The notes: a model not told the origin generated them from the letters alone. Numbered from the stretch's first letter, positions 1 through 64,000 are shown. The stretch: DNA of 64,000 nucleotides from Bdellovibrionales bacterium (GCA_027317865.1 DAHVQG010000010.1:45627-109626), one strand, 5' to 3'. Numbers and translations: made by a program.

Positions 1-315
1 TATCAAGGCGTAACCGTCATTCGCATACCGCTTGATGAGCAAGGTTACTATTCGTATGGCTGGGGCGGCGGAGAAAATCAAAAAAAGACAAAAATTCCAG
101 TGAGTTCAAAACAGATAAAAAAGGGTGAAAATGCAAGCTCAGCGAGTCCGCTAATTAAGGCGAATCGAACAGTTGCTTCGGTAAAAAAGAAGTCTCATGG
201 GAGCGGGTTTAACTTTGGGTACCTGCTACGGTATTTCATTATCGCAATTATTATTATAGCCATTGTCATTTTTATCGGCGGGCAAATCCTACAAGTTTCA
301 AAATCGATGGAATAA
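1..315 (+). CDS. Hypothetical membrane protein, 5'-truncated at window edge
   Basis: Frame 1 is open from base 1 (YQGVTVIRIPLDEQGYYSYGW...) to TAA at 313-315; C-terminal hydrophobic helix. Confidence 0.6.
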   Translation, partial: YQGVTVIRIPLDEQGYYSYGWGGGENQKKTKIPVSSKQIKKGENASSASPLIKANRTVASVKKKSHGSGFNFGYLLRYFIIAIIIIAIVIFIGGQILQVSKSME

Positions 316-408
316 TTTTTAAAAAGAGCATTATTTGTTGAACCATGGGCAAAAACCTGTTTTTTTGCACTTGAATCTTCGGGCATTTTAGAGGGAACGG
401 TAAGAAAT

Positions 409-795
409 TTGGGGGGCGCTTTGCTAAACCGCGATGTTTTCAGGGTTTCACGTCAGGGTCCGTTTGAACTGGACGAAGCAACAGAACTGGTGCGGTTACT
501 CAATCAAATTACCCATAAATACAGTGAAAAGGTTAACGAGCTTGTCGAACAACTCGAAAGCTTGCCGTCGCACGAGAGGCAAAACGTAGTCGAGATAGAA
601 AATACGATCGGTCAGCTCATCAACGAGTGGAATGGTAAGGTTCGACGACTCGGGGCGATTCCCAAAGGCTTATGGTTAGTAGACATCGATAACGGCCAAG
701 GGTATTACTGCTGGAAGTACCCCGAGCCCGGCATTGAATTTTGTCACGATTATAACAGTGGCTATGCAGGGCGGGTTCCAGTTGAAGAAAAATGA
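409..795 (+). CDS. DUF2203-family protein
   Basis: Coiled coil followed by KGLWLVD..NGQGYYCWKYPEP.I...H....GYAGR signature; TTG start; stop overlaps nadE start (ATGA). Confidence 0.7.
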   Translation: MGGALLNRDVFRVSRQGPFELDEATELVRLLNQITHKYSEKVNELVEQLESLPSHERQNVVEIENTIGQLINEWNGKVRRLGAIPKGLWLVDIDNGQGYYCWKYPEPGIEFCHDYNSGYAGRVPVEEK

Positions 796-2423
796 AAATC
801 GCTCTTGCGCAAATCAATTCACGACTCGGCCACTTTGACGGCAATGCCGCTAAAATCATTGCATTTAGCCATAGGGCCCAGGCAATGGGGGCCGATATTG
901 TCGTCTTCCCCGAAGCGTCGCTTTTTGGCTACCACCCCATGGATATGCTCGAGAGGCCTTCGGTTATCAATAAAGAGCTGAAGGCACTGAATCAGATTTG
1001 CCGAAAACTCCCGCGCGACATATTGGTTCTTTTTGGTGCCTTTACGTTGAACAAAAAACCCAACGGTAAACCGTATTTTAACTCAGCCGTTTCCGTTCAT
1101 GCCGGCCGAGTGAAGTTTTTTAATAAAACGCTACTGCCAACCTATGACGTCTTTGATGATGCCCGGCACATTGAGCCGGGCGATATGACAAAAAACATTA
1201 TTCGTTTTAGAGGTAAGAAAATTCTCATTACCGTCTGCGAAGATATTTGGGCCTGGCCGGTAGAGGGTCAAAAAAGACCATCTTTTTATGATGAAAACCC
1301 GCTTCGCCGCATTCGGCCCGGCAGCGTTGATCTCGTTTTAAACTTAAGCGCTTCGCCATTTTTTCAAAACAAGTGGCAACATCGGCTTGAAGTGACGCGC
1401 CAAACAGTACGCTATTTCAAAGCGCCGATCGTCTATGTGAATTTGGTTGGAGCGCAAGACGAGTTGATTTTTGATGGCGGCAGCTTTGCGCTAAACAAAA
1501 AAGGTGAAATCATAGCTCATAGCCCGCATTTTAGCGAAGATCTACGGGTTGTTGACGTATTAGAGGCGAAAAGGAAATTGCGCACAAAAATCAGTGCGCG
1601 CCCGCAAGGGCTAGAAAGTCTCAGGCAGGCACTCGTCTTAGGAGTACATGATTTCGTAGAGAAAATTAATTTAAAGCGCGTGCATATTGGCCTAAGTGGC
1701 GGCGTTGATTCGGCCGTTGTTGCGTGTCTGGCTGTCGACGCGCTCGGCGCTCAAAATGTTACAGCAATAGCCATGCCCGGCCCCTTTAGCGCCGGCGAAA
1801 GCCTAACGCTTGCCGAACAACTTGCGCGAAACCTGGGCTTGGAATTCAAAGTCATCAGTATGACGAAAGAATACGAGATCATCGAAAACCTCGTAAAAGA
1901 GGAATTATCGCTTCAAACTTTCGGGGTCGTTCATGAAAACATACAGGCTAGAATCCGGGCGATGATATTAATGGCCTACGCCAACATGAATAGCTCACTT
2001 CTTCTCAATACGACGAACAAAACGGAAATGGCCTGCGGTTATGGGACTCTTTACGGGGATCTTTCGGGCGGCCTTTCAGTGATCGGCGATCTTTTAAAAC
2101 GCGACGTTTACGCTTTAGCGCGGCACTATAACCGCGAGCGAGAAATCATTCCAAACGGGATTATTACACGGGCGCCTTCGGCGGAGCTTCGACCGCACCA
2201 AACCGATCAAGACACTCTGCCGCCATATGAGAAGCTCGACACGAGCGTAGTTCGACTAGTTGAAAAATCGCTCGATGCCCGTTCCGAAACCGATCGATTT
2301 CTGCTTTCAGCGCTTTTGAAAAATGAATTCAAAAGATGGCAATCGCCGCCGATTTTAAAAGTGCGGGCCCATTCATTTGGTCAGGGCCGGCGTATGCCGA
2401 TTGCAAACGCGGCAGTTTATTGA
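792..2423 (+). CDS. nadE: Glutamine-dependent NAD+ synthetase
   Basis: N-terminal nitrilase-like domain (FPE, K, CEDIW) plus synthase domain (GLSGGVDS, ENIQARIR, NKTE, GYGTLYGD, PSAELRP). Confidence 0.95.
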   Translation: MKIALAQINSRLGHFDGNAAKIIAFSHRAQAMGADIVVFPEASLFGYHPMDMLERPSVINKELKALNQICRKLPRDILVLFGAFTLNKKPNGKPYFNSAVSVHAGRVKFFNKTLLPTYDVFDDARHIEPGDMTKNIIRFRGKKILITVCEDIWAWPVEGQKRPSFYDENPLRRIRPGSVDLVLNLSASPFFQNKWQHRLEVTRQTVRYFKAPIVYVNLVGAQDELIFDGGSFALNKKGEIIAHSPHFSEDLRVVDVLEAKRKLRTKISARPQGLESLRQALVLGVHDFVEKINLKRVHIGLSGGVDSAVVACLAVDALGAQNVTAIAMPGPFSAGESLTLAEQLARNLGLEFKVISMTKEYEIIENLVKEELSLQTFGVVHENIQARIRAMILMAYANMNSSLLLNTTNKTEMACGYGTLYGDLSGGLSVIGDLLKRDVYALARHYNREREIIPNGIITRAPSAELRPHQTDQDTLPPYEKLDTSVVRLVEKSLDARSETDRFLLSALLKNEFKRWQSPPILKVRAHSFGQGRRMPIANAAVY

Positions 2424-3055
2424 TGAGACGCGACGTCGGGCTTATTGCCCTTGTTTCGGTTTTTATCTCCGCCCTTATAACCTCAACTTTAATCGGATCT
2501 AAGCTTTTTTCTTTAGGCCCGCTGACGCTCTCGGCCGGGATCATTGTATTTCCATTTACGTTTTTAAGTCTTGATGTCATCGCCGATTGTTACGGCCGCG
2601 CGATGGCCAACGCGACCATTAAAGTGAGTATCGTGATTCAACTATTTGTGCTTTTTTTTGTTTGGCTGGGGGGCTGGCTCCCGACTTCGCCGCTCAGGCA
2701 AATGGGGGGCGCTTATCAAAAAATGTTTTCTCTTGCCCCAAGGATGGTTTTAGCCTCGATCACCGCATTTTTTATATCGCAGCTGTTCGACGTTACCGTT
2801 TTTCTGTCGGTTAAAGAAAAGACAAACGGTAAACGTCTTTGGCTTCGCACTAACGTTGCTACATTTATTTCGCAAGCGATCGATACTACGGTTTTTTCAA
2901 TTGTGTTTCTCGGCGGGGTGATCCCTGCTTACGAGATTTTAAAGGCCGGCGTTACGGTTTATTGCGCGAAAGTTTTTTTGGGGTTAATTAATACGCCCTT
3001 TGTTTATCTCGGGCGATATTTGATTTTCAAGCGAAACGGCCAAAAATCATGTTAA
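2423..3055 (+). CDS. yhhQ: Queuosine precursor transporter (YhhQ/VUT family)
   Basis: Multi-TM protein with FPFTFL..D...D.YG, R...AS..AF..SQ..DV, WLR...T..SQ.IDT motifs; ATG overlaps nadE stop (TGATG). Confidence 0.85.
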   Translation: MRRDVGLIALVSVFISALITSTLIGSKLFSLGPLTLSAGIIVFPFTFLSLDVIADCYGRAMANATIKVSIVIQLFVLFFVWLGGWLPTSPLRQMGGAYQKMFSLAPRMVLASITAFFISQLFDVTVFLSVKEKTNGKRLWLRTNVATFISQAIDTTVFSIVFLGGVIPAYEILKAGVTVYCAKVFLGLINTPFVYLGRYLIFKRNGQKSC

Positions 3056-3765
3056 CGGTTGAAAGCATTAAAACGCGAATATTCAAAACGGGCGATGTGA
3101 TCTTGCCATTTTTGATTGATGCTTTGAAAGTTTGCCCGCCAAAAGAAAACGATATTGTTTGCGTCACCTCAAAAATAGTATCTTTGTCAGAAAATTGCGT
3201 AGTCAAAAAGCAGGGCATAGAGAAAAAAGATTTAGTGAAACAAGAAGCCGATCACTATCTTGCCGACGGGCCTTACGGAGTTTCTCTTACAATTAAACAG
3301 GGGCTTATGATTCCATCGGCGGGGATCGATGAGTCAAACGCGGGCGGCGATTATTTTATTTTGTACCCGCTTGATCCGTTTAAAAGTGCTAATGAAATTT
3401 GGAGCGGTTTAAAAAGTCATTTTCAACTAGCTCACGTCGGGGTCATTATTACGGACTCACATACGCAACCGCTGCGATTAGGCGTAACTGGTGTGGCACT
3501 TTCGTATTGGGGCTTTCAGGGGGTTAAAAATTACGTGGGGCGCGCCGATTTATTTGGCCGAAAACTCAAGTATACGACCATTCATGCCGCTGATGCATTA
3601 GCCTGCGCCGCAGTTTTTGAAATGGGCGAATCGGACGAATCTAGACCGCTCGCAATTATTCGCGGTGCCGGCGTTCACTTTCAAGACAAAATCGATAGAT
3701 CAGAAGGCATGATTGCGCCTAAAGATGACCTTTATTTTTCGCTCTATCAATCAAAGATCAAATAG
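3049..3765 (+). CDS. CofE-family (F420-0/folate-type) gamma-glutamyl ligase
   Basis: TSKIVS, PSAGIDESN, IITDSHT.PLR.G..G, GRADLFGR.L, MGE..E..P motifs. Confidence 0.8.
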   Translation: MLTVESIKTRIFKTGDVILPFLIDALKVCPPKENDIVCVTSKIVSLSENCVVKKQGIEKKDLVKQEADHYLADGPYGVSLTIKQGLMIPSAGIDESNAGGDYFILYPLDPFKSANEIWSGLKSHFQLAHVGVIITDSHTQPLRLGVTGVALSYWGFQGVKNYVGRADLFGRKLKYTTIHAADALACAAVFEMGESDESRPLAIIRGAGVHFQDKIDRSEGMIAPKDDLYFSLYQSKIK

Positions 3766-4365
3766 CCCGAGTTGTTTCGGCTTTGGAGTAATTTGCGGAA
3801 AGCGCAATTCCGTTTTGCCCGAAAGAGTAATGAGATTTTCAATTGGAGGCAGTAATAAGCCGCCGGTCATTTTTTCGATGAGTCGAATAAATAACATTCC
3901 ACAATACGAAGCATCTTCTTCGGCACGGTGAAAGTTCGAAGCTGGAATTTGCAAATGTTGTACAAGAGTGCCCAGTTTATAATTAGGTAAGCCAGGTATG
4001 ATTTTGCGAGCCATATTGCATGAATCCAGAACGACCCCTTTGGGCGCGGGCGTCTCTAGCCGAACTACGTCTGAGACTAGAAATTGAAAATCAAAATTAG
4101 CATTGTGAGCAACTAAAATGTCGTCGCCACAAAATTCCGCAAAAGCGGGAAGTAATTTCTCAATCTTGGGTTGTCCCCGTACCATGTCCTGTCGAATTCC
4201 ATGAACGGCCGACGATGCTTCCGGAATTTCTATGCCCGGGTCAACAAGGGTGCAAAATTTGGCCTCAGCCACGCCGTCAACATAGCGGATGGCGCCGATT
4301 TCAACGATGCGGTCGACACCGGCAATAAACCCTGTTGTTTCTAAATCAAAACTGATAAATCTCAT
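3751..4365 (-). CDS. DnaQ-like DEDDh 3'-5' exonuclease
   Basis: DLETTG, AHNANFD, HRAEEDA motifs; C-terminal QLGLF clamp-binding-like motif. Confidence 0.9.
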   Translation of the reverse strand: MRFISFDLETTGFIAGVDRIVEIGAIRYVDGVAEAKFCTLVDPGIEIPEASSAVHGIRQDMVRGQPKIEKLLPAFAEFCGDDILVAHNANFDFQFLVSDVVRLETPAPKGVVLDSCNMARKIIPGLPNYKLGTLVQHLQIPASNFHRAEEDASYCGMLFIRLIEKMTGGLLLPPIENLITLSGKTELRFPQITPKPKQLGLFDL

Positions 4366-4419
4366 GAAGATTTGACGCTAAGACTGAACAATACGTTTTT
4401 CAAACATTTTGTGAGGCTA

Positions 4420-4755
4420 ATGGGTAGCGTATATTTCTTGCCTGCCGAAATCGAGTGCACCATAAAAAATGAACAGTCCATTTTGGAGCTGGCACTTAAA
4501 AATAAAATTCCTCTTGACCACTCCTGCGGAGGGTCGGGCAGCTGCAGCACGTGCCGCGTATTTTTGAGTTGGCGCACCGATGTGGCAAATTCGTCCAAAG
4601 TTGCAGTAGATCCCTTGGTAGAATCGGCGCAGGTATATCCGCCTCGCGGTGATGCCGAGCAAGCGATGGCCGATGATCGAAATTTTGCTCCGCACGAACG
4701 GCTCTCCTGTCAAATTGAACCGCTTGACGGAATGATTATCACCGTACCGGATTAA
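4420..4755 (+). CDS. 2Fe-2S ferredoxin
   Basis: CGGSGSCSTC...RLSCQ cysteine pattern; ATG at 4420 preferred. Confidence 0.85.
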   Translation: MGSVYFLPAEIECTIKNEQSILELALKNKIPLDHSCGGSGSCSTCRVFLSWRTDVANSSKVAVDPLVESAQVYPPRGDAEQAMADDRNFAPHERLSCQIEPLDGMIITVPD

Positions 4756-5993
4756 TTTGGGCCAGACGGTTTATGCACATAAATAGGATTAGTTAAAATC
4801 CAGTTAATCCATTTCGTGCCATCCGGCCACGGCAAAGGTACACGTAGCCGCACAAGCGAGCGATAAACTCCTGCGGCAACAATCGGAAATTTCGTGTCGA
4901 TCGCCGTCGATGTCGATATAACCTGGCCGTCTTTATAAATATAAGTTTTAAACGGGACAAGCGGCCGATTCGGTAAATTCACATGGTAGACAAGATGTGG
5001 GATAAGTTTCGTGACTCCGCCAAGCGGTATCACCTTTCGGCGCGGGGCTGAAGCATAAGCCACGAAACCTCGTGGGTTAGCGAGGATATCAAGGCTAATG
5101 TAAAACTGTCCGTTTCTTAGAGCATTTGAGATTTTTCGGTGATCGGCTGCGGCTTGGCCAGTAAGCTCCGAGCGAATGAGGACGTGATTTTTCACTATTG
5201 AAAATAAAGTTTGATAACTTGGAATCGCCAAGTAATGACTTCCCCATAGCCGAATTTTAGCATCCGCATCGGTACCGGCAAAGCCGAGCGTGGGCCTTAA
5301 CGAATTGAGTCGATCCCACAGCGCCATTTCTCGATCATTGCTGGTTTCAGTAAAAAGCCGCAAATAAGACAGAGTTGTGTTGTAGGGAAAGATACCCAAA
5401 CTCCAAAAGAATGAGGCCTTTGACTGCAGCCAATCTTGCTGCCAAAGCTCTTTCAAATTGTAGATTTCGATACCGTCGAGACCTGGCGGATAATTGCCAG
5501 TCCAATGATAACCATGCTGAAAGGGATGCGCTAAAACAAAAAGACCAGCCGATCGATCGCGATCGGCTGTTGAAAGAAGGTCCGCAAACGCCGTTTGAGA
5601 ACGGCCAGGTCCCTGTAAATGATTGGTCGTTTTCATGTCAAAGTTAAGCAAGACAGAGTCGAGATAGTTATATTCCCCTCCGACAAACACAAGAACGCGG
5701 TCATAGTAGCGATTTTCGTCCATGGGGGGGTGAAAATCATTTAGGTCATTGAGAATCAGAAAATCAAGATGGTCAGCGGTTGCCGCACGCACAATCGTGG
5801 CAAGACTTCCGCTCCCCGTACTGCGGTTTGTATGAACGTCCATCACTCCGGCGTAATCGTAAAATAATTTTTGTTCTGTCACGCGAAGGGGCGATTCGGG
5901 TGCGAAAGCTTCAAATGTCCATTGACTGATAAAAGTACCGTAAGCGACATCGAGAAATACAAGAAATAAAAAGGCGTATATCAGTCGGCGCAT
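4752..5993 (-). CDS. Membrane-anchored PHP-fold protein with degenerate metal ligands
   Basis: N-terminal TM; G..xVHT..S.GSG, AHP, GIEIYN, GTDAD and C-terminal W..TNPIY pattern of PHP-type proteins. Confidence 0.65.
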   Translation of the reverse strand: MRRLIYAFLFLVFLDVAYGTFISQWTFEAFAPESPLRVTEQKLFYDYAGVMDVHTNRSTGSGSLATIVRAATADHLDFLILNDLNDFHPPMDENRYYDRVLVFVGGEYNYLDSVLLNFDMKTTNHLQGPGRSQTAFADLLSTADRDRSAGLFVLAHPFQHGYHWTGNYPPGLDGIEIYNLKELWQQDWLQSKASFFWSLGIFPYNTTLSYLRLFTETSNDREMALWDRLNSLRPTLGFAGTDADAKIRLWGSHYLAIPSYQTLFSIVKNHVLIRSELTGQAAADHRKISNALRNGQFYISLDILANPRGFVAYASAPRRKVIPLGGVTKLIPHLVYHVNLPNRPLVPFKTYIYKDGQVISTSTAIDTKFPIVAAGVYRSLVRLRVPLPWPDGTKWINWILTNPIYVHKPSGPN

Positions 5994-6012
5994 GCCACAA
6001 ATAGCTCGTTGG

Positions 6013-6975
6013 TCATGGGTATCGTAACGTTATGGGTTTACCCAGCTGACCTGGTACGCCGAGGTCATGGCCATTTTTAATAATGTCGATCATCCCTCCG
6101 TCCGTTGCGCTTATAACGACGCGTTCATTCGTTTTGATCGTGTGAACAGCTTGCGGCACCAATTGAATGGTTTGCGGCGGAGTCTTACCGACTTGAAGGG
6201 TCACGGTTACATTATCAAGCGCTTCAATTATAAGCTGTAGGGTTGGTTGAGGTGGTTTCACCGGCACAATTTTTTGCCGTGTTGAAATATTAGTTGTCGG
6301 TTTCGCATTTGTATTAACCGAGGTTTTCGTGGTGGGTTTTTGAGTCGATTTGATAGGCGCGGGCGGTTGCTTTTGAGTTGTTAGCGGTTTTTGAGGTGTC
6401 GAATGTAACGACTGTGTATTTGCTTGGCCGTTGCGGGTTACCGTTTCAACTGGGGGAGCCAGCACCCCGTGTGGCAAAGTTGTCGTAACTGTCGGAGTGG
6501 TTTTTTCGCGCTCATATTTATCTTTGAGTTTTTTAACGAAAATAACGAGTCCAACGAGTATAAAAATGGCGGCAAATATCATTATCCGTGAAGCCAAGGA
6601 GCGCTCATTCATAGAGCTTTTACTAATGGCCTGCGGTTTATTTTCTTGAGGGCGAGACTCATGAACTACGCCCGCTTCGTTAGCAGAGGCGGTATCGGGC
6701 TCGTCGGCAAAGCGGGCACGACCACTATCCGTGCGCATTGCGCCATAAGCGGCCAAAATCGGTTCGGCATCGATTTTCAAATATGCGGCATACGAGCGGA
6801 TAAACCCGCGGGCAAAAGATTTCGCCGGAAGGGCATCTCGGTCACCCTCTTCGAGCGCTTTTAAAATACGCGCATTGATTTTTGTCGCAAGGGCAACGTC
6901 TTGCAAAGATAATCCCAAGCGCTCACGGGTCGCGCGCAGTTCTTGACCTGGATTTTTAATTTCTGTCTCTGTCAT
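6013..6975 (-). CDS. rodZ: RodZ-like cytoskeleton protein
   Basis: N-terminal HTH (G..LR..RE..GLSL.DVA..TKI...L.ALE.G, RGFIRSYA), single TM, Thr/Pro-rich linker, C-terminal DUF4115-like domain. Confidence 0.85.
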   Translation of the reverse strand: MTETEIKNPGQELRATRERLGLSLQDVALATKINARILKALEEGDRDALPAKSFARGFIRSYAAYLKIDAEPILAAYGAMRTDSGRARFADEPDTASANEAGVVHESRPQENKPQAISKSSMNERSLASRIMIFAAIFILVGLVIFVKKLKDKYEREKTTPTVTTTLPHGVLAPPVETVTRNGQANTQSLHSTPQKPLTTQKQPPAPIKSTQKPTTKTSVNTNAKPTTNISTRQKIVPVKPPQPTLQLIIEALDNVTVTLQVGKTPPQTIQLVPQAVHTIKTNERVVISATDGGMIDIIKNGHDLGVPGQLGKPITLRYP

Positions 6976-7730
6976 TTTAAAATCTCCAACATTTTTTGAG
7001 CCTGCGCCGCATATCGACTTGTCGGGAATAGACTCACAAGTTCTTTAAATCGCGCGCGTGCCTGGTCCATTTCTCCGAGTTTATAAAAGCTCATGCCACT
7101 ATAAAAGTGCGGTTGATCGAATTTGGACTTTCCGCAGATTCGAATTGCCTGATCGAGGCTCTCGGCCGCACTTTTGTAATCTTTCAGGGAATAAAGGGTG
7201 CGTCCGTAAATATCCATTGTTTTGCAGCTATCATGGCGAGCCTGCAAACTGTTTTCTAAAGCCACTTTAGCCTGTTTGTATTGTCGGTCGTAAAAGTAAG
7301 CTTGGCCCAAATTTGACCACGATTTGGCCGGATGATTGTAAGTAAGATCAGCCGTGGCAAGCTTTAGCTCCCGAATAGCCTTTTTGTATAATCCCACGGT
7401 AATGTAGAGGCGGCCTAAATTATTTTCAGCTTCGGTAAACTTGGGGCGAAGTTCAAGTGCGCGTTTAAAATGTTTTTGTGCATGATTAAAACGCCGGCGT
7501 ACATAGTAGGCTAATCCAAGATTGTTTTGTGTGGAGGCATTGTCGGGATTAAGTTTTTGGCTTCGAAGAAGTGCTTTCAATGCGAGAGGATAATCGCCGC
7601 GAACGAGATAAGTTGTACCGAGTTCGAGATACAGATTGGCCTTTTCGCGGTCACGGGGGCTCACGGTTGAGCAAGCCGTGAGCGTGATGCTCGTGACCAA
7701 GCAAAACAATAACGCTGCAGATTTAGGCAT
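6972..7730 (-). CDS. PilF/PilW-type TPR lipoprotein (type IV pilus pilotin-like)
   Basis: Lipobox LTAC, TPR repeats (NNLGLAY, AENNLG, Y..P...WSNLG); position upstream of rodZ. Confidence 0.8.
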   Translation of the reverse strand: MPKSAALLFCLVTSITLTACSTVSPRDREKANLYLELGTTYLVRGDYPLALKALLRSQKLNPDNASTQNNLGLAYYVRRRFNHAQKHFKRALELRPKFTEAENNLGRLYITVGLYKKAIRELKLATADLTYNHPAKSWSNLGQAYFYDRQYKQAKVALENSLQARHDSCKTMDIYGRTLYSLKDYKSAAESLDQAIRICGKSKFDQPHFYSGMSFYKLGEMDQARARFKELVSLFPTSRYAAQAQKMLEILK

Positions 7731-7735
7731 CCTAC

Positions 7736-8911
7736 TTAATCGCATAACTTTTGTGCTCCGCGTGGCAGAAATAGGCACACTATTTCAAGATATTCCGTTT
7801 GCGGGAACATATCAATTGCCGTGACCTCCTCAAGCGTGAAAGTGTCGAGCAGAAGTCCCACATCGCGTTCCAGTGCTCCAAGATCACACGAGACTAGGAT
7901 GACGCCTCGGGGATGCACGCGTGTGAGTTCAAAAATGACTTTTTTGCCAAGACCCGCGCGGGGCGGGTCGAGAATAAAAACAGATTGGGAGGCATCATTT
8001 TGCCGAAGTTTTCGAAGGTATTGAAGGGCGTCGCCTGGTATAAATTCGGCCCGAGATTGAAACCCGCTGCTTTTTGCGATTTCGCGAGCTCGAGTAACGG
8101 CTTCAGGGGACGACTCGACTCCGGTTGCCGCAAGCGATTCAAAGCGCGTCAGAACCGGAAAACTCAGGTTGCCGCTACCGCAATAGAAATCGAATAAGTG
8201 TATTGGCTGTGGAGAGATTTGTTCTATATATCTCAAGACAGACTCTTGTAGGGCCCCATTTTGTTGGGTATTCACTTGAGAAAAGGCCGGCCCAGAATCG
8301 TCAATCCGACGTATGTGCCGTTGACTGGAGCCGTCAAATGATAGCTCATAAGTCCCGTCGTCTAGATTTTTGGGGAAGTGTTCAAGAAGCGCCTTTTCGG
8401 CAATTAAACAATCGTTGATTGCGACTAGGTTGCGAGAGTTCTTTTCGTAAAAGCCAAAACTTGAGTTTTTCACGTGTACTTGTACGCGGTTTCGATAGCG
8501 AAATTCTTGAGGTGCCGCGATCATCTGAAAATTGTAGGCTGTTGAACGGTTCGCTTTTTTAATCGCAAGGTCGAGATTGCGTTTCAAAAGTTGCTCTTTT
8601 TGCCTGAGCTGTTCGTCGTAATGAATGTGTTGCCATGTACACCCGCCACATTTTTGAGCCACTGGGCAGGGCGATTCGCGTCGATAAGGCGAAGGTTCGA
8701 TAATTTGTAGAAGTTGTGCTTCGGCAAAGTTCTTTTTAATTGTCGTTATTTCAACTTCGGCGAGTTCATCAGGGGCCGTATCGGACACAAACACGACAAG
8801 ACCGCCATCAAAACGGCCGACCCCGCGGCCACCGTTATATGATAGCCGGTCAATTTTTAAACGAATTTTGTCACCGATTTTAACTGGCACCTTAGCGGTT
8901 AACGAACTCAT
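7736..8911 (-). CDS. RlmD/TrmA-family RNA m5U methyltransferase with TRAM domain
   Basis: TRAM N-terminus, CP....CGGC Fe-S motif, FSQVN, DFYCGSG, LDPPRAG, VSC, DMFPQT; start taken as ATG 8911. Confidence 0.9.
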
Positions 8912-9317
8912 CGGGCCTAAAAAAAAGTTTAAGCTCGCGCTCGGCGCTTGTCGCACTGTCGCTGCCGTGCACTGCATTTTCGCCAACGCTATCGCCCCAA
9001 AGAGCGCGAATGGTTCCGGCGGCGGCCTTTTTGGGGTCAGTCGCGCCCATGATTTCGCGGTTTCTCGTAACGGCGTTTTCACCAGTTAGAGCCATCAAAA
9101 GGACTGGGCCAGAGGTCATAAAGCGAACCACTTCGGGGAAAAACGGACGAGCCTTGTGTTCGGCATAAAACTCTTCGCACTGTCCTTTTGTGAGCTTCAC
9201 AAGCTTTGCCGCAGCGATTTTGAGCCCATTTTTTTCAAATTTATCGATGATTGCGCCAATGGCGTTTTTTTTCACAGCGTTTGGTTTAATGATACTGAAT
9301 GTTGTTTCTACGGCCAT
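8892..9317 (-). CDS. ndk: Nucleoside diphosphate kinase
   Basis: [26 protein letters not shown]. Confidence 0.97.
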
Positions 9318-9510
9318 AATTGCTCCTTCGGTTATTCATGGTCCAATAATCACTGTCGAACAGCTCGAGGATTTATCAAATAGTGCGTGTGACGTCACCT
9401 AGTGGTTGCCGAGTTTGCTGACTCAGCACAAGCGAAGCGTCAGGAGAAGATTTGCTTTGACAGCCACCGTATGCCCCGCGGTATGTGCTAATCTTGTATA
9501 GGGGAGAACT

Positions 9511-10377
9511 ATGAAAGCATTAAAGTCACTAGTATCATTTAAATTGCTACTTGTTTTAGGACTCACTTCATTAATGACGACAGGGGCTTGGGCAAGTGGG
9601 CAAAGCGCACCAACTGTGGCCGCGACCACGGTCAATATAAATTTGATCAACAAGGAACTCGCGAGTCTTCTACAGAAGTACAACAATAAGACGACAAAAA
9701 TGAGCGCCACCCTCGATGGGGCCACCGTTGACGCCAATCGCGCAACGGGTTTAGCTGTGACAGTTAAAGTTCAAAAAAACGGCGCGATCCCCGCCGCATT
9801 AACCGCGAACATCAATTATTCGTACCCGGAGTCAAAATTAAATCCGCTACTTGGTTTTGGAGCCAATTTAGCGACGCCAAACGGGGGGCTGCGAAAGATT
9901 CTTGTAAATCTTGGCATGCAACCGCAAAAGATCGACGCGTTTATGAAGCAGTTGCCGGCCATTCTTCAACAACAGATTTTGTATATGCTGAGTCATCAAT
10001 ATGGCGACGCGGTTGCCGTTTCAGCGCACGCTGAAGGGGTTCAAAAAGATAAGGCGAATCATTACGTTGCGGAGAATATTGGGATGCGGGTCACAACAAA
10101 TCCCGCTAAATTACCTCCCGAATTGGGTGCGGATGAGCTTGCGCTGACTTCTGCAAATCTAAATTTATATGTAAATTTAAAAAATGGCGCCAAGGTATCA
10201 GGGGTGGTTGTACTGAACCCGAAATTTATTGATTTTCAGCCCAATCGATTGGGCTTGAAGCAATATATTGAAGAACTAGAAAAAAATGACCCACAAGCTC
10301 TCGACACGATTAAAACTTATGTGCAAGAAGCCGACGATTTTTTGGATGCAGCATTGCATCCTAACAACGGCTATTAG
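9511..10377 (+). CDS. Hypothetical secreted protein
   Basis: GGGGAG RBS, signal peptide ending AWA, 288 aa, no recognisable family. Confidence 0.75.
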   Translation: MKALKSLVSFKLLLVLGLTSLMTTGAWASGQSAPTVAATTVNINLINKELASLLQKYNNKTTKMSATLDGATVDANRATGLAVTVKVQKNGAIPAALTANINYSYPESKLNPLLGFGANLATPNGGLRKILVNLGMQPQKIDAFMKQLPAILQQQILYMLSHQYGDAVAVSAHAEGVQKDKANHYVAENIGMRVTTNPAKLPPELGADELALTSANLNLYVNLKNGAKVSGVVVLNPKFIDFQPNRLGLKQYIEELEKNDPQALDTIKTYVQEADDFLDAALHPNNGY

Positions 10378-10400
10378 ATCTCTAAAGTATGTTGTGGATT

Positions 10401-11270
10401 TTAGCCGAGCGCTTCTTTTAAAGTACTGCCGAGTGTGGCAGGGCTTTTGGCAATTCGGCAACCGGCCGACTCAAGAGCCGCAAATTTAGCTGCAGCTGTG
10501 CCTTTTCCGCCACTAATAATAGCTCCGGCGTGACCCATTCTTTTGCCAGGCGGCGCGGTTGTCCCGGCTATAAAGGCGGCGACCGGTTTTTTAAATTCAC
10601 GTTTAATGTATTCCGCCGCTTCTTCTTCTGCCGTTCCGCCGATTTCGCCGATCATTATGACCGCGTCGGTGTTTGCGTCGCGGTTAAACATTTCAAGAAC
10701 ATCAATAAAATTGGTTCCATTCACTGGGTCACCGCCAATACCGACACATGTCGATTGGCCAAGGCCCAAATTTGTAAGCTGCCACACGGCTTCGTAGGTA
10801 AGCGTGCCAGAGCGAGAAATAACACCGATGCGGCCGGGTTTATGAATGTGCCCTGGCATAATGCCGATTTTACATTCACCAGGTGTGATAACGCCTGGGC
10901 AATTGGGTCCGATGAGGCGAGATTTTGATCCTTGCAGATAGCGTTTTACTTGAACCATATCCAGAACAGGAATGCCTTCTGTGATGCAAACGATGAGTTC
11001 AAGTTCTGCGTCAATGGCTTCCATTATTGAGTCGGCCGCAAACGGCGGGGGAACATAAATCACAGACGCCGTAGCGCCCGTCTTCTTAACGCATTCTTCA
11101 ACCGTGTTAAATACCGGAAGGCCCAAATGGGTTTGGCCGCCCTTGCCTGGCGTTACGCCGCCGACCATTTTAGTGCCGTATTTTATAGCCTGCTCCGAGT
11201 GAAATGTTCCGTTTTGTCCGGTAAAGCCTTGGCACAAAACCTTCGTGTTTTTATTAACAAAAATAGACAT
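10401..11270 (-). CDS. sucD: Succinyl-CoA synthetase alpha subunit
   Basis: [26 protein letters not shown]. Confidence 0.97.
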
Positions 11271-11318
11271 GTAATTTTGCTCCCACAGTTGTGGCTTTGC
11301 GTTTTCGCCCAGCCAAAA

Positions 11319-12488
11319 TTATTTAACCGCCCGTACCGCAGCCACGATTTTTTTGGCGGCATCGTCCAAATCGTCGGCCGGAGTAATGTTAAGGCCGCTT
11401 TCTTTTAAGATTTTTTTGCCGAGCTCAACGTTGGTGCCTTGCAATCGAACAACGAGCGGATGCTTCAGCCCAATTTCTTTGGTGGCTGCGATGACGCCTT
11501 CTGCGATCACATCGCACTTCATTATTCCGCCAAAAATATTAACCAAAATTCCTTTTACGTTCGGGTCTTTGAGGATGATTTTAAACGCCGCCGTAACACG
11601 TTCTTTGTTGGCGCCGCCACCAACATCCAAGAAATTGGCAGGCGTTTCACCGTTGAGTTTGATAATGTCCATCGTTGCCATGGCTAGCCCTGCGCCGTTG
11701 ACCATGCACCCGATAGTCCCATCAAGTTTTATGTATGAAAGCTCATGCATTTTGGCTTCCGTCTCGGTTGGGTTTTCTTCAGACAAATCCCGGTATTCTA
11801 AAAGATCGGGATGGCGAAAGAGCGCGTTGTCATCAAGATTCATTTTCGCGTCGAGCGCCACGATGTCGCCTTCTTTTGTCAGTACGAGCGGATTGATTTC
11901 AGAAAGACTGCAATCGGCTGACACAAAAGCCCGGTAAAGGCCAATAAAAGCTTTAACCGCTTTATTGACGGACCCAGCGGGAATTCCAATTTTAAACGCG
12001 AGTTGCCGTGCTTGAAAAGGTTGAAGACCGACGGCGGGGTCAACGATTACACGATGAATTTTTTCTGGAGTTTTAGCGGCAACTTCTTCGATTTCCATCC
12101 CGCCTTCGGAGCTAGCCATCAACGTAATTCGTCCATAGTGGCGATCGACGAGTGCTGAGACGTAATATTCTTTTTGAATATTGCATCCCTGCTCAATGAG
12201 CGCTTTAAGCACTTTTTTGCCTTCGGGGCCGGTTTGATGGGTAACAAGGTTCATGCCTATAATTTTTTTGGCATTCTCGCGCACTTCATCGAGTGATTTG
12301 GCGAGCTTCACGCCACCGCCCTTGCCACGACCGCCGGCGTGAATTTGCGCTTTGACTACCCAAATCGAGCCGCCGAGTTTTTCGGCGGCGGCTACAGCTT
12401 CATCGGCATTGGCGGCGACAACTCCTTTTAAAGTCGGCACGCCGTATTTACGTAAAATTTCTTTTGCCTGATATTCGTGAATATTCAA
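11319..12488 (-). CDS. sucC: Succinyl-CoA synthetase beta subunit
   Basis: [39 protein letters not shown] start after AAGGAG. Confidence 0.97.
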
Positions 12489-12500
12489 AACGGCTCCTTT

Positions 12501-14187
<1,687 letters not shown>

Positions 14188-14200
14188 TTTTTAAAGATTA

Positions 14201-14229
14201 AAATAAAAAACCCTCGGGATTACCGAGGG
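14201..14229 (-). terminator. Rho-independent terminator of the small basic peptide gene
   Basis: Stem CCCTCGG/CCGAGGG (14211-14217 / 14223-14229) with a U-run following on the minus strand. Confidence 0.8.
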
Positions 14230-14257
14230 CCATTTCGTTTCGAAAAAAGCGCGACCG

Positions 14258-14338
14258 CTATTTTCTTTTGCGTGTCGTTTTACGAGTTGTTTTTTTCGTA
14301 GCTTTTTTCTTTGTAGCTTTTTTCTTTTTTCTTGCCAT
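14258..14338 (-). CDS. 26-aa Lys/Arg-rich peptide MARKKKKATKKKATKKTTRKTTRKRK (histone-H1-tail/protamine-like)
   Basis: Read manually; below the ORF-track cutoff. GAGGGG RBS before ATG, upstream promoter and downstream terminator. Confidence 0.75.
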   Translation of the reverse strand: MARKKKKATKKKATKKTTRKTTRKRK

Positions 14339-14362
14339 GTGATCCCCTCACTTTCTTCTTTG

Positions 14363-14392
14363 ACTATAGAGTGTGTAGAAAAAATACGTCAA
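14363..14392 (-). promoter_or_regulatory. Sigma70-type promoter of the basic peptide gene
   Basis: TTGACG (14392-14387) - 18 nt - TATAGT (14368-14363) on the minus strand. Confidence 0.6.
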
Positions 14393-14552
14393 ACGATTTT
14401 TTCATAAAAGTTTCGATTTTTATTTTTTGTCGCACAAAATTTCTTTTTATCGCGCATGTTTTTTGCATTTCTTTTTTTTCGAGACGAATTTCACGCGAAA
14501 AATTGTTCGCGCGACGGAGTTTTGAGTGCGACACGCGATTGTTTTTATCGAA

Positions 14553-15281
14553 ATGTCGGCCGGAATGATCACTTTAGTCCGAATTTTTGCACAAATTCGG
14601 AAAAATTCGCTCGTGTCCAACGAAGCGATGACAAAAATTGTCGCTGCTTTTTTTGTCTGCGAGTGTTTGCTCGCGCTTGTGCCGGCGCGATCAATGATTG
14701 CATTCACTATCTGTTGGTCTGTACCGATCGCAGTTGCATCTTTTTTGCCAACGATCATTCGACGCCGTCGCCGTCAGCACTTTTTGCGACACCGGATTTG
14801 GATTTTAAACTGTCTGATTTTAAATACACGCTTAGGAATTGGGCTTCGCCGCGCTCTTGTGCAGACGAGTGACCGTGCCGATTTCTATATCAAAACTCGG
14901 CTCCGCCAACTTCACGATCGCTTGATCACAGAAACTAAAGGAAGTTCGAGTCATGCTCCAATGGACCCTGTTTTGCACGAATTGTACGAAACTCTTTGGC
15001 TTTGCGAGAGCGAAGCTCATCTCACGGTTCAAAGATTGGTGAATTATCGCCAGAAAATAGAAATTTATGAAGAATTTCGCCGCAAATCGGATCAGGCTTT
15101 GCACCAACTTCGCGCTCAAGCTTATGTGCTAACCGGACTTTATGCGGGGCTTTTGTTGTTTGTTATATCGCGGTTCGGTTTTACCCAACACGAAAGAGCC
15201 ATAATGCTGTCGGCAATGTTGTTTTTACTTGGTGTATTTATAACTCTAAGACAGGGGCGAAATATAAAATGGAGCGTTTAG
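14553..15281 (+). CDS. Divergent TadB/T2SS-F-like membrane protein
   Basis: N-terminal TMs, central helical domain ending R.QA.VL, two C-terminal TMs; paired with the next ORF; start uncertain. Confidence 0.5.
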   Translation: MSAGMITLVRIFAQIRKNSLVSNEAMTKIVAAFFVCECLLALVPARSMIAFTICWSVPIAVASFLPTIIRRRRRQHFLRHRIWILNCLILNTRLGIGLRRALVQTSDRADFYIKTRLRQLHDRLITETKGSSSHAPMDPVLHELYETLWLCESEAHLTVQRLVNYRQKIEIYEEFRRKSDQALHQLRAQAYVLTGLYAGLLLFVISRFGFTQHERAIMLSAMLFLLGVFITLRQGRNIKWSV

Positions 15282-15703
15282 CCCCGCCGCTTGAATTGTG
15301 CATTTCGCTACGTCTTGGTATCGAAAGCGGTCAGTCGGTCATGCGAGTCATTAAAAAGTTTAAAATGCACGGCCGAGATGAAATGTCGTGTGATCTTGCG
15401 ATGGTGCTTGCGGCCTTTGAGCGCGGCGAAACGGTAAAACTTCGTCCCGAAACCAATAATTTGCTCTACCGACGTGCGCTATTAGAATTAATCGAGGCGG
15501 GGCTAAGGGGCGAACCGATTTTAAATCAACTCAAAGAACTTGAGACCGAGATCCTAAAAGCCTGCCACTCGGACATCGATAAATACGTGGCGGCATTGCC
15601 GATGCGTACGATGATTCCGCTTATGTTGATACAATTTCCGGCTTTTTTGTTGTTACTGTTGGGTCCCATTGTAAGCGAACTCATTAGGGGGTTAAGTTCA
15701 TGA
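15269..15703 (+). CDS. Short TadC/T2SS-F-like membrane protein
   Basis: ESGQS, G.PI...L..L and C-terminal PLML..FPA.LLLLLGP typical of TadC C-termini. Confidence 0.55.
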   Translation: MERLAPPLELCISLRLGIESGQSVMRVIKKFKMHGRDEMSCDLAMVLAAFERGETVKLRPETNNLLYRRALLELIEAGLRGEPILNQLKELETEILKACHSDIDKYVAALPMRTMIPLMLIQFPAFLLLLLGPIVSELIRGLSS

Positions 15704-16140
15704 ATAAACTCGTTGCGGGGGTATTTGTAACTATCAGCATCGTTTCTCTTTCATCAAAGGTCAGATGTGAATCTCGACTCGACATTCATCGGCTTGAAAT
15801 TCAGGCAATGACCACGGCACAAACTGTTGCGGAGTTAAGAGGCCGCCTTGCAACGATTAAAAAATTGGCCACCGAAGAGTTGGCGTGCCGGATGCAACTA
15901 AAATATAAAATGCTCCCATATAGCTGTTATCGGGCGCGCGCATTGCGAATTGTAAACAGATGGCCTTTAGATGGCCGGATTTACAGTAATTTAAACGATC
16001 GTTGCTTACAAATTGCGGGGCGCACAAACGAACTTGATCTTAAAAAAATCCGGGTATTGCCGTCAAAATGTCGCACAGTTGCGCGCTCGCGCATTCAAAT
16101 TAACCGCTACAAAGCCGGACGGAGTTGGCAAGGAATTTGA
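15700..16140 (+). CDS. Hypothetical exported Cys-containing basic protein
   Basis: ATGA overlap with the previous gene; N-terminal hydrophobic segment; several Cys. Confidence 0.6.
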   Translation: MNKLVAGVFVTISIVSLSSKVRCESRLDIHRLEIQAMTTAQTVAELRGRLATIKKLATEELACRMQLKYKMLPYSCYRARALRIVNRWPLDGRIYSNLNDRCLQIAGRTNELDLKKIRVLPSKCRTVARSRIQINRYKAGRSWQGI

Positions 16141-16155
16141 TAGACTCCAGCGCTG

Positions 16156-17229
16156 ATGGAGTCCGTTCTGACTAAACCATATCAGTATCGCATTGTGGAG
16201 TGCCTTGGCGAGGGGCTAAACAGCTGTGTTTACCGGGCTTTTAAACAATCAAACGAACTCAATGTGAGATTTGAGGTCGCGCTTAAAATTCTTAAGTCCA
16301 AGAATTTGGAAGCACTTTGGAGAAATGAGTTTGAGCGGCTCATCTGCGTCAAGTCGCGGCACTGCGTGGCACTTCATGGTTGGGAGTTAATTAACAACTC
16401 TCCCGCACTTGTTCTCGAATATGTACGAGGGGTCAATTTGGCCGAACTTGTGAAGTATGTCGAACTAAACAAAGAAAATATCGACTGCATCTATGGACAA
16501 GCGCGCCGCGGCCTTAGAGATTTGGCACAGGTGGCACTTTTTCACGGCGATTTAAATCTCAACAATATCATGGTTGATGACACGGGCGTCGTGAAGCTTG
16601 TGGATTTCGGCGTCCGAAACGGGCACAAAGACTACCTTGTCACACCTAAATTTGCCGCTCCTTCAGTACTTATGGGCGAAGAACCAAATATCGAAACCGA
16701 TATATTTAGCCTCGAGGCAATTTGTCTAGAGATCGAGCTTAATCACTCAAGCCATGTGCCCGACGACGGCAGTGTAGGAGGTCCAAAGCAAGTTGGTAAT
16801 GCACCGGAGTTTGCGACCCATGATCTGGCCAAAAAGGTTCGGATCGCCATGAAAAGGCGCGAGAATGGGCGGGTACGAACGAACGCATACAAGGCGCCGC
16901 GTTCGTTCCGGTTATCGCGGCAAACATTATTTCAAAGTATTGGAGTCGGATTTATATGCCTATTTTTTTCTATTTTGTCTCAGGGTGATTCCACCCGGCA
17001 TTTGCCGACGCCGCCAGCTCGTCTCATCGTGCGAACAGTGAAATGGGTGAAAATCGCTGTGAACGGGCACGACTATGGATATTCGCCGGTAAACATCTCA
17101 CTATCAGCGACGCGCATGGTTCATTTGCAATGGTTCGGATCGGCGGGCCAAGGGGGGCGCACGATTGCGCTCATCCCAGGGCAAACTAAATTCTTAACAG
17201 ACAATTTTTTTAGTCCTGACTCAAAATAA
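16156..17229 (+). CDS. Hanks-type Ser/Thr kinase with TM and PEGA-like C-terminal domain
   Basis: LGEG..S.VY, VALK, HGDL..NN, DFG; TM near the C-terminus then V.I.VNG..YG.SP. Confidence 0.8.
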   Translation: MESVLTKPYQYRIVECLGEGLNSCVYRAFKQSNELNVRFEVALKILKSKNLEALWRNEFERLICVKSRHCVALHGWELINNSPALVLEYVRGVNLAELVKYVELNKENIDCIYGQARRGLRDLAQVALFHGDLNLNNIMVDDTGVVKLVDFGVRNGHKDYLVTPKFAAPSVLMGEEPNIETDIFSLEAICLEIELNHSSHVPDDGSVGGPKQVGNAPEFATHDLAKKVRIAMKRRENGRVRTNAYKAPRSFRLSRQTLFQSIGVGFICLFFSILSQGDSTRHLPTPPARLIVRTVKWVKIAVNGHDYGYSPVNISLSATRMVHLQWFGSAGQGGRTIALIPGQTKFLTDNFFSPDSK

Positions 17230-17291
17230 ATTTCTTCACCTCACTAGTCTTTTGTGCTCAAATTCTAGGCTGAGAGGCGGGTCGAAGTAAA

Positions 17292-17495
17292 ATGACCAAA
17301 GAGGACCGCATATCGACGTTGGGCGCTTTAGTTGATGAAGTCACAAAAGATGACTACGACAAGAGACTTGTGCGAAGTTTAATGGAACGGCTCAACATTC
17401 CGTATTGCGAAGATCCTATGCAACTCCTCAATAATGTATTAAAAGGCATTCACGTTATTGAGGCACCTCAAGATGACAGTTCAACACAACAATAA
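17292..17495 (+). CDS. Small hypothetical protein
   Basis: 67-aa ATG ORF filling the gap between the kinase and the cystathionine lyase gene. Confidence 0.55.
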   Translation: MTKEDRISTLGALVDEVTKDDYDKRLVRSLMERLNIPYCEDPMQLLNNVLKGIHVIEAPQDDSSTQQ

Positions 17496-18654
17496 AATCG
17501 ACGACAATAGCAGCGAACTTGGTTTTGATACGCGCGCCATTCACGCCGGGCAAAAACCAGATCCCACGACAGGTGCGATTATGACGCCTGTTTATCTCAC
17601 GAGCACTTATGTGCAAGAATCGCCCGGGCAACATAAGGGATATGAATATAGCCGCACTAAAAATCCGACGCGCGCAACTTACGAGCGCTGTTTAGCGAAT
17701 CTTGAAGCTGGCGAGTTTGGTTTTGCTTTTGCCTCAGGGTGTGCGGCAACAACCACGGTTCTACATTTGCTCAAAGCTGGGGATCACGTAATCGCCGGCG
17801 ACGACCTTTATGGCGGAACAGTTCGACTTTTTGATCGCGTGTTCACGCAAATGGGCATCGAGATTACTTATGTCGATCTTTTGCGGCCAGAAAATTTCGA
17901 TAAGCAAAAAAAGCCCAACACAAAACTGGTTTGGATTGAAACTCCGACCAATCCACTCCTTAAGATAATTGACATAAAGGCGGTTTCAGAAAGGGCCCAT
18001 GCGGCGGGAGTCATGGTTGCGGTCGATAATACATTTATGAGCCCGTATTTTCAGCGGCCACTTACGCTTGGTGCAGATCTTGTTGTACACTCGACCACCA
18101 AATACATTGGTGGCCATAGTGACGTCGTGGGCGGAGCTGTTGTGACGTCAAATGCGGCGTTAGCTGAAAAACTTGCGTTTTTGAGCAATTCAATGGGCGC
18201 GATAGAATCACCTTTTGACTCATTTATGTGCCTACGAAGCCTCAAAACGCTAGGCGTGCGGATGCGTGCGCACGAACAAAATGCAAAGGTAATAGCCGAG
18301 CATTTATCCAAGCATCCAAAAGTAAAAAAGGTGATTTATCCGGGACTTTCGAGCCATCCGCAACACGAACTGGCAAAGCGCCAGATGAACGGATTCGGCG
18401 GCATGATGACTATTTATTTGAATGGCGATTTGTCGGCCACAAAGCGGTTTGTAGAAAGGCTCAAAATATTTTCGCTAGCTGAGAGTTTGGGTGGCGTTGA
18501 GTCACTAGTGGATCATCCGGCAATCATGACTCATGCAAGCGTTCCTGTTGAACGGCGCAAGCAACTGGGTATTGACGATTCACTCGTCAGGCTTAGTGTT
18601 GGTATTGAAAATGTTGAAGACCTCATTTCTGATTTAAATAATGCATTGAGTTAG
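17473..18654 (+). CDS. Cystathionine gamma-lyase/gamma-synthase (PLP-dependent)
   Basis: YEYSR..NPT, ETPTNP, DNTF, HSTTKYIGGHSD, AESLGGVESL, RLSVGIE. Confidence 0.95.
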   Translation: MTVQHNNKIDDNSSELGFDTRAIHAGQKPDPTTGAIMTPVYLTSTYVQESPGQHKGYEYSRTKNPTRATYERCLANLEAGEFGFAFASGCAATTTVLHLLKAGDHVIAGDDLYGGTVRLFDRVFTQMGIEITYVDLLRPENFDKQKKPNTKLVWIETPTNPLLKIIDIKAVSERAHAAGVMVAVDNTFMSPYFQRPLTLGADLVVHSTTKYIGGHSDVVGGAVVTSNAALAEKLAFLSNSMGAIESPFDSFMCLRSLKTLGVRMRAHEQNAKVIAEHLSKHPKVKKVIYPGLSSHPQHELAKRQMNGFGGMMTIYLNGDLSATKRFVERLKIFSLAESLGGVESLVDHPAIMTHASVPVERRKQLGIDDSLVRLSVGIENVEDLISDLNNALS

Positions 18655-18778
18655 TTAATGGTTGTCGACCTACCTTCATGCGGTCGCGAATTGACTCTTT
18701 TTAGAGCCGCCAGTACCAATAATGCTTTTAATTGTTAGCTGCTTTGGCCGGTTTCGCCGGTGAACAAGCGGTTCAAGT

Positions 18779-18854
<76 letters not shown>

Positions 18855-18890
18855 TTGATGGCGCACAACAAATTATTTATAGATATCCGG

Positions 18891-19940
18891 ATGGATTTAA
18901 TAGAAGAGCTTAGAAAAAATCCGTTCGTTCTGGCGCCGATGGCCGCGATCACGGACTGTGCGTTTCGTTCATTTATGCGCGAAATGGGCGCGGGGATAGT
19001 TACAACAGAACTGGTATCGGCCACCGGCCTTCGACACTCAAGTGAAAAAACAAGACGCATTATGCAGTTTACTCCAGATCAACATCCCGTAGGAGTGCAA
19101 TTGTTTGGCGACAACCTTGACGATTTGCAATTGGCGGCAAAAGACGTGGAACAAATGGGGGCCAATTTTGTGGACCTCAATTTTGGTTGTCCTGTTCAGA
19201 AAGTCGTAAAAAAAGGCGCGGGGTCGGCGGCCTTAAAAGATCTTGTACATTTTCGTGATATTTTGCGGGCCGTGAAATCGGCGACCCAGTTGCCAGTGAC
19301 GATCAAAGTGCGAACGGGCTGGGATTACTCCTCAAGAAATACCGATCAAGTGGCGCAAATTGCTTACGATGAAGGCATCACTTGGGTCGCAATTCATGGC
19401 CGGACTCGTGCTCAAGCCTATGAAGGCGAAGCCGATTGGAATTATATTGCTGAAGTAAAATCTAATGCGCCACTACCGATTATTGGTAACGGAGATGTGA
19501 CCAGCGCACAGAAGGCCTGCACTCGGCTTAAAGAATCCGGCTGTGACGCCGTGATGATTGGACGCGGATGTTTAAAAAATCCGTGGATATTTCAAGAAGC
19601 GCAGGCACTCTGGTCGCAGCAGGAAGCTAGCGGTCGACCTGGCGCTCCCGTTGGCGGGGATGGGCGAAGTATTCAGCGCGACTTCGTGTGGATGATCGAG
19701 CGGCTGCGATTTCATCTTGAGAGTTTTTGGGATGAGCGAATGATCGCGCTACAAGCAAAGAAATTTGCAGCGTGGTTTTCGACCGGTTATCCTGGCGCCG
19801 CGCAGTTTCGTAAAGGTGTTTTTCAAATCAAGACCAAGGTTGAAGTCTTCGAATACATTCTAAACTATTTGGATTCAATTCGTGAGCATGCTCAAATAGA
19901 CACAAGTCATGAGCGATTTCTCATGGGCGGCCACGGTTAA
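18891..19940 (+). CDS. dusB: tRNA-dihydrouridine synthase (DusB-like)
   Basis: LAPMA, QLFG, DLNFGCP, HGRT, GNGD, MIGRG; ATG 18891 avoids overlap with the tRNA. Confidence 0.92.
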   Translation: MDLIEELRKNPFVLAPMAAITDCAFRSFMREMGAGIVTTELVSATGLRHSSEKTRRIMQFTPDQHPVGVQLFGDNLDDLQLAAKDVEQMGANFVDLNFGCPVQKVVKKGAGSAALKDLVHFRDILRAVKSATQLPVTIKVRTGWDYSSRNTDQVAQIAYDEGITWVAIHGRTRAQAYEGEADWNYIAEVKSNAPLPIIGNGDVTSAQKACTRLKESGCDAVMIGRGCLKNPWIFQEAQALWSQQEASGRPGAPVGGDGRSIQRDFVWMIERLRFHLESFWDERMIALQAKKFAAWFSTGYPGAAQFRKGVFQIKTKVEVFEYILNYLDSIREHAQIDTSHERFLMGGHG

Positions 19941-19973
19941 GTCTTTTTGCGCGCAAAAAATACGGTAAATAAA

Positions 19974-20888
19974 ATGGAATTTGTCATAGAAGCCAACGAT
20001 CTTGTTAAAACATACGGTGATCATCGTGCGGTTGATGGCATTTCATTTCAAGTTCGCGAAGGGGAGTGTTTCGGGCTTCTTGGGCCAAATGGAGCCGGCA
20101 AAACAACAACTTTTAAAATGTTCTACGGCAGCTGTCGCGCTACTTCAGGCGAGCTTCATGTGCTCGGAATGAGCGCCCGCGATCGCATGCGGGATATCAA
20201 AGCGGCAATCGGTGTTGTCCCTCAAGAAAACGGGCTCGACAATGACTTCAGCGCGCTTGAAAATCTTCTTATTTATGCAAGTTATTTTGGGATGACCCGC
20301 GAGGTTGCAAAAAGTCGAGCGATTGACCTTCTCACGATGATGCAACTTGAAGATTATTCTAAGAAAGAAATCGAAACTCTTAGCGGCGGCATGAAACGCC
20401 GGCTCGTGCTGGCGCGCGCGCTTTTGACCCGCCCGAAGGTTTTATTTCTCGATGAGCCGACAACGGGACTTGATCCCCAGGCGCGTGCTTGGCTGTGGAG
20501 CGAACTTCGAGATCTCCAAAAGCAAGGTGTTACTTTATTTTTGACAACACATTATATGGAAGAGGCCGAAGAGCTTTGCAACCGGCTCCTCATTATGAAT
20601 AAAGGCAAGTCAGTTGCCGAAGGGGCCCCGATGGATTTGATTCAAACTCATGTTGGCCGCGAAGTGGTTGAATTTGATATCGAGCCAGCTGAGATGGATC
20701 GCACAGTTGCGCGGATAAAAAGTAAATTTGATTTTCAACTGATGCGAAATCGGCTGAAATTATTTTTGCGCGAGAATCAAACCTTAAGCGACGCCATGGC
20801 CGAAGTGTCGAACCGGAATCTGACCCTTAGAAAAGCGTCGCTTAACGATGTATTTTTAAAAATTTCAGGAACCGATCTCAATGAATAA
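19974..20888 (+). CDS. ABC-2 exporter ATPase (NodI-like)
   Basis: GPNGAGKTT, LSGGMKRR, LDEPTTGLDPQAR, TTHYMEEAE. Confidence 0.9.
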   Translation: MEFVIEANDLVKTYGDHRAVDGISFQVREGECFGLLGPNGAGKTTTFKMFYGSCRATSGELHVLGMSARDRMRDIKAAIGVVPQENGLDNDFSALENLLIYASYFGMTREVAKSRAIDLLTMMQLEDYSKKEIETLSGGMKRRLVLARALLTRPKVLFLDEPTTGLDPQARAWLWSELRDLQKQGVTLFLTTHYMEEAEELCNRLLIMNKGKSVAEGAPMDLIQTHVGREVVEFDIEPAEMDRTVARIKSKFDFQLMRNRLKLFLRENQTLSDAMAEVSNRNLTLRKASLNDVFLKISGTDLNE

Positions 20889-21687
20889 GCTCGCAACACA
20901 AACGCTGAAAGACTTGTTTCATCTGCCGCACGTCGGTCGCGGAATCATTTGTGTTTGGCGTCGGAATTTTTTGTATTTTCGCTATACGCTGATCACTACA
21001 TTAGCGTGGATTTTTATCGAACCCCTCCTTTATGTTTTTGCGTTTGGTTACGGACTGGGCCACTTTGTCTCAAAAATCAACGGCACAAGTTATGTGGAAT
21101 TTATTGCGCCTGCAATGATGGCCACATCGGGGATGTTTGTCGCCTTTTTTGAAGGCACTTACGGTACTTATACAAAGCTCACAAGACAAAATACGCTTGC
21201 AACAATTATTCTAACACCGGTGAGCCCTGACGAAGTGACACTTGCCGAAATACTTTGGTGCACATCAAAGGCGTTTTTAAGCGTTGTTTCAGTGGCGATT
21301 GTCTTGTTGCTAATGAAGTTATTGCCGGTGCGGCCGCTTTTTCCAATGCTCGCCGTTTTATTTTTGAATTGTTGGGTTTTTGCGGCATTGGGCGTGTGGC
21401 TGGCGAGTCTCGCGCGCTCTTATGAGTGGTTTACCTATGCACAGTCGGGATTTATTTTGCCCATGTCGCTATTTTGTGGGACGTTTTTTCCGCTTTCGCA
21501 ATTGCCCCCGACGATTCACCGTTTCGCCATGTTTTTGCCGCTCACTCACGCTATGCAGAGTGTGCGCATGTTTGCGGCCGGCGAGTTTCACGCGCAATTT
21601 GCGATAAACATGTTGTACTTAATTTTTCTGGGAGTTGTTTTCACCAACTTGGCTGCCGCTCGTTTTGACCGTCGACTGGTCGTTTGA
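20881..21687 (+). CDS. ABC-2 exporter permease (NodJ-like)
   Basis: VW.RN, EPLLY..FGYGLG, Y..FIAP, G.FFP..QLP, PLTH. Confidence 0.88.
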   Translation: MNKLATQTLKDLFHLPHVGRGIICVWRRNFLYFRYTLITTLAWIFIEPLLYVFAFGYGLGHFVSKINGTSYVEFIAPAMMATSGMFVAFFEGTYGTYTKLTRQNTLATIILTPVSPDEVTLAEILWCTSKAFLSVVSVAIVLLLMKLLPVRPLFPMLAVLFLNCWVFAALGVWLASLARSYEWFTYAQSGFILPMSLFCGTFFPLSQLPPTIHRFAMFLPLTHAMQSVRMFAAGEFHAQFAINMLYLIFLGVVFTNLAAARFDRRLVV

Positions 21688-22455
21688 AGCCGACGCGTTG
21701 ATCATGGGCGGTAAGTTATTCCAGGGGAACAAATCGACTTCAAGTCTTGCAAGCTCATATTGATCTGTCGAAATTTTTCCCATTCTAAACATTAAATAGC
21801 AAAGATCCAAAATCTTAAATTTCGCATACGGCGTGAGCTTTTTCAGCCGAAAGGTATTTGAAAAACCACGCGGATCGGGAATTAAATAGGTCAAATAAGC
21901 GGATTGAAGAAGATCTAAATCGGCCGGAGTCGTGTTGAAGTAATATTTTGCGGCCGCCTTTATACCGTAAATTCCCGCACCAAATTCAATAACGTTTAAG
22001 TATTTTTCTAAAATTTGATTCTTCTTCAAGAGGGCATTAATTTGAATGGTCAAGATTGCTTCACGTATTTTTCGAATAATGGTTCGATTTTGGTTTAAAA
22101 AAACATTTTTTGCGAGCTGCTGCGTAATTGTAGAACCACCCCGGATGATGCGGTCGGCGGCCATATCCTCATCAAAGCTTTTGTGAATTTCTGACCAATC
22201 AAAGCCGTCGTTTTGATAAAATGTGGAATCTTCAGAAGCGATGACGACCGATCGCATAATGGGGCTGATTTGATTTAGCGGCACATAGTTTGGATTTTTA
22301 TTGCACAACCAAACCTTAAAAATAGATGTTCGCATGCAACCCTTTATCGGGGCCGCACTCGGAGTCGTCACAATAACCCAGACGGCGAACGCAACAAGAA
22401 GAGTTAAAAGCAACGTAAATATTTTCAATTCAACAATCCTTGATTGCGCATCCAC
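21619..22455 (-). CDS. mtgA: Monofunctional peptidoglycan transglycosylase
   Basis: SED..FY...GFD, GGSTITQQLAKN, RK.RE, K..ILE.YLN.IEFG. Confidence 0.88.
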   Translation of the reverse strand: MDAQSRIVELKIFTLLLTLLVAFAVWVIVTTPSAAPIKGCMRTSIFKVWLCNKNPNYVPLNQISPIMRSVVIASEDSTFYQNDGFDWSEIHKSFDEDMAADRIIRGGSTITQQLAKNVFLNQNRTIIRKIREAILTIQINALLKKNQILEKYLNVIEFGAGIYGIKAAAKYYFNTTPADLDLLQSAYLTYLIPDPRGFSNTFRLKKLTPYAKFKILDLCYLMFRMGKISTDQYELARLEVDLFPWNNLPPMINASASNDQSTVKTSGSQVGENNSQKN

Positions 22456-23414
22456 TTGACGCTTTCGTTGATCGCCTCGCGTGCGGGTCGAGGGTGAAAA
22501 TTCAGCTCTTTTGTCGCCTTTGCGTGATCAAACCAATGATAAAGTATCGAGGCGCGCGCCGACTCGGAGCTGACCAAACCTTTTCTGCCAATTGATTCGA
22601 ATACTTCGCTTAAGTTGGCAAGTAGTAAAACGGCTAAATTGGGAAGATACATGCCCGGAGGTTTAACCCCGGCTGCTTCTGCAATCATCTGAAAAAGTTT
22701 TTTTATTGCGATATTTTCACCGGAAAGTATGTAGCGCTCGCCGTTTTTGCCGACTTCGCTTGCGCGAATTGTCGCCGCCACAACGTCTTCTATGTGAACA
22801 ATGCTTACTCCTCCAGACGTATAAAACGGGAACTTACCCCGCGCGACTTCAAGTTGGGTTGACCGGCTACCTTTCTGCGCGTCACCGGGCCCATAGATAT
22901 TTGATGGATTAAGTATGACGGCGTCAATCTCGCCGCTTCGACAGGCGGCAATCACTAAATTTTCTGCCCGACGTTTCGTTTCAAAATAACCCAAATTGAG
23001 GTCGGCTAAATTATACGGCGAATTTTCATTTAACGGCTCGTGTCCGTTAAAACTTGCTCCCACAGTTGCCACTGAACTAAAGTGCACAAGCCTGCGACAG
23101 CCACTTACTTTACATGCCGAGATGACATTTGCCGTACCGTTAACGTTAACTTGCTCTAACTTCGCCCGGTCGCTCTTTTTGTAGCCGATAAAACCGGCAA
23201 GATGAAAGACGATTTCAATTCCTTTTAGCGCCGATTTTAATGTTGAAGGCTCAAGAATGTCGCCGATCACAAAATCGCCAGCGGGAGCGTCATGATTCAA
23301 TCCCGCCGGGCGCAATTCTCGAACCAGCGCGCGGACTTCGAAACCCCGTTTGATTAAATCACGGCAGAGCCATTGCCCGACAAAGCCGCTTGCGCCGGTC
23401 ACCAAAACTTTCAT
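22425..23414 (-). CDS. NAD-dependent epimerase/dehydratase (HpnA/DFR-like extended SDR)
   Basis: TGASGFVG, FHLAG, YFETK, NP..IYGPGD. Confidence 0.88.
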   Translation of the reverse strand: MKVLVTGASGFVGQWLCRDLIKRGFEVRALVRELRPAGLNHDAPAGDFVIGDILEPSTLKSALKGIEIVFHLAGFIGYKKSDRAKLEQVNVNGTANVISACKVSGCRRLVHFSSVATVGASFNGHEPLNENSPYNLADLNLGYFETKRRAENLVIAACRSGEIDAVILNPSNIYGPGDAQKGSRSTQLEVARGKFPFYTSGGVSIVHIEDVVAATIRASEVGKNGERYILSGENIAIKKLFQMIAEAAGVKPPGMYLPNLAVLLLANLSEVFESIGRKGLVSSESARASILYHWFDHAKATKELNFHPRPAREAINESVKWMRNQGLLN

Positions 23415-23418
23415 TGCG

Positions 23419-24057
23419 CTATTTTACACGAATGATTTTAACGGTTTTAATGTAAACCGGCTTTAGCGGCTTTAATGTCAGCATGTTAATCGGGACCTCG
23501 CTGATTTTTCGCACAACATTTAAACCCGAGACGACCCGGCCGAAAATAGGATACTGGTTGTCATAGTAGGAGGCCGGTCGAAGCGTAATAATAAACTGGC
23601 TTGCTTCAGTACCGGGCTTACCCCGCACCATTGATAAAAGTCCGGCTCGATCATGGTGCAAATCGTGGTCAAATTCATCGGGGATAGTATATCCCGGGCC
23701 GCCATCGCCATTGTTTAGGGGATCACCCGTTTGAACGAGAAAATCTCTTCGAACGTTAAAAAATTTCAGTCCGTTGTAAAAAGGGCGTGTGACGTGAGAT
23801 TTTGTTTTGGGGTCGATCCACTTTTTTGTTCCATCAGCGAGGCGGACAAAATTTTTGACGGTTTTGGGCATGCGGGCAAAATAAAGTTTTACTTTAAACG
23901 AACCCATCGTTGTATTGAATATCGCATATCTCGGGAAGCCATTAAATTTACCTGGATTTTTATTGGCCGCGTGACCGCGAAGAGAAAAGACCAAAAAAGC
24001 CAGTGAGTAGATCAATACGACAAGGCCCAATCGTTTGATGCGTGGATTTAAATTCAT
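23419..24057 (-). CDS. Exported cyclophilin-like protein with altered active site
   Basis: PKTV.NFV.LA.G, FYNGL.F, Q.GDP...G.GGPGY, SQF.IT, FG.V..G; N-terminal signal peptide. Confidence 0.85.
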   Translation of the reverse strand: MNLNPRIKRLGLVVLIYSLAFLVFSLRGHAANKNPGKFNGFPRYAIFNTTMGSFKVKLYFARMPKTVKNFVRLADGTKKWIDPKTKSHVTRPFYNGLKFFNVRRDFLVQTGDPLNNGDGGPGYTIPDEFDHDLHHDRAGLLSMVRGKPGTEASQFIITLRPASYYDNQYPIFGRVVSGLNVVRKISEVPINMLTLKPLKPVYIKTVKIIRVK

Positions 24058-24093
24058 TTGCACCCCCAAAATCTGTCCAATCAAAAAACGCTA

Positions 24094-26586
24094 TTAAGAC
24101 CTTCGTCTGGGGTCAACTTCTTTTAAAATCTCGTCGCTTTCGGTCAATAGAAGACAGATGGATTTAAAGTAATCAGATGGGCTTTCATTGCTTAGACGGG
24201 CTGCGCGTTCGACGATTTCACTGTCTGCAGCAAGTTCGGTGGTCGAATATTCGGCCACAAGTTGAATCAATTGCTCCGTTTCGCGGAGTTTTTCATAGAT
24301 TTGACAAATTCGAAGATGCCGCGGGTCACTTGAGGGCAGAAACGCGCCAACGGTTTGCCCGTCCCACTCTGCATTTTGATTCTGCATAACTAAAATTTGT
24401 CCACAAAATTCAATGTCAATAAGGCCGCCCGGGCAGTACTTAAGATCAAGCCAACCAGGACGGGACGGTTTTACTAATGCTTGTCGAATGCGCGCCAACT
24501 CATGAATATCGCACTTCTGGAGTGGATGACTTAAGCAAACTTTTTTAATTTCATTTATGAAAGCCCGCGAGGCAATGGCGCTTTTTGCATTGACCGCACG
24601 GGCCCGTAAATACGATTGACGCTCCCAGGGGGCGGCTTGCGATTTTAAATAGGTCAAAAGAGAATTTGCTTCGACAATTATTGGTCCCGCGTTACCGGAT
24701 GGGCGCAGGCGCAGGTCGACGTTATAAATGGCGCCGCCGCGATGTTGCTCTGTTAATCTTGATATGAAACGGCGTGCGGCCCGATGGTGTGACGGTTGAA
24801 TTTCGGACCCGGTCACAAAAACAAAATCAAGATCGGATCGTAACCCAAGCTCACGTCCACCCCATTTGCCGAGCGCGAGTATCGATATATCGTCGACTTG
24901 CGCGGTTTTAAACGTTTGGTTGAAAATGTTTTGCGCTATGCCGTCGGCCGTTGCCGTTAGCGATGCGGTCATCGTATTGACATTTCGACTACGAAGAAAC
25001 TGGCTTGCTGATACAATTTCAGACAAAAGACGTTCTTCGGCGAGATCCTCAAGTTGCACTTCAAAGCTTTGAGCACCGTTATTTTTTGTCGAGTTTGCGG
25101 TTTGTCGATATAAAAATCCGTCTAGCAGTTCGGGCCGCGAAGCGATGACGCCGCCTAAATACCGGGAACATCCAAAGAGTCGGCTCAACTCAATAAGAAT
25201 CTTATTTTCGTGAGCTAGGAGCGATAAGAGGCTTGAGCGGGCGCGAATCGCTTGCACAAAATCAAGCACCATTGCCAGCGCAAGATCTTTATCAAGAGCA
25301 TTTATGGCACACGCTTCAACCAATTCGCGCAGGACCTTTTGTCTAAGCTCAGAGTCCTTAAACGTTTTAGCTGTCGACTCCAAAACACGAATAAGATTTG
25401 GCCATAAATCCGTAATTGTTCGAATAGAAAATCCAAGCTTGCTGAGCCACTCGGCCTGTTCTTCGATTGACTCAGGCAAAGCTTTGATTTTAGCCGGCTG
25501 GCCCAAAACTGTTGCGACAATTTCGTTTACTTGGGCGGAGCGGGTTGCAAATTCGGCGTATTCGTTAGGGTTTTGCGTCTCGAAAATCTCGTGAGTTTGC
25601 CGATCATCAATCGCCTGGAGTTGATTTTCAAATTCACGAAATAGCCAATATGATTCAATTAAAAAACTAATGTCGTTTGAAGAAAAATGCCCGCCGGCAA
25701 GAAGATTTTGCGCTGCCTGATCGGTCGAGGTCGTGCGAACGTTGCGGTCGCGGCCACCGTGAATGATTTGAAGCGCATGCAAGAAAAGTTCAATGTCCCG
25801 AATTCCGCCAGGCGCTAACTTTAAATTGACCGAACGCGAGTTGGAGATTTCCTTTTCGGCGTTGTGAAAATGAATTTGTGATCTTAAAAGTTTGAGATCT
25901 TCGAGAAGCCCGTAGTCGAGATAGCGGCGATAACAAAAATGACTGGCGACATCATAAACGGCGTTAACCAAATCTTCAGGGCCGGCTACGGCGCGAAGTC
26001 GCACAAGAGCTAAACGCTCCCACGTTGCCCCGAGAGACCAATAATAATCTTCAAATTGTTTAACTGAAGAGATGATGGGTGCAAATCGGCCGCCCGGCTT
26101 TAAATCTGTGTCTACGCGGTACGCAAACGCCCATTGCGTCGGCTGCGAAAGAAGCTGGATAAACTCGCGGACAAGCTTGAACTGTTCGCTTGTCGGCGTT
26201 TGGCGTGCGATAAATATCACGTCGATGTCGGAGCTTAAATTGAGTTCGCGAGCTCCCCACTTACCCAAGGCGAAAAACGCGAGGTCATGACCGGACATAT
26301 TCAGTTCATTCCAATATCGTGCAAGAATTTGATCGGTCGCCTGTGACCATTGCGCGCAAATTGTTTTTGCGGGCGAATTTTTGAGAAGTGTCGCAATCGC
26401 TGCCTCACACCACGCCTGATGACGGTCAAAGCGTAAGCGATCGCTTGTAGAAGCCGGCAATTTATCGAGAAGCTTCAAATGGTGATCAAATGCCGGCGAT
26501 AATCGCGCAATTTTTGCGATATCGCCCGGCGGATAAGATCGCAAATCGGGAACGTTTACGGCCCCCATTTGGGTTGGTAGTACCAC
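24094..26586 (-). CDS. glnE: Glutamine synthetase adenylyltransferase/adenylyl-removing enzyme
   Basis: Two nucleotidyltransferase repeats (LGKWGARELNLSSDID; LGKWGGRELGLRSDLD), VDLRLRPSG, WER, K..PGG..DIE; start uncertain. Confidence 0.85.
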   Translation of the reverse strand: MVLPTQMGAVNVPDLRSYPPGDIAKIARLSPAFDHHLKLLDKLPASTSDRLRFDRHQAWCEAAIATLLKNSPAKTICAQWSQATDQILARYWNELNMSGHDLAFFALGKWGARELNLSSDIDVIFIARQTPTSEQFKLVREFIQLLSQPTQWAFAYRVDTDLKPGGRFAPIISSVKQFEDYYWSLGATWERLALVRLRAVAGPEDLVNAVYDVASHFCYRRYLDYGLLEDLKLLRSQIHFHNAEKEISNSRSVNLKLAPGGIRDIELFLHALQIIHGGRDRNVRTTSTDQAAQNLLAGGHFSSNDISFLIESYWLFREFENQLQAIDDRQTHEIFETQNPNEYAEFATRSAQVNEIVATVLGQPAKIKALPESIEEQAEWLSKLGFSIRTITDLWPNLIRVLESTAKTFKDSELRQKVLRELVEACAINALDKDLALAMVLDFVQAIRARSSLLSLLAHENKILIELSRLFGCSRYLGGVIASRPELLDGFLYRQTANSTKNNGAQSFEVQLEDLAEERLLSEIVSASQFLRSRNVNTMTASLTATADGIAQNIFNQTFKTAQVDDISILALGKWGGRELGLRSDLDFVFVTGSEIQPSHHRAARRFISRLTEQHRGGAIYNVDLRLRPSGNAGPIIVEANSLLTYLKSQAAPWERQSYLRARAVNAKSAIASRAFINEIKKVCLSHPLQKCDIHELARIRQALVKPSRPGWLDLKYCPGGLIDIEFCGQILVMQNQNAEWDGQTVGAFLPSSDPRHLRICQIYEKLRETEQLIQLVAEYSTTELAADSEIVERAARLSNESPSDYFKSICLLLTESDEILKEVDPRRRS

Positions 26587-27968
26587 AAATTATCGTGGGT
26601 GATTCGTCGTTCGTTGTCGCCATTTGTGTCGACAATATAGAGTTGATTATTTCCGCTGCGGTTGCTTACAAACACAATTTGGCGGCCGTCCGGCGTAAAA
26701 ATGGGGTCAATATTGTTCGCCCATCGGCCGTTCGGTTTATGGGCCGAAGTCAGACGTAAAACCTGACCCGTTCCGTCGGCATTCATGATAAAAATATCAA
26801 ATGCTTGTTTATGTTTGTCATAGCTTGCAAACGCCAGCTTTTTGCCGTTTGGCGACCATGCGGGAGTGGCATTATATTGCCCCAAGAAAGTGCGTCTTTT
26901 TACGTCCGTCCCGTAACTCGTCATTGTATAGATCATCGGTCGGCCGCTCCGGTCAGATGAAAAGGCAATTTCTTTGCCATTAGGCGAAATTGCCGGTTCG
27001 ACGTTTAAAGACATTCCGGGGCCGTGGGTGAGCGCCACAAGTGTATGGCCATTTCGAGACATTTTATAAATATCCGAGGCGCGACCGTGAGTGAGCGAAA
27101 CAAGCAAGTACCGGTTATCCGGAAAAAAATCCGCGCCCATGTTATTGCCGTTTCTCGACGAGACGATCCATGTGTGATGTGTTTTAGCGTCATACATGAG
27201 TAGATCAAGGTTTCGGCGAATCAAACCGCGAATTCGCCGTCTGATAAAGCAACTGTAGGCGATGTACCTTCCGTTCGGCGACCACGAAGGTGATACCGCG
27301 ATTGAGTGAAAGAAACTGATTCGGTGCTTGTTATAGCCATCCCAGTCCATCGTGTAAATTTCGCGGTGAGTTTTCGGGCCATGATCGATTGCAACGACGA
27401 GATGGTGAAGAAAAAACGAGGGCTTTCCGGTAACGGCTTTAACAAAGTCGTTGGCAAAAGTGTGGGCGAGCCGGCGTAAGGCAAATTGGCTTGCGGTATA
27501 ACGGCGGCCCAAAACCAAATTTCCTTTAGGCACATAATAGGCGTAAATATTCAGAATGACCTGGCCGCGAAGGACTTGATATCCGCCTTTAATGAGAAAT
27601 TCAGTCCCGATTGCCGACCATTTTTTAAAATCAAAGCCATTTTTCTCAACGCCCGAGGGGCGAAGCCCGGTTTTCATCGGATTTTCTAAAAATGCGCTAG
27701 GTTCAATTTGCCTAAAAAGCCCCGTCGTTAAGAGGTCGTTATCGATAACGGCGTAAAGTTCATCGCCTTCACGTTCTTGTTGCGCGGTAAATGCTGAGCC
27801 CAACCGTTTCAGGGCGGGGAACGCAAGCAAACTTTTTCGGACGTGGGCCTTACCCACGTCGATTAGGAATTTATTTTGAGCAACGGCTATCGGCGCCGCA
27901 AGCACAATTGCGCAAACACCGAAAAACAGAATTGCCACTGTTATTGGATTTTTAATTTTTCTCACCAT
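26556..27968 (-). CDS. tolB: Tol-Pal beta-propeller protein TolB
   Basis: Signal peptide, TolB N-domain, PD40 repeats (P.WSP.G..IAF.S.R.G). Confidence 0.9.
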   Translation of the reverse strand: MVRKIKNPITVAILFFGVCAIVLAAPIAVAQNKFLIDVGKAHVRKSLLAFPALKRLGSAFTAQQEREGDELYAVIDNDLLTTGLFRQIEPSAFLENPMKTGLRPSGVEKNGFDFKKWSAIGTEFLIKGGYQVLRGQVILNIYAYYVPKGNLVLGRRYTASQFALRRLAHTFANDFVKAVTGKPSFFLHHLVVAIDHGPKTHREIYTMDWDGYNKHRISFFHSIAVSPSWSPNGRYIAYSCFIRRRIRGLIRRNLDLLMYDAKTHHTWIVSSRNGNNMGADFFPDNRYLLVSLTHGRASDIYKMSRNGHTLVALTHGPGMSLNVEPAISPNGKEIAFSSDRSGRPMIYTMTSYGTDVKRRTFLGQYNATPAWSPNGKKLAFASYDKHKQAFDIFIMNADGTGQVLRLTSAHKPNGRWANNIDPIFTPDGRQIVFVSNRSGNNQLYIVDTNGDNERRITHDNLWYYQPKWGP

Positions 27969-27982
27969 ACGCCTCCTGCATC

Positions 27983-28699
27983 CTAAAATGGGAACTTAAT
28001 CAACAAAATGGCATTGGCAACTTGAGCCGGCGGCGGGGCAAAAGGGCTTGCCTGTTGCACGGCTGCCAAACACGAATTGTCAAACATCGAATTGCCAGAC
28101 GAAACATAAATCTGACTGCGTGTGACCGCGCCGCTTGAGTCAAGCGTCACGATGACCTGGGCCTTGAGATTTGAACCGCTTAACCATTGAGGCAGAGACC
28201 AATTTTGGTGAATTTTTTTTTTGAGCGCCGAAAGGTATTGATTTACTTCGAGGCGAGCGAGTCCGTTAAAACTATCCCCCGAAGAAATAATATTGCCTTT
28301 ATATACCTGTTTTTTCGGCGGAACGGGTTTGGTTTTTCGGTCGGCAAGCTCTTTTTTCATCTTCTCGATGGCCTCCATGGCCTGAAGTTGGGCAAAGGCT
28401 TGTTGTTGCTGCGCTAAAAAATTCGGCTTTGGTTTTGTAGGTTTGTGCTGCGTCACCTTCACCGGCGGCGGCGGGGGCTTTACTTGCGGAATTGGTTTTG
28501 CGCGCTCAATTTTATCGGGGAGCGCGACCATGTCGACACGAATCGCTTCGGGAATAATAATTGTTTTACTTGGCATGAGCCAGTGTTTTAAAAGTGTTCC
28601 CGAAATCAAAAAAAAGTGAAGGGCGATTGATAAAATTAAAAAAGTCCGGAATGCATCGTCTTCATTCTTATTAAAAGTCAGTATCGAGCGAGCCGTCAT
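27983..28699 (-). CDS. tolA: TolA/TonB-family protein
   Basis: TM with SIALH, Pro/Lys-rich linker, TonB_2-like C-terminus (I..NW..P, SSGN..FD...L.AV..A.PF..PP); between tolR and tolB. Confidence 0.8.
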   Translation of the reverse strand: MTARSILTFNKNEDDAFRTFLILSIALHFFLISGTLLKHWLMPSKTIIIPEAIRVDMVALPDKIERAKPIPQVKPPPPPVKVTQHKPTKPKPNFLAQQQQAFAQLQAMEAIEKMKKELADRKTKPVPPKKQVYKGNIISSGDSFNGLARLEVNQYLSALKKKIHQNWSLPQWLSGSNLKAQVIVTLDSSGAVTRSQIYVSSGNSMFDNSCLAAVQQASPFAPPPAQVANAILLIKFPF

Positions 28700-29115
28700 T
28701 TGACTTTTGGCAAGGTGACAAGGCTGATGTCAAAAATTCCGGCGCTACGCGCCTCAGCCAATACCGATGCGACCCAACCATACTCCGTTCGTTTATCGGC
28801 TTGAATGTAAAGTTGTTTATTTCGGCGTGTTTTAAAAATGGCCTTCAGTTTTTTGCTTAAGCCCGCAAGCTGCAGCGGGACACGATCGGCTGAAAGCTGG
28901 CCGTTTCGGTTAATAACAATGATGAACGGCTTATCGGTTGCGCGGATACCGCTGGGAGCTGTGCGCGGCAATTCAACTTGAAGTCCCTGTTGCATTAATG
29001 GCGTGGTAACCATAAAAATAATAAGTAAAACCAGCATCACATCCACAAGCGGCGTGATATTAATGTCACTCATGGCGCGCGGCTTTTTCGAATTCGAATT
29101 AGGGCCCATCGCCAT
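28696..29115 (-). CDS. tolR: TolR/ExbD
   Basis: INITPLVDVMLVLLIIFMVT.P, V.LP, ADK...YG. Confidence 0.92.
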   Translation of the reverse strand: MAMGPNSNSKKPRAMSDINITPLVDVMLVLLIIFMVTTPLMQQGLQVELPRTAPSGIRATDKPFIIVINRNGQLSADRVPLQLAGLSKKLKAIFKTRRNKQLYIQADKRTEYGWVASVLAEARSAGIFDISLVTLPKVK

Positions 29116-29119
29116 TGCC

Positions 29120-29850
29120 CTACTCCTTAAAAAAGTTTCGTTTCGCGATATTTAAAAAATCAGATGAAAAGCTATTAAGCTCGACTTCTTCGTGTTGTAC
29201 GATTGTCATAAAATGGTTAAACGCAATGGTTGCTGGTATCGCGACCACAAGGCCAATGGCCGTCGTAATGAGCGCCTCAGAAACTCCTGGGGCGACTATG
29301 GCAAGACTTGCCATGTTCGTTGCGCCGATACGGTGAAACGCTTCCATAATTCCCCAAACCGTTCCAAAAAGTCCAATGAACGGGCCGGTACTCCCGCATG
29401 TGGCTAAGAAATTAAGTCGCGAAGTTAATCGGGCTGATTCGAGATCACTCGCTTTGCGAAGAGAACGTTCTAAATTATCAAGTCCTGAAAGCGCGGGGAC
29501 GCGGGTCTTGTCGCCCTTGGCAAGGCCGGACTCCGCCATTTTTCGAAGCTCCATATACCCTGAGCGAAAAATACGGGCGATACTGCTGTCCGGATGTTTT
29601 TCGGATTTCGTAAAAATATCGTCGAGCGAAGATGAAGACCAAAACATATCTAAAAAAGGTTTATTTGAGGCACGAAGCAAGTCTATTTGCGTTTTTTTGT
29701 GAAAATAATGGCCCAACAGACCGCCGACATCCCAATCAAAATCAAAATAACAAGTTTAACGGTAAAACTTGCGTCGAGTATCGCTGTGAGAGCATTAAAT
29801 TGAATTCCAGATGTAATTGCGTGTGAAGCCGCCGCGTGTGTCATTCCCAT
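29120..29850 (-). CDS. tolQ: TolQ, split by a 1-nt frameshift in an A7 run (29692-29698)
   Basis: Upstream frame 29850-29683 encodes the TolQ TM1 (ASFTVKLVILILIGMSAVCWAIIFTKK); downstream frame encodes the remainder (LATCGSTGPFIGLFGTVWGIM, APGVSEALITTA.GL..AIPA). Confidence 0.88.
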
Positions 29851-29904
29851 AATTCAGAAAAGGGTAGCATAAGCTCAGAATTTGGCAACTTTCGGGACGT
29901 CTGG

Positions 29905-31194
29905 CTACTTGTGCGGGTAAGAGTGCCAGTCACCAGCTGTGATCAGTCGCGCCCCTTTCTGAAACGTCAGATAAGACCAAGCCCATTCAAGCATTACCAT
30001 GACGCGATTTCGAAAGCCGATGAGGTAATAAACATGAACCGTGAGCCATGTTAGCCACGCTAAAAACCCGTTGAATTGCAATGGCCCGGCTTGAACAACG
30101 GCGCAGCGGCGGCCAATTGTGGCCATTTGTCCTTTACTCGAATATTCAAAGCGCTTAGTTTTTAGACCAGCTATCTGCAACAAAATATTTTTTGCCGCAT
30201 GCCGGCCTTCTTGTATGGCTACGGGCGCAAGTCCCGGCAAAGCAGTATGTGGGGCTATTTCAAAATGCGCTTGATCACCAATGACAAAAACGCATGGGTG
30301 CTCAGGTAGAGACAGGTCGGGGTTTACAATGACTCGGCCGCTTGAGTCCATATTAACGTTCAACATACGATTGAGGCTTGAGGGTTGGACCCCAGCAGCC
30401 CAAATCGTTGTACGGGTCGCAATGAATTCATCGCCCAGAAAGACACCCAAGGGGGTAATATTAGTGACACGCGATTGCGTGCGCACCTCAACGCCGAGCT
30501 TTGCCAGACTACTTGCGGCGTGCGTTGAAATTCGGGATGAGAACGAAGGTAATATCCGCTCGCCCGCTTCAACGAGTATTACGCGACTTTGGTTGGGGTG
30601 AACGTTGCGAAAATCGCGCTCGAGGGTATAGCGCGCAATTTCACCGATTGCGCCCGCGAGCTCCACCCCGGTTGGTCCGCCGCCGACGATTACAAAAGTC
30701 AACAGGTCGGTTCTGGCCTGCGCGTCCGTTTCTTTTTCAGCTCTCTCGTAAGCGAGCAATATTCGGCGGCGAATTTCGGTTGCTTGTTCAAGAGTTTTAA
30801 GGCCGGGAGACAGGTCTTCCCATTCGGGATGTCCAAAATAGCTGTGCTTGGCTCCGCAAGCGAGAATCAGATAATCGTATGAAATTTCGCCAGCGGCAAT
30901 TTTTAACCGATTTGCAGATAAATCAACATTGGTTACGTTGTCTAAGCGAACACGAATATTTTTTACGTCTGTAAAAATTCCGCGAATTGGTGTCGCAATT
31001 TCGGCCGGAGACAGCGCTGCTGTTGCGACCTGATAGAGAAGTGGTTGAAACAAATGGTAGTTGCGGCGGTCGATTAATGTCACTTCAATATTCGGTTTGT
31101 TCGCAAGCTCTTTAGCCGCGTTGAGTCCGCCGAAACCTCCGCCGACAATTGCGACGTGTTTGGTTTGCGACGAATTGGGCTTAGTGTTTGACAC
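29905..31194 (-). CDS. ndh: Type II NADH dehydrogenase
   Basis: GGGFGG, HLFQPLLYQVAT, GGGPTGVELAG, WAAGV, G.MATIGR. Confidence 0.92.
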   Translation of the reverse strand: MSNTKPNSSQTKHVAIVGGGFGGLNAAKELANKPNIEVTLIDRRNYHLFQPLLYQVATAALSPAEIATPIRGIFTDVKNIRVRLDNVTNVDLSANRLKIAAGEISYDYLILACGAKHSYFGHPEWEDLSPGLKTLEQATEIRRRILLAYERAEKETDAQARTDLLTFVIVGGGPTGVELAGAIGEIARYTLERDFRNVHPNQSRVILVEAGERILPSFSSRISTHAASSLAKLGVEVRTQSRVTNITPLGVFLGDEFIATRTTIWAAGVQPSSLNRMLNVNMDSSGRVIVNPDLSLPEHPCVFVIGDQAHFEIAPHTALPGLAPVAIQEGRHAAKNILLQIAGLKTKRFEYSSKGQMATIGRRCAVVQAGPLQFNGFLAWLTWLTVHVYYLIGFRNRVMVMLEWAWSYLTFQKGARLITAGDWHSYPHK

Positions 31195-31324
31195 GCGAAT
31201 GCTCAGTTAAAAAAGTCGAGTAAATCATGACGTCGACCTCCTGAAAATCAAAGCTCAAAGTCAGCATTGCCAGATGCGCTGTTTGATCGCAATTAAAATA
31301 GTTTCCGGTAAAAAAAGCAAAACG

Positions 31325-32176
31325 TTAGGGGAGCGCGTTTGACGGGAATATTGCTCCTGTAGCCAAATGGTCTTCGACCAATTGTTCGGCAAGCTTCGGG
31401 TCGTTCGATCTCACAAGAACGAGGATCTTTCTTTTTTTAAGTTCTTTAAGGAGTCGAGTCTGTGTTTGTCGGGTCATTTCGACAGCGAGAGAATCAAAAA
31501 GCGATTTTGTGTGCGACGGAAGCGGCGATACAGGTAAAGTAAATTCATCACAATTGAGAGACATGATGGGCTCGAGATACATTGAGGACATTAACCACGC
31601 TTTAGCAATATCGGCCGTATAGGCGCCGACGAGCCAGTTTGGATTGGCATTTCGAATCATATGAACGGTGTCTTCAAAAGGCGAAGTCAAAACAAAATGG
31701 TCGGCAAGATGCGCGCGCTCAATGTCGTTAAAAAATGACTTCAGAAGCGGCGTTGCCGGATCCTCGATTTGTACGTAGTAATTGGCTTTGGGCAAAGCTT
31801 TAATGAGAGTCGAAAAGCGTAAAATTCCTTTGAGCTGCTTTGAGGTCGCATGACTGATCCAGCCGGTTCCTTTGTGTAGCTGTGCCAGTTTGTCCGTCGA
31901 AGCGACAAACCAAACACCGTCTTTTGCCGCGTGTACAAGTGCGCCAAGTACAAAATGTTCTTTAGCCGCGCGCTGATATGCTTTAAGCGAAAATGCGGGC
32001 GCGCGTGTCGAATCACCGCCCCAGGCCACGTCAAACGGTTTAATCTTGAGGAGCCGATGTGGCGGGACAGTGTAAACCTGCTTTTCGCCGACCATTCTTA
32101 AGCTTATAACGATAATAAATATCGTAAGAACCGAGGCAATCGCGATCACAAAGAGCCGGAAGAATGCAAAAACCAT
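31325..32176 (-). CDS. Membrane-anchored GDPD (glycerophosphodiester phosphodiesterase)-like protein, degenerate
   Basis: N-terminal TM; xxGG....P..SL.AY..A and KDG..FV spacing match the GDPD N-terminus, but the catalytic His/Arg are absent. Confidence 0.5.
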   Translation of the reverse strand: MVFAFFRLFVIAIASVLTIFIIVISLRMVGEKQVYTVPPHRLLKIKPFDVAWGGDSTRAPAFSLKAYQRAAKEHFVLGALVHAAKDGVWFVASTDKLAQLHKGTGWISHATSKQLKGILRFSTLIKALPKANYYVQIEDPATPLLKSFFNDIERAHLADHFVLTSPFEDTVHMIRNANPNWLVGAYTADIAKAWLMSSMYLEPIMSLNCDEFTLPVSPLPSHTKSLFDSLAVEMTRQTQTRLLKELKKRKILVLVRSNDPKLAEQLVEDHLATGAIFPSNALP

Positions 32177-32280
32177 ATACGCCTTTTTTTACCTTATTTT
32201 AATTGCCATCGCTTAGTTCGGCGCATAGGATAGGCCGGCTTGTATGGAATTTTTTAATAGCTTTCGATTGGTTAGATATT

Positions 32281-32697
32281 GTGACTCGACTCAACCGTAA
32301 TGTTGAATACGCATTTATTGCCCTTAAATACATGAGCGGTAAGTACGCTGGGCAACTGACGACGGTCAAGGAGATTTGTGACCATATCGGAATTCCGTTT
32401 GATGCGACTTCGCGGGTCATGCAACAGTTGGCTCAAGCGCGAATTTTACAGTCTGAGCAGGGCGCCCACGGCGGCTATATGCTGGCGCGAGATTTATCAA
32501 AAGTATCACTGCTTGACGTCCTTGAAATCACCTCCGGTGCCGTTGAGGCTGTCCGCTGTGTAACGGATAAAAAGGATTGTGAATTTTTTGGCGGCTGTAA
32601 TGTTACGGCGCCGCTCAAAAATCTCAACGGGCGGCTAAATGAATTTTATCAAACATTGTCGGTTGCCGAAATTCTTGAAGGTCGAGGTCCGTCATGA
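32281..32697 (+). CDS. Rrf2-family (IscR-like) regulator of the suf operon
   Basis: EYA..AL, wHTH with S.QG..GGY.L, three Cys (C......C.....C); GTG start 32281. Confidence 0.85.
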
Positions 32698-34172
32698 GCG
32701 AGCAGGCAGCCGGCAAAAAAGAAAAAAATGCGAATTCGTCAACCGAAAAGATTTTAGCCGATTCGGGCGAATATAAATATGGTTTTGTCACTGAAATTGA
32801 TACTGAATCCGTGCCGGCTGGTTTGAATGAAGAGATCATTCGTTTTATTTCGGCAAAAAAAAATGAACCCGAGTGGATGCTGGAATATCGGCTCAAAGCC
32901 TACCGGCATTGGTTGAAACTAAAAGAACCGGCGTGGGCGAATGTTCATTATGCGCCAATTGATTACCAAAAAATTCGTTACTATTCGGCGCCCAAAAAAG
33001 CGGCGGAGAAAAAGAAATTTGAAGACCTTGACCCAGAACTTATTCGAACGTTTGAGCGCTTGGGCATTCCGCTTCTTGAGCAAAAGCGAATTTCGGGTGT
33101 GGCGATTGACGCCGTGTTTGATAGCGTCTCAATTGGCACTACACAGCGAGAAGCCTTGGCAAAGCATGGCGTGATTTTTTGCTCAATCTCAGAGGCGATT
33201 CAGGAGCATCCCGAGCTTGTAAGAAAATATTTTGGATCGGTTGTGCCGTATGCCGACAATTTTTTTGCCGCATTAAACGCCGCTGTTTTTACCGACGGCT
33301 CCTTTTGTTACATTCCAAAAGGGGTGCGCTGTCCGCTGGATCTTTCAACTTATTTTCGCATCAACGCTAAAGAAACGGGACAATTTGAGCGCACGCTGCT
33401 CATTGCCGATTCGGGGAGTTTCGTTAATTACCTCGAAGGTTGTACGGCGCCGATGCGCGACGAAAATCAACTTCATGCGGCGGTTGTGGAACTCGTGGCG
33501 CTTGAAAGTGCTGAGATTAACTATTCGACCGTGCAAAACTGGTATACCGGCGATCAAAACGGCGTAGGCGGTGTTTATAATTTTGTGACCAAACGGGGCA
33601 AATGCGTCGGTAAAAAATCTAAAATTTCGTGGACACAGGTGGAGTCCGGTTCGGCCATTACATGGAAGTATCCAAGCGTGATTTTACAAGGTGATGAGTC
33701 GGTGGGGGAATTTTATTCCGTCGCGCTCACGCACGATTACATGCAGGCCGACACCGGAACCAAGATGATTCACATCGGCAAAAATACAAAAAGTACAATT
33801 TTATCCAAGGGCATTTCAACGGGGCATTCGGTGAATAGCTACCGCGGCCTTGTTAAATTTTTGCCGTCTTCAGATGGCGCGCGTAACTACTCACAATGCG
33901 ATTCTATGCTCGTGGGCAGCGATTCGCGTGCCTGCACGTTCCCGACGATTGAAAGTAAGAATCCGGCGGCTGTCGTTGAGCACGAGGCTTCAACATCAAG
34001 AATCAGCGAAGAACAATTGTTTTTTCTGGAGTCGCGCGGAATAGACAAAGAAAATGCGGTTTCACTTCTTGTGAATGGATTTTGTAAGGATGTATTTAAC
34101 CATTTGCCCCTTGAGTTTTCGGTTGAGGCGGTAAAGCTCATCGAATTGAAACTTGAAAATAGCATTGGGTAA
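32694..34172 (+). CDS. sufB: Fe-S cluster assembly protein SufB
   Basis: [50 protein letters not shown]. Confidence 0.97.
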
Positions 34173-34204
34173 GTCGCATGAGAAACCGCTAGAGGAGAGG
34201 CTGC

Positions 34205-34954
34205 ATGCTTAAAATTTCAAATCTCAGTGTTCGGGTTGATGGCAAAGAGGTTTTACGGGATCTCTCATTTGAAGTGAACGCTGGCGAAGTGCATGCCATA
34301 ATGGGGCCAAACGGGTCGGGCAAAAGCACATTGAGTAAAATCATTGCCGGTCATCCAGGTTATAATGTCACTTCAGGCAAAATTGAGTACGAAATTAACG
34401 GTCAATACCGTTCACTTTTGGACATGGACCCTGATCTTCGCGCAAGAGAAGGTGTGTTTTTGGCGTTTCAATATCCGGTTGAAATTCCAGGCGTGTCAAA
34501 CTTATCGTTTTTAAGGATGGCGTTTAATTCCATCTGCCGACACCAGGGCGCGCCTGAAATGAGCGAAGAAAAATTTCGTAAATTTGCGCTGGAGAAGTCG
34601 AAGATTGTCGAAATGGATCCTGAGTTTCTTGATCGCGGTGTGAATGCTGGATTTTCGGGTGGTGAAAAAAAGCGCAACGAAATTTTGCAAATGGCGGTTT
34701 TATCGCCGCGCCTTGCGATTCTTGACGAGACCGATTCGGGGCTTGATATCGACGCGCTTCGCATTGTTGCGAACGGAGTAAATCAATTGCGCTCCCCGGA
34801 GCGCGCGATCGTGCTCATTACGCACTACCAGCGGTTGCTCAATTTCATTGTACCTGATTTCGTACACGTTTTGGCAAATGGTCGAATTGTACGATCGGGC
34901 GGCCGCGAACTTGCATTGGAGCTTGAAAAGAATGGATACAATGCTTACCTCTAA
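34205..34954 (+). CDS. sufC: Fe-S assembly ATPase SufC
   Basis: MGPNGSGKST, FQYPVEIPGV, FSGGEKKRNE, LDETDSGLDIDA. Confidence 0.97.
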   Translation: MLKISNLSVRVDGKEVLRDLSFEVNAGEVHAIMGPNGSGKSTLSKIIAGHPGYNVTSGKIEYEINGQYRSLLDMDPDLRAREGVFLAFQYPVEIPGVSNLSFLRMAFNSICRHQGAPEMSEEKFRKFALEKSKIVEMDPEFLDRGVNAGFSGGEKKRNEILQMAVLSPRLAILDETDSGLDIDALRIVANGVNQLRSPERAIVLITHYQRLLNFIVPDFVHVLANGRIVRSGGRELALELEKNGYNAYL

Positions 34955-35957
34955 ATTCAGCTTACCGGCCGAGCTGGATAGTTTCATAAGCACCGATCAG
35001 TGTGGGGCCGACGCCGTGATGTGTTTTTATAACGGCGAACTCGTGCCGCAAAACTCACATTTTGACGAGCGCGTTCAGTTGCAAACAAATACACTGTTTG
35101 CACAACTCGACGTGCGGGCGGGGGGCGAGAAGCCTTTTCGCGTCTCAGTGGTTGAACTTTACGGGAACCAGCTTGGCGCGCAACGGCAAGAACCTTTTGC
35201 GGTCTCTTGCCGGCATCATTACCATATTCAGAATAAAGCCGAAATTATCGAAACGCACATCGCACTTAACGAAATCGCCTTTACAATTAATAATGCTTCG
35301 AGTTTTGAACTTGATGAGGGCGCCACAGCCGACTACGCGCAAACATATTGGGTCGGGGATGTGGCGACCGTAAACAACAAAGTGCAGTCGCGGCTTCGGG
35401 CCAACTCCCAAATGAACGGGTTGATGTTAAACGTAGGCAGCGAGCAAATCCGTAACAATTTGAATGTCGACCTTGCCGCGCAAGGCGCAAAAGCGAGACT
35501 GCAAGCGCTCGTGCTGGCAACTAATGAACATCAAATCGAGACGGTTTCTCATATTCGGCACCTCGCTCCCGAAACGAAAAGCGAACAACTGGTGAAATCA
35601 GTGATAAACAAAAGCGCGCGATTTTCATTTACAGGGCATATTGAAATTGCAAAAAAAGCGCAAAAATCGGATGCGAGTCAGTTAAGCCAAAATTTACTTC
35701 TCAGCCGTGAGGGGACAGTCAAAACAGAACCCCAGCTTGACGTCGGTGCAGACGACGTCAAAGCCACTCATGGCGCGACAGTCGGGCAACTTGATGAGAG
35801 CCAGCTATTTTACTTAACAAGCCGGGGGGTGCCGCGAGCTGACGCGCGAAATATTCTGGCGCTTGCCTATCAGCGCGATGTTTTGGAGCGCCTCAATCGC
35901 GGCTTTGTTCGTAACCATATTGAGAAGATTCACGCACGATTTGCAGGGGGCGGATAA
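34941..35957 (+). CDS. sufD: SufD
   Basis: Beta-helix repeats, AQKSDA.Q...NLLLS, P.L....DDVKA.HGATVG.LD..QLFYL.SRG. Confidence 0.9.
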   Translation: MLTSKFSLPAELDSFISTDQCGADAVMCFYNGELVPQNSHFDERVQLQTNTLFAQLDVRAGGEKPFRVSVVELYGNQLGAQRQEPFAVSCRHHYHIQNKAEIIETHIALNEIAFTINNASSFELDEGATADYAQTYWVGDVATVNNKVQSRLRANSQMNGLMLNVGSEQIRNNLNVDLAAQGAKARLQALVLATNEHQIETVSHIRHLAPETKSEQLVKSVINKSARFSFTGHIEIAKKAQKSDASQLSQNLLLSREGTVKTEPQLDVGADDVKATHGATVGQLDESQLFYLTSRGVPRADARNILALAYQRDVLERLNRGFVRNHIEKIHARFAGGG

Positions 35958-35960
35958 AAT

Positions 35961-37193
35961 ATGTTGAACCCACGCTCCGCAAGAAACGAGTTTTTGGCGC
36001 TTGTGAATAATAAAACAACAATTGATTCGCAAAAACCGCCACTTGTTTATTTAGACAGTGCCGCAACGACTTTAAAGCCGCGAACAGTAGTCGACGCCGT
36101 GTCGCATTTTTACTCTTATGAAGCCGCCAACATTCATCGGGGGGCGCATACCCTGGGTGACGAGGCGACTCAAAAATTTGAGACGACACGCAGCCAAGTT
36201 GCGCGTTTTATAAACGCAAAATCGGCGGATGAAATTGTTTTTACTAAGGGCACGACCGAGTCTATTAATCTTGTTGTGCAGTCGTGGGGGCGAAGATTTT
36301 TGCGCGCTGGGGACGCCATAATTTTAAGCGAGATGGAGCATCACGCGAATATTGTCCCGTGGCAGATGTTAAAAGATGAGCTGGGTTTTGAAATTCGCTA
36401 CATACCAGTTACCGAAGCGGGAGAGCTTGACTTTACTGAATACGAAAAATTGCTTGATGAAAAAGTCAAAATTGTAAGCGTCGTGTTCGCTTCAAACAGT
36501 CTTGGAACAATAAATGACATTAGAAAAATAATTGCCAGGGCGAAGTCGGCCGGCGCGATGACTCTCGTTGATGCCGCACAGGCGATGACCGTCGAAGAAA
36601 TTGATGTCCAAAAGCTTTCTTGCGATTTTCTGGTTTTTTCAGCTCATAAATTATACGGCCCGTTTGGCGTCGGCGTATTATATGGACGAAGTGAAGTGCT
36701 TTCGCAAATGCCGCCGTATCAAGGCGGGGGCGCAATGATTTCAAGAGTGACAAAAGAAAAGACCACTTTTTTGCCGCCGCCACAGCGCTTTGAAGCGGGA
36801 ACGCCGAACATTTCTGGCGTAATCGGTTTTCATTCGGCGCTTGAGTTTGTTCGCGAGATTTCTATAAACGCGCTTCGCGAGCACGAGCAAACGTTGACGA
36901 AGCGGCTTCTTGAAAAGTTGTCCGATCTTTCTTTTGTACGCGTCGTGGGCGAATCGCCTTCACGAATAAATATTGTAAGTTTAATTGTTAAAGGGGCGCA
37001 CCCATCGGATATTGGGCAGCTTCTTAACCAACAAGGGGTGGCTGTTCGAACCGGGCATCACTGTAATCAGCCCCTTATGGACAGGTTTGGAATTCCAGGC
37101 ACCATCCGTGTTTCGTTTGGCGTGTATAACACCGAAGACGATGTGGATATTTTTATCGATGCGCTTAAAAAAGCGCGGGAGTTACTTTCATGA
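35961..37193 (+). CDS. sufS: Cysteine desulfurase SufS
   Basis: YLDSAATT, NIHRG, EHHANIVPW, SAHKLYGP, FEAGTP, RTGHHC. Confidence 0.95.
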   Translation: MLNPRSARNEFLALVNNKTTIDSQKPPLVYLDSAATTLKPRTVVDAVSHFYSYEAANIHRGAHTLGDEATQKFETTRSQVARFINAKSADEIVFTKGTTESINLVVQSWGRRFLRAGDAIILSEMEHHANIVPWQMLKDELGFEIRYIPVTEAGELDFTEYEKLLDEKVKIVSVVFASNSLGTINDIRKIIARAKSAGAMTLVDAAQAMTVEEIDVQKLSCDFLVFSAHKLYGPFGVGVLYGRSEVLSQMPPYQGGGAMISRVTKEKTTFLPPPQRFEAGTPNISGVIGFHSALEFVREISINALREHEQTLTKRLLEKLSDLSFVRVVGESPSRINIVSLIVKGAHPSDIGQLLNQQGVAVRTGHHCNQPLMDRFGIPGTIRVSFGVYNTEDDVDIFIDALKKARELLS

Positions 37194-37783
37194 CCCAACT
37201 CATTCCAATCGCATCTGACGACATTATGATTCGCATACAAGACACGCCTAATCCTCTAGCGATTAAATTCATTGTTAATTTTGCGCTTAAAAACGTAGGT
37301 AATGCCACTTTTACCGCTAAAGAACAGTGCGCGCATTTGCCGTTAGCGTCTGCAATGTTTGAAATTCCCGGAGTCGTTCAAGTTTACTTTTTTCAGAACA
37401 CGCTTACAGTGACCCACACGGATGAGCTGCCGGTGAGTATCGTAAAGAATAGTGTTATGTCGATAATAAAAACGCGCCTTACGGTGCACGATCCGGATTT
37501 TACTATAAACGATGAGACTCCTGACCGGCCCAAAGTAGATCGATCTGGACTTTCGCCCGAAATCAGGCAAATCGAAGAAATTCTCGACCGAACAATTCGC
37601 CCGGGGCTGCAATCCGACGGTGGAGATCTCCAAATTGTTGAATTTAAAGATAATCGTCTTAAGATTTTCTACCAAGGAGCATGCGGGGGCTGCCCGAGTG
37701 CAATGATGGGAACCCTCGATGCCATTCAGGGCATTTTGCGAAATGAACTTAAAAATGACGAAATCACGGTTGAGCCGGTTTAA
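37190..37783 (+). CDS. NifU/Nfu-family Fe-S carrier
   Basis: Nfu_N (TPNP.A.KF) plus NifU domain (IRP.LQ.DGGD, GACGGCPS). Confidence 0.9.
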   Translation: MTQLIPIASDDIMIRIQDTPNPLAIKFIVNFALKNVGNATFTAKEQCAHLPLASAMFEIPGVVQVYFFQNTLTVTHTDELPVSIVKNSVMSIIKTRLTVHDPDFTINDETPDRPKVDRSGLSPEIRQIEEILDRTIRPGLQSDGGDLQIVEFKDNRLKIFYQGACGGCPSAMMGTLDAIQGILRNELKNDEITVEPV

Positions 37784-37808
37784 CCCTTAAATTCAACGAA
37801 TTTGATTC

Positions 37809-38075
37809 ATGAGAGGCACGATGCAAAAAGGGTTTAACTCCGACATTCTGTACAAGGGAGCAACTTATCACGTGCAAACAGAAGATTGGGGTGTCGATAA
37901 TCCCTTTTTTGTCAGCCAAGTTTTCTTTCGAGGCGCGGTGCTGCGAACGATAAAAATTCCCTATACAAAAGTTTTACCGCGCGGAACGCAATCTGACGTA
38001 AAATCCATTTGCGTGGCGCTTGAAACGCAACATCAATCGATTCTGGACCTGCTGATTGCGGGTGAACTGCTTTAA
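37809..38075 (+). CDS. Small hypothetical protein
   Basis: GFNSDI...YHVQTEDWG..NP pattern recalled from deltaproteobacterial hypothetical proteins; directly upstream of ftsE. Confidence 0.65.
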   Translation: MRGTMQKGFNSDILYKGATYHVQTEDWGVDNPFFVSQVFFRGAVLRTIKIPYTKVLPRGTQSDVKSICVALETQHQSILDLLIAGELL

Positions 38076-38084
38076 TATAAATGA

Positions 38085-38753
38085 ATGATCGAATTTGCTC
38101 ATGCGTACAAGGTTTACCCGGGTACAAGCGCGCCCATTCACGCGTTAAAAGATGTCAATTTAAGAATTGAAAAAGGGGAGTTTGTTTATCTAACGGGCCC
38201 GAGCGGTGCCGGCAAGACGACTCTTTTTCGGCTGCTCTCGGCATACGACCGAGCGACTTCAGGCAATGTACGCGTCTCCGGTTATGAGCTTTCAAAAATC
38301 ACCAAACGAGAGGTTCAGCTTTTTCGCCGGCATCTCGGCGTAGTTTATCAAGATTTTCGCCTTCTTAAGCGCCGAACGGTTTATGAAAACGTATCACTGC
38401 CGCTTGAAATTCGCAGTGAACGGCAACGCTACATCAAAGAACGCACTGAAGAAGTGCTCGACCAAGTTGATTTATTACATAAGAAAAGTGAGTTCCCAAG
38501 CCAGTTGTCGGGCGGCGAACAACAACGGGTCGCCATTGCCCGCGCGCTCATTCATCACCCGGATGTTTTATTGGCGGACGAGCCGACGGGGAATTTGGAC
38601 CCCGAGCTTAGCCGCGAAATAATCGCAATATTTGAAAAAATCAATGCCCAGGGGACAACCGTTTTTGTTGCGACTCATGATTTTGAATTAATTAAAAATC
38701 GTGCGCGCCGAACGGTTGAAATTCAAAACGGCGTCATCGTGAGGAGCGAATGA
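38085..38753 (+). CDS. ftsE: Cell division ATPase FtsE
   Basis: GPSGAGKTT, GVVYQDFRLL, LSGGEQQRVAIARA, ADEPTGNLD; followed by ftsX. Confidence 0.93.
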   Translation: MIEFAHAYKVYPGTSAPIHALKDVNLRIEKGEFVYLTGPSGAGKTTLFRLLSAYDRATSGNVRVSGYELSKITKREVQLFRRHLGVVYQDFRLLKRRTVYENVSLPLEIRSERQRYIKERTEEVLDQVDLLHKKSEFPSQLSGGEQQRVAIARALIHHPDVLLADEPTGNLDPELSREIIAIFEKINAQGTTVFVATHDFELIKNRARRTVEIQNGVIVRSE

Positions 38754-39655
38754 AGCAATTTTTTCGCTCGCTTCAATTTCAACCAATCACCCAATTAACA
38801 ACTTTGGGTGTATTAGTGAGTAGTTTTGTTTTGCTTTTGAGCGCGGTTTTGGTGCAGCAAAACTTGACTGCACTTTTATCGCATTGGGGCCGCGAGGTAA
38901 AAGTTGACGTCTATCTTAAAAATGGCGCGTCAGACGCGCAAACCGGCGCCCTTAAGAATCTATTTCGAAGATCAGGTTTATTTTCGAAGATAACGTACTT
39001 TTCAAAAGCCCAAGCCGAGGCGAGTTTCAAAAAACGCATGGGGAATTATCTGCCGGGTTTGCTCGATGATTTGGGTTCGGATAACCCGCTGCCTGCGAGC
39101 TTTCAACTTGAAGTTAAAAGCGGGATGGAAACACAATTCGATTACTCAAAACTTGTTCGGTTTGCAGGGATGTTGAAGAAACACGCGGGTGTGGACGATG
39201 TTTCGTACGGCCAGGGCTGGCTTAAAAATTACACGTCGGTCCTGCACGTGTTTTCTATTTCGATAATCGCGGTTTTGTTCGTTATGCTTACCGGGAGCCT
39301 TTTTGTGATTGGCAATTCCATCGGGAGTTCGATCATGCAAAGGCGAGACGAAATTGAGATTTTGGAATTGTTTGGCGCCACAAGCGAAATGATCATCAAG
39401 CCCTATGTGGTTGAAGGATTAATTCTAGGGTTTGTGTCTGTCGTTTTTGCGATCATTGTAACTTATTTTTTATATTCTTGGCAGGTCCGCATGATCAATC
39501 ACAGTATGACGTTCTGGAGTCTGCCGTCGACATTCGAATTTTTATCTTGGCCAAGAATCGCATTCGCCATAGTTATCGGAACTTCTCTGGGCGGTTTGGG
39601 CGCATTTGTATGGACGCGAAAGGTGACAACGGGATGGTCCGCCGCCGAATCATAA
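38750..39655 (+). CDS. ftsX: Cell division permease FtsX
   Basis: TM1, periplasmic domain with NPLPAS, V.YG..W, R.DEIEI..L.GAT...I..P...EG. Confidence 0.9.
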   Translation: MKQFFRSLQFQPITQLTTLGVLVSSFVLLLSAVLVQQNLTALLSHWGREVKVDVYLKNGASDAQTGALKNLFRRSGLFSKITYFSKAQAEASFKKRMGNYLPGLLDDLGSDNPLPASFQLEVKSGMETQFDYSKLVRFAGMLKKHAGVDDVSYGQGWLKNYTSVLHVFSISIIAVLFVMLTGSLFVIGNSIGSSIMQRRDEIEILELFGATSEMIIKPYVVEGLILGFVSVVFAIIVTYFLYSWQVRMINHSMTFWSLPSTFEFLSWPRIAFAIVIGTSLGGLGAFVWTRKVTTGWSAAES

Positions 39656-40719
39656 AAATATTAAGTCTGTTATTTTTCGCAGTCGGACCTCTCGCGCATG
39701 CGTCGACTCTTGCCCAAAAATTTATCGATACTGACAAAAAGATGCAAAAGCTCGATTTGGGTAGCGAAAAGGTAATGGGTGAGCTTTACAAAATTGATTA
39801 CACAATGAACCGGACGAGCAAGATGCGTGACCGATTTAGCCGGGAGCTTGCGTCCGTGCAAAATCAAGCCGCAGGTTTGGCCCTGTCAATCGTACGGCTT
39901 GAGCGGCGGATAAAAAAGCAAAAGCATCAGCTTTCGATACGATTGCGGGCCATGTATATGATTAGTAACGAGGGCGTCGTGCGAGCCATTTTCTCGTCAA
40001 CAAGCGCGCTCGAGCTCGATCAAGATCTTAAATACTTGAAATTGATCAGCGAGCACGACCTCAAACTCATTGCGAATTTTCATCGTAACATGGCGGACTT
40101 GTCGAGAAAAAGAGTGCAGTTGGATAATTTAGCGGCGCATTTGCTACGCGTTCGGCACCGGCTTAAAATAGAAGTGAACCAACTTGCGCAGAGCCAGAAC
40201 GAGAAGTCATCTATACTTAAAAAGTTGTCACGGGCTGAAGCTTCTGCGTTAAAAAAATTCGCGGAATTACGCGCGCGGGCCGGCAATCCGCAGCTTGCTA
40301 ATCTTATTAATCTGAATTTTTTTGAACACAAGGGCGAACTGCCGTGGCCAGTGAATGCTCCGGTGTCAGAGGGGTACGGTTACATTAAACCGCGGCACTA
40401 TAATTTTGTGCTTGAGCATAAGGGGTATGATTTTTATTTAAAGAGCCCCACGAAAGTGAGGAGCATTTTTTCTGGACGAGTGGCGTTTCTTGGCCGGCTG
40501 CCGGGTTATGAAAGGGTTGTCATATTGAATCATGGCGATCATTTTTACTCGGTTTATGCAAAGCTGAATAAGACGATGGTGAAAGCCGGGCAAAAAGTTA
40601 CCAAAGGTCAAGTCTTAGCGCTGGCCGATCATGACCTCTATTTTGAAATTCGTCACTTTTCGGATGCGATAAACCCAAAACCGTGGCTCAATAAAAGAAC
40701 AATGCGAGGTCAGCTATGA
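39634..40719 (+). CDS. EnvC-like coiled-coil/M23 murein hydrolase activator
   Basis: Signal peptide, long coiled coil, KG.LPWPV, degenerate M23 domain (LYFEIR). Confidence 0.85.
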   Translation: MVRRRIIKILSLLFFAVGPLAHASTLAQKFIDTDKKMQKLDLGSEKVMGELYKIDYTMNRTSKMRDRFSRELASVQNQAAGLALSIVRLERRIKKQKHQLSIRLRAMYMISNEGVVRAIFSSTSALELDQDLKYLKLISEHDLKLIANFHRNMADLSRKRVQLDNLAAHLLRVRHRLKIEVNQLAQSQNEKSSILKKLSRAEASALKKFAELRARAGNPQLANLINLNFFEHKGELPWPVNAPVSEGYGYIKPRHYNFVLEHKGYDFYLKSPTKVRSIFSGRVAFLGRLPGYERVVILNHGDHFYSVYAKLNKTMVKAGQKVTKGQVLALADHDLYFEIRHFSDAINPKPWLNKRTMRGQL

Positions 40720-42062
40720 AGCAAAGCGTTTGGATCAAGGCGGTTGTTCTGTGTCTCATCGTTGCAGTGACAACGGTTTTGTTTTCAATTACGCCATGGG
40801 GATCGGCTCAGGCTCAAGCCGAAGATCACAATTACAAAGACATTCAACTGTTCGCAAAAGTGCTAAGTCTTGTTCAGCGCTATTACGTTGATAAGGTCAA
40901 CACGAAGAAATTAATTTACGGAGCAATCGATGGGATGTTGACTGAGCTTGATCCGCACACGAATTTTTTGCCGCCAGAAATTTTCAAAGAATTCGAACAC
41001 GAAACATCGGGTCAGTTTGGCGGTCTTGGAATTGAAATGACGGTTCGAGGTGGAGTTTTGACCGTTATTGCGCCTATTGAAGATACTCCGGCGTATAAGG
41101 CGGGGATTAAAGCTGGCGACAAAATTGTGAGTATCGACGGCAAATCGACAAAAGGCATGAGTCTTGTGGACGCAGCCGAAGCGATGAAGGGCCCTTATGG
41201 AACTAAAGTCGTTTTGGGCGTTTATCGTCACGGGTTTACGGTTCCGAAAGACTTTTTTGTTCGCCGGGGTATCGTTAGAATTCATTCTGTCAAATATGTC
41301 GATATGGGCGACGGTTACGCCTACATCCGTCTTACAAGTTTCATTGAAAATTCAGCACGCGACATGCGCCGCGCGCTTCTTGCGCATATTGCGCGTCATC
41401 ACGGGATTAAAGGTTTGATACTCGATTTGCGCGGTAACCCGGGCGGACTTTTGTCTCAAGCCGTGGCGATCAGCAATCTTTTTATCAAGAAAGGAGTAAT
41501 CGTTTCGACAATTGGACGTAATCGCGCCAAAAAAGATGTCATGTATGCTAATCCCAAAGATGCGCTCCCAGAGAAATTTCCGATGATTGTTCTTATCAAC
41601 GGATCAACGGCAAGTGCTGCTGAAATTACAGCCGGAGCGCTTCAAGATCACCACCGTGCTTTGATCATGGGGCAACGTAGTTTTGGCAAAGGCTCAGTGC
41701 AAACTGTAGTTAAACTTGGCGGCGGGGCCGGATTGAAATTAACGGTGGCTCGATACTACACTCCAAACGGTCATTCCATTCAAGATGAAGGGATCATGCC
41801 GGATGTGATCGTGCCCGATTTGAATACAAAGGTTTTGCGAAAAGCAATAAGTAAAATTCCGGTGGAGCGCGAAGCCGACATGGAAGGGCATTTGCTCAAT
41901 CAAGACAAAACGCACCCCTTCATTCTCATGCATTTGTTTTGGGACGAGAATAATTCACAAAAGATGAACCATTCGCCGCTGGCAAAAATGTTGCGAAACG
42001 ATTTTCAGCTTTTACAGGCTTACAATTATTTGCGCAGTTGGCACGTCATTAAGTCGTTTTGA
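40716..42062 (+). CDS. Carboxy-terminal processing protease (S41, PDZ)
   Basis: LDPHT, PDZ domain, DLRGNPGGLL, TASAAEI, FGKGSVQ, YYTP.G.SIQ. Confidence 0.93.
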   Translation: MKQSVWIKAVVLCLIVAVTTVLFSITPWGSAQAQAEDHNYKDIQLFAKVLSLVQRYYVDKVNTKKLIYGAIDGMLTELDPHTNFLPPEIFKEFEHETSGQFGGLGIEMTVRGGVLTVIAPIEDTPAYKAGIKAGDKIVSIDGKSTKGMSLVDAAEAMKGPYGTKVVLGVYRHGFTVPKDFFVRRGIVRIHSVKYVDMGDGYAYIRLTSFIENSARDMRRALLAHIARHHGIKGLILDLRGNPGGLLSQAVAISNLFIKKGVIVSTIGRNRAKKDVMYANPKDALPEKFPMIVLINGSTASAAEITAGALQDHHRALIMGQRSFGKGSVQTVVKLGGGAGLKLTVARYYTPNGHSIQDEGIMPDVIVPDLNTKVLRKAISKIPVEREADMEGHLLNQDKTHPFILMHLFWDENNSQKMNHSPLAKMLRNDFQLLQAYNYLRSWHVIKSF

Positions 42063-43365
42063 CCGCAGCGGCCGGACTCACTTCGTGGACGTCCGCTTTT
42101 TCAAGCAAGAAATTCACGACCTTTTCTTCGGTGATTTGATACATGAGGCGGTTCAAGTGATTGCTGTCTTCAAAATAGTATTTCCGCAGTTTTGCGATCT
42201 CAAGTCCCGTCTGTTTCGACCAGCGTTCAAGTTTGATATCAATGTCTGCTCTAGAGGCTTGCAGTCCGTGCTTTTCGGCAATGGCATCGACGAGAAGACT
42301 TGAGCGAATCATAAACTCAGCCATTTCATCAAATTCCTTTTCCCATTTGCGCTTGTACTCTTCGCGTTCGGATTGCGGCATCCCCTCTTTGGTAAGCCGC
42401 TCTTCGGTGTCGGCTAGCAGCGCCTTTTTTTGTTCGGCTTTGAGCGCCGGGGGCACTTCAACCGGATTTTCATTAACCAATGCATGAAGCACATTGTTTT
42501 TGACTTGGTCTTGAATGCGGTGGCTCTCTTCGTGAACGATATCGTCTTCGATTGTTTTTCTAAGATCGGCAACTGTTGAAACGGGGCCGCCAAGCGACTT
42601 CGCAAAATCGTCATTTAACTCGGGCAACTCTTTTCTGAGAAGTGCTTTAACTGTAATGGCAAATTGTACCGGCTGGCCGGCTAATTCGGCTTTATTGTAG
42701 TCGGCAGGGAAGGTCAGATTTAAAGATTTTTGATCACCGGCCCGCGCGCCTATAAGGCCATCTTCAAAACCGGGAATAAAATTACCGGAACCGAGTTCGA
42801 GTTTGTAACTTGACGCTGTGGCGCCTTCGAGGGCCTGACCGTGAACTGTTCCCGCAAAGTCGATTTCAATTGTGTCGCCCTTTTGGGCCGCACGGTCTTC
42901 AAAAATCGGGACAAAAGTCGCGCGGCTTGAGCGGATTTGATCGAGCACGGCATTTATACGTTCTTCTGAAACGTCGAGCTTTTCTTTATCAACGTGAAGG
43001 TTTTCGATCTTTTTTAGTTCGATTTCGGGATGAACATCAAATTCAGCGGTAAATTGAAATGGAACGGCCTCTTCAAGTTTTTCAAAATTCACCGTCGGTT
43101 CGGTAATGGGTTTAAGCGAATGTTCGTTCAGTGCTTGTGAATAAGATTTACGGATCAATTCATTTAAGACATCGCTTTTGGCGCGATCCGCATACATGTT
43201 TTTAATCATGGTTAGCGGCACTTTGCCTTTGCGAAAACCTTTTATGTTGGCGTTTTTTTGAATTCCTTTGTAAACTCGGTCAAATGCTGAAGAGACTTGC
43301 TCCGCCGGTATCTCAATGGTCAATTTGCGTCCCAGAGAACCTTTTTTTTCAACGGATGTTTTCAT
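42049..43365 (-). CDS. tig: Trigger factor
   Basis: GFRKGKVP ribosome-binding motif, FKBP domain (FIPGFEDGL.G); start ATG 43365. Confidence 0.95.
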   Translation of the reverse strand: MKTSVEKKGSLGRKLTIEIPAEQVSSAFDRVYKGIQKNANIKGFRKGKVPLTMIKNMYADRAKSDVLNELIRKSYSQALNEHSLKPITEPTVNFEKLEEAVPFQFTAEFDVHPEIELKKIENLHVDKEKLDVSEERINAVLDQIRSSRATFVPIFEDRAAQKGDTIEIDFAGTVHGQALEGATASSYKLELGSGNFIPGFEDGLIGARAGDQKSLNLTFPADYNKAELAGQPVQFAITVKALLRKELPELNDDFAKSLGGPVSTVADLRKTIEDDIVHEESHRIQDQVKNNVLHALVNENPVEVPPALKAEQKKALLADTEERLTKEGMPQSEREEYKRKWEKEFDEMAEFMIRSSLLVDAIAEKHGLQASRADIDIKLERWSKQTGLEIAKLRKYYFEDSNHLNRLMYQITEEKVVNFLLEKADVHEVSPAAAVKTT

Positions 43366-43451
43366 ATAATTTCCTTCCCAGCTTGCGGTATTGTGACAGA
43401 CACTTATAAATAAGCCATGCTGTGATGACAAGCGTTAAGGTTGGTAAAGGC

Positions 43452-44345
43452 ATGCAGTTTCCAAATGAAGCGCAGAAAATCACAATGGTAACCGGAAAAG
43501 GCGGGGTAGGTAAGTCAACTGTTGCCGCGGGTATTGCCGAAGTTTACGCCAAACGAGGCCTTAAAACCCTACTTGTTGAGCTAGGTGAGCATAGCTACTA
43601 CCAGTATGTTTATCAGACGCCCATCCATTACGAACCAACCCAAATATCAAATAATTTTCATATTTCACTGTGGAGCGGTGAAAGCGCATTGCGAGAATAT
43701 GTTTACCATCTGCTAAAAGTGCGAAAGATAGTGGACTTATTTTTCGATAACAAGATTATGCGAACGTTCATCCGCGCGGCCCCGGCGCTTAAAGAACTCG
43801 CGGTTTTAGGTAAAATTACAAGCGGCATACGGCAGTGGGGTCCGCCGCTTGAGTTTGATCGAATCGTCGTCGATGCGTTTTCAACAGGACATTTTTTGGC
43901 CTTATTGCAAGCGCCGATCGGCATGGCGGACCTCATCGAAAGCGGGCCGATGGGTGAACAGTCGCGCCGCATTCGAGATGTCATAGAGCGCGCCGATTTA
44001 TGCCAATACGTGATCGTGACACTCCCCGAGGAATTGCCCGTAAGTGAGGCGATTGAACTAAATGCGGATCTCAAATCGCGTTACGGAGTCAATGCTTCAA
44101 TCATCTGCAATCGCGTATACGAAGCGGGCCTAAACAGGGACGACTTTTTGCAAATTAAAAGATCGGACCCATCGAACTCGTCAGATGCGTTTGCTGAATT
44201 TGTGCTCAATACGATTCAAAGCCAGGCGCGCCAATTAAAGGAGCTTGAGCGGGCACTCAAAGAGTTTCACGTGCTGCCTCTTGTGTTTTCTGATGCCAGT
44301 CAAACGGTGATCGAAATGCTTTCGCAGAAACTAAATTGGGTGTGA
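43452..44345 (+). CDS. ArsA/GET3-like ATPase, first of a tandem pair
   Basis: TGKGGVGKST, AP.L.EL..LGK, D..STGH, VTLPEELPV.E. Confidence 0.85.
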   Translation: MQFPNEAQKITMVTGKGGVGKSTVAAGIAEVYAKRGLKTLLVELGEHSYYQYVYQTPIHYEPTQISNNFHISLWSGESALREYVYHLLKVRKIVDLFFDNKIMRTFIRAAPALKELAVLGKITSGIRQWGPPLEFDRIVVDAFSTGHFLALLQAPIGMADLIESGPMGEQSRRIRDVIERADLCQYVIVTLPEELPVSEAIELNADLKSRYGVNASIICNRVYEAGLNRDDFLQIKRSDPSNSSDAFAEFVLNTIQSQARQLKELERALKEFHVLPLVFSDASQTVIEMLSQKLNWV

Positions 44346-44349
44346 ACAC

Positions 44350-45426
44350 GTGATCACAAATCTTTTGCAAGATAATAAAATCATAATTTGTGTGGGTAGC
44401 GGCGGGGTTGGCAAAACGACTTTAAGCGCGAGTTTTGCCGTTGCCGCTGCAAAAATGGGCCGCCGAGTTTTGGTCATGACGATTGATCCATCAAGACGGT
44501 TAAAAGTGGCTCTGGGGATTGAGTCTCGTGGCTCGGCCACAATCACGCGTGTGCCAAACCAAAATTATCAAGGAGAAATCTTTGCGCTATTACTGGATGC
44601 GGAATCGATTTTTCGCGAATTTATAACCTCTTCGTCAACAGATGCAACTGTTGCAGACCGGTTACTAAAAAATCGGCTATATAAGGAACTCTCGACGACC
44701 CTTAGCGGCTCGCAAGAGTTTACGTCACTTCTACAACTTTCAAAAATTGCAACCGACGAGCGATTTGATTTGATTATTTTAGACACCCCTCCCGCGCAAC
44801 ATGCCATTGACTTTCTTGAGGCGCCCGAAAAAATTGGTGCGCTTTTTCAAGATAAAATCGTGCGCTGGTTTATTGGCGACGAGGCCGGCGGGGGGATCAT
44901 TCAGCGCCTGATTTCAAGTGGTACGCGCACCGTTTTATCCGCTCTTGAGCGAATTACAGGCAGCGGGTTTATGCGTGAGCTTAACGACTTTTTCGCAAGC
45001 GTGCGCACTGTGCAGGCGCGAATTGGCCAGAAAACTCAGATGGTACAAGAGCTGCTTCATTCAAAAACCACGGCGTTTGTTCTTGTGACGGGCTTTAATG
45101 AAGCTAAGCTCCACGAAGCTGAGGAGCTCAATACTTATTTGCGTTCATCAGGGTTTCGCTTGGAGCTGACCGTAATCAACCGCGCTTTTGTCGAAATCTT
45201 AGGCGGTTTGGGTGAGCCAGAAAACGAAAAATTAGCTATTGAATATAAAAAATGGCGGGATTATCACGCGGGGCGAGAGAAGCTTTATCTGGAATATGTG
45301 GAAAAATGGCGGCAAAATTTAACAGTTATTCGCATTCCTGACCTGAATAGAGAAATGTCAGGGCTTTCGAGTTTGGAGGTCATTGCCGATGAATTGGTTG
45401 AAGCCGCTCGCGTTCATAATAAGTAG
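44350..45426 (+). CDS. ArsA/GET3-like ATPase, second of a tandem pair
   Basis: GSGGVGKTT, TIDP.RRL, SGSQE, DTPP..HA.DFL.AP. Confidence 0.88.
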   Translation: MITNLLQDNKIIICVGSGGVGKTTLSASFAVAAAKMGRRVLVMTIDPSRRLKVALGIESRGSATITRVPNQNYQGEIFALLLDAESIFREFITSSSTDATVADRLLKNRLYKELSTTLSGSQEFTSLLQLSKIATDERFDLIILDTPPAQHAIDFLEAPEKIGALFQDKIVRWFIGDEAGGGIIQRLISSGTRTVLSALERITGSGFMRELNDFFASVRTVQARIGQKTQMVQELLHSKTTAFVLVTGFNEAKLHEAEELNTYLRSSGFRLELTVINRAFVEILGGLGEPENEKLAIEYKKWRDYHAGREKLYLEYVEKWRQNLTVIRIPDLNREMSGLSSLEVIADELVEAARVHNK

Positions 45427-46543
45427 TTTGTTTCTATTTAGTTGTGCTCATATGCAAGGAACCGGCTACTACAAATCATATCGAGATCATCAGCAAGAAA
45501 TGGTTCAGAAATTCAGCGCTGCAAATCAACTTCTTGGCGAAGGTGATTATCTCGAGGCGGCGCGCGCATTTGACGGCATTACGTTAAGCGCGCCCATTAA
45601 CCAGCTTGACCTAATTGTGATCTATAACGCCGGCCTTTCTTATTACGAGGCGGGTGAGTGCAAGATCGCAAGCGAACGGTTACGAAGAGTTGTAAGGCTC
45701 TCACGAAATGTGGCCCCGCAAATTGAGGGGCGAGCCCTCATTCAATTGGCCGATATCTATACGTGCCTTGGGCAAGATTCAATGGCGATTCCGACCTTGA
45801 TCGAAGCCGCACAAGGGAATTTTAATTTTCCGCCGGATGTGACATTGGCTGAAATCCCCGCCCGGTTAGCTGCGGCGTACGCGCGCATAGGCAATCGTCG
45901 TGTGGCCCGGCATTATTATGCAATTGCTGAACAGGGTTTGGGTCAAATTTACAACTCGATCGAATCAGATCGTGATCGAGCTAAATATATCGCTCAAATT
46001 CTATTGGGGATGGGCAATATGCAAGAGCTTAACCCGCGAACGATGACGGGAGAGCAGTATATCGCGAGTCTTCGCGCGCTACAGAAATATCTTTTTAAAG
46101 TTGTCGAGTTGGATGTTCGAAATTCGTCGCAATCGGCCGCCAATCAAATTATCAACGCGTATAACGGCGTCTGGTATTATATCGACAAAGTAAATAAAAA
46201 AAGGTTGAACGATTTGGCCAGGCGGCGAATTGCGCGGCGCAAACTACAGTTGGCCGAACTTGCCGTGCAAGCATTGAGAGATCTTAACCGGCAACACATT
46301 CCGGACCCCGATGATCCGCCGATCGTGACTCAGTTTTTGCGGCAGATGAGCCAACGCAAACTTGAGTTTCGCAACTACATTGCCACAAATATTGTGGGTA
46401 CGAATTTGACGCGAGAAGCACTGCGTGCGCAAGGTTTAAAGCGGGGCGGTCGCGTGCTTAATCCAAACCCGATTTTGGAGCAAAAGGCTCTCGCAAGAAT
46501 GCGAAATGTGATGCAGAAAAAGAGAGCGGCATCGCATCCATGA
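45389..46543 (+). CDS. TPR-containing lipoprotein
   Basis: Lipobox LFSC; TPR-like helices (YNAGLSYY.AG). Confidence 0.7.
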   Translation: MNWLKPLAFIISSLFLFSCAHMQGTGYYKSYRDHQQEMVQKFSAANQLLGEGDYLEAARAFDGITLSAPINQLDLIVIYNAGLSYYEAGECKIASERLRRVVRLSRNVAPQIEGRALIQLADIYTCLGQDSMAIPTLIEAAQGNFNFPPDVTLAEIPARLAAAYARIGNRRVARHYYAIAEQGLGQIYNSIESDRDRAKYIAQILLGMGNMQELNPRTMTGEQYIASLRALQKYLFKVVELDVRNSSQSAANQIINAYNGVWYYIDKVNKKRLNDLARRRIARRKLQLAELAVQALRDLNRQHIPDPDDPPIVTQFLRQMSQRKLEFRNYIATNIVGTNLTREALRAQGLKRGGRVLNPNPILEQKALARMRNVMQKKRAASHP

Positions 46544-47205
46544 TTCGGCGGTTTTGGCTCGGCTTTACCTTTGTGTTTGCTGGTTTTAAACAGTTTCGCG
46601 AACGGCCGGGTCTGAAAAGGTGGGTCATACTGCCGCTTATTCTTGACCTGCTAATTTTTATTCTAGGTATTTATCTCGGGACGAAATACATTCACGGCCT
46701 GCTTCTGCGAATTTTATATTTCATTTTCTATTTATTTTTTGTTTATGTGTCGGCGTCTATAATCGGCTCTCCGTTTTATAGGATTCTCGCGTCAAAAACT
46801 CTCGATCAACTTGGATATACACGCGACTATAAAGACTTAAACTCGCGCTTAGCCCACTCAAGCCGAATGATGATTGCGTCGTTTGGGCGCGCGGCGATTC
46901 TAATTTCTTGCTCCGCAATATTATTTATTTTGTCATTTGTGCCGGTGCTCAATTTTTTAGCTGCTTTTGTTGGCTTTGTGCTGATTGCGTTTGATTTGAC
47001 TGATTACACATTTGCGTTGAAAGGTTACCACTTGGTTAAACGGTTTCGATTTTTGCTCCAGGCATGGGCTGAATATTTTGGGATGGCTGTTTTCATCGGC
47101 TTGACAGCGTTCATCCCAGGCCTCATCGTCTTGTGCATGCCGTTTGGGATTGTTGGCGCAACAATTGTCGCACACAAAGCGAGCGGCTCGGCAGCAAGTT
47201 CTTAG
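46540..47205 (+). CDS. EI24/CysZ-like membrane protein
   Basis: G...F...P.L....ILP, SPFY..LA, FVPVLN, IP......P...VGAT pattern. Confidence 0.7.
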   Translation: MIRRFWLGFTFVFAGFKQFRERPGLKRWVILPLILDLLIFILGIYLGTKYIHGLLLRILYFIFYLFFVYVSASIIGSPFYRILASKTLDQLGYTRDYKDLNSRLAHSSRMMIASFGRAAILISCSAILFILSFVPVLNFLAAFVGFVLIAFDLTDYTFALKGYHLVKRFRFLLQAWAEYFGMAVFIGLTAFIPGLIVLCMPFGIVGATIVAHKASGSAASS

Positions 47206-47214
47206 CGGGGTAAC

Positions 47215-48456
47215 GTGTACATTCAGGATGAGATTCATAATAAAATTGTCGAAAACTGTTCCCGCGTAACGGAGTGGTATCACGAGCGCGCAAAGGGTTT
47301 AGAATTTCCGGTTTACGCGAGTTTTGACGTGCGGGATTCTGGCGAAAAAGTTGTGCCTGTGGATGCTAATTTGTTCCCGGCCGGGTTCAATAATATTTGT
47401 CCCACTGACAAAGAGGCGGCTCACGAAATTGTCCGCCGGTATGTCAGTAACCATTATGGGGAAGTTAAAAGCCTGGCGCTTCTTTGCGAAGAGCATACCG
47501 GCAATGTTTTTTATTGGGAAAACATTCGAACGCTTTTAAAAATTTTTGAAGCGGCCGGCTATTCTATTTCGGCCTGTCTCCCGAGGGAAATGAATCAGCC
47601 CGTCACGGTCGCAACATCTTCGGGCGCAAATGTTGTTGTTCATTCAGCAATCAATCGCGACGGTCAGATGTGGGTAGACAATCAAAAAATTGATCTTGTT
47701 ATTTGCAACAATGATTTTTCTGTTGATTACGAACAATGGTACGAGGGGATTCGAACTCCGTTTAACCCTCCGCGCGAGTTGGGATGGTATCGGCGCAAAA
47801 AATACAGTTTTTTTCAACAATATAACGTGTTGGTAACTGATTTTGCCAAATTAATAGACATCAATCCGAATTGCCTGCAGGTGGCCACCGACGTCTTTTC
47901 TCCGTTTGATGCGAATGATGTTGATAGCCGCGATCAACTTGCGAAAAAGGTAGATGAGTTTCTGGATCGGATCCGCGAACAGTATAAAATTCAAGGGATA
48001 AAAAGTGAGCCGTTTTGTTTTCTGAAAAACAATTCGGGGACTTATGGATTGGCCGTTATGCAGGCTCGTTCAGGCGCCGAAATCCAAGATTGGAATAACA
48101 AAGTAAGAAAAAAAATGCGCGCCGCTAAGGGCGGTCGCGAGGTGACGGAGCTGATTATTCAAGAGGGTATTCCGACTCGTTATCATGAACCCGACGGTGG
48201 TGCCGCCGAGCCTTGTATTTATACCGTGGGCGACGATCTCGTGGGCGGATTTCTGCGTTCGCATTCTGAAAAGGGTCCCGATGAAAGTTTGAATTCACCG
48301 GGCGCCGTTTACAAGCGCCTTTGCGTTTCGGATCTACAAATTAAAATTGCAAACTGCCCAATGGAGAATGTTTATGGTTGGGTTTCACGATTAGGCGTTC
48401 TAGCGATCGCGCTAGAAGCCCAAGCTGGGGATATCAAATTTTATGGATATCGCTGA
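47215..48456 (+). CDS. gshA: Glutamate-cysteine ligase (divergent ATP-grasp-like GshA family)
   Basis: P.Y.S.DVRDSG.K..PVD.NLFPAGFNN, NNDFS, GW..R.K, GTYG..V, QEG, GGF.R, LNSPG. Confidence 0.85.
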   Translation: MYIQDEIHNKIVENCSRVTEWYHERAKGLEFPVYASFDVRDSGEKVVPVDANLFPAGFNNICPTDKEAAHEIVRRYVSNHYGEVKSLALLCEEHTGNVFYWENIRTLLKIFEAAGYSISACLPREMNQPVTVATSSGANVVVHSAINRDGQMWVDNQKIDLVICNNDFSVDYEQWYEGIRTPFNPPRELGWYRRKKYSFFQQYNVLVTDFAKLIDINPNCLQVATDVFSPFDANDVDSRDQLAKKVDEFLDRIREQYKIQGIKSEPFCFLKNNSGTYGLAVMQARSGAEIQDWNNKVRKKMRAAKGGREVTELIIQEGIPTRYHEPDGGAAEPCIYTVGDDLVGGFLRSHSEKGPDESLNSPGAVYKRLCVSDLQIKIANCPMENVYGWVSRLGVLAIALEAQAGDIKFYGYR

Positions 48457-50007
48457 TTAACTAAAAAGTTTCGCAAGCTCGACAAATGTTCGAACCATCA
48501 CGCCCGAGGCACCTTTCTTTGCACTATAATTAAGTCGGTTCCCGACGTGCCAGGCTGTACCGGCAATATCAAAATGCGCCCAAGGGATTTCTTTATCGAC
48601 AAATTGTTCAAGAAATGCCGCCGCAGTTGATGCTCCGCCGCCTTTAAACGAAGAAATGTTTCTTAAATCGGCATAAACGCCCTTCATATCACTCACATAA
48701 TCGTCGTGAATCGGCATGGGCCAAACCAGTTCGCCGGAATTTGCCGCGGCCTCTAAAATTTTATTTCGCAATTTTTCATTACGCGTAAACATTCCGGTAT
48801 AAGTATTACCAAGGGCGACAACACAGGCGCCGGTCAATGTCGCGGCGTCAAAAATGGCGCTGAGTTTCTGCTCGCTGGCGTAAGAAAGCGCATCCATCAG
48901 TATGAGCCGACCTTCGGCATCAGTATTGTCAACTTCTACTGTTTTTCCATTTCGTGCTCGTAAGACATCACCCGGTTTATTGGCCAAGGGGCCCGGCATA
49001 TTTTCAGTTGCCGGCACAAAACCAACGGCATTTACCTTGAGCTTTAGTTTTGCGATCGCAAGTAGCGTGCCGATTACTGCGGCCCCACCACACATGTCAA
49101 ATTTCATTTCTTCCATCGCGGCGGAGGGTTTGATACTGATGCCACCAGAGTCAAAGGTCACGCCTTTGCCGACAAAACCCACGGGCTTTTTTGATTTGGC
49201 GCCGCCATGATACTCCATGATTATAAAACGGGGATCAACGGCGCTACCGAGTGAAACTCCGATCAGTCCGCCAAAATTTTCTTTTTTTATTCGTGCGCGA
49301 TCCCATACCGTAACCTTTAATCCAGTGCCCTTGGCTGCGGTCGCGACGGCGTCGGCTAAAATTTCGGGGGTCATTAAATTACTTGGGGTGTTACCGAGAT
49401 CGCGTGCAAAATTGACGCATTCGCAAAGCGTTGCCGCAGTTTCGACGGCCTTTTTTATAGTTGCGGAGTTGGTCTTCTTTTCGACAACAAGATCGATCTG
49501 TGAAAGTTCAAACGGCGCGCCGTTATGCTCGTCTTTTTTGGTTTTAAATTCGTTAAATTCGTATTCAGCAAGGTATATTCCTTCGGCGAATGCTTGAGCT
49601 GTGGCAGCCGAATTTTTCATTAATTGAACCATTGGCTCAAACGCCACATCAGCTGCTTTAATTTTATTGGCCTTAAGACATGAATAAACAGAGGCGCCGA
49701 GGCGGCGAACATCCTCGGCCGTCTTTGTCTTTTCGTCGACCCCAAAGACAATCACGTTTTCATAACCGCTAACTCCAGCCATTCGTATTGTTGTTCCTTT
49801 ATTTAAGTCTTCAAACTTAAGACCGTTTTTTAATAGCGAACTGATTAGATCACCCAACTCCGGTGTCGGTGGCGCCCATGGGCCGCGGCTAGGCGCTTTT
49901 CGAGTAAAAACGACAATGGTCGAAGATTCACTTGGTTTGGCAGTAAATGCACGGACGTTGATCTGGATTCCGTCGGGTTTTCTTGTGGTGTTACGGTCTT
50001 GTGGCAT
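48457..50007 (-). CDS. pepA: Leucyl aminopeptidase (M17)
   Basis: VGKGVTFDSGG, MKFDMCG, NTDAEGRL, ATLTGA, HFDIAG; AAGGAG RBS before ATG 50007. Confidence 0.95.
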   Translation of the reverse strand: MPQDRNTTRKPDGIQINVRAFTAKPSESSTIVVFTRKAPSRGPWAPPTPELGDLISSLLKNGLKFEDLNKGTTIRMAGVSGYENVIVFGVDEKTKTAEDVRRLGASVYSCLKANKIKAADVAFEPMVQLMKNSAATAQAFAEGIYLAEYEFNEFKTKKDEHNGAPFELSQIDLVVEKKTNSATIKKAVETAATLCECVNFARDLGNTPSNLMTPEILADAVATAAKGTGLKVTVWDRARIKKENFGGLIGVSLGSAVDPRFIIMEYHGGAKSKKPVGFVGKGVTFDSGGISIKPSAAMEEMKFDMCGGAAVIGTLLAIAKLKLKVNAVGFVPATENMPGPLANKPGDVLRARNGKTVEVDNTDAEGRLILMDALSYASEQKLSAIFDAATLTGACVVALGNTYTGMFTRNEKLRNKILEAAANSGELVWPMPIHDDYVSDMKGVYADLRNISSFKGGGASTAAAFLEQFVDKEIPWAHFDIAGTAWHVGNRLNYSAKKGASGVMVRTFVELAKLFS

Positions 50008-50194
50008 GGTCACTCCTTGGTGTGCAAAAGCTTTCGAATAGCACAGGGGGTATTATAGATAAAGCGTTTTTGATAATCTCCCGAAAAGACCGTATGGTTG
50101 GGCATGTTCTACGGATTAAATTTGCGATAAAATGAAAATGAGTCGATTATAGCGTTAAAATGATGATCTTTAATGACCAGAGATTGGAGTTCTT

Positions 50195-50821
50195 GTGAGT
50201 TACAACGGATATCAGTCGACATTAATTCCGATGGTAATTGAGCAAACACCGCGCGGCGAGCGCAGTTACGACATCTATTCTCGGCTGCTCAAGGACCGCG
50301 TGATTTTATTGGGAACACCGGTTACCGAAGATGTAGCAAACAGTATCATTGCACAGATGTTTTTTCTTGAAATGGAAAATCCCGAAAAGGACATATCTCT
50401 TTATATCAATTCTCCTGGCGGGAGCGTTACTGCAGGCCTTGCAATATACGATGTGATGCAATTTGTGAAATGTGATGTGAGCACGGTTTGCATTGGGATG
50501 GCGGCAAGCATGGCGGCTACAATTTTGGCAGCGGGGTCGCACGGCAAGCGCTACATATTGCCTAACTCACGTGTGCTCGTGCATCAACCACTGATCATGG
50601 GCAACGGACTGCAAGGGCAAGCCAGTGACATCGAAATTCATGCAAAAGAAATGATAAAAACAAAAACTCGGCTCACTGAAATACTTGTAAAACATACGGG
50701 GCAATCGTTTGATACGGTGACGAAAGCGACCGACCGTGATAATTATATGGGCGCTGAAGAGGCAAGAGAATTTGGGATCATCGACGAAGTCGTTAACAGC
50801 CGCAAAATGGTAAAAACATAA
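50195..50821 (+). CDS. clpP: ATP-dependent Clp protease proteolytic subunit
   Basis: [29 protein letters not shown]. Confidence 0.97.
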
Positions 50822-50833
50822 GGTATAGAAAAA

Positions 50834-52138
50834 ATGAATAAAGGCACAAACTCATACGGCAACTTGTGTTGCAGTTTTTGTGGTAAAAGCCAAAAAGAAG
50901 TTAAAAAGTTGATCGCGGGTCCGGGCGTTTATATTTGTGATGAATGCATCGATCTGTGCAATGACATCATCACTGAAGAAAAAGAGCGCGAAGACGTCGC
51001 CAAGCACAATCTTACAGTTCCTAAACCAGTCGATATCAAGGCCTTTCTCGATGATTATGTAATTGGCCAGGACACGGCGAAAAAATCCCTCGCGGTTGCG
51101 GTTCACAATCATTACAAAAGGATCAATAGTTCGCGAAATCGCAAGAAAGACGAAGTTGAAATAGCAAAATCAAACATTCTTTTGATTGGGCCAACCGGCT
51201 CCGGAAAAACTTTGCTTGCCCAGACGATCGCGAAAATTTTAAATGTTCCGTTTGCCATGGCCGACGCTACGGCATTAACCGAAGCAGGCTACGTCGGCGA
51301 AGATGTTGAAAATGTCGTGCTCAATCTTTTGCAGGCATCTGATTACGATGTGGAAAAATGTAAGAAGGGCGTAATTTATATCGATGAGATCGACAAGATT
51401 TCACGCAAAGCCGAAAACCCTTCAATTACCCGCGATGTCAGTGGCGAGGGGGTGCAGCAAGCGCTTCTGAAAATATTAGAGGGTACAATCGCAAATTTGC
51501 CGCCCAAAGGCGGGCGCAAGCATCCGCAGCAAGAGTTCATTCAAATTGACACGACGAATATTTTATTTATTTGCGGCGGTGCATTTGTCGGTCTTGATAA
51601 AGTCATAGAAAACCGGCTTACGAGCCGCAGTCTGGGTATTCACGCCGATATTAAGACCAAAGCCGAGAAAAACAGTGAAGGTGATAATATTTTACGAAAA
51701 GTCGAGCCGGACGATCTCGTTCGTTTTGGACTTATCCCGGAATTCATTGGCCGGCTGCCGGTGCTAGCGGTTCTTGATCAGTTAACTGAGGCCGCGCTCG
51801 TTGATATTTTAGTGCGTCCTAAAAATGCACTCACAAAACAGTTCCAAAAACTCATGGATTATGAGAATTGTCATCTGTCTTTCACTGAACCCGCATTGCG
51901 AGAGATTGCGCGCGAGGCACTCAAGCGCAACACGGGCGCGCGCGGTTTGCGTAGTGTGATTGAGCACGCGATGATGGATGTGATGTACGAAATTCCTTCC
52001 AAGGGCAACGTGAAGGAATGTATAATTGATGAAGGGACAATTCTCCGCGGAGAGAAACCGAAACTAGTTATTAGAACTGAGCGCGAGATGGCGCAATTGG
52101 CAACCGCAAAACCGGATGACTCAGCCGAAAGCGCCTAA
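50834..52138 (+). CDS. clpX: ATP-dependent Clp protease ATPase
   Basis: CSFC...C..C Zn domain, [34 protein letters not shown]. Confidence 0.97.
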
Positions 52139-52186
52139 AAAGAAACGTTGTCATATACAACGCAATTTTAAAGCGAGGGCGGCTGC

Positions 52187-54634
52187 ATGGCATCGAACAC
52201 ACAGAAACTTCCACTATTACCGTTACGCGACTTAATTATTTTTCCGCACATGATGATGCCGCTTTTTGTCGGGCGAGAAAAAAGCATCAACGCGCTTGAA
52301 GAGGCGATGACAAAGCAAACCGATATCGTACTTGCGGCCCAAAAAGATCCGAAAGCCAATGCCCCCCAACCTGAAGAAATTTACGGCGTTGGAACAATCG
52401 GCACAATAATTCAGCTTCTGCGGCTGCCCGACGGCACGGTTAAAGTTCTTGTCGAAGGTAAGAAACGTGCCCTAATCAAAAACTATTTGCAAACCGAGGG
52501 TGTGTTTTTTGTCGAAATCGAAGAGATGAAAGAAAACATTGCCAATGAAGTCGAAGCGCGCGCCTTGGTGCGCTCGATTAAGGCGACTTTTGAAACCTAC
52601 GTAAAACTCAATAAGCGCATTCCACCCGAAGTTTTGATGCGCGTGTCAACCATTGAAGAAATTGGCGAGCTTGGGGATATCATTGTTGCGCAACTCAACC
52701 TGAAGCTTGAAGACAAACAGGGCATTCTTGAAATCACCGACCCGGGTAAACGCCTTGAAGAACTCCTCAATCTCATGACCGGTGAAATTGAAATTCTTGA
52801 AGTGGAGCGCAAAATTCGTGGTCGCGTGAAAAAGCAAATGGAGCGGTCACAAAAAGAATACTATCTGAACGAGCAGATGCAGGCGATACAAAAAGAACTT
52901 GGTGAAAAGGACGATTACCAGGCCGAACTTGATGAATTGAGCGAGCGGCTTGAAGAAAAGAAGATGGCCGACGAGGCAAAAAAGAAAGTAAAAAAAGAAA
53001 TCAAAAAATTGAAAATGATGTCGCCGATGTCGGCCGAAGCGGCGGTTGTTCGAAATTATATCGATTGGATGCTCGATTTGCCGTGGGCTAATTACGCAAA
53101 AGAAAAACACGACATAGAAGAAGCTAAGCGTATTTTAGATGACGACCACTGGGGCCTTGAAAAGGTAAAAGAGCGAATTCTAGAACATTTAGCCGTGCAG
53201 TCGCTTAACAATAAATTACGTGGTCCGATTCTTTGTCTTGTCGGCCCGCCAGGCGTTGGTAAAACTTCTCTTGCGCGCTCGATTGCGCGTTCACTGAACA
53301 GGCCGTTTTCGCGCATTTCTCTTGGCGGCGTTCGCGATGAGGCTGAAATTCGCGGCCATCGTAAAACTTATGTGGGAGCTATGCCAGGCAAGATCATTCA
53401 AGCGATGCGAAAAAGCGAATATGGCAATCCGCTGCTTTTACTCGACGAAATCGATAAGATGAGCATGGATTTTCGCGGCGACCCGAGTTCCGCACTCCTA
53501 GAAGTGTTAGACCCGGAGCAAAATTGCAATTTTCAAGATCATTACTTAGAAGTGGATTATGATCTTTCGCAGGTGATGTTCGTCACGACGGCAAATTCCC
53601 TGCATCCGGTGCCGCGTCCGCTTATTGACCGGATGGAGATCATTCAACTTGAGGGGTACATCGAAGACGAAAAGTTTCATATTTGCCAAAAATATTTAGT
53701 TCCGAAACAGATCGAGTTGCACGGGCTTAAAGATTACAAAATTAATTTTACGCCTTCGGCAATTCGCGAGGTCATTCGATCCTACACGCGAGAAGCGGGC
53801 GTTCGAAATTTAGAACGTCAAATTGCTACGGTCTGCCGAAAACTCGCAAAAGAGATCGTGACCGAAAAGCTCAAAAGCGAGCACAAAAACGGCAAGCGCG
53901 CCAAAATATTAAAGGCGAGCATGAAACCGATTCAGGTTACCCCGGCAAAAGTGACGGAACTTTTGGGCCCGGACAAAAACCGGTTTGGCAAAATCGAGGC
54001 GCAAAGCGAAATCGGCCTGACCAATGGTCTAGCGTGGACAGAAGTTGGCGGGGATCTTCTGGTTGTTGAAGTGTCTACGGTACCGGGCAAAGGCAAATTC
54101 ACAATTACAGGCCAACTAGGCGACGTGATGAAAGAATCTTGTGCGGCGGCAATGAGTTATGTGCGGTCGCGCGGTCCGCTGTTTGGATTTGATAAAGAAA
54201 TCTACGCCAATTTGGACGTACACATTCACGTGCCTGAGGGAGCTATTCCAAAAGATGGACCGTCTGCCGGGGTTGCCATTACAACAAGTATTGTTTCGTC
54301 AATGACGAAAATCCCTGTGAAGAAGACGGTGGCAATGACGGGCGAGGTGACGTTGCGGGGCCGCGTGCTTGCCATTGGCGGGTTACGCGAAAAGATATTA
54401 GCGGCTCATCGCGGCGGAATTAAAATGGTGATCATTCCGAAAGAAAACGAGAAGGATCTGAAAGATATTCCCAAACAAGTTTTGAAAGACGTTAAAGTTG
54501 TTCTAGTTGATCATGTGGACCAAGTATTGGTGAACGCTTTAGAAATTCGTAATCCGCGAGAGCTATTTAAATCACGCGGCGAGCGCTCACTTGGAATACG
54601 TGCGCAATATCAAGGTTCATCGTTGCAACATTAA
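52187..54634 (+). CDS. lon: Lon protease
   Basis: [43 protein letters not shown]. Confidence 0.97.
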
Positions 54635-54728
54635 TGCTTCAAACAGTTTGCATTAGGTAGAAATTTCCAACAATACTCTTGACCCCGGCGTGACAGATTT
54701 TGTAAGAATTTAACGCCGGGGGGATTCG

Positions 54729-55856
54729 TTGCACACGCTGCCAGCCGATAACAAATTGAATGACAGTCTGGAATCGTTGACCGAGGTTGGTAAACTTTAT
54801 GCTGACCGCTGCGATTTCAAGACGGCCGAGGGTTTTTTTACTCGCGCAGCCGACGGCTATTTGAGCAAAAAAGATTTTGCGAATTATCTGCGATGTATCA
54901 ATCGACTTTTGACATTATATGCGGAAATGGAAAATCATTCCGCGATAGACGGGCTTAAAGAAAAACTCCAAGAGCTCATGCAAAAAGAAAAAGTGAGCCT
55001 TGATTCTCGCACATATTACAGTCTAGGACTGTGCGCTTCTTATAAGGGACAACACAAAACAGCCCTTGAATATCTTGAAAAATCACTGGCCCTGGCTCTC
55101 GCGGCTGACGACAAAGAAAGCATTTGCTACGCCATTAGCGGCATATCGATTATTTATACGGCACTTGGCCGCTTCGAAGATGCCCTTAAAGAAATCTACA
55201 ATTTGCAGGTCTTTTTTCAGGTTTTGCCGATGCCGGAGCTTCGACTTTCGAGTCAAATCATGAACGGCCATATTTTGCGCGAAATGGGCAAGTACGAACA
55301 GGCGCTTGAGATTTTTTGGAAGTGCTACGAAGAGTTACGCGATCAAAAAAACCTCTATTATTTTATTTTGCTCCTCTATGCCATGGGGGTAACTTATCTG
55401 GAGTCTGGCGATCATGATTTGGCGCGCATGTATTTAATGCTCGCTAAAAGCAGTGCTGACCCTGAAAATCTTCGCTACTTTACCGGTAAAGTTGAAAAGC
55501 AGCTTGCCGAGATCGGTGATGTTAAACTTGTCGACTACGATTTGGTTTTTGACGCCGTCAATAAGCAAATCACCGAGAAAAAACGGGGCAAAGTTGATTT
55601 TAAAAATCAGTTCATTCTTCTCGATTTGCTGAGACTGTTCATGAAAACTCCGGGAGAAGTGCATTCCAAAGAAACAATTGTTGAAAAGATTTGGAAGCAA
55701 AGCTATGACCCAAGGGTTCATGACAATAAGTTGTATGTGACGATTAAGCGGCTGCGAAAGATGATTGAGCCGGATTTTGATAAACCGAAATATATTTTTA
55801 GAGCAAAGAACGGGTATTATTTAAACAAAAACGCGCGCGTTTTGCTGCAAAAGTAG
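54729..55856 (+). CDS. TPR plus OmpR-type winged-helix transcriptional regulator
   Basis: TPR helices then SKE.IV..IW...YDP..HDN..YVTIKRLR..IEP.......I.....GY; TTG start. Confidence 0.82.
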   Translation: MHTLPADNKLNDSLESLTEVGKLYADRCDFKTAEGFFTRAADGYLSKKDFANYLRCINRLLTLYAEMENHSAIDGLKEKLQELMQKEKVSLDSRTYYSLGLCASYKGQHKTALEYLEKSLALALAADDKESICYAISGISIIYTALGRFEDALKEIYNLQVFFQVLPMPELRLSSQIMNGHILREMGKYEQALEIFWKCYEELRDQKNLYYFILLLYAMGVTYLESGDHDLARMYLMLAKSSADPENLRYFTGKVEKQLAEIGDVKLVDYDLVFDAVNKQITEKKRGKVDFKNQFILLDLLRLFMKTPGEVHSKETIVEKIWKQSYDPRVHDNKLYVTIKRLRKMIEPDFDKPKYIFRAKNGYYLNKNARVLLQK

Positions 55857-55900
55857 CACAACAGATATAGGGATGATCGGCTCGCGCCTGGGGGCAAAAA

Positions 55901-56413
55901 ATGTTAGCAAAACGATTTCGACTTTCAACGCTATTTACGATCGCGCTATTTGCGACTTTCACCGTACTGGGGTCTGGGGCAAGAGCGGCTGGAGATCATC
56001 CATTTCCGTGGCCGAGAATTTTTCGATGCCCGATCTCGTGGCAAGACTTAAACGGACGTTACCGAGTTGAGGCAATTAACCCTGGGCCGTTCGAAGATCA
56101 TCTGATAGTTCTTGCGGTTCGACCAAGCCGTAGCCGCGTAGGGGTCGAATTCGTTGAAATTACCGAGTACACGCCGGGTGGAGAATTATTTGCCCAAGGC
56201 AACTCTTATGCGCCGATGAGTTCGTTATCTGTGCGAAGTGTACTGCGGCAAGAAGGCGGCCAGTCGGAATTTACAGTAGAAATGCGCGCGTACCGCCGTC
56301 GCTTGCGCGATCGTTGCGATTCCAACGACGTCATTCTCTCAATTTCGTACTGTTCGCTTGGCGGCAATCTTTGTGAGGCTGGTCCGTCGTACGAACTGGT
56401 TCGGATGCGTTAA
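55901..56413 (+). CDS. Hypothetical secreted protein
   Basis: Signal peptide ending ARA, PFPW motif, four Cys; followed by a terminator. Confidence 0.7.
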   Translation: MLAKRFRLSTLFTIALFATFTVLGSGARAAGDHPFPWPRIFRCPISWQDLNGRYRVEAINPGPFEDHLIVLAVRPSRSRVGVEFVEITEYTPGGELFAQGNSYAPMSSLSVRSVLRQEGGQSEFTVEMRAYRRRLRDRCDSNDVILSISYCSLGGNLCEAGPSYELVRMR

Positions 56414-56458
56414 GCATTTTTTGATAATGTCGTAAGAGCTTGCGAGGTTTCTCGCATC

Positions 56459-56495
56459 AATAAAAAGGCGGGGATTATCTTCCCGCCTTTTTATT
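56459..56495. terminator. Bidirectional rho-independent terminator
   Basis: AATAAAAAGGCGGG / CCCGCCTTTTTATT inverted repeat. Confidence 0.85.
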
Positions 56496-56710
56496 TGGAT
56501 TCGAATCGACGGCGATAGCCAAATCTGGCGTAACAAGTAAATTAATTTTATTCGGTCGCAACTGCTTAGCCTCGACGAAAGGCAATTTCTTACTTGGCCT
56601 TCAGGCCAAAAGTCGAACAGTTGGGTAAAGAAATCCTAAATTAACGAATAAAAACTTACAAAGTTTTGAAATTACACCGATTTATCAAAAGGAGTAATCG
56701 GAGGAGAATT

Positions 56711-56836
56711 ATGGGGTCTAGAAAACAACTTGATCAGTTGGCCGATGAATTGCCTTCAAATCAAAAGCGTTTGCGAGTGATCAGGCAAGATCGAATAAAC
56801 GTCGAAGACATGGATTGTCATCATGAAATCGTCTAG
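56711..56836 (+). CDS. 41-aa leader ORF MGSRKQLDQLADELPSNQKRLRVIRQDRINVEDMDCHHEIV
   Basis: Read manually; GGAGGAG RBS; its TAG overlaps the AGGAGG RBS of the next gene. Confidence 0.6.
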   Translation: MGSRKQLDQLADELPSNQKRLRVIRQDRINVEDMDCHHEIV

Positions 56837-56848
56837 GAGGTAATAAAA

Positions 56849-58366
56849 ATGGCATCTGATGTTGGCCAAATTTTTAAAATCGGCAAGGATCAGGAATCGC
56901 TGGTTAAGCCCATACAATATCGAGAAGATCGCATTGCAATTCCGCCTGAGATCAACTCGTCAGTGAATTTCGAAAACTTTTATGGAGAGCCGAATACGGG
57001 TCGATTGGTGAATATATCCAGATTTGGCCTTTGTTTCGAAATAAACGATCAAGACTCGCTCGCCGGCGTGAACACGAAAGTTTCGAAATTCGTTGCTACG
57101 GTTGGTGATACTCAGATCTATTCAGGTGATGTCACCATCGTCGGTGAATACGGCTCAAAATCGGGTTCCGTTATGTATGGCGCGGTCGTTGAAACCTCAA
57201 CGATTGACGTCGATCAGGTAGCCGCGATCATTGACCTGAACAGCAACATCGACTTTTTAAGAACAACAAAAAAAGTTTTGGAGATTTCAGAGTTGGTAAG
57301 GCCGGAATTCAAAATTCTTGTTGCGGATTTGAATACGCTCTTTCAAGACCTCAAAGCGAAGCTTTTACTTGAGCAAGAGCGCGTAACAAAACTGGGCAGA
57401 ACAGAGCAACAGAAGGCGAGACTGGAAGAACACGCTATATCGCTCGCGCTATCGCTATACCGCGAAGAGTTTCATAAAATATTTAGCAGCTTTAAAGCGA
57501 TCACCGATGGTTTTTCAGGCGACGAGACAGTTCTGCATAAACAGTATTTTCGGGCAAACTTTCAGCACCTCGTTGAGGGCGCGCCGTTTTTAAATCGTGC
57601 GCAAACTAAACCTTTGGGTTATGCGGGTGACTACGGTCTGATGGTCATGCTTTACGAATATCATGACGTAGGTAAAGACTTATTTGGCAAGTTTTTTCAT
57701 CGGCTTGGGTGCAATGAACCGGCGGCGCTTGCAAATAAAAATAGAGTTGAATACATCGGGGATTTGTTGATTGAGAATTACAACTCCATTGACGGTGCTG
57801 GGCAAAAAAAGGTCGACCCATTTAAGATTACGTCTGTTGCCTGCGGTCCGGCACGGGAAATCCAAATATTTCTCGACGCCGTAGAAAAGCGTTCGGCACC
57901 GGTTGAAATTGTGCTCATCGATCAGGAGAAGAGCGCGCTGGACCACGCGACCGAGCGATTAAAGACGTCGAACCTCGGAAAGCCCGTTAGGGTAAAAACT
58001 TTCGCAGAAGATGCCGTGCTTGGAATAATTAAAGAACGCGCATTTGTACAAGAAATCATAGGCAGTAGGTTCATTATATGCTCCGGCCTCTTTGACTATC
58101 TCAGCAACCGAGTCGCAGCGAGACTACTAGAGAGCTTGTACGCGCTTGTCGCGGCCGGGGGCACACTCATTGTCGGCAATGTCTCCAAGCAAAATCCAGA
58201 TCGCTTTAGCATGGACTATTTTATGGATTGGAATTTAATTTTGCGTGATGCAAACGACCTACGCAGACTCGCCGCAGGTGTTACTGCAAAGTGGCCAGAG
58301 GCCAAGGTCGAAGTTGCATCTGAGTCGTTGGGAATAAACTTATTTTTGCACATAACTAAGAAGTGA
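56849..58366 (+). CDS. PhcB-like class I SAM-dependent methyltransferase with N-terminal PilZ-like domain
   Basis: R...KPLGYAGDY..M..LY, SVACGPAREI, LIDQE, SGLFDYL, GG.L.VGN, MD..MDWNLI.R; N-terminal REDR...NISRFG; family assignment from recalled motifs. Confidence 0.75.
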   Translation: MASDVGQIFKIGKDQESLVKPIQYREDRIAIPPEINSSVNFENFYGEPNTGRLVNISRFGLCFEINDQDSLAGVNTKVSKFVATVGDTQIYSGDVTIVGEYGSKSGSVMYGAVVETSTIDVDQVAAIIDLNSNIDFLRTTKKVLEISELVRPEFKILVADLNTLFQDLKAKLLLEQERVTKLGRTEQQKARLEEHAISLALSLYREEFHKIFSSFKAITDGFSGDETVLHKQYFRANFQHLVEGAPFLNRAQTKPLGYAGDYGLMVMLYEYHDVGKDLFGKFFHRLGCNEPAALANKNRVEYIGDLLIENYNSIDGAGQKKVDPFKITSVACGPAREIQIFLDAVEKRSAPVEIVLIDQEKSALDHATERLKTSNLGKPVRVKTFAEDAVLGIIKERAFVQEIIGSRFIICSGLFDYLSNRVAARLLESLYALVAAGGTLIVGNVSKQNPDRFSMDYFMDWNLILRDANDLRRLAAGVTAKWPEAKVEVASESLGINLFLHITKK

Positions 58367-59805
58367 TTGTGGAAAAGCACATTGAAGGTCGCCTGCTCGA
58401 AGAAGAGCGACAAACAATCGTTCATCGAGTACTGATAGCAACAAAGTACATGGCGGTTCCACTTGTACTTTCTTTTAGCCTTGTCGATCACTTTTTTGCG
58501 CCAAAATTGTTTTGGCAATTTTTCTACCTTAGGCTGTTCATAATCCCAGTTGGGGCGTGCGCTTATTTTATGTACCGACTTAAGATTGTTAGGGAGCGCT
58601 TTTACGAATTGCCTGGTATTTTTGTTTGTCTTTTCTTGGGCCTATACAATGCCTATATGGCCATGGTAACCGGCGGGGCCGCGTCGCCATACTACGCCGG
58701 TCTCAACCTTGTCACGTTCGGCAGCCTATTTTTCTTGCCGTTCCGGAAGCGTTATATTGTTTTGATGTTCCTGGCTATTTACGGCCCGTATTTTGCGCTG
58801 CTTCCGTTTTTTACTGAGCATTTGAGCCTGAAGTATTTTGTACCAAACGTCGCATTTATGTTTTCCACTGGCTTCGTCGGCTTGATTGTCGCTTGGGTTA
58901 CGCGCGAAATGCGAAGGAAAGAGGTTGAGGCTAAAATTTCGCTCGAATTTGAATTGCAGAACAAGGATCGTATTATAAAAGCAAAGACGCAAGAGGCGAC
59001 AGAACTGGAGAAGCTTGCCATCCAATTTTCGCCACAAGTGATTAGTGCGATTAAATCCCAGCAAATTGACCTATCAAGTTCGATACGACAGGAAATTTCA
59101 TGTATCTTTATAGATCTTGAAAATTCAACATCAAGAAGCGCGCGAATAGACTATTCGATTTATTCAAGTCTTTTGCGGGAGTTTTTTTCGGATTGTGTGG
59201 AGATTTTGCTTTCGCATAATATTACTGTTGGCACGTATCTTGGGGATGGCCTTTTAGCATTTGCAAATGCCCCGCAAATGGTTCCAGAACATGCTAAAAT
59301 GGCAGTAGACTCGTGCCTGGATATTCTATCTCGTCATCACCAAAAGAGTAGCTATTATCGCGACAAGTGGCGAACTAACTTCAATGTTAGAATAGGTATT
59401 AATACCGGTTTTGCCGAGGTCGGCTTCTTCCCGAGTGCACAGCGTGGCACCTATACTGCGGTCGGCGAAGCTGTAAACCTCGCATCAAGGCTAATGACAA
59501 ACGCGCCCCCAAATTCGATCTGCGTGACAAGGGGCGTGCTTGTCAAAATGGGAGATAGCTTGAGCAACGTAGATGTCGAGTCACTTGGGACTTTCGATAA
59601 CATTAAGGGTTTTCAGGGCGAACTATACGATTTATTTTCGATTCGGAAAAAAGAGATGAAGCAAGATCGCTCACGCGACGCATGTCCACTTTGTGGTGGA
59701 AAGCTTGTGGCCATAAATGATCTCGGCGAGACCATTTTGGCTAGATGTATGAAATGCCGGTATACTGATCTCATCGACAAATCCAAATTCAGCAATGTAG
59801 CCTAG
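58363..59805 (+). CDS. Membrane-sensor class III adenylate/guanylate cyclase with C-terminal CxxC-CxxC Zn ribbon
   Basis: About 6 TMs with SPYYAGLNL; FIDLENST, LGDG, RIGINTG, YTAVGEAVNLASRL, IKG; CPLC...CMKC; GTGA overlap with the upstream stop. Confidence 0.88.
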   Translation: MIVEKHIEGRLLEEERQTIVHRVLIATKYMAVPLVLSFSLVDHFFAPKLFWQFFYLRLFIIPVGACAYFMYRLKIVRERFYELPGIFVCLFLGLYNAYMAMVTGGAASPYYAGLNLVTFGSLFFLPFRKRYIVLMFLAIYGPYFALLPFFTEHLSLKYFVPNVAFMFSTGFVGLIVAWVTREMRRKEVEAKISLEFELQNKDRIIKAKTQEATELEKLAIQFSPQVISAIKSQQIDLSSSIRQEISCIFIDLENSTSRSARIDYSIYSSLLREFFSDCVEILLSHNITVGTYLGDGLLAFANAPQMVPEHAKMAVDSCLDILSRHHQKSSYYRDKWRTNFNVRIGINTGFAEVGFFPSAQRGTYTAVGEAVNLASRLMTNAPPNSICVTRGVLVKMGDSLSNVDVESLGTFDNIKGFQGELYDLFSIRKKEMKQDRSRDACPLCGGKLVAINDLGETILARCMKCRYTDLIDKSKFSNVA

Positions 59806-60044
59806 TCCCACCTCACATGCCCTAAGTGGATGGATAATTAGCGAATGTAATAGTTCATATTAAATTTCAAATTAACATTAGTTAGCTAAAACGTCGCAGC
59901 TGTGGCTATGTAAAAAAGAGTAGCGCCAACGTTAAAAGTGGCAATGCTGCATAAAGAGATTTCAAAACTGAAAACCCATTCTAAACACATTGTATTTTCT
60001 ATGAGAACTCGGTTATTTATACGCTTGTTCTTTGGGGGATACTG

Positions 60045-61412
60045 GTGGGCAAGCGAAGGTCAATCTCATTAAAGACGAGAGCCCCAGACAGCTACGAAGC
60101 TGAATGGCTCGAATTTTCTAAAAAAAGTTTAAAAATTGGAATTATTCGCGCTGGTCTGCCGCTTTGGTTGGTATTCGGTATTGCCGATTACATATATGCT
60201 CCAGAAAAACTAGCTTTACTGCTAACTGTAAGGATATGCGTTGTTTGTTTAAGCGCCGTTTATCTTTGGTATGCATTGCGGGCCGAGACGAAGCGGTCTT
60301 TTACTCTGAGATACGTCGGCTTATTAGCATTTTACGGGCTTGCGATATTGTTTGTTACGTATCTCGTCGGGGATCCGCACAATACGTATTTTCTTGGCGA
60401 ATTTCTTGTGGCAATCGGGGCGTTTACGTTTGTGATTTTGCCCATCGGCTATTATGTGCTTGTTGCACTCATCATTTTTGTTCCAATTCTTGTTTATGCG
60501 ATTATTACACACATGGCGCAGGAGTATCCGTATAGTTTTACGGTTTTTTCGTTCACGAGCATCGGGATCATTTGGGTGTGTGGACATGTCCGGTCGTATT
60601 TAGAAGTGACTCGAGCGCAAGAATTTGAAGCTCGGCAAGCGCTTCGGCAGATTTTAGCCGACAAAGAGGTGGCTGTTCAAAAGCTTGCCGACCAAGTGTG
60701 CTCGCTCGGCGCACTTAACGAAGGGCAGGATCAAAGGAATGTTGAAAAAGTGGCACGCCAAGTGGCGCACGACATCCGTTCGCCGCTTTCGGCAATGAAT
60801 GCGATTGCAAAAAAGGTCGAACACATATCGCCTGAACTGGCTGACCTTCTTAAAATGTCGTCGAAGAGGATCAACGATATTGCTGATTCATTGTCGGCGC
60901 CTTTGCTTAAGAAGTGCGATACGAGTCAAGTCACCGAAGTCAAAGAGGCAATATCAACCGTGGTCAAAGAAAAACTATTGCGAGTGAATCGTGACCGGAT
61001 TCAAATGAAAGTCGACGTGAGTCAGGATTTGCCGCGTTTGCCAATTTCACCGAGTAATTTTGAACGGGTGATTTCGAATATCACAGAGAATGCAATAGAA
61101 GCGATTAATGGTAGCGGAGTGATTGAAATTCGCGCGCAAAAGGCGCGGTCTAACGGTTCAGTGGCACAAATTGAAATACGCGATAATGGCTGCGGTATTT
61201 CGCCCGAAAATTTAAAAAAAATAGGTCACTACGGTTTCACTCACGGCAAGGCAAAAGGATCGGGCTTGGGTCTTGCTTATGCACGAGAAGTTATTGAATC
61301 CGTGTCGGGAAAAATTAAAGTTTCAAGCGAAATCGGCAAGTACACTTCGGTGGTGGTTGAAATTCCGACCGCTAGTTCGGTCGGCCCTCTTGGCGCGTTA
61401 CGACTGCAATAG
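60045..61412 (+). CDS. Membrane sensor histidine kinase (PhcS-like sensor), no receiver domain
   Basis: About 6 TMs; H-box ARQVAHDIRSPL, N-box NITENAIEA, DNGCGI, GSGLGL. Confidence 0.88.
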   Translation: MGKRRSISLKTRAPDSYEAEWLEFSKKSLKIGIIRAGLPLWLVFGIADYIYAPEKLALLLTVRICVVCLSAVYLWYALRAETKRSFTLRYVGLLAFYGLAILFVTYLVGDPHNTYFLGEFLVAIGAFTFVILPIGYYVLVALIIFVPILVYAIITHMAQEYPYSFTVFSFTSIGIIWVCGHVRSYLEVTRAQEFEARQALRQILADKEVAVQKLADQVCSLGALNEGQDQRNVEKVARQVAHDIRSPLSAMNAIAKKVEHISPELADLLKMSSKRINDIADSLSAPLLKKCDTSQVTEVKEAISTVVKEKLLRVNRDRIQMKVDVSQDLPRLPISPSNFERVISNITENAIEAINGSGVIEIRAQKARSNGSVAQIEIRDNGCGISPENLKKIGHYGFTHGKAKGSGLGLAYAREVIESVSGKIKVSSEIGKYTSVVVEIPTASSVGPLGALRLQ

Positions 61413-61710
61413 GTTTTTCTACCGTGTCGATTATTTCAAGAAGATCACTCCACTGCTTTTGATCTGGAAGGTTCGCGCCGCAGGGCCACTTCATGGTAAC
61501 ATACCAGGACAGATTTCGGATCACGTTCTCATGCCCGGCCCTATCCGTTAACTTCGCGGCGGCATTTAGCAAATCAACTAAAAGATGTTCGTCATGAATC
61601 TGATCACGCGCGAGGTCGTCGATCCAGGGCATTTCTTGATCGGCTCCGCTTTTCTCGAACAGCAGTCTTTTTCGCCAACGGTACGCAGTTAAGTTCGTCA
61701 TCATTAACAC
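61372..61710 (-). CDS. Hypothetical protein
   Basis: 112-aa ORF with globular-looking composition filling the gap; 41-nt convergent overlap with the kinase. Confidence 0.4.
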   Translation of the reverse strand: MLMMTNLTAYRWRKRLLFEKSGADQEMPWIDDLARDQIHDEHLLVDLLNAAAKLTDRAGHENVIRNLSWYVTMKWPCGANLPDQKQWSDLLEIIDTVEKPIAVVTRQEGRPN

Positions 61711-61949
61711 CCTATTTCAATAGCCGGGCCAAACGAGGCGCATTAAAAGTTACCGCCAGATTTAATTAAAGTTTGTACAGGTTAAAAAGATAACCCCTTG
61801 AGCGTCGCGTTCTTAAATTTTGTTCCACAGTACTAGATTGTGGACAATAATGGCGGCAGCAAAACCTATTGTGGGCGCAAGCCCAAGCATTCAAGCGGTG
61901 TGGACATATTTATCGGGCACTGTTATACGGTAAGCACTGGAGAACACAC

Positions 61950-62819
61950 ATGGTAAAAACCAAAGCAAATCACAAAGTTGTACAAATCGCTTTTATGGCG
62001 CTCTTACTTTCGGCGCTTTCAGGCTGCGTGTCTCTTGGAACAGAGCACAAATTATTAAAGAAGTACCACGCGACAAAAGCGAATCTTACCAGCTGTGCGG
62101 CCCAGTCGGCTTCGCAACAGAAGCAGATTCAAGCGTTGAAAAGTAAAATTCAAAATGAAGAAGTGATTGTTTCAAATTTAGAATCGAAATTGGGCGAGTC
62201 AAAAAGTGCGAAACTCAGGCTCGAAGGTAACGTCGCGAAAATGAAGCAGGCGCTCGAGGCCCTTAAGCAAGAACAACTAGAGGCTCAAAAGCGGATAAAT
62301 GAATTTCGTGAGCTGACGGCTAAATTTCAATCTCTCATTAACACCGGCAAACTCACCGTCAAAATTGTAGATGGTCAAATGGTGGTTGCGATGTCTACGG
62401 ACGTTTTATTTCACTCTGGGTCAGCGCGTTTATCGAAGGCAGGTCAGGCGGCCATTAAACAAGTCACATCGCTTTTGGTCTCCGTTCCAAATCACAATTT
62501 TCAAATCGAAGGGTTTACTGACAACATGCCGATTCGAACGGCCTTGTTTCCGTCGAATTGGGAGCTAGCCTCGGCACGCGCGCTAACAGTGCTTAAAACA
62601 ATGCTCAAAGCAGGTATGCCGCCAGGTCGCGTGAGTGCGGCAAGCTTTGGTGATACGCATCCCGTACAACCGAATACGACCAATGCCGGCCGTGCGGCAA
62701 ATCGACGAATTGAAATTGTCGTTGTGCCGGACCTTTCAGATCTACCGGGATATGCGGAATTAAAGAAATTATCAGGTCAAAAAAGTACGGATAAACAAAC
62801 AAAGCCAACTAAAAACTGA
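61950..62819 (+). CDS. OmpA/MotB-domain coiled-coil lipoprotein
   Basis: GGAG RBS, lipobox LSGC, coiled coil, LF.SGSA.L, IEG.TDN.PI, NWEL...RA, GRAANRRIEI. Confidence 0.88.
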   Translation: MVKTKANHKVVQIAFMALLLSALSGCVSLGTEHKLLKKYHATKANLTSCAAQSASQQKQIQALKSKIQNEEVIVSNLESKLGESKSAKLRLEGNVAKMKQALEALKQEQLEAQKRINEFRELTAKFQSLINTGKLTVKIVDGQMVVAMSTDVLFHSGSARLSKAGQAAIKQVTSLLVSVPNHNFQIEGFTDNMPIRTALFPSNWELASARALTVLKTMLKAGMPPGRVSAASFGDTHPVQPNTTNAGRAANRRIEIVVVPDLSDLPGYAELKKLSGQKSTDKQTKPTKN

Positions 62820-62822
62820 AAA

Positions 62823-62897
62823 TGGTGCGAACGACAGGGATTGAACCTGTGACCCCGCCCATGTGAAGGGCGTGCTCTACCGCTGAGCTACGTTCGC
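62823..62897 (-). tRNA. tRNA-Val (CAC)
   Basis: 75-nt cloverleaf GCGAACG...CGTTCGCACCA, anticodon loop TTCACAT, GGTTCAA T-loop. Confidence 0.95.
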
Positions 62898-63168
62898 ACG
62901 GCAATGTAAATTTAATTGGGAAATTCACATAGTCAATTTGTTCTAATCGAAATTGTTAGGTTTAACATTTTTTCGGAAAAACTTGGTAGGCAATCCGCCC
63001 AAGTAGACGAACCGCTTTCCGTCTTTATATTCGATCTGGAGGCTTATCCAGAAGCGAAATGTCTATCATCTGACGATTTATATCAACTTTACCAGCGCCT
63101 TGGAACGAATAAGCGCGTCGCCGCTCACATCGGCACATCTAAAAATTTCGTTCGCAATAAAAAGAAGC

Positions 63169-63197
63169 TTGATGTGTAGCTACATAATAGCTACAAT
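63169..63197 (+). promoter_or_regulatory. Sigma70 promoter with embedded operator for the toxin-antitoxin operon
   Basis: TTGATG-17nt-TACAAT; palindrome TGTAGCTACA (63175-63184) and repeated TAGCTACA (63188-63195). Confidence 0.6.
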
Positions 63198-63202
63198 AAT
63201 TT

Positions 63203-63462
63203 ATGAGTGGGCTTCAAGGTAAACGCTGGCACCTTTTTGTTTGGGATGATGACAACGAAACTCACTCGCAGAGCACGGTATTCGCTCCTGGGAAGCTGAA
63301 CAAGTATTCTTTAATAAGTATGTCATCACGCCCAACAAAAAGAAACCCGGTCCGCGAAGGTTTCGGATTGACGGTAAAAGCGATGCCAGTCGACATCTCA
63401 GAATAATTTTTGAGGACTACGGCAAAGGCATAGCTCGAATTATAACAGGATGGGACATATGA
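63203..63462 (+). pseudogene. BrnT-like toxin with a 1-nt deletion near 63264-63266
   Basis: Frame A gives FVWDDDNETH; the shifted frame continues LAEHGIRSWEAEQVFF...ARIITGWDI* and ends in an ATGA overlap with the antitoxin. Confidence 0.75.
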
Positions 63463-63695
63463 AAGCTAAGACCAAAAAATACAAATATGATCCAAGTGAA
63501 TGGGACGAATCCAAGTCGGTGACCGTTGAGCCTGCTGAAGAGGCTCGCGGCTACTCCACTAGTATTCGGCTCTCAAAGAAAATGATAGATGAGCTACGTA
63601 AAATCGCCCGCCGAAAAGGCGACATCGGTTATCAAACATTGATCAAAATTTGGATTGCAGAACGACTCGAAAAGGAAAGCTCAAAAGCAAGCTGA
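63459..63695 (+). CDS. BrnA/CopG-like antitoxin (RHH)
   Basis: TSIRL....I..LR.IA..KG.IGYQTLIK.WI.ERL. Confidence 0.82.
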   Translation: MKAKTKKYKYDPSEWDESKSVTVEPAEEARGYSTSIRLSKKMIDELRKIARRKGDIGYQTLIKIWIAERLEKESSKAS

Positions 63696-64000
63696 CTTTA
63701 GGTCTGCATTTTTCTGGTCAATGCCTTTATTTGGGGCGCCCGTCATTCACATGGTTTAGCCTGCGCCCCTGAGGTCAGACAGTTCCCTAAGAATTACTGA
63801 ACACCGATTGGCATTTTCCGAACAGGTATGGCAAGACTGCTGTGACTGTTCCGCATAATTTTGTAGAACAATAATTCTTTTAAAACTCCCAATTTGAAAC
63901 AAAAATTCTCAATTTGAGCCAAGACTATCGTAATAAAATCTTAAAATTTAGCCGATATATAACATATGAATTCTGTACGTCGTTGCCTGTCAGTTCTTGT

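Follow-up and report, generated by a model that had tools for sequence, protein, structure and literature searches.

The 64,000-nt stretch of the Bdellovibrionales genome analysed here (GCA_027317865.1, DAHVQG010000010.1:45627-109626; hereafter "the window") contains four ORFs at the coordinates given in the original prediction, all of them, with their domains, on the plus strand: a small ORF (41 aa, 56711..56836), a gene for a PhcB-family SAM-dependent methyltransferase (505 aa, 56849..58366; a putative signal synthase), a gene for a membrane class III nucleotide cyclase (480 aa, 58363..59805; a putative receptor), and a gene for an orphan sensor histidine kinase (455 aa, 60045..61412; a second putative receptor). 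The strong terminator expected in front of these genes is real. It is a bidirectional intrinsic terminator (56459..56495) with a 16-bp stem and A/U tracts (-22.4 kcal/mol, z -5.0; none of 200 shuffled sequences folded as well), which ends the gene before it and delimits the module on its 5' side. The start of the cyclase gene overlaps the methyltransferase stop, as had been noticed: the GTG at 58363 lies in the sequence GTGA (58363-58366), the last three letters of which are the TGA stop. The description of a compact same-strand cluster holds for the strand of all four ORFs, but 239 nt lie between the cyclase and kinase genes; no terminator-like hairpin was found in this gap (z +0.59). The genome is 99% complete, and its only PhcB-like gene adjoins the genes for both membrane-domain proteins.

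Whether the small ORF is a gene is doubtful; although listed in the original prediction, it is not among the conserved parts of the module. Its ATG at 56711 is preceded by GGAGGAG, and it is in frame with the methyltransferase gene, a single TAG separating the two. No match to it was found in the 80 named loci and no counterpart upstream of the methyltransferase gene in relatives; its sole, weak similarity (E 0.004) is to the RxxR arm in the N-termini of the methyltransferases of three loci (L109, L110, L098).

According to the alignments, the protein encoded by 56849-58366 is a full-length member of the PhcB family. Its residues 34-499 align with the 468-aa PhcB orthologue of Paraburkholderia graminis (26% identity, E 2e-45) and residues 34-503 with a 463-aa Cupriavidus orthologue (E 9e-42); these two proteins stand in for Ralstonia PhcB (RSc2735) itself. 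The alignments take in the non-catalytic N-terminal 300 residues, so that the PhcB-type identity proposed earlier extends beyond the generic SAM fold. The length of PhcB is given as 464-468 aa in PMC7694676, and PMC6989110 reports phc homologues in both Cupriavidus and Paraburkholderia. With the 120 Burkholderiales proteins listed, those of Cupriavidus included, the Paraburkholderia protein that serves as the bridge shares 64-92% identity; it lies in an operon of the order methyltransferase, kinase, receiver, receiver plus unknown domain, which matches the phcBSRQ order described in PMC6989110 and PMC7694676. Furthermore, 21 of the 120 methyltransferase homologues listed carry the PhcB orthologue name in JGI (in KEGG, "EF 3-hydroxypalmitic acid methyl ester biosynthesis protein"). 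The family is very large: 2,594 cluster representatives reach E 1e-30 or better in a profile search.

The four motifs on which the methyltransferase had been recognised (KPLGYAGDY, VACGPARE, GLFDYL and DWNL) are all present in the translation, and most of them coincide with columns that hardly vary or do not vary at all in an alignment of 12 family members (K254, P255, G257, Y258, G260, D261, C332, G333, E337, L414, D416, Y417, W461). In the AlphaFold model (pLDDT 84), a helical region (residues 121-315) carrying KPLGYAGDY precedes a class I (Rossmann) methyltransferase domain (57821..58357, residues about 325-503), which is delimited by the secondary structure of the model, by the invariant C332, G333, E337 and D358, and by a sub-threshold Pfam match to Methyltransf_12 at residues 330-440 (25.3 bits, cut-off 30). 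The SAM cofactor motifs of this class I fold are intact, and among solved structures the closest folds are those of O- and C-methyltransferases that act on small molecules. Some relatives of the gene are found among genes of lipid metabolism: a fatty-acyl-AMP ligase/acyl-CoA dehydrogenase/ACP fusion is encoded directly upstream in a genome of the same genus, a fatty-acid desaturase upstream of a paralogue, and a fatty-acid hydroxylase downstream in locus L036. As the identity to the Burkholderiaceae PhcB proteins is only 26%, the substrate may differ from that of PhcB.

The N-terminus of the methyltransferase has, in the domain model (pLDDT 80.5), a PilZ fold (56921..57190, residues about 25-114; about 25-134 in the fold comparison) with near-canonical c-di-GMP motifs. 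In Foldseek, PilZ domains that bind c-di-GMP make up about the first 30 PDB matches, with TM-scores by query of 0.47-0.58; YcgR (5y6g) ranks best, with E 1.3e-4 and a score of 0.58. The canonical c-di-GMP motifs of PilZ are RxxxR and (D/N)xSxxG. The second is matched by N55-I-S57-R-F-G60; the first is represented by R25-E-D-R28, an RxxR with one spacer residue fewer than in the canonical form. R28 and G60 are invariant in alignment A2, and R25 and S57 are nearly so (90% or more). Pfam PilZ (PF07238) gave no match to residues 1-137 of the window protein at E 0.01; one relative (P0110) matches it with E 1.9e-12. The fold and the position of the N-x-S-x-x-G motif are shared with the PilZ receptors YcgR, PP4397, MrkH, Alg44, BcsA and MapZ, from which the window protein differs in the RxxR form of the first motif and in the fusion to a putative signal methyltransferase. 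The Burkholderiaceae proteins lack these motifs, having NLQRNS at the site aligned with NISRFG. The domain, if it binds c-di-GMP as its motifs suggest, probably puts signal synthesis under the control of this second messenger.

The cyclase consists of a MASE8-type multi-helix membrane sensor domain (58381..59028, residues about 7-222; profile E 3.5e-61, PF20968.4), a class IIIb catalytic domain (59038..59652, residues about 226-430) and a C-terminal CxxC...CxxC zinc-ribbon-like tail (59683..59760), whose cysteine pairs are largely conserved in orthologues; three of the homologues listed carry PF02150. Guanylate_cyc (PF00211) matches with 50.5 bits (cut-off 21.9), and the solved structures most closely related to the catalytic domain, with which it was aligned, are those of CyaB of Pseudomonas aeruginosa (3r5g, E 5e-14) and CyaC of Spirulina (1wc1, E 3.5e-13). 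Class III cyclases possess two metal-binding Asp residues and a transition-state Asn and Arg, and those of class IIIb a Thr at the second specificity position. The window cyclase shares all of these with CyaB and CyaC, and it differs from them in a Thr at position 291 (see below), in another N-terminal sensor and in the added zinc ribbon.

The orphan histidine kinase named in the original prediction is also present: HATPase_c matches with 73.8 bits, and no receiver domain was detected by Pfam in the flanking ORFs. It is encoded beside a methyltransferase-cyclase pair in only one other locus examined (G226, in convergent orientation) and stands outside the conserved core. Its MASE8-type membrane domain (60090..60701, residues about 16-219; profile E 1.8e-35) is related to that of the cyclase (E 3e-12). 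The comparison of both receptor N-termini with PhcS that had been proposed gave a positive result as well, since the kinase aligns end to end with a PhcS-like kinase of Paraburkholderia (E 2e-13) and the cyclase matches the same protein with E 0.002; by these comparisons the membrane domain of the two window proteins is that of PhcS-like kinases. An iterated profile of the domain matches 64 of the 66 sequences tested, the two of the window being among the 66, and in the window's own genome only the cyclase and the kinase. For the window cyclase itself (P0241), the precomputed Pfam annotation includes MASE8 (PF20968.4); when we scanned the two membrane domains of the window with Pfam, no MASE8 was reported, and among the 64 partner N-termini MASE8 matched 11, once above the cut-off.

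The pairing of such methyltransferases with such receptors is conserved in other genomes, as had been anticipated. A receptor with the MASE8-type domain is encoded directly downstream of the methyltransferase in 72 of the 80 named loci, which belong to several phyla; the outputs found in these 80 loci are 65 kinases and three cyclases. In Bdellovibrionota the receptor is usually a cyclase. Among 401 sampled genomes of this phylum, with 67 methyltransferase places and 59 full-length cyclases, a membrane cyclase lies directly downstream at 49 of the 67 places, in nine families, and a methyltransferase lies upstream of 49 of the 59 cyclases. Two more pairs exist that fell outside the cut-off. At the cut-off used, 18 places have no adjacent same-strand cyclase, two of them (G030, G187) having a cyclase on the opposite strand nearby; one paralogue is without any receptor.

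The closest characterised counterpart is the PhcB-PhcS(-PhcR-PhcQ) system of the Ralstonia solanacearum complex. In both cases, a methyltransferase that is homologous over its whole length is followed by a protein with a PhcS-type membrane domain. However, the coupled receptor of the window has a class III cyclase (Guanylate_cyc) in place of the histidine-kinase output of Phc, which is present here in the receptor encoded at 60045-61412 (HATPase_c). Moreover, no PhcR- or PhcQ-like regulator was found, a genome search with a PhcQ-like query returning only generic receiver matches (query residues 3-154); the methyltransferase was compared with Cupriavidus and Paraburkholderia sequences, the identity being only 26%. 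For Ralstonia itself, PMC7694676 treats the sensing of the ester by PhcS and the phosphorylation of PhcR as a model that has not been experimentally validated. Literature searches found no description of a methyltransferase plus membrane-cyclase arrangement.

We conclude that the locus represents a new, cyclase-coupled form of the Phc-type synthase-receptor module, in which a nucleotide cyclase has taken the place of the histidine kinase as receptor output, and we give the reading set out in this paragraph a probability of roughly 0.6. As a PhcB relative precedes a cyclase and a kinase with a matching sensor domain, a lipid-type signal is probably converted to a cyclic nucleotide. If it works like PhcB, the methyltransferase would turn a small lipophilic carboxylate into a membrane-permeant methyl ester; the likeliest substrate is a derivative of a fatty acid. 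Binding of this ester within the membrane by the MASE8-type domain of the cyclase would alter cyclase activity, up or down, and an extracellular or membrane lipid signal would thus become a cyclic nucleotide, probably cAMP. Possible effectors are at hand in the genome, where six cNMP-binding domains are encoded in five ORFs, and these five proteins could read the nucleotide. The kinase, with the other copy of the sensor domain, may feed a parallel phosphorelay to some regulator, and c-di-GMP would probably control signal synthesis through the PilZ-fold N-terminus. That an autoinducer can be coupled to a cyclase at all is suggested by the engineered CqsS-Rv1625c chimera of Beltz et al. (2016), in which, as PMC4821796 reports, sub-micromolar amounts of a lipophilic autoinducer suffice to regulate the synthesis of cAMP. 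The chimera and the window cyclase both combine a quorum-sensor-type multi-helix domain, having no large periplasmic loops, with a class III cyclase. The chimera is synthetic and joins the CqsS domain to a class IIIa cyclase, whereas the window protein is natural and class IIIb-like, has a MASE8/PhcS-type domain and is encoded alongside a candidate synthase of its ligand.

Whether such a module would measure population density is another matter. The ester, formed from a fatty acid of the cell's own or of prey lipid A, might stay in the membrane of the producer, where MASE8 would read the metabolic or feeding state of the cell. The conserved pairing and the lipid context agree with this cell-autonomous sensing of lipid or membrane state too, and none of this evidence separates autocrine from intercellular action. 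MASE-type domains are short-looped and believed to do their sensing inside the membrane, a view stated for the related MASE9 in bioRxiv 10.1101/2021.11.05.467447, and a private circuit would be well served by translational coupling of the synthase to its receptor. However, PMC7694676 and PMC6989110 describe the characterised PhcB/PhcS pair as diffusible quorum sensing, and the sequence holds nothing contrary to export. We therefore consider purely cell-autonomous sensing rather improbable, though it deserves to be kept in mind.

A second alternative concerns the nucleotide produced. Class III adenylate cyclases carry a purine-specifying Lys four residues before the second metal-binding Asp. 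In the window cyclase this position is occupied by Thr291, and the column contains Lys in seven, Thr in eight, Ser in two and Asn in one of 18 orthologues. The cyclases of the window's clade might accordingly make cGMP or a pyrimidine cNMP, or serve as a non-catalytic signalling scaffold; with Thr, Ser or Asn replacing Lys in this clade, their product and even their activity are uncertain. Retained catalysis is argued for by the other residues of the active site, with D251, D295 and R376 found in all 18 orthologues and T365 and N372 in 16. Judged by these residues, the window cyclase looks active and the Lys-bearing clade is canonical, and we regard an output other than cAMP as unlikely.

The methyltransferase might instead modify the receptor protein, in a carboxyl-methylation adaptation of the CheR type that would dispense with a small-molecule signal. 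The tight synteny with a membrane receptor would fit this, as would weak CheR matches (PF01739), which are precomputed on some homologues and reach E 0.00038, below the cut-off, in the L100 paralogue; in addition, the fold matches of the N-terminal domain include the PilZ protein MapZ in complex with the methyltransferase CheR1 (5xly). Yet the homology is to full-length PhcB, which according to PMC7694676 and PMC6989110 makes a small molecule, the nearest solved folds act on small molecules, and the neighbouring lipid-metabolism genes would be left unexplained. Receptor methylation thus appears quite improbable. Chance adjacency of independently working genes is contradicted by the conserved pairing (49 of 67 places in nine families; 72 of 80 loci in several phyla), by the start/stop overlap and by the absence of the sensor domain elsewhere in this genome, and can practically be dismissed.

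The cyclase-coupled Phc-type module may be read further, as a natural autoinducer-gated cyclase that links three messengers, from c-di-GMP through a fatty-acid methyl ester to cAMP, and so times life-cycle or group decisions; we offer this extension only tentatively. PilZ-bound c-di-GMP would switch on the synthesis of the ester, possibly from 3-hydroxy fatty acids freed by the predator from prey lipid A, and the MASE8 anchor would sense the ester in the membrane, such decisions being timed in this way across much of Bdellovibrionota. If so, this would be the first multi-helix anchor of a natural class III cyclase with an identifiable ligand, identifiable because the synthase is encoded next door.

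It is acknowledged that the function of the membrane anchors in class III cyclases has yet to be settled, and their 6-TM anchors have been proposed as orphan receptors (reviewed in PMC12414865). The main support for a receptor role comes from synthetic quorum-sensor/cyclase chimeras such as those of PMC4821796. The locus is a candidate natural equivalent of these chimeras and, since the candidate ligand synthase shares the operon, makes the question directly testable in a bacterium. The sources of cAMP in Bdellovibrio are described as still under study (PMC6717892). The pair conserved in nine families of Bdellovibrionota is a concrete candidate both for such a source and for a cell-to-cell signal. 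To our knowledge, no signal of the latter kind is known in Bdellovibrio-like bacteria.

The locus shows that the Phc system, known from plant-pathogenic Burkholderiaceae, is part of a family that is very large and has for the most part not been studied, in which receptors have interchangeable outputs and synthases are often fused to second-messenger sensors. In Verrucomicrobiota and Myxococcota, the same methyltransferase family is followed directly by the same membrane domain in a hybrid kinase of ~890 aa (membrane domain, HisKA-HATPase, receiver, second HisKA-HATPase), whereas the partner in the window is the 480-aa cyclase. Judging from its domain order, this hybrid kinase looks like PhcS fused to PhcR. 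In a quick tree, a branch with 100% support separates the membrane domains of the Verrucomicrobiota/Myxococcota kinases from the cyclase-type domains, and the membrane domain of the window's kinase groups with the latter.

The putative quorum-sensing-like module lies on the + strand and comprises a small ORF of 41 aa (56711-56836), a methyltransferase gene (505 aa, 56849-58366), a nucleotide cyclase gene (480 aa, 58363-59805) and, after a gap of 239 nt, a histidine kinase gene (455 aa, 60045-61412). As claimed in the original prediction, the GTG start of the cyclase overlaps the TGA stop of the methyltransferase, and a strong terminator precedes the cluster: the bidirectional structure at about 56459-56495 has a folding energy of -22.4 kcal/mol (z -5.0), and 0 of 200 shuffles were as stable. 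Folding of the cyclase-kinase gap revealed no hairpin comparable to a terminator (z +0.59). Pfam detected Guanylate_cyc in the cyclase, HATPase_c in the kinase and, in the methyltransferase, nothing beyond a sub-threshold match to Methyltransf_12. The methyltransferase does contain all four of the motifs quoted for it, and in an alignment of the family most residues of these motifs are invariant or close to it; D358 is a further invariant residue. A 375-aa protein lacking a receiver domain (54729-55856) is encoded two genes upstream, after ClpX (50834-52138) and Lon (52187-54634); it has TPR repeats together with a winged-helix DNA-binding domain of the OmpR/PhoB type. On the other side, the kinase gene shares its last 41 nt with a 112-aa ORF on the - strand (61372-61710) that matches no family; beyond this ORF, positions 61869-62819 encode an OmpA/MotB-like protein.

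A homology search with the methyltransferase returned 140 relatives; among the 120 listed, JGI labels 21 as the PhcB orthologue ('extracellular factor (EF) 3-hydroxypalmitic acid methyl ester biosynthesis protein'). When plasmids were searched in translation, Paraburkholderia graminis pPHS1_P alone gave a full-length match. The annotated genes at this site encode, in order, a methyltransferase of 468 aa, a kinase of 445 aa, a receiver of 134 aa and a 344-aa protein that joins a receiver to an unknown C-terminus. This order agrees with the published phcBSRQ layout: PhcB is 464-468 aa long (PMC7694676), PhcQ consists of a receiver plus an uncharacterised C-terminal portion, and phc homologues are known from Ralstonia, Cupriavidus and Paraburkholderia (both PMC6989110). 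Identity between the Paraburkholderia protein and the 120 Burkholderiales matches listed for it, Cupriavidus among them, lies at 64-92%, and one of these matches bears the NCBI product name PhcB. No Ralstonia protein was among these 120, and the plasmid collection contained the same Paraburkholderia record only; the comparison with PhcB was made with the Paraburkholderia and Cupriavidus orthologues, which stand in for the Ralstonia protein (RSc2735).

Residues 34-499 of the window methyltransferase align with the Paraburkholderia protein (26% identity, E 2e-45) and residues 34-503 with the Cupriavidus protein P0171 (E 9e-42). Not only the Rossmann domain but also the long helical region and the N-terminal beta domain are thus homologous, so that the predicted relationship to PhcB extends beyond the SAM fold, and the enzyme classifies by sequence as a PhcB-family protein. 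The family is large: among 1.84 billion cluster representatives, a 12-member profile matched 7,051 at E <=0.001, 5,138 at 1e-10 and 2,594 at 1e-30. Searches of the methyltransferase against PDB sequences gave 0 matches at E 1, and NCBIfam assigned no family to it.

A sensor domain of the PhcS type is present, as judged from homology, in both putative receptors. Cyclase and kinase show mutual homology in their N-terminal ~220 residues (27% identity across 191 residues, E 3e-12). The proposed comparison of both N-termini with PhcS (RSc2736 in Ralstonia), made through the Paraburkholderia PhcS-like kinase, was positive for the window kinase, which aligns end to end (E 2e-13), and weak for the membrane part of the cyclase (E 0.002). 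Precomputed Pfam annotation places MASE8 (PF20968.4) together with Guanylate_cyc on the window cyclase itself and on 60 of the 120 homologues listed. Pseudobdellovibrio exovorus, which is available in culture, encodes a homologue of the cyclase (P0355). A local Pfam scan found no MASE8 in the two window membrane domains at E 5, and the Paraburkholderia kinase matched below the threshold (E 0.00096); among 64 partners encoded downstream of methyltransferases in other genomes, 11 N-termini matched at E <=0.01, and the partner at locus L074 alone exceeded the curated cut-off. This L074 protein also matches the membrane part of the window cyclase (E 8.8e-13) and therefore provides a two-step link. 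The assignment of the window domains to a MASE8-like type thus draws on precomputed annotation, intermediates and an iterated membrane-domain profile. The latter matched 64 of 66 sequences (the 64 downstream partners >400 aa plus window cyclase and kinase); two partners lack the membrane domain, the L036 fatty-acid hydroxylase and the L070 FAD oxidoreductase. Applied to the window's own genome, which is 2.65 Mb in size and 99% complete, the profile matched just two proteins, the window cyclase at E 3.5e-61 and the window kinase at E 1.8e-35; this genome has only one PhcB-like gene.

The pairing of methyltransferase and receptor is conserved in other genomes, as had been anticipated. A scan of one genome per species yielded at least 595 confirmed methyltransferase loci, and the best 80 of them, mostly from Verrucomicrobiota, Myxococcota and Bdellovibrionota, were examined. 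A MASE8-type receptor is encoded immediately downstream on the same strand in 72 of these 80, with a kinase output in 65 cases, a cyclase output in three, and in four cases with an output domain that was not detected or a gene cut by the contig end. The receptor lies one gene further along at L070, the contig end leaves L042 without a readable neighbour, and six loci lack it (L003, L020, L031, L036, L046, L053). At most loci from Verrucomicrobiota and Myxococcota (e.g., L005, L008, L044) the partner is a protein of ~890 aa with the membrane domain, HisKA-HATPase, receiver and a second HisKA-HATPase. PhcR is described as a kinase/response-regulator hybrid (PMC7694676), and by domain order the ~890-aa partner looks like a natural PhcS-PhcR fusion.

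All three cyclase partners (L001, L002, L004) come from Bdellovibrionota or Oligoflexia, and 401 genomes sampled from Bdellovibrionota were therefore surveyed. The methyltransferase query found 67 places in 64 genomes. With the cyclase query, 89 genomes gave matches at E <=1e-20; only places where the match spans both the membrane and the catalytic part were kept (59), and those covering the catalytic part only were excluded. For 49 of the 67 methyltransferase places, the gene that comes directly after on the same strand encodes the membrane cyclase, with 3-181 nt between match ends, and conversely 49 of the 59 full-span cyclases have the methyltransferase upstream (the window counted in both cases). 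The 49 paired genomes, many of them complete, span nine families (f1, f2, f5, f6, f12, f16, f20, f21, f23). A closer look at pairing was taken in 20 retrieved regions. Two of the 18 'unpaired' places (genomes G346 and G196) do possess a divergent membrane cyclase below the cut-off, and in G349 the methyltransferase is followed by a MASE8-only ORF of 219 aa (L103:7571-8230), perhaps a truncated cyclase. In G322, a cyclase of a different type (1158 aa, L102:3785-7261) follows the PhcB-like gene; this soluble-looking protein combines PilZ, an FeeM-like N-acyl amino acid synthase (GNAT), GAF and a class III cyclase. Five further unpaired places represent a receptor-less paralogue (L100, L101, L104, L105, L106; genus g21 and relatives), which has a fatty-acid desaturase gene upstream and a gene for an SLT/lysozyme-like protein downstream; G313, G319 and G385 carry both this paralogue and a cyclase-linked copy. 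One cyclase match (G389:C93:7576-8955) lies within an open frame of 1002 aa with one internal TAG.

The locus is thus supported, at the level of layout and homology, as a cyclase-coupled variant of a Phc-type synthase-receptor module, its function being inferred. The original prediction had also counted the small ORF and the kinase as members, and neither belongs to the conserved core: at L001, L002 and L004 genes on the opposite strand come after the methyltransferase-cyclase pair, and the core therefore consists of two genes. The kinase is absent after the pair at these three loci, and a MASE8 kinase recurs beside the pair in G226 only (411 aa, convergent orientation); in G325, a genome of the same genus, there is a kinase of 631 aa that lacks the MASE8 domain. 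As to the origin of the kinase sensor domain, a recent local duplication is not supported, since in a quick tree of MASE8 domains with long branches the window kinase groups with the G226 kinase (support 90), not with the adjacent cyclase. In the same tree, a branch with 100% support has 59 domains of the kinase type, from Verrucomicrobiota, Myxococcota and Paraburkholderia, on one side and on the other 18 rows that hold all 14 cyclase-type domains plus the window, G226 and L078 kinases and the G349 fragment. This topology weakly hints at an old paralogue as the source of the window kinase sensor domain. A PhcQ-like query over the window's genome gave receiver-domain matches only. The small ORF has no family match, no match in the 80 best loci and no counterpart in relatives. 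It is in frame with the methyltransferase, from which one TAG and four codons separate it (56711-56848), and its VIRQDR segment resembles the RxxR arm of methyltransferase N-termini of another clade (best E 0.004); the ORF could be what is left of a 5' duplication or of an old start region.

The best solved relatives of the cyclase are the class IIIb enzymes CyaB (3r5g, E 5e-14) and CyaC (1wc1, E 3.5e-13). Residues were positioned by alignment with these proteins and counted over 18 orthologues. What we take to be the metal-binding Asp residues (D251, D295) and the transition-state Arg (R376) are conserved in 18/18, and the presumed class IIIb Thr (T365) and transition-state Asn (N372) in 16/18. 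At the presumed purine-specifying Lys position, the window protein has T291, and the orthologues have K (7), T (8), S (2) or N (1). Judged by these residues, the cyclase is probably active, and its product in the window's clade is uncertain. Its CxxC...CxxC tail is largely kept among orthologues, a zinc-ribbon Pfam family being assigned there on three of the homologues listed. The window's genome encodes six cNMP-binding domains in five ORFs and two further class III cyclase domains.

The model of the full methyltransferase (pLDDT 84) consists of a beta-barrel (37-114), long helices (121-315) that include KPLGYAGDY, and a Rossmann domain; the closest solved folds for the whole are small-molecule O- and C-methyltransferases. 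When the N-terminal domain was modelled separately (pLDDT 80.5), about the first 30 fold matches were all c-di-GMP-binding PilZ domains (including YcgR, PP4397, MrkH, Alg44, BcsA, VCA0042, PlzA, MotI and MapZ; top match E 1.3e-4, TM-score by query 0.58), and the predicted structure of this N-terminus is PilZ-like. Twelve Bdellovibrionota methyltransferase N-termini share R25-x-x-R28 and N55-x-S57-x-x-G60. The canonical first PilZ motif is RxxxR, and R25-x-x-R28 is one residue shorter; the second segment agrees with the canonical second motif. Pfam PilZ matches the relative P0110 (E 1.9e-12) and does not match the window protein. In Burkholderiaceae PhcB proteins the RxxR arm is missing, and NLQRNS or NLQRKS stands opposite the window NISRFG. 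Neighbours in the ESM Atlas are PilZ-plus-methyltransferase clusters and a proteobacterial cluster of 469-aa proteins named 'Regulatory protein'; in another structural neighbour, a cluster of 103 proteins (commonest Thermodesulfobacteriota), a cNMP-binding domain replaces PilZ and is fused to the same type of methyltransferase.

The literature search found nothing that ties PhcB-like genes to Bdellovibrio, no functional study of Bdellovibrio HD100 cyclases and nothing on phc-type systems in Verrucomicrobiota; MASE8 had a single passing mention, MASE7 and MASE6 none. In PMC6717892, four annotated HD100 cyclases (bd0081, bd1116, bd2640, bd3072) are given as the subject of ongoing work. A chimera of CqsS and the cyclase Rv1625c is regulated by CAI-1, and 6-TM cyclase anchors were proposed as orphan receptors (PMC4821796); the function of these anchors is still termed a blind spot (PMC12414865). 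From gene content, the cyclase-coupled Phc-type variant is widespread in Bdellovibrionota and, as far as the literature search reaches, undescribed.

Some neighbouring genes bear on the substrate. In G325, the PhcB-like gene is preceded by a gene, ending 13 nt before it, for a 1178-aa protein (L094:1569-5105) that unites an AMP-binding domain (fatty-acyl-AMP ligase) with acyl-CoA dehydrogenase and phosphopantetheine-binding (ACP) domains and is not present in the window, and at L036 the fatty-acid hydroxylase gene (5469-6128) directly follows the methyltransferase. Together with the desaturase beside the receptor-less paralogue, these neighbours would be compatible with a fatty-acid-derived substrate, without identifying which. 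At L070, the protein encoded directly after the methyltransferase (7365-8024) is FAD/NAD-binding and amine-oxidoreductase-like.
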